A stretch of 57,003 bases of DNA, counting the filler, from Platydemus manokwari (lineage: Eukaryota): the NCBI GenBank assembly GCA_037951405.1. It is 6 parts of 6 records of this genome, joined end to end, with 100 filler letters (N's around TTAATTAATTAA, not from the genome) between each part and the next. Parts side by side here need not be neighbours in the genome. Positions count along the whole stretch, not along the records: positions 1 to 9,527 come from JBBMOY011236653.1; 5 more parts are not named here. One strand, written 5' to 3'. Positions 1 to 57,003 of the stretch are shown here, piece after piece. The position numbers and the translations under genes were made by a program. The notes under the pieces were generated by a model that worked only from the letters and a program-made list of their open reading frames with translations, did no database searches and was not told the origin of the DNA. Every line of letters starts with the position of its first letter. Within the stretch, counting starts at the first letter, position 1.

Positions 1-334
1 CTGGTTGACAAGCTTGTATGATTATGTAGGTGTGTCAATGATTAAATTGCTAAAACAAGGGTTTCAAGGTACGAAATTGTTTTTCTTTTTCAAGATTTGG
101 TCTTCACTCAACACTTTCAAGGCTTCTAAATTAACTGTCAAATGTTTCGCATTAATATTATCAAGTATATAAACAAATATTTCAAGTCCGAGGAAGTGTT
201 GACTCTGCTCGGTGTTTTAACAAAATCTTTAATAAAATCATTATTAGATATTCCTACACACTAAGAAAATTAAGCTACGAAAGAAAATTGTTGATCTCAA
301 TAACAAGAAAAGATTTATTTTATTTGAAATTTAG

Positions 335-562
335 ACTTTCGATACAAATATCTGTCAAAATGTTGAATGGAGAAGTGATTCATGTAGAGATCAATAAAAA
401 TGTAAAAATTCTTGATCTAAAATTGAAAATCCAAAAACTGACAGCAATAAATTCAAACGACCAAAAACTGATGTTCAATGGGAGTAATTTGAGTGATGAA
501 TTAACTTTGGAACAATATGGAATCGTAGAGAAATCAGTGTTATTCCTTGTTCAACGATACCG
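335..562 (+). CDS. Ubiquitin-like domain exon (orphan member of the local UBL exon family; phase 2-2)
   Basis: Acceptor tttag|a (334/335) and donor cg|gtaaga (562/563). Encodes (R)LSIQISVKMLNGEVIHVEI...DQKLMFNGSNLSDELTLEQYGIVEKSVLFLVQRY(R), a clear beta-grasp ubiquitin-like pattern with the same intron position and phase as the 4806-6725 array. Confidence 0.8.
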
Positions 563-774
563 GTAAGATTGTCAAGGTATAATATTGTTTGATATTTTAT
601 ATGATTTAAGATTTTTCAATGAAACTTAGAAATGCTCTATATGAACACATATCAGTCAATAATTGAAATCCGATGGATATAATCAAACTTTTTTCACCTT
701 ATTTTATAATTTCAAAATATTTCTAATTTTTATTCACTACCAGATTTTTTTGTTATTTTATAGATAAAATATAC

Positions 775-827
<53 letters not shown>
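775..827. repeat. (TTA)17 microsatellite
   Basis: Perfect TTA run read directly from the sequence. Confidence 0.97.
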
Positions 828-1289
828 GTTAGGAACCAGTTAAGACTATAAACAAAGATCGATTTATTATTGATAAACAAACATTTCATTTTATGATACC
901 AATTACTGATTATAAATTATCACAAAATGACTCGCTACCGGTATAAGGTAGTTATAGTAGTATGTGTTTTATTTTGGGTTGTGATGGTGCTAAGATGCAC
1001 TTTATGAATCAATCAATGTATCACTTCACATTTTTCGTTTTGATATATCCACATCTTTAATTTTACACAACAGACTCGGGACATTCTCGAATGGATGTAC
1101 TTCCCACTCAAACATTATTCTATTCACAATTTTAATAATTATTTTAATAAATTTATAATGCCCAATTGTTAAATGCCAAGATATATCTAACCAGGTTATT
1201 GTGAGCATTTTAAATTAAATTAAAATTTTTAAAGATTTATTTTTATATAAATTTTAATGCTGTATAAAATATTTTTTTATAAAATCACA

Positions 1290-1345
1290 TTATTTTGTTT
1301 AAATAATTGTTTTCAAACATAATTTAATGTCGTGACTTTTTAGTT
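1290..1345. repeat. Dispersed AT-rich repeat, inverted copy near 37400-37460
   Basis: The reverse complement of 1321-1337 (AGTCACGACATTAAATT) matches 37406-37422, with looser similarity beyond. Boundaries approximate. Confidence 0.55.
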
Positions 1346-1387
1346 CGTTTTTAATGTGTGGTTTTTTAAATAGTAGCGGCTTAAGAC

Positions 1388-1830
1388 CATAAGTGAAAAG
1401 TCAAATTTATCACAGATCGATTGCATTTTCCTTCGAGTACTCGTATCAATCAATTTTCTTCTTTGAAATAGTAAGTTTAGTTCATGCGGGTTGATTATCA
1501 ATTTTCCTTGAATATTTGATTTCAATTCCAGTACCCCCAATAGACCGAATTTCCAACTCAAACACTGTTCAATCAATATTTTAAATAAGTATTTGCATCC
1601 AATCAGGTCTGCAATCCATAATAATCAAATGTCATATGATCTTAAATAATTTCTTTACCATAATTGAAGAGTCAAATTGATCACAGGTCGATCGGATATT
1701 CCACAATTCTCTAGTGTACGCTCATTTTCTAATACTCTTCTTGAAACGATAACCTTTGTGCTTCTGATGTAGCTCCAATTTATTCTACAACCATTATTGA
1801 ATTGATAAATTTCAAGCACAAATTCATTTA
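1388..1830 (-). pseudogene. Inverted two-exon ubiquitin-like pseudogene (paralog of the 4806-6725 array)
   Basis: Exon A (~1830-1659): FVLEI...E*IGATSEAQRLSFQ/[frameshift]RVLENERTLENCGISDRPVINLTLQL. A 50-nt GT-AG phase-2 intron at 1658-1609. Exon B (1608-1388): PDWMQILI*NID*TVFELEI/[fs]VLELKSNIQGKL...LLFQRRKL/[fs]DRSVINL. Shares CACAAAGGTTATCGTTTCAAG with array unit 2. Confidence 0.85.
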
Positions 1831-2699
1831 TATCAGGAATTTCTCTAGAATCTAGTGAAATGGAATATTGTACACCGCCGCATTTAAATTTCTTATTATC
1901 ATCTTTAATATTATAAATAGAATTATAAGGACTTATTGACATTAAACCAATTGCAAATTGAAATCTTTCATATAATCTTAAAGGTACACTAAAATTAAAT
2001 ATTTATTCTGATTTTGTTACTAGGGGATATTGCCACTGCACTATATTTTTGAGACAAAATATTGTGAGATATTATGTAAGGACAAGAATCAAACACGAAA
2101 TTATAATTCATTTACAAAATATAATCATAAGTTAAGGCAAATTATCAGAATATATAATAATAATATATATAATACATTGCAAAATAATGATATTTTCCAT
2201 ACAGTTGACTGATAAATTATCCTCAAACTTTAAGAATCAATATTAAATACTCGAGATACTTCTTACATTTGACTAATGAGTATAAATGCTGCAGAGTTTT
2301 AAAGGTGTAGAAAACATAATGATTTTTTATAAATATTTTCCATTGATATTGAGTTTTAAAAATCAAATCTGAAGAACAAGACTTACGAACAGAAATGTAT
2401 TTTAGCATTTATGTAATGCCATAATTGCTGTCAAATTCAGAATTTTTTCATAATTTCGAAATTTATTTGGATAATTTTTAACAGAAAGATCTAATAAGCA
2501 TTATCAAAGGTTTTGTTTTCAATGCTCATTTTTTGGCTTTAAGAAATGCAAATTAAATATTTTGAAAAACAATTTTTATAATAATAACCACTATTATTTT
2601 TTACGTCATAAACAATAATGGAAAAAATTAAATTACGAAATCTGGACGAATTCTCAAACCTGTTCCAGATAGATGGATACATAATTATTATTCAAACCA

Positions 2700-3100
2700 A
2701 GAATTAGTCCATATGTTAGGATCTAAATCCACAATGAGTCACATAACGACATATTACGCCCACAAGCATAATCAAATAATTAAAATTCCCAAAAGAAATG
2801 AAATCCTATAAATAGAATTTAATAATTACAAAAATAGATTAGAAACTAAAAATAGAATTTTAAAATTCCAGAAATAGAAAAATCGTGATTGGCCACAGTT
2901 ATAACGAAAATTAGTATAAAAGCAGCCGGAGAAACAGAAAAAATCGCCAAAAAGTTACTACAAATAAACATTTATTCGATTAAAGCAGTTATCTAGCAGG
3001 AAACCACGATGAACGACAGAAAATTAATCAGCAAAGAGACAAGCATAGAAATCTCCTCCGCAAGATAACCGATTTAGACAGCGAGGTACAGACCGAATTA
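2700..3100 (+). repeat. LTR-like dispersed repeat, copy 1
   Basis: Colinear blocks (ACGCCCACAA...ATCCTATAAATAGA...AGAATTTTAAAATT) shared with the minus strand of ~13000-13450. Contains a CCTATAAATA TATA-like box. Boundaries approximate. Confidence 0.55.
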
Positions 3101-4762
3101 TTGATTGTCATTTTCATACCGTGTCTAGAGATTCGGTATTAATTAACACTATCTTCGTTTTCTTCCTTCTTTTTAATAATTTTTACTCATTGTGCGGTTC
3201 ACCCGTATTGCGAGTCTTGGTTAAGTGAGCCACACTTCCCCAGTTCTTTGTTAACACATCTAAACTAATTTTATTCTTTTGTTATTGTAGTGATTTTGAT
3301 AAATAATTATATTTTTAGTATCACTGTGTTATCATTATTTATTATATTAATATTTATAAACTACTTATAACATACTTCAATCGAACGCAGTCAATCGTCT
3401 GGAGTTCAGTTGGCACCCTAAGCGAGCATCGTCATAATCAATAAACACGCAGCACTATTCACCCAATAGAAAAAACCAATACATATGTGATTGACTCTTG
3501 AATATTGATTATAAGCTTCTCGTATTAGCTTATTATGACTGTTTGCGTCGAATTTTAATTATCGAAACATTTTAGTCTGATTGCCATTATTTTTTATTAT
3601 TATTGCCGTTTTTTGAATATTTATTGCTTTATTATTTATGTGCCTGTTATTATTTAATGTTTATTTAATTAATTTTTTTATTATTAATGCCATCAATTCA
3701 ACCAAGCTCTTATCTTCTCACATTGAAAACAAAACAGTAAAATATTCATATGATAATAATGTATTCAATAGTAGTGAAACAATTTTTCATAAATTTTATA
3801 ATCAAATGTTAAAACATAAATTAAATTTCTATTACAATCAATTTTTCCAGTGATATTAGTATGGTACGGCTTATGTTTATTTAAGACTGAGCTGATCTGA
3901 GAGATGGGTTTGTTTTAAGATTTGTTTTTGATTGAGCTTAAACGCTTCAATATATACAAAACTCAAGAATTTTTTCTAAAAAATTAACATTCATCTCCGT
4001 AAGCATCAATTCCCTCATTTGGCATGTTGTAAAATTATAAACGAGTTAAGTTAATTAAAAATGGTATTTGTATTTTGTATCAACGTGTATCGTTGTTCTG
4101 TATCTGTACGAAACAAATGAACGTTATTCATACAAAATTGGAAATGAATTAGTAAATTAATTTAAAAAGTAGAGCCCAATATGCTAAATTCGAACCCAGA
4201 TAAATTTGAAGTTATTTCAGATTCATTAATCACTTAATCATGGGTACATGATTTGGTCTAATTTTGATTTAATATCATCATGCCCCTCACAAATAATTTG
4301 ATTTACTCGGCTCAAATAAAATTGTAGATGTCATCAGATTTACTGTCCTGGTGAAATTTTCTTGAATTTTATTTGGATATCGTAGATATAAACTCACCAC
4401 TTAATTTATGGTTTGCAATAACATTAACTCTAAATTAATAACTTTTTATCATTAACAATAGCCTTATTATAATCATCACTGCTGTTGTTTTACTATAACA
4501 TTATAATCATCATTATTTGAATCACATTTTCCGATTTTTATGATTATGTGTGTTGGAGTTTTCTTAATGCAATAATTACTTTAAAATATAAATTACAATA
4601 AAATAATAAATATTTTTCTTATAAATTTTTTGATATTGGATAATTTGAATATGATTGCATTTAATGTATTTAATGATGCTTATACGAATACTTATGATTT
4701 AATGATTTACAATAATTTGTTATCTTCTACATTATATTATTATGGATTTATAATGAGAATAA

Positions 4763-4769
4763 TATAAAA
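4763..4769 (+). promoter_or_regulatory. Possible TATA box of the multi-UBL gene
   Basis: TATAAAA about 34 nt upstream of an initiator-like TCAG (4795-4798) and 43 nt upstream of ATG 4806, which has an in-frame TAG immediately before it. Weak evidence in AT-rich DNA. Confidence 0.3.
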
Positions 4770-4805
4770 GTATTGTAGAAACTGGCCTTAAAATTCAGAG
4801 TTTAG

Positions 4806-5026
4806 ATGCAAATAGTTATTGAAACTATTGATGGTAATACAATTTTATTGGACACATATGAATCCATTTCGATCAAACAATTGAAATTAACAATTCAAGA
4901 CAAAACCGAAACCCAACCAGATGAACAAAAGTTAGTCTTTCAAGGAAGAATATTAAATGATGAGAGTACTTTGAATGAAAACGGGATATTCGATCAATCT
5001 GTGATAAATTTGTTGAGGATTTTAGG
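4806..5026 (+). CDS. UBL array exon 1 (ubiquitin-like domain)
   Basis: MQIVIETIDGNTILLD...EQKLVFQGRILNDESTLNENGIFDQSVINLLRIL; donor gg|gtaaat at 5027. Confidence 0.85.
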
Positions 5027-6725
5027 GTAAATAATTGATTTGAGATCACTCGATATCTAATTGATTATTAATGATATGGTTGGATGCAAATATTTATTAC
5101 AATTATGAATGAAAAACCATTATTATTGGAAATACATGAATCCATGACTGTCAAGCAATTGAAATTAAAACTTGAAGAAAAAATTGGAGCTAAACTAAAA
5201 TCACAAAGGTTATCGTTTCAAGGAGGAGAGTTAGCAGATGAGTATAGCCTCGAGGATTACCGAATATATGATCGATCTGTGATCAGTTTGAATATCGAAT
5301 CAAGGCAATAATGTGATTTGAGATGATTTGACATTCAATAATTGTCTATTGCAGAGGCAATGCCTTGGGAATAATTATTGAAACTGGATGGAAAATCGTT
5401 TGCATTGGAAATGTGCCAGTTGGATACGGTTCGGCAGCTGAAATATGAAATTGATGAAAAAATCAAGGCCAGACCAGATGATCAAAAATTAGTTTTTAAA
5501 GGAGGAATATTGGAAGGTGATGAGCGCTCATTGGATGAATGCGGAATACGCGATAAATCTGTGATAAATCTGGTGACGAGATTGAGGTGATTTGATGGTT
5601 TTGAGATGATTTATTGATTGATCGCCACACAGAGGTGATCCGATCAGTGTGTTTATCAAAGTCAGGTACAACGATGAGTTCGTGTTGGAAATGCACCAGC
5701 TGCACAGGGTTGAAGAGTTGAAATCAAAAATTCAAGACAAAATTGGAATCGAACCAGCAGCTCAACGATTATTGTTTCGTGGAGAAGAAATGGCAAATGA
5801 TCGCACTCTGAAGGATTACAGCATATGCGATGAATCTGTGATTGATTTGGTGAGATTATTGAGGTAATCACGTTGATTGGGATTAATTGCGGGGGTGGGG
5901 GTGTTTAATATGCTATATAGGCCGGGTTGGATTCGAATATCAGTGAAAACAATGGACGGCAAAACGGTTGGCTTTAAAATACCTCACTGCTACAAGATCC
6001 AGCAATTGAAATACAAAATTCGAGACAAACTAGAATTGTCCACAGATGATCAGCGATTGATATTTCAAGGACGAGTGTTAGCGGATGACGAAACGGTGAT
6101 GGGGTGTGGCATACGCGATCAATTTGAGATAAGTTTGACACTTCAATTACGGTAATGAAATGGTTGTGGAATCATTTTATCAATAATTATTCAATAATTA
6201 GACGTTCCCGATCTGGTTGGATGGAAATATTCATCAAAACTGTTGATGGAAAAGCGTTTCCATTGGAAGCATGTCCATTGGATAAGGTCGACCAATTGAA
6301 ATCCAAAATTCAACTGGTAATCGGAACCGATCCTGATGAACAAAAGCTTGTGTTTCAAGGAGTTAAATTAGAAAACGGACGTTCATTGGAGGATTACAGA
6401 ATAGGCGATCAATCTGTGATAAATTTGATTCGATTAATGAAGTATCGATCGATATGAGTTTGAGATGATTTGGTATTCAATTATTGGATGTTACAGCAGT
6501 GGGATGGAAATATTTCTCCAAACGGCAGATGGGAAAAAGCTCGCAATAGAAGTCTTTAAAAAACAAACAATCCGCGATATAAAAAGGAAAAATGAAGAAA
6601 AATGGGGAATAAGTGCCGATGAGCAACGGTTCATATTCCAGGCCACAATTCTCGAAGATGATAAGGCAGTGGAGAATTATAATATTCGTGAGAAAGACAC
6701 TGTTATGCTGTGGTGGGTTTTATAA
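4806..6725 (+). CDS. Tandem multi-ubiquitin-like domain protein, 7 UBL exons (4806-5026, ~5078-5304, 5355-5586, 5633-5863, 5921-6151, 6202-6441, 6497-6725)
   Basis: Seven consecutive divergent UBL units (MxIxIxTxDG...Q[KR]LxFQG..L.D...L..YGI.D.SVINL). Introns 5305-5354 (GC-AG), 5587-5632, 5864-5920, 6152-6201 and 6442-6496 are phase 2 and fall in the R74-equivalent codon. Units 4-7 splice in frame. AATAAA at 6859. Confidence 0.85.
5084..5304 (+). CDS. UBL array exon 2 (intact domain but acceptor apparently lost; GC donor)
   Basis: MQIFITIMNEKPLLLEI...SQRLSFQGGELADEYSLEDYRIYDRSVISL. No AG at the expected acceptor position and an in-frame TGA at 5072. Donor is ag|gcaata at 5305. Confidence 0.7.
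5355..5586 (+). CDS. UBL array exon 3 (frameshifted near its 5' end)
   Basis: Acceptor ttgcag| at 5354. Reads GNALGIIIET, then changes frame near 5385 to DGKSFALEMCQLD...DQKLVFKGG...SVINLVTRL. Exon is 232 nt, not a multiple of 3. Confidence 0.7.
5633..5863 (+). CDS. UBL array exon 4
   Basis: acacag|a ggt gat ccg gives GDPISVFIKVRYNDEFVLEM...AQRLLFRGEEMANDRTLKDYSICDESVIDLVRLL; donor ag|gtaatc; 231 nt. Confidence 0.85.
5921..6151 (+). CDS. UBL array exon 5
   Basis: atatag|g ccg ggt tgg gives PGWIRISVKTMDGKTVGF...DQRLIFQGRVLADDETVMGCGIRDQFEISLTLQL; donor cg|gtaatg; 231 nt. Confidence 0.85.
6202..6441 (+). CDS. UBL array exon 6
   Basis: aattag|a cgt tcc gives RSRSGWMEIFIKTVDGKAFPLE...EQKLVFQGVKLENGRSLEDYRIGDQSVINLIRLM; donor aa|gtatcg; 240 nt. 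Confidence 0.85.
6497..6725 (+). CDS. UBL array exon 7 (terminal)
   Basis: NAGNAG acceptor ttacag|cag| gives SGMEIFLQTADGKKLAIEV...EQRFIFQATILEDDKAVENYNIREKDTVMLWWVL*; no C-terminal GG. Confidence 0.85.
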
Positions 6726-9527
6726 TGTTACTTTAGATAACACATCTAAAGGAGCTCAAAATGGCAAAAATCAATAAGTTGTTATAATAATTGTGATTAG
6801 AATCTGATTCCAGTAGGTGCAGTCTTTAACAGAAATCTAACACAGTTACATATTTATAAATAAATAAAAATAAATACAAACACAGATCAATAAAATATAA
6901 TTGCGGGACAAATTAAATTACGATACGGAATTATTTAGTAAAATAATAAACAAATAACAATGAATTAATTGAGACTAATTTAATTAATTATTGATAGTGT
7001 TATTGGTTTTTGTGTGAAATTTAAGATGCTGGAGAGCTATAAGATTCCTGTTTGCCGATGGCTTTATATATATTATGGCATGATCGTCTGATAACCACGA
7101 AATAGTCACTATATATTGACTCAGATAGTAAAGTGAAAGTATAGTGACTTATATCGATCACTTTAAAGGTATATTTATTGGATTTTTGCATGGACGTTTG
7201 TAATCATTGTTCTTATTGGCTTTGAAATTTGAAGGTAATCGATTTGAATTTAAAGGTCGATTTCTTTAGAAACTGATCCTAGTCTTATACCTCTCACTCA
7301 ACCACTCATATTTCTAGAGCCATCTCGTTAATTTTTCAATCATTACATTTTCGTAAAGTCATCGCATCTTTAATGGATATCTGTACTTCTAACGTTATTA
7401 AATTGTATTTAATCCATATATTTTCTGGAACATTCGCTATAACAATAATAAAATAAAATAATTGTGATATATAATATTCAACCAAATGTAAGGGACATTT
7501 TTCACTAATTTTAAAATTATTAAAATTAATTCAAAATATAACACTAATAATAAAATTCTACATTATAAAGCCATCTTAAAATAACACCAATATTATAAAT
7601 AATAAATTTAGTGAGATGTTAATGTTCTTGAATTGAATTTACTTGTTTCTGGTTCTGTTTTAAAAATTGACACCACACTACATTATTTGGGTACTGATGC
7701 AGCAAAACATTCATTACGAATTGAATAGAATATAATAATTTGATGATTGATTGGAAGAAATTGCAGATGGGAAATTGCAAGATCAGAGACTATAGTCTGG
7801 TTTAAACAAAAACATGTGTTGGAAAGTTTATTGTTGGAAAATTCAATATATTTACTTTTTGAAGTGTTTATTTTTGTTTGTAATGTTGGTCATTCTCAAT
7901 CTTTTGAGCATCTGATAAACCATAATAGTTCAATGTTTTAAATGTTGATACATCGAATTATTAATGTCAATATAAATTCTGATCATTTGCTAGTTTAACT
8001 TTGACCTAAGTGAACATGTGCTATATAAATAACTAGAAAATAGTGAGAATATATTGCGATTAGCATATGAATTAAGTCACGTTATATGAAATAAATAAAA
8101 GTCAAGTTCAATAACTGATTTATATATAATAAATTTTAATATACGTAAAAGTTCATTGCTCTATTTAAATGAAAATAATAAAAGGATTCCACTTCCAAGA
8201 CTGCTGTGGTGTTAAATTTCATTATACCTTGGTAGTAAAATCTCTGGTAATAAATGTCACTTATACAATTGTAAACAAATCAAGTCAGTCAAAGATCGTA
8301 AGCCGATTATTTTCTCATTTTATCCCTGAGTTTTATATAAGCCAGATCAATCTTGCATTTGGAGATAAATAATAATCTAATTATTTTGTCTTCTGCTTTT
8401 AATCTCTTTAACTTTTCTAATTATTTAAATTATAATACTTTATTTAATAACTTTATTAAATATCTGAACAAAATACTGTCAGGCCTGAATCTTGATAGAA
8501 GATTTCTAAATTACTTGATGGATAGACATGGTGAGTTCATTATTTACTTCTTCAATTTTTTGAAATAGATCAAGAAGACAGAGAAATTCATGGATTCCGA
8601 AATAATTTTTTTAAACGGCTACTATCAAAGCGTGGAATTCTTAAAATTCTTGAGTCAGTTATATCGAAATTTGTCATATAAATTTTTTTCAGCTTTTTAT
8701 AAACCGTACTTATTTAATTTTCTTTTCATAACTCGTCATTAGCAATCGACTTGAATTGTTGTTGTCCACATATAATATTCAATAGTTAGCTTGTGTTCTC
8801 ATTTCTACCCAATCCATTCTTAAATAGTAATTTTTCGCAGCAGGAAGCAAATTTTGATGATTTGAGAAAATTCTTAATTTCTTCTCTATTAAATCCAGGT
8901 GATGTAATTAATTAATGTGATACGTTATTCAGAATTTAAATTTTTTTAATTCTAAATTATTTCAAAAAAAATTCGCCGATGCAATAAAATCATTTTTATC
9001 TTTGAACCAAACAAAGTGTTTCAAAATAATAGTGACAATTTCAAAATAATTATATAATTGGGCATCTTTTAATAAAATATCATTTAAAAATTATAAACGG
9101 AAATCTAGGTTATTCCAAGAGTTTATGGCTGATTATTAAAAATTGCTTATGAAGTAAAAATGATTTTACTACTTGAGTATTTAAAGATCCTATAGCGTTT
9201 TTACACAGTTATTTACGTGATAGTCATAACTCAAAATTGAACTGATTTAAAAGAGAAATTAGGAAACTTTTCTTATCTCCCTTACTTGTCACCCTTTTAG
9301 ACAAGTCTTCAAAAACAGGATGCAACCACCAAGTGAATATGTAAGGGAATTACAATTGTCTTTCAGCTGATAAATTTGACTGAGATAAGGCAACCTGATT
9401 ACAGGACACTCGAAAGAATCTATGAAAGGGTTATTACTTTTTATACTAGGAAACTTAATTTGTGTATAAACCGCTACTTGTTAATGAAACACAGATTTGT
9501 AACTAACTGATAAGTTCTGACAAGATA

Positions 9528-9627
9528 NNNNNNNNNNNNNNNNNNNNNNNNNNNNNNNNNNNNNNNNNNNNTTAATTAATTAANNNNNNNNNNNNNNNNN
9601 NNNNNNNNNNNNNNNNNNNNNNNNNNN
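9528..9627. other. Artificial contig-joining linker (44 N + TTAATTAATTAA + 44 N)
   Basis: Exactly 100 nt. The central palindrome gives stops in all six frames. Identical at five sites. Confidence 0.97.
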
Positions 9628-10522
9628 TATAAAAATTTTTTAATATTTTTCAAATTATCGATTATTTCATTAAATAAACATTTTGAGTATTTATTTATTA
9701 AATTTTGGGGTTCTGGTTATCTCGAGTAAAATATTCACTGAAATATTGTTAAATCTCAAATATAACTCGAAATAAAATTTTATTTCCCAACTAAACACAT
9801 CGTAAACCAAATTTTTTTTTCTTAAAAAACATATATTTTGTTTTAGTCTGAATATAGATAAACTTATTTTTGATTAGGCACCTCGCTCTTTTTATTCTAT
9901 AGGAATTTTAGTTAAAGAGTAAAACAAACTAAAATATATTTAAGGATAAACATAAGTGTCTTCATGATGCTGTTTCACAAGTCTCCGAGTCGGCTTATAA
10001 CAATAAAGATTTCTGTGATTGGTTCAAATGTTCATCTTCTTGGAGGTTTTCTATGTAGACTTTCCTCATTTCTCATTCGTATCTGTTAATTGTTCTTGGT
10101 TTTCAGTGATTTGTTATTGATTGGAAAGCTCGTGCCATGACGAATTTTTTTTAAATCAGCACGAGCTTTGTACCTTAAAAAACCGAATATGAATGTGATC
10201 TCGGGTTTGTCCAGAGCGATATTTGACAGGACTTTGCTATTATTCGGGTCCCAGGATCCAAGGAGATAAATGCAGATTATCTCCAGGCTGCTGTTGTATT
10301 ACGCGTGTCAAATACTCTCATTAGTCTTACGCCTATCTCAATGATGTTTATTTGCTCATTGAACCCATAAATTATATCGTTATAGCTTAAGACTCGAATA
10401 TAATCCAATATAAGTTTAAGAAAACTATTAATAGCTATCAGTATTAGTTATATAATTTTTTTATTTAGTTGACAATATTTTTTAATAATTTTAAATAAAA
10501 TATATTTCGAAATTTTATTTAG

Positions 10523-13500
10523 AACAAATTGTCGATTTTGTAATTATCCTGGCACTTTGTTTTACTCAGAAAACTTGCCTCCGAGTAAGTTAATCGATTT
10601 TTTCTCTGTGCTATCCTAGTCATTTATATGATTTAAAATTCTTGATCTATTGTTTGATGTATTTAGTGAAGTTTAAAATCGTTTGAAATGATATGAAGTA
10701 AGTTTTATATGGCTATTTTTTGATAATAAAATAATTTCCAGAATCTTTATTTTAAAACAGCACACATCTTACAGAAAATGTTTCTCATAAATTTGGTGAA
10801 GTATTTGTTAATATTGAGGAAACGAATATGTCAGAGTTTCTCAATCTTTTATACGCTCGAAGCACATTTTTCAAAAAGGGAAATTTTCTTAAATAAATGT
10901 AGCGAAAATGTTTTATTTATACTACTAATATTGTGTCTGAGTGACGCAAACAGTTCTTTAAATCAAATTAAAATATGAAAAATAGTTAAATAATTACCAA
11001 ACAAAATGTGCTTTCCTTCAAAATATTATAAATTACACGAAACCTTGATAGAAACCAAATGGACTGTTATTTGAAAAATTACAGCCATTGAGAAATGCAT
11101 GATCGATGCTGTTGTGTTATATCTGCTATACCAGATCCTTTTTCAAAATTAATCTTCCAAATTTTCCGATTTTGTTTGTTTTTTGTTTTTCTTTTCAGTA
11201 AGAAATACCAATACAAAAAACAGTAGAAAATTGCAGTCGCTCTTTCAAATGACTTTCGATATTTTTTTTCTGACTGAAATATTGAAACGAAATTCTCTGT
11301 GTTTTATTTTTAATTTCCGATCAGATAATGTGGAAGTCATTTTTTCCGCTTATTAAATAAAACAATTCTGATTTGAGGATAAACATTAGAATTTCTAATC
11401 AAGTCTCATTCTTATCAATCCCATTGTATGCCTTTTCGCATAATAATCTTGGCATAACAATGACGTGAGTTTTATAAGATTTCACTACACAATTGAAAAT
11501 TCCGCGCATATCATTTTAAAACACTGTATTTGATAAAAATAAAAATGATAATCGTAACTTGAAAAGAGGATTGTGAGAATTTTGTTACATTCATTGGATT
11601 TAGTTTGGTGTAATTAATTTTTCGTTATTTAACAAGAATACTAAATATTTGTATCGATTATGTAAGAGTCATGAAGATTTCCTGATTGAGTTATCGATAA
11701 TTGGAACAAATAGTTCATTGATATACTAGTTGCGTAGTGCTTTCTACTTTGATATTACCTCGAATCCGCTCAGTATTATCATTTATTATTTGCTCCTGGC
11801 CAGCTGTTGTAATTACAATTGGTTTCTTATCAGTTTATCTCTCTTACAAGCCCAAATGAATTATTTAGTGTCTTTTATAAATTATAATTGATGGGGTTTG
11901 TTAGATTTGATTATATCAATAATTAATTATCGATTATACCAAATTGTATTTTGTTTTAAAATAAATCTTTAAGTAAATTTATTGATCAGTTTCCCCATTA
12001 GAAACTTTACTCCCTGCAGTAACTAGGGCAGTGTAAATACAAAATATGATACAAATTACAGCAAAACAAATCAAAATAATATCATTTATTCCAAAATCCA
12101 TTTAATACAATTATATGATTGATTAAGTGCTGTGATCTAAAGATTTAAATACCAGTAACAATATCGAAGGGCCCTATGTGGTATCCAATTAGTTTTCGAA
12201 ATGTGTAAGACCTTGTCAGGTTATGATTTAAGAAAGATTGTAGATTTTCCTCATTTAAAGAATTTTACGAAATGATTATTTGTAAATATTAAAAATAAGG
12301 AAATTTTATTGATGTGTAGAATTAAATGAAATTGGCTTTCTATAATGACTTGGATATTTGGAAAATAACGAATTCGAATGAATAGTAATAAGTTATTTAC
12401 CCTTGGTGCCTGATATATGGACAGCTCTAAATATTTAGCACAATTCAGAGTTAATACAAAACATGAACACTTTTTAATTCTGATTTTGAATTTTCTTTAA
12501 TTACATGAATTTCTTGTCTAGCTATTCAATATGCGGAAATGAAAGTTGAATGGGAATTTCATTTATTAAAGCCACAATCTAATATCGTCAATCTGATTAG
12601 TGTTTGTTGCATTCTCCTGATACACATTATTCAATACTTTATTAAAATAATTAATTGTTAGAATTACTATTGATTTCTGTAATTTTCTTGTGAGTGATTA
12701 TTTACTTGAACTCAGATCGGACTTCAAACGATCTGTTGTGTTCCACGGGAAGGATATAATACAGATATAAATAATAACTTGTAAATAGCAATAACGCGAT
12801 GTAACCTAAAAAGTATATTATTAGAACAATGTGTAAACAATAAAATAGCAAATAGATAACAAATAGTTAGCAATCAATTACAAAGAGCTGGCGAAGTGTT
12901 TTGTTATTTAACCAGATAGTCCGACTCATGATACGGAATTAACCGTCCAATGAATAAAACTTACAGTAAAAATGGACAAAACGAAGATAATTTTAATTAG
13001 TATCGAATCTGTCGACACGATACGAAAATTTCACGAATTATGCTTGATTATACTTCGAATAGGGTGAATTTCTGATCGTGGTTGTAATTTCTGGGTAGTT
13101 GTTGAATCACGATTTACTGGCTCAGCAGTCTAACGTCTCTATTCAATCTGTTAGCAGATCTGATTCTAAGTGATTTTTTGGTAATTTCCTCTTACTGTTG
13201 TCATTCTTGTATACTGTTTTTCGTTACTTTTCAAGCCAAACGTGATTTTTCTATTTTTATATTTATGTAATCCTATTTTTAGCCGCTTATATTATTTGTT
13301 CTAAATGTGTAATTTTAAAATTCTGTTTTTACTTTTTGATCTATTTATAGGATTGCGTCATTCTTTTTATGAAATTTTGATATTATTATTTTCAATATTT
13401 TGTGGGCGTTATTTGTCAATGTGGGTTTATTGTGGGTCTCGATCCAAACGTTATTAATTGATTTTTTTGGTTTACCTATCAAAGCGACATTGGTTTAAGT

Positions 13501-16192
13501 CCAAATTGGTTCAAATCCAACTATGATACAATTGTGGATTCGAGATCATATGGAAACTGATGAGTGGTAAGAACCTTGAAACGGTATATTGTGATATTGG
13601 ATGAATTGATCAGTAAACCATAGTAACACATTTTTATTAAATTATATTTAAAATATTTTGAATACTTTTTTCACAATCTGATGACACAGATGTTTAACAT
13701 AACGTGATAATTTATGTCAAGATATTTAAATTGTAGACTCGCCTTGTAGCAGCACCATTGTACACATTCGATGTTATTGTTGCCAACGTTACATTCCAGT
13801 TATTCCTGGAACAAAATGCCAGAATTGTGACAAGCACTCATGTTCTTTGTTATTTGGTGATTGCACCGGATGTGAATCGGGATGCTTGTTTACATTTAAA
13901 GGTAATGATTCATTTTATTTAAAATGGGTGTTACTGGAACCCAAGTTCTGCTACATTCAATTCAAGTAACTTACTTTTGAGTGTTATTAGTTTCACTGTT
14001 GCGAATTAAAGAATTAATTCATCGTGTTTCTCTGTAAAACGAAAACTCATAAAAATTTAACAATAGTTTTAACAGTGTTATTATTTCATTATCTTGAATA
14101 TTTCTCCTGTAATTGTATAAAATGTTAAGCAAAAACTAATAGCACACAATAATAGCATTTAATTTTTTTCTAATGATTATGTTATTTCTCAACAGCTATT
14201 ATTTCAGATTACGTTCTCAATCCTGATTTAAATAATTCTTCGCAAGTGCCTCAATTCATACCTGATAACTTTTACGAAACCAACCTTCTCAGGGTAAATT
14301 TAACTGTAAAATATACGGATTATTTCATTATTGATAATTTATTGAGAAGTATTTATGATCCATTATATCAAGACGTTCTTGTATCTCTTAAATCGATGAA
14401 CGAATGTATAAAATTAGAAATTCAATTTTGATTTGTTGATGAACGAGCGTTACTTCGCTGTACTCGAATTTAACATTATTCTGAGTCGATTTATCAATAG
14501 AAAACGAGCAAGGTGCATTTCAGTGTGTTATGTTACTAGTTCGGATCAGTCATTATTTTTATTGTTAAATCAGTGATACCATTTTAAAACAAATTTTTAT
14601 TTGAGACCCTCGAGTTTGTTTTCATTTCCATCTTTATTCCATTAATCATATTTTTGGAGCACTAATCAACTGGAATGAAGACAGTGATATAATATTTTTG
14701 ATAATGGTTTTGTCTGTTGTTAAAATAACTCATCCAAATAAATGATTTATAATTTTTTTAACCGATTATTCGAGAAAATCGAAGAGTGAAATTAAACAGA
14801 TCAAATTGAACTTCACACTAATCTAATTAATTTAAACATCTTTACAAAATCGATTACCTACCGGAATTATCTAATGCTTGATTGACTTGAATTCACTTCA
14901 ATTTTTTTCTGGGACTCTCGAGCCTTCGTCTGACTGATCATTTTTAAATGTGATTCAACCAATGAAATTGAATCCTGCTCATTCAGTACTTATCCAAATA
15001 AATTTATCATTAATCTGTTGGTATACATGTCATTTTCATCATGATAATTCTGAAATATATTGAGTACATACGATTTTTGACGATGTGTTTATAATATTAT
15101 CGGATAAGTCATTTTAAGAAATGAATCTATTGTACTGGTACTAGTTATTTTTATGGTGGTTTGTTAAATACACTCAAGTGAGAATTAATATTAAAACTAC
15201 CGGTGATCAAAATTAAAATTATTAAAAAACTTTTTTGAAACTAAGTGGAAATATTGTTTTTAATATTTTTGAAGTAATTCTTAAATTCTCTGTGAATGTA
15301 AATATTTGATGAATATCAAGATTTCGTAGAATTTTACGATGAGAGAATTTCTCGTAAGGAATAATCTTGTCATTCTTTGATTGCAACGGAATTTTTTAGC
15401 TAGGAATCTTTTTGTATAAAATATTCATATTATTTATAATGTCAATTCGAAATAGGTTTGGTGCAAGCATTGAAAAATTTTGGAATAAATAAAGAAAGGC
15501 AATGCGATAAAAGCGAGAACAATTAAGTCATTACATGTTGTTAGGGTTATAATAAGTTGTTTGTTAAATGAACGACTGATGTAGAGGTCTGAGCACCCCG
15601 ACTGTATTTCAATAAACTGTGCTATAATTTTCATCAAAAGAAAATCGTTCGTTTAATGTTTGATGAATATCAGATTTCGAGTATCCAAATCTTCTCGATC
15701 TTCTTTCTGTAATAGCTAAAATTCTATCCAGATATGGTTTTTCATAATAAATGAGATCGAGAACATATGTTTTTAATTATTATAATAATGATTTTATCTC
15801 ATCGCTTTTATTTGACCATCATGTATACTTTTGATAAAACACTACCATATTTCGAAACCAAACTGCTTTAACGTACTTCATTTCAGAATTACTTAATCAG
15901 CAACAATTTGACCGTTTTCAACATGTTTTCCCAATGTCTTAATAAGCTTAACAATAAAGAGATTCGTTTGGCCAATGGTATCGACGATACGTCTTCTCTT
16001 TGTGCACCTTGTTCCAAAAAAACAATATTGGATATGGTTTACGAATATTATGTGTCGATTCCAAAATCGAATTTTCCAAGAGAAGCCAGTTCGAGACGAG
16101 ATTGCTATTATGGTAGAAATTGTAGGACACAGCGTCATCGAGAAATGCATTGTTTGAAATATAATCATGCATGTCCACAGACGAGATTTTAA
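10523..16192 (+). CDS. CHFR: E3 ubiquitin ligase CHFR-like, 3' part (Cys-rich domain + PAR-binding zinc finger); exons 10523-10584, 13737-13901, 14208-14293, 15887-16192
   Basis: Phase-compatible GT-AG exons give TNCRFCNYP...NSPCSSTIVHIRCYCCQRYIP...KCQNCDKHSCSLLFGDCTGCESGCLFTFKDYV...NFYETNLLRNYLISNNLT...LCAPC...RRDCYYGRNCRTQRHREMHCLKYNHACPQTRF*, matching the CHFR C-terminus (DCYWGRNCRTQ...HICEQTRF). FHA and RING exons were not found; the contig starts at 9628. Confidence 0.88.
13000..13450 (-). repeat. LTR-like dispersed repeat, copy 2 (in CHFR intron)
   Basis: Reverse complement is colinear with ~2700-2870. Boundaries approximate. Confidence 0.55.
13737..13901 (+). CDS. CHFR: CHFR Cys-rich domain exon
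   Basis: ttgtag| ... g|gtaatg; 165 nt, phase 1-1; HIRCYCC...CQNC...C...C...C...GCL. Confidence 0.85.
15887..16192 (+). CDS. CHFR: CHFR terminal exon with PBZ motif
   Basis: tttcag| then NYLISNNLTVFNMF...DCYYGRNCRTQ...HACPQTRF*. Confidence 0.9.
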   Translation, partial: NYLISNNLTVFNMFSQCLNKLNNKEIRLANGIDDTSSLCAPCSKKTILDMVYEYYVSIPKSNFPREASSRRDCYYGRNCRTQRHREMHCLKYNHACPQTRF

Positions 16193-16631
16193 TTATTGGT
16201 ATTAAAATGAAAAACGAAAATATTTTTATATCGTGTACCTATTTATTAATATTTGATTATTTTAGCCATTCTTGTAATTTCTAAAGTTTGTATTTCAAAT
16301 TTCTTTATGATCATCGAATAAGTAGCTAAATTGTCGTATTTTTTCGAATAAATGTCGTACTTTAATATTAATAAATCGATTAAATTCCCATTGGTTATTG
16401 ACAATTGACTTAAAACTGTTGTGTGTTATATTATGAATTATAATTTTAACTTAATAAAATAAAAATCACTATGATAATTTGTGAAATTTAAAAATAAATA
16501 TTTATAAATCATCTGTGTTATTGAAAATAAATGTGTAAAACAATTAAAATCTTTAGAAAAAATGCTTATTTTTCGAAAACAAACCACGAAATTGAAAAAA
16601 TGTTTTGTTTTACCAAACTTGTATATTAGCT

Positions 16632-16905
16632 TGTTCGGCTGAAGTTAAAAAAGGGTCCTAAAATAAAATTTTTATTTGTGGAGTGTATTGCAAAAATTTA
16701 TATAGCTTATTTAATTAAATTCTTTAATAACATTTTGAAATTTTTATTTAAGTGCTTGAAAAAAATTTTGGTTGTTTATAATCAAATATTAAATACCCTG
16801 AATTTTTAAAATTTACTAAAAATCAATTATTTGAATAAAAGTCAAAGTAGGTCAAAATGCAGTTAATTGAAAATTAGCGAGAACCCCTTTTTAACATTAG
16901 AAGCA
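16632..16905. mobile_element. Possible MITE (imperfect terminal inverted repeats)
   Basis: GTTAAAAAAGGGTCCT (~16644) versus AGAACCCCTTTTTAAC (~16880) flank an AT-rich ~230-nt core. Confidence 0.35.
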
Positions 16906-17387
16906 AATGGAACTATATCTAAGATTTTTAGAGTTATTTTATAAAAAAATGACTTCGGAATCATTGATGAGTGCACGGAACTAGGTTCTTGTACTTTCTC
17001 TCAAAATCAGTATATTTATCTATTTAACATATTGGATACATAGATATGAAACCTGTCGACACTGTAATGAAATGAAGATTTCATCCAAATCAAATAAATA
17101 GTACAGGTGGAGATGCTACAAATATATAAGAAGCTTAGAAACTGTAATTGGGTTTAACAATTTGGCCTTGTTCTTTTCGACATTTGAATAAGGTATTTTC
17201 CGTGCACTGGATTCACACAAAACGTACATAAGCAAAATGGCCTCCTTAAGCAAACCAACAATGAACAAATATTAACAATTTTATTAAAATAGAACTAAGA
17301 ATTTAAAATAATTTATTAAGGTACAAAATTTGTGAGTTTTGAATAAATACACACCCATGAATAAATAGCTTGGCATATAAAAACAAT

Positions 17388-17558
17388 GGGAGGTTGAAAT
17401 ATCGTCTTAGATATTGATGAGGCCTATCTTTGGAGTAGATGGCAAACATAATAACGGACGTCGAAAACACTCTATTTGTGCTTCTGTAATACTGAAGAGA
17501 TACAGTAAGATTGGCTTCCTATTTATAAATTGCAACCAAAGCATATCGACTTTAAAAG
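17388..17558 (+). mobile_element. Merlin/IS1595-like transposase remnant
   Basis: GG*NIVLDIDEAYL/[fs]GVDGKHNNGRRKHSICASVILKRYSKIGFLFINCNQSISTLK resembles the Merlin motif GG...V.IDE....KYNRGR......V....ER.....F.....R...TL. Confidence 0.65.
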
Positions 17559-19409
17559 TAATAAATATAAATTAATTAGAAATTTTATATTTAAAATGAT
17601 AATTTTATTTAACTGTATGTTTGTAAAACCATAATAAGGATTGTTAGTTAATTTTCCCTTTTTCATCTAAAATTGAATTTCAAGTAATAATTTCATTAAA
17701 TTATAATTAAAAAATAAATTTCTATGTTAAATTATGTACGAAAATATATTACATTGAAATTAGGTCAAAAAATCCTTTTTAGTAATTTAAGTCGCTTTTT
17801 TGATAACACTATCGTGCACTCAAATACTGAAAATTTGTATTTTTCAATTCAAATCAATTGGGTTTTTCATAGATTGAAAATGTTCTTAGACATCCTAGAA
17901 TAAGATGGTGATTAGAGGATTATAAGCGGACAAAAAACGAAGCCATTTGAAAAGTCATAGCCCCATACAAATCAATAAATAAATACTCCCCGTATTGGAT
18001 GGAAGGACAAATGATGAACAAGCCATGAAACATGTTAGTAAGAGATGCCAAACAAGTATGCCCAAATATTCAACAGCTAATCGGGGATATAGACCTATAA
18101 TGACAGTAATAATCATTAACAATAGCTTTAATCAACACGGGCAGAAGCATCAATGATAAGAAAAGAATTGTTCAATGAATCCAATCAAACAAGTTTAGTA
18201 AAATCTAATGATGTTCTTGTAAGAGCGTGAGGAAAGAAAACGAGAAAATTTAAAATAAACGTAGTTTTTGAAATTGATAAATAAATCATGACGGATTTAG
18301 TGATATACTTATACTGTTGGATCTATTAGGTCAATTATCGAGAGCAGTATTGTATTTAACAACATAAGAATTCTCTATGCTGGAATTTATTTTGATAGAG
18401 AAATTCTTTGCAGATAAATTCATTATAGTAGAGAAATTATTGATGATTAAATTTATTCTCTGTGCTATAATAACGATTTTATGCCATAATTTATTAAGAG
18501 CAATAATAAATGACCAGTGATTTGTATGATTTAATCAGTGTATTTTAAGAAAATTTTTAATATATTTTATTTAATGAGTTTTATTCATGTATGCTGGATT
18601 CTTTCGATATACTGTTTATTATTTTGGATTAAATCATATATTTATTTAGTTATATTTCCTTTCTTTCCATTATATTCCAAAAGCTGTATAAACATAAATA
18701 AGTTGATAATATGTCATTTACTAAACACAGTCCATTTACATCAAACACAAGGTTAATTGTCATATTGTTGTTTTTAATAAGCACTTCAAATTATTTATAA
18801 TCAATAGGCCCAACATATGTGAAAAAATGTTTAGATTGCAATATGTGATTTTACAATAGTTCTTACTCACTTCGGCAAGGCTAGTTGATAATCCTAAATG
18901 GCAATGATTTTACAATAAAATTACTGTTTATATATCCTCTCACTTCACACATACTCGAGCTTGATACGGAATACAATCGAATTATTTGGTGATAACTTCT
19001 CAATGCCCTTTAAGGGGTTTTATAACTAGAGGCTACTGATATTAATAATCTATTTATACTCTTCTTAATATTATCATTTTACTCATTATCCAGGATAATT
19101 CTAAAGGGTTTCCAATCACCATTGTGGCTATGTGCTTGTTAAATCCATTCAATTTTGTTAATTGGAAAATTTTGAGGGTTGATAAAATTGAATGTGGGTT
19201 GTTTTCCATTTTAATGTTGGTCAGTTCAGGATATTTTTAAGTAAACTTGTTTTTGTATCTTTTGTTTCATGTATTGCGTCAGTTAAGTGTCTGTTTATAT
19301 CTATAATATAGTTTCATGAATAAATTTACAACTTTTGTTACATTAACAACCACTCTTGCCTCCCCACGCCACTGGCCAATGGCTCATTTTGAAGTTCTGC
19401 AGTAAGTCT

Positions 19410-19650
19410 CTCTTTGTCTCTGTTGATACATCAACACATCAGAATAGATCAAAGTCCTACCCAATCCAAATAATTGCTCACTTGTTATTCTGATTGTGTA
19501 TGCATTGAACAACACAGGTGACAATAGTAAACCTTGAGAAAGACATGGTGTATACAGTAGCTGTGAGCTGAGTTACAGATGAGCTACATTTAAAACATAT
19601 TTTTCTCTGCAAAAAAGCTCAAGTTATCCATTTAATGAAGAATGGGATGA
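19410..19650 (-). mobile_element. Non-LTR (LINE) reverse transcriptase remnant
   Basis: FFIKWIT*AFLQRKI ... CLSQGLLLSPVLFNAYT...RTLIYSDV, a degenerate PQGSVLSPxLFNxY...YADD. Confidence 0.75.
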
Positions 19651-19659
19651 TCTGAAGTT

Positions 19660-19759
19660 NNNNNNNNNNNNNNNNNNNNNNNNNNNNNNNNNNNNNNNNN
19701 NNNTTAATTAATTAANNNNNNNNNNNNNNNNNNNNNNNNNNNNNNNNNNNNNNNNNNNN
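19660..19759. other. Artificial contig-joining linker
   Basis: 44 N + TTAATTAATTAA + 44 N. Confidence 0.97.
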
Positions 19760-22700
19760 GTGATATTGAAAGAAATAAATTGCTTCGGTTTCATAAATTA
19801 TATTTAATAGTTTCGTCTAAAGGAACACAACCCGAATGAAAGAAATAACGCTTTCACATAAGTCAATTACAATGGGTGATAATTTTGTATTTAGTAATGT
19901 AATCGTATCTAGAATATCAATTTTGAATATCTTACTTAAATTTACAAACAAAAAGGACTATTATTACTGTCCATTTTTTAATTAAAAAGTTATAAATTAT
20001 CTTTCCATTGATTAAATTTATTTAGAAGATCTTATCTATTTATATAGGCCCTGGTGATTTAGTTAGAAAATTAGTAAAATACCACTTCTACTTTCGATTC
20101 GATATATTTAGAAATAAGCTATTTTAATGTTAAAAGAGAGAAACAACATGACTCAATATTTGGTTTTTAATATAGTTTAAGTGTTAACTTTTCAAATTTA
20201 ATGTAATGTCAAAAATCTCTTATCTACATTTTTAATTGATTTCTTTTGGTTCAAATCCATATATAGTGAAATGTAAATTTTTCATCATAATTCATTTCTG
20301 GAATTAAAAAAACCCTGCAAATTTAATTTAGCTATGGAGAACCATCAGATCCATACCGAGAGTACAACTTGGCAAATAATTAAAAACAATAAGCACACCT
20401 TTTTTAAAATAAAAGATAAACAAAATGAAGTTGTTCAATAAAAATATGCATAAAAATTTTTAAATTTGTTTTATCACATCAAAATTTATTGACGCGAAGG
20501 TCACTACAAAAATTGCATCAAAACCTAAAAATAGAAATCGCGTCATGTTCGAAAATAGAATAACAATAAAATAACTACTGAAGATAACTACTTGGACTAA
20601 GAATAGTAACATATTCATAACACAAACAAAAAATAGTGACACATGCTACTAAACATGGAATGTTACTATTTATAGCGACATGGCACATAAAACACATATA
20701 CATGACAGGAATTGAAATAATATATAAACAATCAGGAACATTTCTGATTGACTACTTTCATTGTTCAAATACGAATTATTATTGCACTGAAAAAATTTTT
20801 AATCTACGAGATTATGCATTTCTTTTATTAATTTATAGAAGCTACCAGTTTATTCAATTAATTTTAAAAAGCGTTCCAGTTATCCAATCTGATTGAAGCA
20901 ATAAGTAAATATTTTATTGTTAAAATAATTAACTTCAGACCTATGGGTAACATTAGCCTTGTGATCTTTTAAAATCTAATAAGAAATTTATACTTGGTTC
21001 CAAACTTTATTTTTGTCAGAGGCTTGTCCGAGCACCTAAGCGGCATGCTCTTTACTTTAATCTTGAGGTTTCTGTGCTTAAACAATATCATTATATTTCA
21101 TCTTCTAGATTTGTATATTTTATGTCAATTAATCGAATATATTTTATTGTTTTACATTTACTATTTTATTCTTTATATTTATATTTTAAATATTATCTTT
21201 TTTATTATCAACCGAGGATTTATCAGCTGCAACAACTTTATCTATTAGAGTCCAGATAAGTTAAAGATTTTTAATAAACTCTTCTGATATAGACGATTGA
21301 ATCAATATATTTTTACAAATTGTAGATTGGTACTTTGGACTTTAGTTATCGACCATCTTATAAAAATTATCAAAATCCTTAATATTGGCTATAAAATGTT
21401 GGTGAAGAAGAAGTACGGGTTAAGGATCAATAAAGATATAATGGACCATAGGAAGTGACATGAAAAAATCATGAAGAAGTTATCAATTACATGGTGAATT
21501 TATTTCAGTTAAAACAAGGAATGAGGAAAAGATAAAATATTTTAAAATTGGGATGTGAGAAATATAAAAGAACTAATAAGTATTTTTAAAAGATAAGGAA
21601 TTTTATATTAGGAAATTTATATTAAAATTATCTAAAAAATTTTTCATTAAAAGGTATTGATATTCTTGTAATAAATTTTCTATTTCTGATCATTACGTAC
21701 ATTATTTAAACTTTTATTGAAAGTATTTCAACTTGTTTAGATAATTTGTTTATTGGGAATGTATATTCTACTTAATGTCTTAATGGTGAGTTAAATAATT
21801 CTGATAATTTAAATAATATAGCTGCATATAACAATATTAAACAGTGATTTTCTCCAGAAATAAACCTTCATTTGATGAGGTAATTCAACAATATTGAAAA
21901 TAAGCACAAAGACAGAAAACGATTTTGTTTGAAAGCAGGAAATATCGGAATGGTCGACATAAATTTTAAATCTTAATATTCTTAGTCATGTTATTAATTC
22001 TCTGTTTCAAAGGCATAGGATGTTCATTAATGGTTTATGATTGCACTAAAAATGGATTAGGCAAAACATATTACTTATTGAAAATATCTGAATGCCGAGA
22101 TGCTTATCCCGTAAATCTAACAACCTAAATAAAATATTCAAATTCTGCAAAACTGTTGAATCTGGTCTAACATACGATGGGAAAATCAAGTTTTTTCTCA
22201 AAGCAAGTTATTTTAGAGAAATAAGTGTTGAACAATTCGAAACACAAGTGCAACATTTTTTTCAAAATGAATATCTAAAACGAGAAACAAATCGATATCA
22301 TTTAATAAAGGAAATACGCATTTGGTTTTGACGTGAACAATCACCGATGATGATTAAGAATCTATTATAATTAGAGAAATGTTTTCCAAAGTAATTATAA
22401 AAGATTACGAGCACATAAGATTCAAATCGAAGAAGCAATGGGAAATGTGCACAGTGCCGACACTTAATATTTTAGCAATAACTTAGATTTCATCCCAGTC
22501 AAGGAAAATTACCAAGTATATATCAAGAAATTATATTTAACTGTCTCAAATACTCAAAAATCCAAATTTGGTAGCCACAAAATTAGTAACAAATAATTGA
22601 GTACTTCGCAGAATTAACAAATCAAATCGTCAGTCATATTAAAATGGAAACTTCGTTTCATGGAAATAGTAACTAGAATTACACTTAAAGAAACAATGAA

Positions 22701-22919
22701 ACTGAAACAGCACGAATGTAATGCAAAAATACCACCTTAATTCAATATCATTGCCTAAAAAATCTTAAAAATCCAACCGGAGAAAATGAAAACTGCACAG
22801 ATCAAATTACTAAACCATTTTTTCTTCGAAAGATTTGTTCCGAACAAAAATAAAAGCAGTTACAACGGAATTAGCTGAAGCAATTGACCCAAACTGAGTA
22901 CATGATCAAATTATTATTA

Positions 22920-23600
22920 ATTATTGACACCAAATCACATACGAAACAGAAAAGACTTGTGGTAGATTTATACTCTGCTCCAATGTGTACCAAATTGACT
23001 GGTATTGACTGACGACAATCATTAAATAAATGCTAACTGTCTTTATAAAATCGAACGACGCTGATCTAAAGGTATATATTACTAGCCATTTTTCATAATT
23101 AACCGTCACGCACAAATATTTATTCACACGCATTGATAATAAAGACACCCATACATCAAAATATAGGATGTACAAAGTTCTTTCCTTCGATATTTCTATG
23201 CATCACAGTTCACTAGTTCAATCATAAAATCAATTAAACGTTTAAATCAATTATATCTCCGCTTTCCAATCACTCTTGCCTGGAGTATCCTTCTTCTTCT
23301 CCTATTTTTAAAGCTGCCTTTGTTGCTATCCTCTTTCCTATGTGGAACCTCCATTGCAAAAAGCTCGCATTTATATTCGATTTCATTCAAGCAAGAGCTA
23401 TTTCCTTAATCATCTCCAGTTTCTTTAGGACTATATTGTTGATTTGTGCTTGCCAAGTTAAGAGAACTACTACAACAAAAGTGAACAGTTCCACAGTCTA
23501 TTCAGACAGCTTTTTATATCTCATTTCGGAGGTCCGAGTATTTTTATATATTCTTTTGAGTTGTTGCGGCATTGACGCAGATTCGCAGCGAAAACGAGAA
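22920..23600 (-). mobile_element. Possible LINE RT remnant nested in the LTR-like element
   Basis: Minus-strand VSLLSMRVNK resembles the LINE YRxISLLS..K region; heavily decayed. Confidence 0.3.
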
Positions 23601-23901
23601 ATCACATTCGACAATTTCATTAGTTGAATGAGATCAATATATGTCAAGATTAACTGAAATCTCTTTTAAAGAATATCAAGAAACTTGTGCATCTGGTTTA
23701 TCGACCTCTTTAATCGTATAAAAACCCCACAATGTTATCCACTAAGAATTGAATGAAATCAAATCAACTGGAAATCAGAAATTAAAAACTAAAAAACCAG
23801 TAATAAATTGTGAAGATTGTAGATAAAATTGATTAGGATTATCAACCTCTCATGCCTCCAATGACAATATCATGACGCCGAGAACACTTAAATATAAATA
23901 A

Positions 23902-23973
23902 ACAATTAGCATAAATACACAAAAAGTCACTGTCAACGTGGATTCAGGATCTAGTGCTACAATTATATCCTAA
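23902..23973 (+). mobile_element. Retropepsin (retroviral-type aspartic protease) remnant
   Basis: TISINTQKVTVNVDSGSSATIIS* contains the D[ST]G active-site motif in typical retropepsin context. Confidence 0.65.
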
Positions 23974-25624
23974 ATTTGCTAACCAAAAAGGAATAAGTTT
24001 CAAACGGGAATATATGAAGAGGAAACAAAGGTCAAGACACATTTCAACCATGCATTTCAATATTATTAGAAATAGTAGAAAAAGCTACTTCGAATGTGGG
24101 GAACCAACCAGGCCATTTTGACCAAACCAAAGTATAAAATAAATAGAAATAATAATATATAAATTTTTTTCAAAAAAGACAAACATATCCATAAAATTTT
24201 TAAAATGCACAAAAACTAATCGACACTAAGGTCATTAGGAAAAACCGCATTGAAATCTAAAAATAGAACTTACGATATACGGAAAACAGAAATAACAATA
24301 CTAGTTGCTAAAAATAGACTATAATACTAAAAATAGCAACTTATGCTGTACATATTCTCAAATTAGTAATATATGCTACTAAGCATAGAATGTTACCAAA
24401 AATAGCAAAACTGTATAAAAGCAAATAGCAATAGTCATTTAGCGCACTTTATCGACAGGCACAATTGTATGACAATTTCGACGAAGCTTATTATTAATAC
24501 GCTTATTATTATGCGTTTAATGAGTAAATTTGTTATTTTAATTAAATTTAGACTCACGGCTAATTTTAGCCTTGTGGTCTGTTAAAATCTCTAAGCACAA
24601 CTGAACAACTCCACACTTTCATTTTTTGTTTAAATTCTTGCCCAGCCAACTAAGCGACACGCACTTTACTGTTACTTGAAGATGAAGAATCTTTTGCTCC
24701 AAAAATAGTGTACATCTATCTTGAAGTTTTGTAAAATAATTGTATTTAAATTATTGTTTATTCATTTGGTGATTAATATATTTTATTTTGTTATTTTTCC
24801 CCTTATTAGTTATATTTTATTTTTTTATTATTTATATTTTAAATATTATCTTTATTATATTACCCGAGCGTAAAAGAAGCAACAACCTTATCTGTCTTGA
24901 GTTTACATAAGTTGAAGATTTTAGAGTGATAGCTAAGCGTCATTATATATATTTCATATCCTTCTGATAATCTCACACGTATACATTAATATCTTTTTAC
25001 AAATTGTACGGAAATCTGTCAGGAATTTTAAAAGAATGGAAATTATTTAAATTTTAATTTCATAGAAACCGTGTGCCTTAACACAATATTATGATAAACC
25101 ATCCTAAATGAATCACGTTAATCCAGACACTTCACAATAATGGAAAACGACTATATAAATACGTTGAAATCACATTTTATGTCCACAAAAACAACAAAAA
25201 ATGATAAATTTGACAATTATCCTAATAGCCCTGATGTTCAGAGGAATAACGGTAGCAGAGACGAAGCACAGTTCTAACACAAAAAATACTTGGTCCCAAA
25301 CCAGGCTGAAGCCATCGAATGTCATTTGTTGCGTAAGCTTGAAGAGTTCAAAATCAGGATGCAGAGTGCAAAAGAAAAGATTGGAGATCTGAAAAAAGAA
25401 CCACAGGAAATGAAAACTACGAACTGAGATGAAAAAGCAGGTAAAATAACTAAATAAAAATGCTAATGAGATTTTTGCTTTTCGTATTTTTAGAGATAAC
25501 GAAATCAATCCCCATTGACTAAAAATAATTCCCCCCTATTAAACCCCAGTGCTCACAAAGATAGTCCGAGGCTCAAAATCGCTCTGAAACCATTATTACC
25601 AATTTGTTACAGAAGGGAATCAAA

Positions 25625-25710
25625 ACAGAAACAATCTACAAGCTCAGCCTCAGCCTCAACAATATCATATGTATATCAAAAGATCAAGTCTCAATCGCCT
25701 CATCAATCAA
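25625..25710 (+). repeat. Dispersed repeat; second copy at ~56915-57003
   Basis: ACAAGCTCAGCCTCA.CCTCAACAATATCAT.T.TATATCAA.AGAT.AAG.CTCAATC occurs in both places. Confidence 0.85.
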
Positions 25711-26094
25711 TCTCCTCCTATCAAAGTCTACAATGGAAGGTAGACATGGATAAATAACTATTACATTTTACTTTTTGTGATTATTTTTGAATTATCTGAC
25801 TGTACCTTTTGTGAATCTGATTCTTTAATCGTGCATGAAAAAATTGTATTTTTGATCTTGATTTATGGAGTATAAAGCCACTTAAATTTAAAATTACTGA
25901 GATCTTTGGTATAAAGACAGAAGCGTTTGTATGACGATATCATTTCGCTACATAATATATAAAACTAAAATCGTTTCTAAATTAGTTTCTCGTCCGAAGT
26001 ATTTGAAGAAATTTCTCTCAAGACACTCGATGCATATGAATCATTTATGCAACTAAACATCAAGCCAGAAGAAGAGCAACTCAATACATTATAC

Positions 26095-26400
26095 ATAGCG
26101 GCATTCTATATGGATACTTTGGAAATAATCACGGAATAAATTCCGATAACCACTATTTGCTCCATCTCAATTCTCGATCAAACGGGGCAACTATTAATCG
26201 ATTCATTAATTACTCCACGAAATTACGTCAGACACTACAGAAAAGATGTCCACAAATTGGATGAAGAAAAACTTATCAATCAATGAGACCAAGCAGAAGC
26301 ATATGAAAAAATCAAGAAAATAATTGATCAAAAAGTCTTTATAGGCTTTCAAGTAGCAGACATAATAAAAGCTCTAGCGTTCCCTACAAATCACGAATAA
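26095..26400 (+). pseudogene. Degenerate DEDDh 3'-5' exonuclease domain (REX4/ISG20-like), probably transposon-borne
   Basis: IAAFYMDTLE...*...ICSISILDQTGQLLIDSLITPRNYVRHYRKDVHKLDEEKLINQ*DQAEAYEKIKKIIDQKVFIGFQVADIIKAL follows the pattern SIV...G..L.D..V.P...V.DYRT.V.G...ILVGH...D..AL; two internal stops, no introns. Confidence 0.6.
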
Positions 26401-28505
26401 ACATTGAATTTACGATTTAATTATTTGTATACATAATTGTGTAAGTTATATAAATAATGTATTTTTTACTGAATGATTGTACCGAAGCTTATTCGGGTAT
26501 TTCTTTATGAATAAGCTTTCATTGAAAAAGACTGTTGACACAAATAAAATATCATTATCAATAAGCGATCATCTGTACTCAGAGTCTCGTGCTATTTGTT
26601 TGAAGAATTGAAGATAAATTCAAGTGATACTTTTATATTCCAAGTGAAAGTAGAGTGATAAGTTGACTTTATTAACTCGTTAATAGTTTATATACCAATT
26701 TTCGAATAAGGAGTAAACGTTTTAGATTCGTCCCTTACTTAACGTTCATTCCAAGTTATTATTTTAAATAGAATTTCTAACAGCAGAAATAATTTTAGTT
26801 ATCATAGAACTTATCCTATTTGAAAAAGAAAATAACAAACATTTACATATCTACTACATAGCTGATTAATTAAAAATTGTGAGACTGTTAGAATTATTAC
26901 TTACGATGTTCCAGCATTAACTCGGGCATGATTGTCAATAAATATATCTAAGAAATTATATTTAAATTGACTCCTTGTGTACAGAGTTATTGGAGCAATG
27001 AAAATTTAATTTATTAATAATGAACAATAAGATTTGCTAAATGAAAGTATTTGCAATTAAGTGATAAAGTTCTTTACCAGAGAAATATTTAAATTTCCTT
27101 ATAAATAAAATTCTTAGTAAGGTTGGGTACAGAAATACCCCGAAATAATAATATTAAAATATATAAAATTTAATATAAATAGCAAGAACAAAATAAATAT
27201 AAATAATAAATCCTAAAAAAAGAATAGATAAATTATTAAATATAAAAATATAACAATAACATAGAATTTCCTAAAAATAAGATACAAAAATAGATGAAAA
27301 ACACGATGAAACCCTAACCTTTTTATTTTATTTTTTTAAATTTATACACAACTTATTTACAGTTAAAAGCTACATAAATTCATATAAATCACTAGAGAAA
27401 ATTATGAGGAATAAAAATTAAAATTGATTATTGAAGTAAAATATCACTCCAATAAATTATATTTATTGATTTAAGATTTTATTCCATTCGTTGGCTAATT
27501 AAAAAGAATCCATGGGTAAAAATAATATCCTTTTATTAAGATAAATGTTTCATTGTAAGACCCTTTATATGCGTTCAGTGGTGTTACAGAACCATCAAAT
27601 ATATAGCAACATGACTCTTGTTCAGGAAGAAGAGATCATAATTGTTGACAAATTTCATGTATCGCGGCTTCAAATTAGTTTATCCAGACTTTGATTAATT
27701 TACTATTTTATTGACGACAATCTAATAATCTAACTTTATTAATATTCAATTATATTAAAATTAATGTATCCACGAAGTTTTATTCATAAAGATCTCAAGT
27801 AAGGTATATCTTCATTTATATCCTAAGTAAGCAACCCAACTGATCCTTAAAAACAATATAAAGTATATGGAGGAACAGGTTATCTAAACTAAATGCAATG
27901 TGTCCAGATTATCTAGTTTAACATAATGAACTAAGAGTTTTGTTACAACCAGTAAGCACTAATAAATTTAACCGAAAAAATAAATTCAATATAAAAATTA
28001 AATAAGGGGATATAGCTGTCAAAAATTCTAAAATAAAAGACTACATATTTATCATAATAGCTATTGATTATCCGACAAAAAAGCTGTCACAATTTGAAGT
28101 TAAATCACTAAGATACTCATTTAAATTTTTTATTCTGTAATATTTCATCAACCAATTTATTATTACATTTAGAAATAATTAGTAAAGCATCAGTTTTGTT
28201 ATAAACAACGTATTGAATCAACTACTAATTTTAAAATTGATCTATAACTTTTTGGAAATTGATCATGGGTACTGCATTCGCAGTGCTAAAATAAAAAATT
28301 TAACTCAATTAATTAAACATTATCTTTTACTCTTCTTACCAGTTAGAGTGCAACATATATTCTGTGGTTGCAATCTGCTTTTGGGTAAATATTATTTTGT
28401 TGAATAAATTTCATAGTAATTTTGATATTAATTAGAAATCGTTGATATCATCATAATTATTATTTGTTTGATATAATTTAAGTGAAATTATGTTTATTTT
28501 AATAA

Positions 28506-28605
28506 NNNNNNNNNNNNNNNNNNNNNNNNNNNNNNNNNNNNNNNNNNNNTTAATTAATTAANNNNNNNNNNNNNNNNNNNNNNNNNNNNNNNNNNNNNNN
28601 NNNNN
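28506..28605. other. Artificial contig-joining linker
   Basis: 44 N + TTAATTAATTAA + 44 N. Confidence 0.97.
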
Positions 28606-30379
28606 TATTTTACTGTTGTCTAAAGGTTAGAACAGTAATTAGATTGATTGTTACAAGGAATTGACGATTTCTTTATAGCAGCTGGTTTACATACGTACAA
28701 AATAATATATTAATAGTTAATAAATCAATAATTATTGAAGTTACAGATATTAAGAATGAGATGGTTTGTTATAAAAATGTATTTACGAAAAATGAAGAAA
28801 ACAGCGAACAATAAAACTACAAAAAGATTTTGTCAAATTCTGCAAAAAACATTACGCAAGTAGTTTACTGCGTAATATCCGTATACTGGATTTCGGAAAT
28901 AAGTGTTAATTATAAAAATAATTAAATCAGAATTAATTAGACTATGTGTATGAACAAAAATAACAATAATTTAAACTACGATTATTATAAGAATTAACTT
29001 CGCAGCAAAATACCGAATTCCTAGAAATTATTAACTTCCTCGTTAGATAATTTGTGGTGGTTTTCTCAAACTACTATCTGCTTTTATAATTTTATTTTTG
29101 TGCCATTCATGTGATGGCGCCATTTTTTTAAAAAAAATTATGTATTGGTACTGCATAGTGGCCGTTACTATTTTTATTTTGCTATTATTATATGATCTGT
29201 TATTCTTTTTTCCCATCAGATTAGATCAGATATTTTATTTTATTCTTGTTTAAACCTGATTTTTCTTAAAATATCGCGTCATTGTGCAGGATAATAACAA
29301 CTCATTTTTTATTTCACCATTTTAGTGGTGGGATTTTTCTTAAAGTTAAATAATGGTTAAGACGACAGTGATCAGATCAGTTTAGTTCAACAATCCGACC
29401 CAATAAAGCCACATTCCATCCTCAAGCTACCTGAGAGGCGAACATAGATATTCAATAATATTCGATATCGATTTAGAGATCCTTTGCTGACATTTGTTTC
29501 TTATTTTGTCGATTATCTTTAAATCTGGCAATGTTAATTGAATTGTGATAATCGTTTATTATTTTTATTCTTATGACAATTATTATAATTCTTTTTCATT
29601 GATAATTTTTTCATATTCTTGTCTTGTGAACAATTGAGATTTATTGTTCTATTTATATTTAATCGATAATTTCATTAATTTTGAAAATTTTCATTTTGTG
29701 TTTGATTGTGATAATTATCCGAAAACATAAACATAATAAAATCTATAAGAATATACCGATATTTTTAGCATCGAAAATGTTAAATGACATTGTAAAGCGA
29801 CAATTAAATATCAAATGAATTATTAACTGCAGATCAAAATGGAAATTAATAATAATATTTAGCAATAAAACAAGAATTGATTATGATAGTTGGCCATTAA
29901 AAGAAAAATAATTATTGAACGAATTATTCACTGCAAAGGATTATAAAAGTTGTCGACAGTGGAGAGAAACTCACTCATAATTTTTAGATTCGAAATTCTT
30001 GGATTCAAGAAATTTGTGAATGGGCCTTGAAATTAAAAATGGACTCATTACAATTATATATGTTAATTATTTTTTTATTATCATATTTTTATCTTCCCAT
30101 TTTCTTTTGAGAACTATTAGAAGTTAAATTATCAACAGATTCCTTGGACATAACCTTCACAAATTGTTTATTGGCAAATATAAAACACCAATATAAGAAA
30201 AAATGAAAGACAGCCTGGTTCAAAGATTGATTACTCATACGATAGCTTGATTACATCATACATCAATTTAGAAAATATCACTATATTATATAATGTCTCC
30301 TGATGAACATTTTTTACATCTATGTTAAAGATAGTAGTGAAAAATAAAGCAATTAAATAAGAAATAAGGCAAAATAACT

Positions 30380-30800
30380 AAGTTTCCACATCAATTAAAA
30401 TTACACACATAATATCAACACAATGTTAAATGATTGTCAGTGAAGACAACACATGTCGGATTGACCCACAGTCATTCACCATCTTATCCATAAACATTTT
30501 CGATGTGGGCACTTTAAAACTTCTTTAATTAAATCCTTTAATTATTAGATCTTTTTCCATACTTATATAATATACTGGAAATTGTACTCCAATTTGAAAT
30601 TTGTTTCCACAGCTTTATTAAAGCGATCAACTGTAAATAGATTGCCAAAATTTGAAACAACTTATACATTATCACATACTGCTCGTATTATGTCATTCTT
30701 ATCTTTTCCCCATATTTGATGAAATTTCTGAACTTGCGCCTTCAATATCTTCAATGTGACAACATCATTTAATAGCGAAATATAAGATCTAAACTTCACA
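30380..30800 (-). mobile_element. Possible LINE RT remnant
   Basis: Frameshifted minus-strand fragments ISLLN, FGNLFTVDR, KLWK and FNIVL occur in the order expected for LINE RT. Confidence 0.35.
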
Positions 30801-31407
30801 ATAAGATCCGTAGACTGCAAACCAACTTATAAAGAAAATCATCAATTGATTCAAAATCTAAGGATTTCATCCAGTTTTGATTGTGGTCTTTATTAAATCA
30901 CATTGTTGAATCCACCTGTGTTGTTTACGTTTACCTTTTATTACAATATCATGGGTTTATCAGAGTGAGTAGAAATGTTTGATTTGGTACGAATTGTTAT
31001 TTGAAAGGTTTTTTGGGAAAATAGGTTACGTATTTTCTCAAATTTTTATTTCGAAATAATTATGTGAAAAACTATCATTTTAGAAACAAATATTTATGTT
31101 GTAAAAAGTACCGTGAAATTATGCAATCGAGTTATCAGTGAAATAATGTAAACATTAAAAATAAAATGATAATAATAGCTGAATGACCCAATGAAAATCG
31201 AATGGAATTTTATATTAAAGTGTTGTCTAAAAATTCCTTCAAAAAATTATTCACAACAACAGTGTTCTCACCGATTCAATTTTGGAATCGATTACACAAA
31301 ATGTACTAAAAATTGCATAATGAAATATTTGGTTAAGTTACTAATAAATATATAGAAAATCATAAATTATTGAAAGAACAAAATTTTTCATTATTGAATT
31401 CTTCAAA

Positions 31408-33501
31408 ATGGAAAAATCTAATTATTTTGTACATCGACCTATATATTCATACGAAGAATTGGCTAATGCATATAGTGAAGAGAAAACGAGATTTAGCATC
31501 CTTCAATCATTGAAATCAAAAGTGCGTTGTCAAAAACCATCAATGAAGTCTATATTGAAAAACATCATTCCTTTCCCATTTATAATGACTTCATTTTACA
31601 GCTATCGATTTTTAGTGTTTGATCTAATAGCAGGATTTACTATGCTTATTTTTCATATTCCTCAAGGAATGGCTTACGGCTTGCTAGCTGGTCTGCAGCC
31701 AATCAATGGACTTTATGCATCTTTTATTCCACCATTAATTTATTTGCTGTTTGGTACATCTCGTCATCTATCAATTGGTACATTTTCTATTATAGCGATT
31801 CTGGCAAGTGTTCCAGTTTATCGAGAAGCAACTTTAGAAGTAATAACAAATGGCCATGATATTGTTAATGGATCATCATCTAAGGTAATAAATGACCCAT
31901 TATTCGAATCAACCAAGTTAAAAATATCAGTGACTACAACCATGCTAGCAGGTTTATTTCAATTGATAATGGGGTTTTGTAAATTCGGAAGATTAATGAA
32001 TTATGTCAGCGATGCCATGATTGCTGGATTTACATCAGCTACTGCTTTCCATGTATTGGCTTCGCAGCTAGGAGAAATACTTGGATACTCGGTTCCTCGC
32101 TACACCGGGGTCGGAGAACTTCCTTACAAATTGTTCCTATTTGGGATGAAAATTAATCACATTCATTGGATAACTATAGGAATCTCCGCTACTTGCATTA
32201 TTATTTTATTCTTATTTTCCGAATTAATAAATCCCTTATTTCTGAAGAAATTCAAATTTCCCATTCCAATTCAATTTGTTCTTGTTGTTGTGGCAACGGG
32301 AGTGTCTTATTATTTTAGAATTTCTCAAAGGCTTTCCGTAAAAATTGTCGGACCAATTCCAAGTGGATTACCAGCTTTATTGATTCCTGATGTTACATTA
32401 ATGCCACGAGTGGTACTAGATGCTTTGGTACTAGCATTAGTTGCTTTTGTTATAAATAGTGCCTTAGTAAAGATTTATGCCCTAGAATTTAATTATAATG
32501 TTGATTTCAATCAAGAACTGGTATCATATGGATTGACAAACGTATTTAGCTCTTTTTTCCAATGTATGATGTCAGCTGGATCATTGGCACGCTCTGCTGT
32601 TGTTGTTCAAGTGGGTATGAAATCTCAAGTGGCTACTATCTTTTCTTGTATTTTCATGGTTTTTGTTTTGCTTTTTATAAACCCTTTGTTTCAATATGTG
32701 CCTAGTTGTGTTTTGTCAGCGATAATCATCGTCTCTCTTAAAACTATGATCATGAAAATTACTGCAATTCCATCGCTATATCGATTATCTAAGTTTGACT
32801 TTAACGTCTGGATTTTTACATTTTTATCGACTATATTTTTAAATGTTCCCATTGGTTTGACTTGTGGTTTCGTTTTCAGCTTACTCACAATAGTTATACG
32901 CATGCAAAATCCAAAATCCCACCTTTTGGGTCAACTACCTAACTCAGACATATATAAAGATATTAGATCATTTAGATGCGCCCAGGAAATACCGAAAGTG
33001 AAAATATTTCGCTTCGAAGCTCCGCTTTATTTTGCGAATGCTGAACATTTCAAAATGAAGCTTATTAAGAAGACTAATATTCCACTTTTTGAATCCAATA
33101 AACAATTAGAACAATCTGACAGAATTGTATCACTCACGGAAACTATGGATACATCTGCAAAAGGTGATATTAAGAATACCAATAAAATTTATCAAGATTC
33201 TAATGACAATATTACATCCATTAATGTAGATATTACCCAACCACAATCTTGTGTTAAATTCGTTATCATCGATTTCAGTTCAATAAACTATATCGATAAT
33301 GTAGCAATTAGAGTTTTAAATGATATTTATTCAGTATTCCGGAATTTGGGAATTGCGATGCTGATTGCAGCTCCGAACAATAATACAAGGCATATGTTAA
33401 AAAAGTCCAAATTTGCTGCAGATGATTTGAATAAAATTATGTTCGTTAGCATTCACGATGCAGTACTATACACTATGATAAATGGAGATGTGATAGAATA
33501 A
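31408..33501 (+). CDS. SLC26A: SLC26/SulP anion transporter (prestin/SLC26A5-A6-like), single-exon ORF with C-terminal STAS domain
   Basis: 697 aa with DLIAGFT...IPQGMAYGLLAGL.PINGLY...FGTSRHLSIG (sulfate transporter signature), NQELV, GSLARSAV, many TM helices and STAS motifs IFRFEAPLYFAN, IIDFSSINYID, FVSIHDAV. Exact paralog cannot be assigned by eye. Confidence 0.96.
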   Translation: MEKSNYFVHRPIYSYEELANAYSEEKTRFSILQSLKSKVRCQKPSMKSILKNIIPFPFIMTSFYSYRFLVFDLIAGFTMLIFHIPQGMAYGLLAGLQPINGLYASFIPPLIYLLFGTSRHLSIGTFSIIAILASVPVYREATLEVITNGHDIVNGSSSKVINDPLFESTKLKISVTTTMLAGLFQLIMGFCKFGRLMNYVSDAMIAGFTSATAFHVLASQLGEILGYSVPRYTGVGELPYKLFLFGMKINHIHWITIGISATCIIILFLFSELINPLFLKKFKFPIPIQFVLVVVATGVSYYFRISQRLSVKIVGPIPSGLPALLIPDVTLMPRVVLDALVLALVAFVINSALVKIYALEFNYNVDFNQELVSYGLTNVFSSFFQCMMSAGSLARSAVVVQVGMKSQVATIFSCIFMVFVLLFINPLFQYVPSCVLSAIIIVSLKTMIMKITAIPSLYRLSKFDFNVWIFTFLSTIFLNVPIGLTCGFVFSLLTIVIRMQNPKSHLLGQLPNSDIYKDIRSFRCAQEIPKVKIFRFEAPLYFANAEHFKMKLIKKTNIPLFESNKQLEQSDRIVSLTETMDTSAKGDIKNTNKIYQDSNDNITSINVDITQPQSCVKFVIIDFSSINYIDNVAIRVLNDIYSVFRNLGIAMLIAAPNNNTRHMLKKSKFAADDLNKIMFVSIHDAVLYTMINGDVIE

Positions 33502-36500
33502 ATATAATTGTTTTGATGTCTTTGATGATATTGGTGTGTATATTTAATTATACATATTAAATTATTCTTCGATTGGTTGATATTTGAAATTATTGATTGT
33601 TATTGGTAAAGGATTATAATTTTGTGAGTAGTAAAGTATAAATATTTTTTTCAATATAAATGAAACATGAACAATTCACGACTGCAGCAGCTGAAAGATA
33701 AAACAAGACTAATAGTTAACACAAATAATTTTAAAAATATTTAACTACAAAGACCGGTTCCACAATAAGTATGTTGACCTAAGATGGTGTAACATGTTTA
33801 CCGAGAACTGATTTTTGTAAGGTTTAAAGTTTCTTACTTAAATATACTGTTCCATGTTTTATTTGACAAATCACTGTTTAATTCTAACAAAAGGTTTCAT
33901 GGATGATTTTGAGTTTCCTCGTTATTCGTTCGGTAGGATATTGAATGTGATAGACTACAGAGTGTATTTTTGATTTACTTATGACAAAGATTATATTTTA
34001 AATAATTCTTAGAAAATTATCTTTCAAATAGCAATTATTTAATTTTCAAGATTTTTATCGAGAATTCGGATTATTGTTTTAATTAAATTTTTATCAGGTA
34101 TGTTAAGATTAAAATGAAATGTTTCATAAAACTTTTGACAATAAATTCTTTAAATTCCAAATCAAAAACACCGTTAAAATCATGAGAAGCTGATTCAGAA
34201 ATCGATCCAAAATGAAAATATATCATCAATGTAAATGGATAATCGAATTAAATGTTCACAACAAAGTGTGTGTGTTCTGCTACCAATATATTGAATATTC
34301 AGTCAAAATAACGCAATTATATTTTAATCAGGGTTTTTGCAAAAGCTAGTCAGATTTCTTCTTATCTCTTAAAGGATTCTCATACAATCTATACAATTTA
34401 TTCAAAAATGTTGATAATGGGGATACCCATACATTAAAATATGGAATGTACATAGTTCTTTCCTTAGATCTTTATATGGATCACAGCTTTGCAGTTCAAT
34501 CACAAAATCAATTCAACATTTCAATCAATTCTGTCTCACGCTGCTTTTATTGATGTTCTCTTTTTCTTAGAATCTTTACTATTTTCTTATGCATCCGTTT
34601 TTGTAGGATTGTGTGTCATTGGCTTGTGTTTATCAAGTTCCAAGAACCCATAAAATCCAAGTGAACACATCCATAGTCCAGTTGTGCGGGCTAATTTGAT
34701 TGCATTTCGGTGGTTCAAGTATTTTTTGATATTCTTCTGAGATATTGTTGCCATAGTGTACGTTCATCTAATGGGCATTTTAAATGTAAGAGAACTATCA
34801 GGAATTATCGGTCATTCGTTAAATGAAGATCCTCCATTATTCTGGATTCTGTAAATTAGCATTCTTTTTCAATAAAAACTCTGTATTTTGCATGGTTAAT
34901 AATTTCCATGACCAATATAGGGTACAAAACGGTAGAATGGTTTGCAGCAGGCGAAATTGTGTGCATGCAATTCCATATAAGGATTTTCTGTATGTCATAC
35001 TTTGTTTTTGTTCAGAATGGAAAGTTTATCTGTTCGTTTGTCTGCGTTTATAAATAAATCTCAAATCAGCAACAGTGAGACACCCAATATAACTACTTCT
35101 GGACACACTGGACTAATAGTTCCCTAGTACCGGATGTAGCACATATTTCTGATTTGATTTGTCAAATTTAATTGCTACATTGTCTCAGCAGTTTTGGTAT
35201 ATCTTTAATTTTCTTTGGTTCCACTAAAGCACTTCCTTCGCGATAGGAGTCATTGACTTAGTTGAGTAAGAACAACTCAATAAGCAAAGTTTCGGTACAC
35301 CAAGGATTTTTTTAGATATTTACTTGTCATCACATCGTGCTATAAATGTATGGTATATGTGATATAGTAATTTTTTGCTAGCAGAACGTTACTTTTGTGT
35401 AACCAAACATCTCAAAGTTCTTCACTTTTTAACATGTTAGTAAAATGTATTTTTCCTGTTTTTCCACTAGAGTTCCCGTGTCAGCGAAGTGTCTATCATT
35501 TATATTAAGCAACTTCAACTTAGAGGTTCACTACTAGGTAGTGAAAGTTCTCATCTGACTGATTTTAAGAATTTTCTACTGGTAGATCATGAGTTCCTCA
35601 GCGTTACTACTTCAATTTAGATTATATAAGTACCATCTTTATGGACATTTGAACTTGGACTCAAGTTGAAACACATGAATCGATGCTTCGTTGATCATAA
35701 TTTGAAGTCAAACTATCTTACCAGGATTAAAAGCTTCTCTTTCTGGTAACAAAAGATTGTTCTATTTGGGCGATTTAATTCGAAAATGTGTTCTTCTGAT
35801 GGAAGTATTGTGCGGAGTTCGGTGGATCTATTTATACAAGCAATAATATTCTTTTTGATTTCCTTTTTAAGTAGAAAATTCAATTTTATATTTGTGTTCT
35901 ATATGAACTATTTGATTATGGGGTTTTTCTTTAATGTTAAGTTGTTGATAATTATTTATATAAAGGGTCATTAGCTTATATTAATTACTAACACTTATCT
36001 CTAATTTATTAATCATGTATTGATGGTGAAACATAAAGTTATTCTAAAGAAATTAATTATTTATCTACTAACTTTTGTTTAAAACATTTATTTTAATTTA
36101 TAAATAAATTCATATTCCATCGAAAAATCTCTTATCATTTCGGAATAAAGATTACATAATATTTGAAAGGAAATACCATATACTTTTATATCATACAAAT
36201 GGAAACTTGTTCTTCTGTACACGATATGATTATCGTTTACGACACGGTCTCTAATATTATTTGATATTATTTATTGTTGAAGAATAATTTAAACTTAATT
36301 CCAAATCAATTGTGATAACGTATAGATATCTAAAGGGCAAATTATTACCCACGAAATAAAAAATTATTATTAATATAATTTATATATATAATTTAATATC
36401 TTATTAATCAGTTCAAATATTCAATGAACTCGATAACTGATATTCATGTACTGATTCGACTAAGATTTGGTCTGACTTTAGTATTTAGAAATCTTCCGTT

Positions 36501-38376
36501 GTTTATTTCATCTGTTATCATTGTTACGAGCATCGTTTATTTCGTGTTGTGATAATATCGATTGATATATCTGTTAGTTAATATTGTTTCGAAATGTATA
36601 ATTACCCATTTTGATGCCAAATCTATCACTTGTAGAACACAAGCTCAGTATTTATCATTTCTATATATGGTCAACTTTCTGGATATTTTATTGTATCAAT
36701 TGAATTTCTGATGTCCATTATTCTAGTCTGTGAAAGTTCGCTAATTATTTATAGACGAAAACCTCAACGATTCTTTTATTTAATATTTATGGTGGCATTC
36801 ATTGTATGGTTTGTTTATATTATTTTGCCCATGTTATCAGTTATAGTATTCCAGTATTAATATTGATTTCTATCAATTTGGTTAGTGTTTATCTGCGTTT
36901 TCATTAGTTCTCATAATCAGAAATGCTTAAAATTTTTTGTCTCATATCGCTTATTTTGTTAGTTATTTTTTAAGATTGTAAGCCGGTACCATTTTACAAA
37001 GCAAACATTGAAAATGAATTGAAAAGTCATTGTGAAATTTATTTAAAAATACTATAAATAATTAAAATTTTCATAAGATCAAAATTATTAAAAATTGAGC
37101 CAAAAGATATTTTTAAAAAAGATTTTTATTAAAAATTCTTGCTTAAAAATACTGCTAAATTCTCAGTTTTAAAATTTTTTAAATTAATAAAAGTAAAATT
37201 TAAATTAAAAAAAATAAAATGTAATATAAAAATGTAGTCATTTTCATTTAAATTAAAAATGAAGACAAATCAGATAGAAATACATTTTAAATTAAATATT
37301 TTATTTTTTTTCAAAAATTGATGTATTGACGAATAGGCTTTTTGCTCTGTTGTAAACAAGACTTTTGATTTGAATATTATAAACGAAGAAAATTAGGCAA
37401 CTAACAGTCACGACATTAAATTTTATTTAGACAAATTATATATAAAATCTGATGTAATTTTTAAATTTTTTTTATTCATTTTAAAATTCCAACCAATATA
37501 TTTTTAAATTGTCAGTAAAATATGAAATAACATTTTAAGGAATATAAAAGCGGTTTATTAATGTAACAGGATTTTAAAAAATATTTCAATTTATAACGTT
37601 ATTATCAAGAACATTGTGAAAGACTAACTTTATAGACTTTCTATCAATAGATTTTCATTTTATTCTTTACGTTTGTCTAGTCGTAGTTTTATTTGATTTC
37701 AGACTTAATAAAAAGTACGATTTCTTCCCTTAATTTATTGTTAATAAAATATTGTTGGATTTTGAAGTATAAAACTATCTAAACAATAATTTTTTCAGAT
37801 AATGTTTGAAAACCCTCTTTATCAAGGACATAATTTATGAATGCAATGATTTAACGAATGAACGTTTTCTAATGAAATTCAGACCATATTTACTAAAATA
37901 AATGTGTTACTGCACACTTTACATGGGATCAAAACACAAATTATAGTTAATAGTAAATAATGTTAAATAAAACAGGACCAAGTCATGCACAACATTGAGT
38001 TACAGGCTAAGAATCTACTACTCTCTGTTACTATATTACGTTTATATTTATGCGGTATTTACTACTTAATATACTGGTCCACTGTGGCACAGTAATTCAG
38101 ATATTCTACACACAACAATTATACTTTTACTAATGTTGCGACTTATAATCATAACTTATCATAACTCATTACATGATTTATGGTGATGTTATAGGTGGCC
38201 AAATACAATCTACTTATTTTTAAAGTTGCTTTTCAAGGTGTTTCTCTAAATAATACATTTTTATATCCTATTTTTGTATTTAAAACCAAAATGCTGACAT
38301 TTATTTTCCTAAAATATTTCCAATTTGCTGATTTGATTTATCGATCGATCAATTTAAATGAATGTTTCTATTTCAT

Positions 38377-38476
38377 NNNNNNNNNNNNNNNNNNNNNNNN
38401 NNNNNNNNNNNNNNNNNNNNTTAATTAATTAANNNNNNNNNNNNNNNNNNNNNNNNNNNNNNNNNNNNNNNNNNNN
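38377..38476. other. Artificial contig-joining linker
   Basis: 44 N + TTAATTAATTAA + 44 N. Confidence 0.97.
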
Positions 38477-39280
38477 TACGGCAGATATTTATTATTTAAA
38501 TCCTTCAAAATCATAATTATTCAGAATTTATTACTTTAAAATAATCAATAAAACCCTCTGGCCTGGTTTTGGTGTTGTTAAATTCACTGCCTTCTATACT
38601 AGATGATTAATGATTGAATTTCTGATATTCTTTGATGATTTGACCTTTTTCAATACCACCCGTTATAATTGAATACTAACAATCATCACATTTCTGTGTG
38701 TCACATGATCACGCTTTCTTCATTATTCTATTTTTTATATTGATTAAATCCACCATTTATCGATTTCTTCCAATAATAACTGAATTTATTTTTCAAAGAT
38801 TCGTTGATGGAAATATTATTAAATTAATTATACCTTTAAGATTATAATTTTTGTCATAATTTTTGTATACCTCATAGGATTTTACAAATGCTTATCAACT
38901 ATTGCGCACATTTTAAAACATGATGAGCTGCAATTGTGAATAGATTCTGAAACCTTTTCATCAACTGTTGGTCAATGAATTAATATTGAATATTGATTGA
39001 TTGACATTAAGATAAAAGTGTGCCAATGATATTCCAATTGATAAATATTTACACTCTTGAATTTTAAACCAACACAAAACTCGATAATGATTTTTATACA
39101 CCCGATCAATAAAGCAGTACATTCTGTCTTTTCTCTGTGCTTATGTGCACAGTTATTTTGCAAATACGATTTTGTGAAATTTATTTATTTATGATCTTAA
39201 TCATTTGGTCATGATTATAATCATTATCGCTAATATTATTATGCTACTATTTATATTATAATTATATAGAAATTATTCAG

Positions 39281-42200
39281 ATAATTATCAGTGATAAGGA
39301 AAGTGACAGCTTTTGGCAGCAAAATGATTATAAAACCTTTTCACCGAATATTGATTTTGATACTCTCGATTATACTTCAATGCCACCAATTATGGAATCA
39401 AATGTCCAATCAGCCATTTGTATGCCTCGAGATGGCCAATCAGTACGAAATGAAGGCTCTGTAAATGTTAAAGGGTTCGAATTATTATAATGAAAATAAC
39501 ACAAATATTCTCTCTCTCTCAATATATATATAACATTCCAAAATGTAATTTGCATAAAATCTGGTTCATTTTAACCGGACTATAAAATCGATTTCTGCTC
39601 ATTTGATTAATTTATGACATATTTGTATTTAAAATTGTTTCCAATGATAATTTACATTTACTGAGAAAATACGTATTCTTGTTGCATTATAATATATACT
39701 ATTGTCATGGAAACTGTTAAATCGATTTTCCATTATTTAGTTATGCGTGGAGTGGTGCTGGTCGAGGGATAATTCGTGTCGAATTGTCGACAGATAATGG
39801 TAACACCTGGATTCCAGCAACAATCACTGAATCTAAAGACACACCAGTGAGCAGCCATATCAACAGGAAGCAATGGTGTTGGACTTTGTGGGAGGCCGAC
39901 ATACCTGTAAAAGGTAATACTGGGATTTGTCTATTTTAATCATATTTGAATTGATATTTTATTGGTTTCGGGTTTTTATTGAGTATGTAATTAATTATTT
40001 AATTAATTACTTAATTATTTATTGATTTTTTTTAACAATTTGTTATTTAATTGATATTTTTAACAATGGGATATTTTTAGCTTTCTTACCGACATGTTTA
40101 TAATCGCTTTACCACAGTATTTACCTATATACATTATTCACTTTTGCTTTTTACAATTCTTTTTATCTTTAAAAAATGATGTTTCCGTGGCTATAATTAA
40201 GGTTTCAAAATTAATGAAATTACTTTTCTAAAGTTAGCCAGGCAATTCCCCTTTCACGAAATCTTATCGATTTTAAAAGCAACCAACTGTGATCAAAAGA
40301 AAAGTCTGGAGAAGAGTTGAGAGATTTTCTACTTGTGTAAAATTCCATTTAGGTGTTGATAATAAATGTAGCCTTTCTATGTATTTTTGCAATGAGAATT
40401 ATTGTTGAGAACGTACCAATATTAAAATACTTTTCAAATATAAAACCATGATTACCGAGTATACCCAGAAAAGAAGTGTCAATTCAAAGAATCGTCCATA
40501 AGAGTTGACCTGCAAATACAAAATAACCAGTCTAATACTATCTTCCTAATTTATATAAAATATCCAATGAATGAACAGAAAATATTTGAGTTTGTTTATA
40601 CCAAAAACATGGAAAAATGTGAGGAATTGAGCAAAAATCCTAATTAGGCAGACTCAATTGAATTGTATATATACATTGTGGATATACTCGGAACATGGCC
40701 AACAGGTAACAACACCGTATTAATTGAGCTTGCATTAAAAAGAGAGACGAAATCGCTATAAAATGCATTAAATCAAATTAAAAAATAAATTTATTTAAAT
40801 AGGAACTTCATCAAAGTCATCAAGTTCAAAAATAGCTAACAAATCCAATTAATATAGCGGACGGAATAATAACACAAACAACTAAACAACTTTTGGTAAA
40901 ATAGGCAGTGTGTCACTAAAAGTGAGTGAATGACGAGATTTTAAATCTCAATGTCAGTAAGCGGTTATAACAATCATTATCAAATTATGAATTCAATTAT
41001 TAATATCGCTACAATGATAAGAAAATAAAATGCAAAGACTGGTTTAACAAATCCACATTAATATCGTTCACACAATTCGTGGTAGTAAAAGATTTACCCG
41101 CAGCTAAATATTCTTCCCACTCGAAGTTTATTTTAAAGGTGTTTTTTTATTTGTGCCTTAGCTATTTATAACTGATAGTATGATTTTTTTGACACTTTAT
41201 ATAGTTTTTCTGATTAATTTTTGGCCATATTTACTGGACTTTTTTCTATATTTTTAGATTGTTTAGGTGGTTTTTTCGAAATCATCAACTTATAGTTTTG
41301 TATTTTTGTGTTGCTTTTCAAATTGATTTGACTTACATTTTATTATTATTGCTTATTATTTTTATCATTACAAAATAATAAATCTAACATAATGAGTCTA
41401 TCATTTCAATCGAAGTTAACCATCTGATTTCTCCACTCACTAAAAATAAATAACTAAATTGTTTATTATCAATTCAAAGACAAAAGCGATGTCAATCTTG
41501 GCTCAGATAATATTAATGATATCTCTGAATATTGAGCATAATTTTATAAATGGTTTACTGCTCGAATTACTTATCATTTCAACAACTACTGTCCCGGTAG
41601 ACAGCTTTCATAGTCTTTTCCAGTCATAAGTATTTCTCAATTCTCTCACTGATTTGAACATACAGCCATTTTATTTAACTTCATAATCTCGGACTACTTG
41701 GCAGTGATAACAAATTATATTATATCTTGATTCATGTTTACATCTGTTAGAAATAATGGAAAACATTTTTCAAACATTTACATATTCTAAATCAATGCAC
41801 CATTACGTTGAAAGTTGTGTATTACAGTTTTACGTAAATGTGCCTGTTTTTCTGTTTATATAAATATTTACACATGCTAATCTATAAGTCTTTAACAATA
41901 AAGGCGTCAATACTACCACCCAAGTCTCTACGTGAACGAAATAGAGAAAACTATCATTAAGTACGGTGAAAATTTAATGACGGAATAAAATATCTATTGG
42001 CTATGTGAAATATCTAATTAAATTTCATATCTTCATGTCATCCACATCAATCCTAAAAAGATATTTCTGTTGCAATTGACGAATGCAGGAAATTTTAAAA
42101 AAAACATGCAACCATAGGAAAGGTGATTATATTACCCCTTTCGAATTCTTTAAAGAAAACTAAATATTCGAGAATTTTCTTTGTACTACCTATTCAAATA

Positions 42201-42646
42201 TTGTCTGCAAATTTCTTTAATGTTCCAACACTTATCTCCGATTATATAATAAAAATCAAGTCTCTCTTTTATTCGTCCATGGCAAAAATCAATATGGAAA
42301 ATAATTTTCAGAATGATCGTATCAATTAACTAAGTATCAAGGATTAGCTTGACTAATTGGGTTTGATAATGAAAAGCTGACTGCCTGGATTTTTATTTAT
42401 AATACATAATTAAATTATGAATGTACTTATGGGTGTTCAATAAAGTAAATAAATGTATGCAACCGCACATCTATGATAGTTGATGTATTTTGATTTGCAG
42501 AAAACTGTCATGAGTTGGAGATTTTGTGCAAAGCTGTTGATTCGTCACAGAACACACAACCAGAATCATATAAAGGCACGTGGAATGTGAGGGGACTCAT
42601 GGCTAATGCATGGCATAGAATCAAGATCAAATTATACGATGAATAG
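39281..42646 (+). CDS. SUOX: Sulfite oxidase, 3' part (end of Moco domain + dimerisation domain); exons 39281-39474, 39741-39913, 42501-42646
   Basis: Phase-compatible exons give ESDSFWQQNDYKTFSPNIDFDTLDY...VQSAICMPRDG...VKG|YAWSGAGRGIIRVELSTDNGNTW...WCWTLW...|ELEILCKAVDSSQNTQPE...WNVRGLMANAWHRIKI*. Missed by the ORF track. 5' exons lie beyond the contig start. Alternative first acceptor at 39270. Confidence 0.93.
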
Positions 42647-45600
42647 ATGAAAATTAACTCTATATTTATTTTGAACTGGATGAAATTGTATTTCAATTGT
42701 GCATTTTTGTTCAATCGATCGATGTTTTGCAATATATATTTTTGTAATAACTTTGACACCGTTATTAATTACCATAACTGTTGTATTTAATTTTAATATT
42801 ATGAAAGAGCAAGACATCTCGGATTAAGCAGTATTAGACTGAATTAGATTGTTTTATTATTGTGGTGTATTAATCAAATGGCGCTCATACGTTTTAATAT
42901 TGATCTTTGAATTATTTTGATCTTTATACTATAATTTTTTAGTATTTTAATTTTACTTCTGTTATTGATTTTATTGATTAAATTAATATTATGAGAATGT
43001 TTTTTGAAAACTAATTAAACTACTGAGCTCCACAGGACTGTTGCTTCATGGTTTTGGTTTATATGAGACTTTACGTTGTCAATTTATTAAATGGCTAGAA
43101 TTAATAATCTGATGTGTTGAATTTTGATAATATGCGTACTGAATACTTTCGGTTTTAAAAAGTTGACTGGAATTTTCGTCAAACGGATTATTTGAATTAG
43201 TTTTCAATCAATTTGTTCTTGAATTAGTTTCTTAGGTTTTGGAAGTTTTGCTTTTTCAAATCTTGCTTTCCAAGAATTGTTATGAATTCATGTAATTATA
43301 AAATCAAGTTTTATACAAAATTATATTATTATTGAAATTTATTTGTACTTCATTATTCATGTAAAAGTACTCTCGTAGATCATAACAATTTGGATAAGTG
43401 TGGTAAGCTATTTTTAACTAAATAAGACTTTTAATTGAACTTAAAGAACTCTCGTGAAATGATTTGTTATTTTGAAATGATCAAATATATTATTTTTTAA
43501 CAAACATTTATCATAACCAAACAGTATTTTCTTCGTGAAATGCCAAAGAATTATTCAATATTGTATATTTCAGTGAATGAAATGGACATCTGTAGAATTT
43601 ATAAAATGTATTGAGGTTTGATACTTATCATAGGTGTGTTATATTATTGTGCTGTTCAATATATGATTTATTCTACTGTGGTTCTTTGAGCACTTCAATA
43701 GTAAGCATTAATGATTATACCACTGGAAATTAAAGACTGTCCAAAGAATATTTGATTAATGTAAAGTTGTAAGCAAATGATTGCCTTAAGGTTGAGTATT
43801 TGTAGATTTGATATAAAGACTAAATGAATTTTATTAATTGCAATAGTAACGATAGTTGGACGTCTCAAAGATGATGAAAATATATAGACTTGAACTTTTG
43901 GAGATTTTCAAATTTAATATTATTACAATCAATTATCGTCTACCTATTATAACAAGACAGTCTCTATTTCATTAAATATATTTACAAAACGAAGCAGTTA
44001 AAAACAAAACAAAATAAAAAAATTTACACAATGCCGGAAATGAAAACGGAGGAAGAAGATTAAAAGGAGAAGAATTTTGACAAAAATATTAATGGCAAAA
44101 CGTGTTTAAAATTTAGAACTTATTAAAATGATTGTTAAATTATGTTTGTATGGAAAACGGTATTAACAGTGAAACAAATCTCGCCCAATGTCTCGGCTCA
44201 AAGTTAAAATGCTTGCACGAAAACGTGAAAATTCGAATTGAGTAAAAATCGCCGTTTCACGAATGAATATCCATGGTTTCTTGATTTCAAATTTTGGTTA
44301 TTAAATTGTGGTGTTTTCATCTATGTGACAAGATATTTATATCCCTATTTTTGTGTGGGATATTACAAATAATTCTTAAATTCTGCTTATTCTTAACCTA
44401 GAGCATGAATTATCACGTTTTTTGGTTCAATTTCAATTACTATTGAAACTTTTCTTATATTTCGTAGATTTTCACATGTATTTTTATTATTAACTATTTT
44501 AATATTAAAATTTTATTTTTATTTCATCTTATTCTTATTATTGAGATTTGGCAACAATTCAAATTTGCCAATGATACGAGAGATAAAAAAAATTCTAACA
44601 TACTGACCTGTGAGCTGCTCTATCGAATGAAAATCGAAGCTGTGAGATATGAAGTGAACTCACACGATAAACATCTAAAGGGTATGGATTTCACGAACAT
44701 CTGCCAGTCTTCTGGTCGGTAACTTCTATTCTGAGACTTTTACGTATTTTTTCTGACAACCAGTCTTTGTGGTCTGATTTAACTATGGGGTACTGATTCC
44801 ACCTTCAATGATTATTTGTTGTTGTGTCTGGTGACAATTCGAATTTTGTAATGTATTGTGATTTATAATTACAATTTTTAGTATTCAGCGTCACTTAAGA
44901 CATTGTAACATTGTAGAACGCTTTTGATAATTAAAATATTTTTGTTTTAAAGTACTTTTCTATTTCAGTAACATTGTATCCATCACAATCATCTTCAAAT
45001 AATTTTTTTAAGTCAGTTTAACAAAATTGTTGAACTAACTCAGGTGTTTTGTATTTGTTGTTACAAAAAGAAGGTTGGTTTTAATTTTCGAATAAAGTTT
45101 TATCCAAGGTTATTATTTTTGACTGTGATAGGTGGTGGATATTTAAGAATATGTAACTTATGAATAACAATTGTGTGATAATGTATTGATTTTATCCTAA
45201 GGATTTCCTGGTTCTTAAACAGTGCTAGCTTTTCGTTTTCACTTGTAGTTTTTAGCAATCATTATTTGTAATTCTCAGTCAATTATTATTAGTTTCAGGC
45301 TTATATACAGGCATTTATTCTATCGTGCATAAAGTTTAAATTCTTTTTTAGATAAAAGTGCAAATTATTTTTTTTAATTGCAAGATAGTCAGTCATTCGT
45401 GTTACTTTTACAGTAAATAAAAGTCATTTTCTTTCTTGATTAAATAATCACTTTTTATTTTTAGATTCGTTTTGAATTTTTATTTATTATTTCTTTCATT
45501 GGTGATCAGTTTGACTATCGATTTATTATAGTTAAATGTTAAACTGTTAGAGATTTATTAGATGTTTCCAACAACAACTTATCTTAACAAATTACTAGGT

Positions 45601-47830
45601 TGCGTGTAAAATAAAAATAATCAATAACTCAATAAAATATAATAATATATTTTATATAATAATTTTTAAAAAATGTGTGAATCAAATAAAATTATCCAGA
45701 TAAAGCTATAGTGACCTGAAGAGAGTAAACAGTTTCCATAGGGAACTACGTGCTGCCATACTTCGACAAAAAACTAAATAAATGATTTTAAGGAATACAA
45801 TCTCTAACGACTTTGTAGTCAGTTGATTAAAAGTTTACAAACAATCTCCTGACTGAAATTGATGCAATTTTAAAGTAACAACACAAAAATTTACCTTAAT
45901 TATTAGGGTCAATCGATTCACTAACAATTAATGGAAATAATAAATCCCCGGTGGATGATTTAATAATCCACGAAGGACTTTTAGTTCAATGCAATTGTGT
46001 TTTGTGTTTGGTTTATATACTATTTTATTTGTGAGCGGATGACTAATTTATGAATTTTTAATGTTATTATCGTGATTTATAACGTTGACATGACTACCTA
46101 AATTTAAAATTTAAAATACCATGATTTCATCTCTGATTTGCATGATAACGTGATGATTAATATGATTGTTCATGCGCACAATGTAATTATGACTCTGATT
46201 ATTACTATGGTTATGTTTGTATATGCTTATTTCCAACAATTATATCAGATTATATGATATTTTTTCAATCGTAAACTGTAAAAATATAAAACTGTCTATC
46301 ATAACCGTACACATGGAAATAGTTTAGAAATACAATAATATCCTAGATAGATCTGAGATAATAAAATATAATTTTTTAATTATTTGGAATGTTCCTTAGG
46401 TTTCTTATTCGTCAAGGTAGGTCATCCAATGCTCCCAAATTTTATCTTGATTGGGTCCATAGTATGTTTTCGTATTTGTTCTCTAATGTGATTCATTCGA
46501 TTTTCGCTACTTTTTGGATCTCTTCATCTTCAAACAAGAACATAGTCATCACCTGATTGGTTACACACTACATGTTTTAAGCCATAATGTTTTGATTAAA
46601 TTTTGAATCGTTTGACCACTTCAGCATAGAAAACGCTTGGAATCACTTACCAATCTCCACAACTGGCAACATCGAGTTCCCTATGATATTAAAGTTATAA
46701 CACAAATAATATTGTTTAGTTTAGAACTACTCTAAATTAACAGCTCTGTCTTATTTGACTAATCGGACTTCTACTCAAATTTTTTACCTTTCAAATATTT
46801 TATTTTTAATGTCACATTTTAATGGTGATTTAATTTTATTTTGTGTAATTATCTTTTTTTAACATTATATGTTATCAAATTTGTATTTACTTGTTTAATC
46901 TTTATTTTGTCTTTCATTTTAATTTATTTGTCCCATGTTACTTATTTTTAAGCTCATCAGTATTTGTGATAGTCTTGGATTTAGATAGGTAAGTTATGTT
47001 ACAATAATATAAGCTAGTTGAATATGGATGACAAATCAAATATCGTATGAAAACAAAAGATTTTAGTATGCAGTATTTATTTATATCCTTAAGTAATATA
47101 ACTATGTTCTTCGGTATCTATAGGGTTTATATTTCAAATTTTGTAATCATTTTGTGTTTCACTAAGTCACTTATTGCATTTCAAAATTTGAAATAAATTG
47201 GAAAATACTTATTAACTTATATATTTTAATTAAGAATGTTTCAAGGAATTTCTTTTGTCTTGTTTATTATTTTTTAATAGAATTAATTATTAGCTGATAT
47301 TTTGTTGAGGTTGTGTATTTTTAAACTCTATTTTTGAAATAAGAACAATCGAATTTAGTTAATAGATCGAACCGAATATTTCATTGCTAGCTATAATTTC
47401 GACGAGTTTTCTTTGAAATACATACCGATAAGTGTAGAATTTTTCTAAAATATTCTAACTAAATTAGATCTTTATGAATTGCATTGTTTTTATATTCAAA
47501 GTAGTAACTTTGTTATTTTTAAGAAGATAGAAATAAATTGTAATAAATAATCTAAAAATATATTGACCTACAGCATTTAACTGTTTGGAAAAGGACCCAT
47601 ATACAAAGAACTTATATACAAGGATAGAATACTCCGATAGATTTCCAAACAAGGTGAACTCATGACATGACAAGTACTATATTAATAGCACAAGTACGAT
47701 CATGAAAATACAAATATCGATCTATTCTCTTTGTCTTTCGTGATTTTACCCAGATTGACATATTTCGGTTTATATTTTGTAATTTTTGATTTATTGACAA
47801 ATACATGCGTTAAGTATGTTACTAACAGCG

Positions 47831-47930
47831 NNNNNNNNNNNNNNNNNNNNNNNNNNNNNNNNNNNNNNNNNNNNTTAATTAATTAANNNNNNNNNNNNNN
47901 NNNNNNNNNNNNNNNNNNNNNNNNNNNNNN
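47831..47930. other. Artificial contig-joining linker
   Basis: 44 N + TTAATTAATTAA + 44 N. Confidence 0.97.
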
Positions 47931-48274
47931 AGCTCGATGGCAAAACGTTATTGATAATGACGGACTTTATTTTGAGGGATAGTTGTTGTTTTAAATAAAT
48001 TTATGTAGAAATTTTTATTTCCAATTTTGTCCGCGAACTTTATTTACAACCTAATATAATAAACATTGAAACTTGTATATTAAATTTATAAACTCAAAGA
48101 TATGAAGCTGAGCAACATAATTACAATATTAAAACAAAACAGCAATATCGTAACATATATTTTCAATAACATAAAAGATTTTCTGCAAATTTTAAATCAT
48201 TTTTAAGAAAAATAATAATCACAATTATAAACAAAATTTAAACAAAAATGTATTATTATTTTATCTTATAAGAG

Positions 48275-51200
48275 TCAAGTCGAAGAAATAATTTCCACTT
48301 CTCTCATTAAATTCAAACACAATTCTTCGTTCCAAGGAAGAGCTATACATTGCACACTAACAGAAAGTCCTTCAGTATTGCTTTGGCACTTAAATATTAA
48401 AGTTTGAAAAAATGCTAAAACAAAAACTAACCGAAGAAAGATTTCTTAGAGTGGGTGTAGACTTGAAAATGGGTTTACGTTGCATTTCTTGAATATCATT
48501 GCGATTAACTTTAGTAACCGGAATAGTTCCTGCAGGAAAATTTACCAGATTCCAAATAAACATATAGGTTAATAATGGACTGTACAAAAAATAATAATTT
48601 AAAGGCAAAGCAGTAAAGCCTCCGGCAGGACAAATAACCGCATCCAAATCATTTTTGGACCATTCATTTATGACCTCGATTCGAAAATTTTCTATTTCAG
48701 TTATCAAAGCAACACATTCCAAACCTCTTAGAGTTTCAGTACTGCATTGATGAAACAATTTTGCATCTTGATCAACAATCTAAAGATCAAAGCATGATTA
48801 TTTGTGGTATTTTTTAAAATAAAAATAGTCTATTATTGGTTGTTACGATATAATTTGTGTTTGTAATTTTATAAATTGAAAATCAGATGAAATATTTAAC
48901 ATAATTTGTAAAAGGCGTGCAGTGAGATTCTTTATATTTTATTCATGACAAATTATTTTTTTAGAATATCAACCAAAAGATTTCGAATAAAAATTTTAAT
49001 AAAACTACAACCAACTTATGATCACCCGGTGCTTTTTTATAAAATATCAATAAGCTTAGAGAAATCTTTATAATTCTTAAAAAATCTTTTGAAACCAATT
49101 TTTAAAAATATTTATTATTAATTAATATAAAAATAATTATAAATATAATTGTGTACATTTAATATAAAAATAATTTTTCATAAATTAAATAAATTAGTTA
49201 AACAGATTTCAGTAACCAACGATTAAAACATGTTTAAGGAATACACTAACTCTTATAAAGTTAAGAGCTGCTAAAATATATCTTCAGGTGCTCTAAAAAT
49301 CAATATTTATAAGTTGTTATAGATTTTTCAAAAAATTAGACATTATCATTACAAAATAAATAATAATAATTTTACCCAATCTGGTAACTTGTATTTCAAG
49401 CAGTTATATAAATAGCTGAAAATATTTGTATAAGTGTGAATAATGCCATAAGAAATAGCTTTATCGATTTGATCGTGCTCTATGATCATATTTAATTTTC
49501 TTCCACCATCAATTGACACTGATCGGAGATACAATTTCCACCAATCACGTCCAGTTTTTGGTGGTTTCCATTCAATTACCTATAAAAAATATCAGTTAAA
49601 ATAAAATTGATAATCAAATAATTACATTATGCCCTCGTTCTCTTAATTTCTTCACACATTCTTCAACTGCTCGACGCATAGCAGGTGCTACATGATAACT
49701 ATCATCATGGACGAAATAACCTATGTTAAGTTTCTTTTTATTATATTTCTAGAATAAAAAAAACTAATATAATTGAGTTCTCTTATGTATTTGACTTTTG
49801 CTGCAGATTTCAAAATTAAAAAAAAAGTCTTTAAAATACCTATATAATACTGCTTAATAAAAAACTTTCTGAATGAACAAAAATTAAAGAAATCAGATAT
49901 TTTTCGTATTTACAAAATTATGATAAAATTAACTGAATTTTTTCTAAAGATTTTGAACTTATTGATTTTTTTGGAATGTTTTATATAAAATTAGATCTGA
50001 AATTTAAGAAAATTAAAAATGAAGCACTAGATTAAACATCAATTTTTAAAAGATTATGAGTTTTTATGATATGCGGAACACACAGACACACAGACACACA
50101 GACACATATATATATAGTCGAAACACTAAAGACAATCATGTGAATTTAAATCCATGCATATTTAAGTCCCAGATTCTCATTTTCGATTTTAGTAATGTAA
50201 AATCTTTAAATAATTAAAATTTTTATTATTATTTTTTCCCAGAATTCCCAAACAAGTGTTTTTAAGAAAACAAAATGCTTATGATATTTAAAAATTGCAA
50301 ATAGAAAAATTAATAGATTCTTTAAAATTACATAACATATACAATTTCTAGGGATTGAAGCAAGTAAATATCGACATGTAAAATAATAAACCAATGAAAA
50401 ATTTTATTAAATATATTTGTATCTAAAATAGCAAATTTTCTGTGATTTAAAATTATTTCAAGGTACAGCTTTTGCCGTTTAATAAATAAATAAATTTGAA
50501 TAATAAAATATAAATTATCATAAAATAAGGAAAATAAATAAAATTGATATTTAAAAATTTGATTTAATAAAAAAATTCTTAGAAAACCTTTTCATTAAAT
50601 GGTAAAAAAGGAATTTGAGGGTCCAATTTTGACATGACTTCCGAATTTAGAATGCATTGCATTGTAAATGCACATGTTTTGACATCTGGACAGAATGGTC
50701 CTATATTTGAAGCCACTGAGATAAATCAATGTCATTTATATTTAGATTCTAAGTAAACATCGAACCTAGGGAATGAATACCTAGTCTAGTCACACCCTTG
50801 GTACTAAATAATAATCGAAATTAATATAAAATAATAAATAATATTACCTGATTCTGCCAACTGTAGGTTTTAAACTTACTACTCCACAAAACGCGGCCGG
50901 TATACGTACACTACCTCCAATATCAGTCCCGAATCCCAATAATGATCCTTTAGAACCCACAAGTGCTCCTTCACCACTGCTGCTACCACCAGCAATGAAA
51001 CTGATATTTTGTGGATTTTTAACAGTTCCATCGATAGGATTTGATGAAAGAATGCTTAAAAGTTTATTATCGTTTATTAAAATTTACTATTGTACTTATT
51101 ATTTCGTTAAATACTAAATCTGCCAGGGTTTTAATAAGAATAAACATTATAAATGGTAACCACTGCATAATCAAAGGTAACAAAATCGATAATAAAAGAT

Positions 51201-53786
51201 AAACAGAAGATTTTTGCTAATTTATTTTAAAAGATTCAAGGAACAATATCCAGAATTTGATAATTTTAAGAATCTGCTTGTGAATCGAATACATACATAC
51301 ATAAACAATTTAAATAATAAAGTTAAAGCTAAAATTACTATTAGATTATAATAAAAAATAACATAATAATTGTTTATTATCAAAAAGCAATAACGATGTA
51401 AACGATTTAACTCAAATGAGTCGAATAATGTCGGTAGTCACAAATGGGTCATTGGGTCATTATTAACTTCTCATTTTCTGTTTCTAATTCAATATTCTGA
51501 TAAATTAATTGTTTTTCGTTCATTTCACTTTCACCCTATTATGTGGCATTAATGATGACAGGATTTTTTTTACCAGATGGTACGTTTTCCTCAACCGTGC
51601 CGAGCTTTTTCAGTAACATTTAAGAAATTTCTACTTTTTATAGTTCATTTATGTTTTGGTTTTTTATACATTCGCTGATAATCTCGATGAGTTTGATAAT
51701 TTGTGGCAAAATATTTACTTAAAATACTAACAAATAACCAACGTGAAAACAATATTATAATTTCGTAATAGACACAGCATAAATAAATAGTATGACAGAC
51801 ACTCCAAGGTATGCTAACATATGTTTCAAATGTAGATATTGTAAAATAGACTCGAGAATAATTTAAGAATTAACGGGACAATATTGTGACTGACAATTTT
51901 AATTATCTGCAAAGTGTAAAAATGATCCATAATCATTTCGTAGAAGTTATTTATTTTTCAGATCTTTTAAATAAACTTATTGAAAGGCGGTTTCAGGAAT
52001 AACTGAATTGATTTCAATGCAAAATTAACTAATTTAATATAAATTTCATTGTTTTAATTACAGCGGGTAAAATGATATTCATTCATATCATGAAATGGGA
52101 ATAAAAATATGTATGGTATAATATTAAAAAGGAAATATCAAATGTCAAAGAAAATTCCCCTTAATATTAGATCATTGATTTTTACTTTAACAAGTTTTGA
52201 CTTCATCAACCGTATTTATCCACTGAAACTGAAAATATTTCGACATTAAATTGCCATACATTATTTCGTATTAAGGTGAATAATTTCCAAACAAAATATA
52301 TGAATACAAATTTAATATCTAAAAAACCAAAATCAATATATGATATTACGTCATCATTGTCTGTGGGACAACTGTTTTCACAAATGGAATAGCTCCCAAT
52401 TTTTGAAGCACTTGAATAAGAACACAACTTTCTGTAACTTTCGGTTTGCCAAGAAAAGAGGAGCATCCAAGATAAGTTTGATAGCCCTAACAACAAATAT
52501 TTCACGACAAATCTGATCAATGATGAAAATTCAAAGCTTAAAATTATCTTTGTAAGCCAAATAATATATAAATCAATAAATTAATAGATATGTAAAACTC
52601 ATGGTTATTATTAAAAACTATATCCGTGATGTTGGATGTGCATTAAAACAAAAAAAACAATTAATAATATCAGCTATTTGAAACCTTGTATTAAAAAAAT
52701 GTAATTATAAAAATAAACAAAATCATATAAAATAATAATAATATTGGTAATTATATATTTTATAGAAATTCTCGTTATAATTCAAAGTTATTACAAGGTT
52801 TATAAAATGAAAATGATGAAAATTCTTTTAAGAAAACTCATATCTTTATTCTACTTATTTAAATCCCATGCTCTGTTAAAACGAGTCTTAATATTCTTGT
52901 CGATATTTCCTGGAAATAATTAATAATAATATCATCCAACCTAAATTCATCAGCCTGTTATATCAAATATTATCAGAATTAATGCTATGATTGGATTCTA
53001 ATCATTAATAAATTCTATACACAACATTTCATCGACGGAGAACATTTTTATCGACATTAATCTAATACAATTTAAGAAAATTACTTTGAAGATTACCCCC
53101 TCCTTCAAATAATAACTAATTCCACCAAATGAATTCTTAATACGATGTTAATTGATAACAATATTATTGATATTAAATGATTTAATTGACAATTAAATGA
53201 AATCGAACTTTCAACGACAGATTGTCCTTCACACTTATCGGAACACCAGCAAAAGGCCCACTCAAATCGACATCTGAAATCTGAAATGTAATTATCAAGA
53301 CGATTTTATTTACCAATCAAATTAACCAACATCTAATTTCAAAAATTCGATGATGCAATTTAATCTATGATCACAAAATAATGCCTAAAAATAAATAAGG
53401 AAAAACTAGAAAATAATATTCATACTTGTTGTTGATAAAGATTAAATACTTTTTTATAGTTTACTGCATCTTGCTTGAGAAAAACTATTAATTCTTCCAT
53501 GCTCATGTTTAGAATATTAATATCCTCAGTAATCTGGTCATATAATAAATAATAAAAACAAAAGTTTTATCCTGACGTTTACTTTTGATACATCACTAGA
53601 GTTATTAATTGAAATTTTTTGAGCCATCTTGGCCTTTTGCTTATCTTTTCTTAATTTCATAAGATAATGTCTTTTCTGATATGATCTCCAATATTCTCTT
53701 ACATAAACCCCACCAACAGACACAATAATAATTGCAGTAAATATACATTTCGTTGGAATTTTGGAATCAGACAAAATGCTTAACAT
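48275..53786 (-). CDS. FAAH: Fatty-acid amide hydrolase 1-like (amidase signature family); exons 53786-53583, 53533-53426, 53384-53331, 53280-53209, 52486-52350, 51054-50848, 50803-50766, 50715-50588, 49748-49626, 49579-49376, (uncertain micro-exon ~49275-49251), 48779-48432, 48388-48275
   Basis: N-terminal TM helix; GPFAGVPISVKD (catalytic Lys); GAIPFVKTVVPQTM; GGSSSGEGAL and GTDIGGSVRIPAAFCG (cis-Ser and nucleophile Ser); WNLVNFPAGTIPV; GLSVSVQCIALPWNEELCLNLMREVE*. The firm exon junctions are GT-AG and phase-compatible. Confidence 0.93.
50079..50116. repeat. Compound (CACAGACA)3-(TA)n microsatellite in FAAH intron
   Basis: CACACAGACACACAGACACACAGACACATATATATATA read directly. Confidence 0.85.
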
Positions 53787-54542
53787 TATGCAAAAACTAC
53801 AAATATCATTTCGAAATTGAAAACTTGTCAATATATACCTGGAAAAAAATATTAACTAAAAACTGACTTAAGTTTGCTAAAGATTCGTATACTCCGCCTA
53901 GTTGATAATTTTAAATAATTACCTAATAATTAAGCAAAATCCATAAAGTACCATTTTAAAAACAAAACGTTTAAAAGTTCGAATTAAAAAAATTAAAGTT
54001 TATTTAAAAAATTAAGTGTTTAATTATTATATAATTATATAATTTGAATTATTATATAATTCAGAAGTATAAATATTGAAATTAAAATTTGAAAAAATAA
54101 GGATGAATTCAATTAATAATCCCTTGTTTAATTTCACCTTAAAAGAATATCCGTCCATCGTTTGACATTGATTATTAATAATTTATTTCTATAAAAATCT
54201 CTAGAAATTTTTAAAATATAGTTTTTTTAGAATTTTTATTCGAGAAAACCAGTTTTATGGTAGCATGGCCAGACTTACGCATTAAAACGAGATTTGAAAT
54301 GCAATATTTCAAGGTTAGATTCCATGTCGATTTAAGATACCAAGCTGCAAATGTTTGTCCAAAGTGTGGAGTGCATCGGAATTCATTCAAAAACTATTAT
54401 CAAAAATCTTGAAATAAGGTCTAAAATTATGTACACAATTATATACACTCCAAGTAGTCAATCATATATATCCAAATAACACTTTTGTGACTGAACATTA
54501 ACTTTTTATAAAATCATTCTTGCTAAATGAACAGACGTCATA

Positions 54543-54730
54543 ATACAACTATATAAAGGCCCATATGCAGTTTGTGATACAACCTCAACAAACTTGAAAA
54601 TAAAACTGGTAAAGGGGAAAAATGCCGAAACTATTGTGGTGCACGTTAATCGATGTAAAAAAGTGTCTGAAGTAGATGATCATCAATATCCGTTGCGTGG
54701 TAAGTCATAAGTGAGAGGTAATGTGACGAC
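54543..54730 (+). mobile_element. Ty3/Gypsy integrase C-terminus (GPY/F), purine-rich tract and start of a 3' LTR
   Basis: IQLYKGPYAVCD...IVVHVNRCKK...QYPLRGKS*, then GTGAGAGGTAA and TGTGAC at 54722. Confidence 0.75.
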
Positions 54731-55499
54731 ACGAGCAGGCACTGCAAGCGGATTCTGCAGCTTATTATTTTTCACATGTTTTATAATTTTATTTAATATT
54801 GACTACATAATAGCTACAACGAATGACAATCTAGAACACCTTACAGAGCAAGAGACAACAAACATCTAACCAGAAACTAAGACGTCAGAAAGAAAGCCAA
54901 ACATGTCTATCATTGGATTCTGTGACAGAATTCAGAGTATATATGATAGTCACAATTTTAAAGTATATGAAGAAGACATGGTCGTCAGTCAGATAACCAT
55001 AAAGATGGAACGAAAAAGGGACAAGAACAAAATAGAGAGGGCACATAAACTGTGAATTGTATTGTGATACAATGATTGGATTGTGGATGAGAAATTAATT
55101 TCATTCATTTTATATATAATTACTGGTATGTTACTTTAAGAAATAATAAAGGCAATTTAGTTTAAAACCTTTTGGAAACACTGTTGGTGTTTTGATTTTC
55201 AAAATCTTAATTTTTATTAAATGAACTATAATAATTAGAAATTAGACCTCTCACAAAACCAGGTATCTGTTTAACAGTCCTATAATAAATTTAGTATGAC
55301 AAAACCCAATTGAAAATTATTAAAAGTACTAGCTATATCTATATAATATAGCAATTGATAATAATTTTAGATGAATTAAAGCATATTAGGATACAATCAA
55401 CAATAATAATGAATAATAAACAGTTGATATTATGTCAACGCTGATTACTTTATAGTATTTCGTACACTGGGTAATAGCTTCAAGAATTTTGCTAATCAC

Positions 55500-56455
55500 A
55501 TCGGCAATATAAAACCACCCTATAATTTTGAATAAATCTGTAATCTGATAAAATTAATTTCAAAGGTGCTTACTAAAATTTCAACTCATTGCTCGTTTTC
55601 AAACATCAATAGAGTTTATGTCAGGTAGACAATTCTAAAGCTTTTAATAACAATCTCTAAACCTAGTAATCCATGACATTTAAGTCTGAACTTTTAGAGA
55701 GTCAATCTTCCGGTTCAATGAATTGCAGAAGAAATTAAACTGAAGCCGTTTCTGAGTGAGCCCTAACACCATTCTGCTGCCAAATCCATATTTGGTCGTC
55801 CAATACATTTCGTATAGTGCTGAATATCGGTGGACACATTTATTGACAATAAACTTGTTTTATTATTGTTTTTATTCAAGAAATCGAAGCTCCGTTTTGC
55901 CATACCATGAAACTGCAGCATAAAAAAGAACAGGTGGCTGTAAAATTGCCATATTCCAAATCTTTCTCAGTTATGTCAGTTTCACAGGCACTTATCGATA
56001 AATGCTGTCATTTTATGTATTCAAAAGCGGTCGCAATGAAAACCTTTCTTTATCCGAAAACCATACTCAGTGCAAGCGACTTATTTTGCGCATTTTCTGA
56101 CGTCGCTCACTAAAGAGATTACATTTTATTCGACGATAGCATTACAGTTCATTTTCTTTAAAAATTTCATACACTGATTCGATATATTGAGATGTCAAGC
56201 GATTTCTCGCTTTCTGAAAAGGCGACTGTTCATTGCACGTGCCTCGTCCGAAATTCGTTTATTTGAACCCGTTCCTTTTTGGCGTGTACCAACTATTTCA
56301 GGACCTTCTCGTTTCAAAGTTGCAACAACATTGTTAAACTGATGCCTTGTAATTTTGTCAGTCCTCAAGTCGGATTTTCACTTATGAAAAGAATAATCAC
56401 TTGCCTTTAAAAGCTGTTTCCTATTTTCTTCCTCGAAGTAGGTATCAAATAGAAT
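55500..56455 (-). mobile_element. Decayed Tc1/mariner-superfamily transposase
   Basis: WIWQQNGVRAH (from QQDGAxAH, ~55790-55757) followed by ED*LSKSSDLNVMDY*V (from WPxxSPDLNxxDY, ~55710-55660); many stops and frameshifts. Confidence 0.75.
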
Positions 56456-56914
56456 CTAAAATAAATTAAAATAAAAATGAGTAAACACGCATTTTATTCA
56501 TGATCTCATATGAACATCTATGAGTGTAATATAACATATGCATTTAAAAATTTTTGCAAAAGTTATTATTTGTAAAAATCATTAGCAGTTTGACAATTTA
56601 TTCGCTTTTCTAGCAACTGTTTTGCAATATTTTATTTGATTCATCTTTATTTTACCGGTATAATAATCTGTTGCCTGTTCATGATTTTTTCATTTTTTTA
56701 CTATTTTTTTAAAAAATATTCATAAGGCTTTCTTCTTCTTTCATCAGTCTTCGTAAAAGTGCGATAATTACTGATTTCCAGTGCGTTCTATCAATGAATT
56801 ACTCTGTTATTTTCTTTATTAGGTTTATTGACTATTTTTTACTTGACCATGTTTTCTGCATATCACTTGATCTTAATTTCTAATTTTATAGAATTCTTAC
56901 AGAATAAAATGAAA

Positions 56915-57003
56915 CAAAACAGTCAACAAGCTCAGCCTCATCCTCAACAATATCATCTCTATATCAACAGATAAAGCCTCAATCAAGCTCAGCCTCATCC
57001 TCA
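56915..57003 (+). repeat. Dispersed repeat (copy of 25625-25710) with internal duplication, truncated by window end
   Basis: CAAGCTCAGCCTCATCCTCA occurs twice within this copy. Confidence 0.85.

What the first reader, a model, noticed from the sequence alone, without database searches (positions are those of the whole stretch)
4806..6725. Exon-modular array of seven divergent ubiquitin-like domains: a genetically encoded pseudo-polyubiquitin chain
Seen: the seven short UBL ORFs are exons of one gene, one domain per exon, separated by ~46-57 nt phase-2 introns at the codon equivalent to ubiquitin R74. Spliced linkers are SR-GNA, LR-GDP, LR-PGW, LR-RSRSGW and MN-SG, and the protein ends WWVL, so no sequential junction has LRGG. 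Known: true polyubiquitin genes have near-identical repeats with LRGG junctions, and ISG15/FAT10 have two domains and a terminal GG. Inference: a lineage-specific multi-UBL protein that is not DUB-processed or conjugated, and could act as a linear-chain mimic, a decoy for ubiquitin receptors or pathogen DUBs, or a proteasome-binding scaffold. I do not recognise it as a named family.
Basis: partly seen in the sequence, partly recalled or inferred. Interest (0 to 1): 0.85.

Follow-up and report, generated by a model that had tools for sequence, protein, structure and literature searches.

The report
Damaged copy of multi-ubiquitin-like gene family

Summary
Seven PF00240 units lie head to tail at 4806-6725 (+). 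Five mini-introns of 46-57 nt sit in phase 2 in the codon equivalent to ubiquitin R74.

The "one gene, seven exons" reading fails for this copy at two junctions:
- Junction 1 has a donor but no acceptor (AG is TG at 5072-5073), so unit 1 runs into TAA.
- Unit 3 lacks 2 nt after 5383, so SR-GNA continues out of frame. The only read-derived contig across that spot has the 2 nt.

Units 3-7 do join into one open frame.

The same 911-Mb, AT-rich genome holds about 20 contigs with paralogous arrays of 6-8 units. Across 17 arrays:
- 59 of 66 junctions have an in-frame phase-2 GT/GC-AG intron.
- 40 of 40 internal exons are multiples of 3.
- Units group by position in the array.
- The promoter-proximal sequence is conserved.

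The family architecture is therefore well supported by comparison, but not by RNA.

Ubiquitin's L8/I44/H68/V70 patch and K48/K63 are not kept. I read the product as an uncleavable string of distinct beta-grasp modules, not a polyubiquitin mimic. Divergent multi-UBL proteins are common in databases. None is close to this family.

The parts
4700..4805 (+). Conserved upstream region (putative promoter and 5' UTR). A/T-rich TATA-like blocks lie at about 4747-4769, and the motif TTAAAATTCAGAGTTTAG sits directly before the ATG.
   Evidence: About 120 nt upstream of exon 1 align among 10 paralogs, with blocks conserved in at least 9 of 10.
4806..5026 (+). Exon 1 / UBL unit 1. ATG at 4806. The phase-2 donor GT at 5027-5028 is intact. 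Read-through ends at TAA 5028-5030 (...LLRILG*).
   Evidence: PF00240 E 1.6e-16. Sits in the position-1 clade, support 99/87. Donor and stop seen.
5027..5074 (+). Degenerate intron 1. The donor is present but the acceptor is lost (TG at 5072-5073 where paralogs have AG). The only AG (5043-5044) is 18 nt from the donor.
   Evidence: No in-frame intron found. Alignment with 7 paralogs. A Logan contig covers 4570-5343 with 0 differences (record 2).
5075..5304 (+). Exon 2 / UBL unit 2. It has ATG at 5084 where paralogs have ATA/ATT (Ile).
   Evidence: PF00240 E 3.8e-15. Position-2 clade, support 97/84. Alignment.
5305..5354 (+). Intron 2: 50 nt, GC-AG, phase 2.
   Evidence: The GC donor is conserved in 8 of 9 paralogs.
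5355..5586 (+). Exon 3 / UBL unit 3. It is 232 nt, not a multiple of 3. Two nt are missing after 5383, and the UBL frame is open only from 5375.
   Evidence: PF00240 E 4.5e-17. The deletion is seen against 8 paralogs. The only Logan contig across 5344-5385 carries the extra CT plus T5365A and G5369A (tables 3, 4, 8).
5587..5632 (+). Intron 3: 46 nt, GT-AG, phase 2. Linker LR-GDP.
5633..5863 (+). Exon 4 / UBL unit 4 (231 nt).
   Evidence: PF00240 E 9.1e-17. Position-4 clade, support 98/88.
5864..5920 (+). Intron 4: 57 nt, GT-AG, phase 2. Linker LR-PGW.
5921..6151 (+). Exon 5 / UBL unit 5 (231 nt).
   Evidence: PF00240 E 3.8e-15.
6152..6201 (+). Intron 5: 50 nt, GT-AG, phase 2. Linker LR-RSRSGW.
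6202..6441 (+). Exon 6 / UBL unit 6 (240 nt).
   Evidence: PF00240 E 4e-17. AlphaFold2 model has pLDDT 93. It superposes on ubiquitin with TM about 0.9 and rmsd 0.6-0.8 A.
6442..6496 (+). Intron 6: 55 nt, GT-AG, phase 2. Linker MN-SG.
6497..6725 (+). Last exon / UBL unit 7. It ends WWVL and then TAA (6723-6725), with no GG.
   Evidence: PF00240 E 3e-17. Groups with last-position units of paralogs.
342..563 (+). Solitary eighth UBL unit of first-exon type. The family 5' motif TTGAAATTTAGA precedes it, the start codon position reads ATA, and a GTAAG donor follows. No downstream partner exons were found.
   Evidence: PF00240 E 9.2e-17. Sequence. Groups with a second sub-family on contig C1195876.
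1385..1741 (-). Decayed UBL relics on the opposite strand.
   Evidence: Weak family-HMM hits of 17.5 and 19.4 bits. 72-74% DNA identity to the array at 1402-1527 and 1549-1790.

Best explanation
The locus is one diverged member of a large gene family derived from ubiquitin and found, so far, only in this genome. It carries at least one disabling splice-site change.

A typical family gene has a conserved A/T-rich promoter-proximal region. Exon 1 starts at Met1 of the first ubiquitin-like domain. Five to seven further exons each encode exactly one ubiquitin-like domain. The exons are separated by stereotyped mini-introns of about 50 nt, placed after the second base of the codon equivalent to ubiquitin R74.

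Splicing (inferred) gives a cytosolic protein of 6-8 different beta-grasp modules. The joints have the form L-R / x-G-W-(I/M), one residue longer than a ubiquitin-ubiquitin joint. GG at the joints is rare (4 of 59 across the family, none in this copy), and no last exon seen ends in GG. The protein should therefore be neither cut into monomers by ordinary deubiquitinases nor conjugated.

Each array position has its own conserved sequence, while ubiquitin's receptor-binding patch and its chain-forming lysines are not kept. The most likely role is a multivalent scaffold or adaptor made of distinct modules. It is not a copy of a linear ubiquitin chain.

In the window's copy, exon 1 cannot be joined to exon 2. 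Likely outputs are a 74-residue single domain, or exon 1 spliced to a later acceptor. Exon 1 joined to exons 4-7 gives an intact 383-residue, five-domain frame. Alternatively the copy is a young pseudogene.
For: Domains:
- Seven PF00240 hits.
- The profile's best solved relative is ubiquitin itself, aligned without gaps.
- The unit 6 model has pLDDT 93 and TM about 0.9 to ubiquitin.

Family:
- At least 150 PF00240 matches over the cut-off in the genome, in about 20 contigs with arrays of roughly 280-nt period.
- The nearest paralog is 78% identical in DNA.

Splicing, by comparison with paralogs:
- 59 of 66 junctions in 17 arrays have an in-frame phase-2 intron of 39-76 nt (mode 50), with 52 GT and 7 GC donors.
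- 40 of 40 internal exons are multiples of 3 (mode 231 or 234).
- Reading through any donor hits TAA or TGA at once.
- Units 3-7 of the window join into one open frame.

Age of the architecture: units cluster by position, not by array. Supports are position 1 99/87, position 3 99/94 and position 4 98/88.

Promoter: the upstream 120 nt are conserved in 10 paralogs.

Protein-level constraint:
- Core residues are kept (K27 96%, Q41 100%, L43, F45, L50 and I61 at 89-95%) while the surface varies.
- Median dN/dS is 0.36-0.65.
- Only 6 of 150 units contain stops.

Lesions. Lesion 1 lies in a read-derived contig with no differences.
Against: - No RNA run holds the locus, so no junction has been seen in a transcript.
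- dN/dS near 0.55 is weak constraint and would also fit a mix of live genes and pseudogenes.
- No family member was found in about 15 billion public proteins, so neither expression nor conservation in other species is shown.
- Units 2 and 3 still have intact domain frames and ordinary dN/dS. That argues against long-standing skipping or decay, so the lesions are either recent or, for the 2-nt gap, an assembly error.
- The scaffold role is inference from sequence only.
Confidence: 0.68

Rival explanations
1. One reading: all seven units are exons of one intact gene. Its product is a seven-domain, uncleavable mimic of a linear polyubiquitin chain that decoys ubiquitin receptors, pathogen deubiquitinases or the proteasome.
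For: - The family architecture supports multi-exon genes.
- Five of the six junctions have the stated introns.
- The only read-derived contig across the 2-nt gap has an intact frame, so that lesion may be an artefact.
- The fold is ubiquitin-like at 0.6-0.8 A rmsd.
Against: - Junction 1 has no acceptor in the assembly, and the same sequence stands in an independent contig with 0 differences over 4570-5343.
- The L8/I44/H68/V70 patch that ubiquitin receptors read is not conserved, and K48 and K63 are replaced.
- The joints are one residue longer than in linear ubiquitin.
Confidence: 0.07
2. The arrays, here and in the whole family, are non-functional: decaying duplicates of an old polyubiquitin-like gene that are not expressed as proteins.
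For: - There is no RNA evidence and no homologue in protein databases.
- dN/dS is 0.5-0.6.
- This copy has lesions. The same window holds a start-less solo unit and decayed relics.
- Seven of 66 junctions are broken.
Against: - Units as far apart as 26-47% identity still score E about 1e-15 to 1e-17 against PF00240.
- 144 of 150 units have no stop.
- 40 of 40 internal exons keep a length divisible by 3, and 59 of 66 junctions keep both splice sites.
- Buried core residues are conserved while surface residues vary.
- The promoter region is conserved.
- Position-specific clades show the architecture survived many duplications.
Confidence: 0.12
3. The product is a precursor that a dedicated protease cuts at the conserved L-R / x-G-W joints into free, non-identical ubiquitin-like proteins.
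For: - The joints are stereotyped: R 66% at position 0, G 45% at +2 and W 40% at +3.
- A few paralogs still read RGG-A-ME, a relic of a cleavable ancestor.
- Many internal units keep Met at ubiquitin position 1 (39%).
Against: - Only 4 of 59 joints have GG. Ordinary deubiquitinases need G75-G76 (textbook knowledge, not tested here).
- Much of the R conservation is explained by the splice-site consensus AG|GT falling in that codon.
- The last units end without GG.
Confidence: 0.07
4. Each unit is a separate small gene, or the units are separate cistrons, so there are no introns at all.
For: - Every unit frame is closed by a stop 0-5 codons after the domain.
- Units 1 and 2 start with ATG.
Against: - Most internal units lack a start codon at the right place. 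I is as common as M at position 1.
- Only the region before unit 1 carries the conserved upstream sequence.
- The spacers are 39-76 nt with conserved GT/GC and AG ends at fixed phase. Independent genes would not need that.
Confidence: 0.03

Closest known systems
Polyubiquitin genes (UBB/UBC type); this genome's own copy is on contig C1927717
   Same: Head-to-tail ubiquitin-fold repeats in one reading frame. The units are closer to ubiquitin than to any other solved UBL: they align without gaps and the best PDB hits are all ubiquitin. A few paralog joints still read RGG-x-M, so descent from a polyubiquitin-like gene is likely.
   Different: True polyubiquitin has identical repeats, LRLRGG-MQIF joints, a 228-nt period and no introns between repeats. 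This is seen in this genome at L045. The family instead has 26-47% identical units, an intron in every joint, one extra residue per joint, and lacks GG at 55 of 59 joints and at every last-exon end seen.
Rhizarian polyubiquitin with 1-2 inserted residues at monomer junctions (PMC3014934)
   Same: One extra residue (A, S or T there; A or W here) sits between the end of one monomer and Met1 of the next. The paralog joints RGG-A-MEIF look the same.
   Different: The rhizarian genes keep identical, cleavable ubiquitin monomers. Here the monomers are diverged and GG is lost. This genome's canonical polyubiquitin has no insertion, so the feature belongs to the family and not to the lineage.
ISG15 and FAT10 (tandem two-UBL modifiers)
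   Same: Diverged ubiquitin-like domains fused in tandem by a short linker that is not cleaved.
   Different: ISG15 and FAT10 have two domains and a C-terminal GG used for conjugation (general knowledge; see e.g. PMC10693564, PMC3248901). The family has 6-8 domains and no terminal GG.
Uncharacterised divergent multi-UBL proteins in public protein sets (e.g. diatom Cylindrotheca closterium CAJ1957214.1, 1420 aa, 16 units; a Pseudo-nitzschia model, 1527 aa)
   Same: Seven to 26 ubiquitin-family domains in a row, 26-60% identical to each other, with almost no RGG joints.
   Different: They are separate origins. Their units, like ours, are closest to ubiquitin itself and not to each other, and no hit exceeds about 50-55% identity to any family unit. 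None has a described function. Their exon structure was not examined.
Arabidopsis polyubiquitin-like genes UBQ7/8/9/12 (from memory; Callis et al. 1995, not retrieved here)
   Same: Polyubiquitin-derived genes whose repeats have diverged from ubiquitin.
   Different: As far as I recall they stay much closer to ubiquitin and keep the repeat joints.

Membership tests
Ubiquitin family domain (Pfam PF00240, beta-grasp fold) | Significant match to the family profile over the whole domain | tested here: met
   All seven units score 55.8-62.6 bits against a cut-off of 25.4, covering 67-72 of 72 profile positions.
Ubiquitin family domain (Pfam PF00240, beta-grasp fold) | Beta-grasp fold (beta-beta-alpha-beta-beta, short helix, beta) | tested here: met
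   The unit 6 model has pLDDT 93. TM is 0.87-0.95 and rmsd 0.6-1.3 A to ubiquitin chains.
Polyubiquitin precursor | Near-identical repeats | tested here: not met
   Units are 26-47% identical. The genome's real polyubiquitin repeats are identical (L045).
Polyubiquitin precursor | LRGG directly followed by Met1 at every joint (deubiquitinase cleavage site) | tested here: not met
   No window joint has GG. Only 4 of 59 family joints do, and those have an extra residue before Met.
Polyubiquitin precursor | Ubiquitin recognition surface and chain lysines conserved (L8, I44, H68, V70, K48, K63) | tested here: not met
   All six positions are variable or replaced across 89 units.
Conjugatable tandem UBL modifiers (ISG15, FAT10) | Two UBL domains and a free or exposable C-terminal GG | tested here: not met
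   There are 6-8 domains. Ends are WWVL, IDLVS, IDLIS, KRHS and similar.
The multi-UBL family defined here (paralogs in this genome) | Exon-per-domain arrays with phase-2 mini-introns in the R74 codon, a conserved upstream region, and position-specific units | tested here: met
   The window units fall into the positional clades. They share the upstream region and five of the introns.
The multi-UBL family defined here (paralogs in this genome) | Continuous spliced reading frame from exon 1 to the last exon | tested here: not met
   The intron-1 acceptor is absent and exon 3 is 232 nt. The second defect is contradicted by a read-derived contig.
The multi-UBL family defined here (paralogs in this genome) | Spliced transcript and protein exist | not testable with these tools
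   No RNA run holds the locus. No family protein was found in public protein collections.

The most novel reading that the evidence does not exclude
The family is expressed and encodes a previously undescribed class of ubiquitin-derived proteins in what is probably an invertebrate animal. These would be uncleavable chains of six to eight non-equivalent beta-grasp modules, each array position having its own partner surface. The family has expanded to dozens of fast-evolving copies, which would fit a conflict-driven role such as immunity or defence against parasites. It would be held together by a family-specific 50-nt intron whose internal motif (TTTGAGATGATTT) acts as a splicing element.
Probability: 0.4. 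Interest if true: 0.6.

Novelty: new variant of a known kind. Interest (0 to 1): 0.45.

Why it matters
If expressed, the family shows another way evolution has reused polyubiquitin. The repeat joints are frozen by loss of GG and insertion of an intron in each joint, and the repeats are then free to diverge into position-specific modules. Symmetric phase-2 exons let domains be added, lost or skipped without breaking the frame. That may explain arrays of 6, 7 and 8 units, and may let this damaged copy still give a five-domain product.

The database search shows that divergent multi-UBL proteins arose many times, in diatoms and others, yet none has a known function. A large, tractable family in one genome would be a good entry point.

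For the scan, the lesson is narrower. Its two unchecked junctions are exactly where this copy is broken.

Tried and rejected
- **RNA evidence.** The look-up of sequencing runs found no RNA run. The one holder (X1, kind unknown) is kept as contigs that follow the genomic sequence through introns 4-6. Its listed joints are paralog cross-matches and not splice junctions.
- **Close relatives in other organisms.**
  - The exhaustive profile search listed only polyubiquitins and unrelated multi-UBL proteins in its top 150. A family protein with 5 or more units would have scored inside that list.
  - The word-index search (41-130 aa) gave 2 hits. One is a giant-virus UBL and the other a lone UBL in a eukaryotic metagenome contig.
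- **Identifying the organism.**
  - A retroelement gag from a family contig matched a Logan contig of SRR1706142 at 91%. That accession is in no searchable paper, so the organism stays unknown.
  - Canonical ubiquitin genes sit in equally AT-rich contigs, so the family is not obviously from a contaminant.
- **Rejected ideas.**
  - Intron-encoded RNA or a hairpin: introns fold no better than shuffles, with one exception at z -2.0.
  - No Rfam family or tRNA was found in the window.
  - Tandem Repeats Finder does not see the 280-nt array because the units are too diverged.
  - A cryptic acceptor for intron 1: none exists in any frame.
- **Literature.** Searches for a named family of 6-8 tandem diverged UBLs found nothing.
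Full report
**1. What is in the sequence**

Seven open frames on the + strand between 4806 and 6725 each match the Pfam ubiquitin family. E-values run from 1.6e-16 to 3.8e-15 and scores are 55.8-62.6 bits against a cut-off of 25.4. The units are only 26-47% identical to unit 1.

A profile of the units finds ubiquitin itself as the nearest solved protein, aligned without gaps over 73-74 positions. An AlphaFold2 model of unit 6 has pLDDT 93. It superposes on ubiquitin chains with TM about 0.9 and rmsd 0.6-0.8 A. The domain observation is real and far beyond chance.

**2. The junctions**

Five spacers are good mini-introns:

| Intron | Coordinates | Length | Ends |
|---|---|---|---|
| 2 | 5305-5354 | 50 nt | GC-AG |
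| 3 | 5587-5632 | 46 nt | GT-AG |
| 4 | 5864-5920 | 57 nt | GT-AG |
| 5 | 6152-6201 | 50 nt | GT-AG |
| 6 | 6442-6496 | 55 nt | GT-AG |

All lie after the second base of the codon equivalent to ubiquitin R74. Units 3 (from 5375) to 7 join into one open frame of about 380 codons ending WWVL-TAA.

Two junctions fail.

- **Junction 1 (unit 1 to unit 2).** The donor is intact (GG|GTAAAT at 5027) but no acceptor follows. An exhaustive search found no in-frame GT/GC..AG solution. In an alignment with seven paralogs, the window has TG at 5072-5073 where all others have CAG. Unit 1 therefore reads into TAA at 5028-5030. A contig assembled from reads of a public run covers 4570-5343 without a single difference (record 2), so this is not an assembly slip. 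Unit 2 has ATG at 5084 where paralogs have an Ile codon.
- **Junction 2 (unit 2 to unit 3).** Exon 3 is 232 nt. Compared with eight paralogs it lacks 2 nt after 5383. The spliced frame after SR-GNA is therefore wrong and stops 30 codons later. At 5365 and 5369 the only read-derived contig laid on the window carries the other letters, and the same contig carries the extra CT (tables 3, 4 and 8). With them the exon reads GNAMEIIIETLDGK, the family consensus. This second lesion may thus be an assembly artefact or a minor haplotype. The stretch lies in the most repeated part of the family, where the read contigs break up.

**3. A large family with the same architecture**

The window's genome is 911 Mb in about 2 million contigs, with 23-33% GC in all loci looked at. 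It has at least 150 PF00240 matches above the cut-off.

Apart from canonical genes, these matches form arrays of 6-8 units with a period of about 280 nt, on about 20 contigs. The canonical genes are an intron-free three-repeat polyubiquitin with LRLRGG-MQIF joints, a ubiquitin-L40 fusion and a ubiquitin-S27a fusion. The nearest paralog of the window's array is 78% identical in DNA.

In 17 arrays:
- 59 of 66 neighbouring units are linked by an in-frame, phase-2 intron of 39-76 nt (mode 50). Donors are 52 GT and 7 GC.
- The GC donor is specific to intron 2 and conserved in 8 of 9 paralogs.
- All 40 internal exons have lengths divisible by three, mostly 231 or 234.
- Reading through a donor always meets TAA or TGA at once.

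About 120 nt upstream of exon 1, including A/T-rich TATA-like blocks and the sequence just before the ATG, are conserved among ten paralogs. Paralogs also share a 3' flank that the window lacks.

In a maximum-likelihood tree of 90 units, units group by their position in the array and not by array. Supports are position 1 99/87, position 3 99/94, position 4 98/88 and last position 95/92. The multi-exon architecture therefore predates the expansion, and whole genes were duplicated.

**4. Is the family coding?**

- Only 6 of 150 units contain a stop.
- Buried core positions are conserved across 89 units (K27 96%, Q41 100%, L43, F45, L50 and I61 at 89-95%) while surface positions vary.
- Median pairwise dN/dS within positional classes is 0.36-0.65. 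This indicates purifying selection that is weak, or mixed with diversifying selection or pseudogenes.
- The window's units are not outliers in this respect.
- Unit 3 stands out for low dS (0.21). Read-contig depth there is very high, up to about 950 against about 10-12 for unique sequence. That suggests many near-identical copies or gene conversion. Summed contig depth is not a copy number.

No RNA run was available. Splicing and expression are therefore inferred from comparison alone.

**5. What the product would be**

The joints follow the pattern L-R / x-G-W-(I/M): R 66%, G 45%, W 40%. They are one residue longer than a ubiquitin-ubiquitin joint. Only 4 of 59 contain GG, and two of those read RGG-A-ME, a likely relic of a polyubiquitin-like ancestor. 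Part of the Arg conservation follows simply from the AG|GT splice consensus sitting in that codon.

No last exon seen ends in GG. Cutting by ordinary deubiquitinases and conjugation are therefore unlikely. This is an inference from the known need for G75-G76.

Ubiquitin's recognition surface is not kept:
- L8 is variable.
- I44 is V 32%, S 16%, I 13%, R 9%.
- H68 is N or D.
- V70 is variable.
- K48 is G, R or A.
- K63 is D in 73%.

It favours a string of distinct modules with position-specific surfaces, acting as a scaffold or adaptor. I hold that last step with modest confidence, because it rests on sequence only.

**6. What this copy can make**

With junction 1 broken, the transcript from the conserved promoter could do one of three things:
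- End translation after unit 1 (74 residues).
- Splice the intact exon-1 donor to a later acceptor.
- Be a young pseudogene.

Because all introns are phase 2, exon 1 joined to exons 4-7 gives an intact 383-residue, five-domain frame. Joined to exon 3, it is in frame only if the 2-nt gap is an artefact.

The ATG of unit 2 is preceded by out-of-frame ATGs and no acceptor, so independent translation is not favoured (read directly from the sequence).

**7. Comparison with what is known**

The exhaustive profile search gave 48,613 hits. Its top 150 are polyubiquitins and long proteins with 7-26 diverged UBL domains and almost no RGG. Among them are diatom proteins annotated only as "ubiquitin-like domain-containing".

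None is more than about 50-55% identical to any family unit, which is the same distance as ubiquitin itself. A family protein with five or more units would have ranked inside that list, and none did. The word-index search found only an unrelated giant-virus UBL and a lone eukaryotic UBL.

Diverged, uncleavable multi-UBL proteins are thus a recurrent but uncharacterised theme. This family is an independent instance, with a distinctive exon-per-domain gene structure. Literature searches found no named family. The one-residue insertion at joints parallels the rhizarian polyubiquitin insertion (PMC3014934), but this genome's own polyubiquitin lacks it.

**8. Verdict**

The domains, five introns, linkers and ending are right. 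The claim of one seven-exon gene is wrong for this copy.
The multi-UBL, non-processed, non-conjugated product is plausible at family level. The polyubiquitin-mimic role is weakened, and the locus is a damaged member of a big family and not a unique gene.
- Novelty: a new variant of a known kind.
- Interest is moderate. The family is large, undescribed and structurally neat, but expression is unshown, the organism is unidentified, and similar architectures are common in databases.

Noticed in passing
window 342-563 (+): An eighth UBL unit of first-exon type. The family's 5' motif TTGAAATTTAGA precedes it. The start position reads ATA instead of ATG, and a GTAAG phase-2 donor follows. No downstream UBL exons lie on this strand until 4806. 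It groups with a second sub-family seen on contig C1195876 (9225-10267).
   Followed up: partly
window 1385-1790 (-): Decayed UBL fragments on the opposite strand, 72-74% identical in DNA to units 1-3 of the array. The region is therefore a small cluster of live-looking and dead family copies.
   Followed up: partly
introns of the window (5305-5354, 5587-5632, 6442-6496) and of 16 paralogous arrays: The mini-introns are stereotyped. 37 of 59 carry TTTGAGATGATTT (2 or fewer mismatches) about 12 nt after the donor, and many also carry TTCAATAATTG about 20 nt before the acceptor. Introns at different array positions are at least as alike (66-69%) as the exons (59-64%). They show no RNA structure. 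A family-specific splicing signal or intron-biased gene conversion could explain this.
   Followed up: partly
window 5310-5612: Read-contig depth rises to 250-950, against about 10-12 for the flanks. Exon 3 also has the lowest dS (0.21) of all positions. Exon 3 and its introns seem to be the most copied or most homogenised part of the family.
   Followed up: partly
L031/L032 (contig C1195876, 16.2 kb): One contig carries three arrays on the same strand: seven units at 1723-3622, two diverged units at 5659-6298, and four units at 9225-10267. Family genes are therefore clustered in tandem.
   Followed up: no
L033:4032-4153: Between units 5 and 6 of this paralog, the intron-like sequence is triplicated in 27-nt steps. 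The open frame reads DDLLIDRRQDELLIDHRWNDLLIDHRWNDLLIDQR, which gives several alternative in-frame acceptors.
   Followed up: no
L045 (contig C1927717:4167-4865), L009, L006, L007: The genome's canonical ubiquitin genes were found: a three-repeat, intron-free polyubiquitin ending LRLRGG-stop, a ubiquitin-L40 fusion and a ubiquitin-S27a fusion. Its ubiquitin has Ser at position 19.
   Followed up: partly
window 775-831: (TTA)19 microsatellite.
   Followed up: no
L017:2315-3163, L035:5142-5723 (-): Retroelement remains (a gag with a zinc knuckle, and a reverse transcriptase) lie next to family arrays. The gag is 91% identical to a protein from a Logan contig of run SRR1706142, which may be the same or a closely related species.
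   Followed up: partly
L049-L052 (metagenome scaffolds): The best short database hit to the unit profile (P0161, 104 aa) is a lone UBL gene in a giant-virus-like context, next to ribonucleotide reductase, dUTPase, a family-X DNA polymerase and a Pox_A22-like resolvase. It is unrelated to the family.
   Followed up: no
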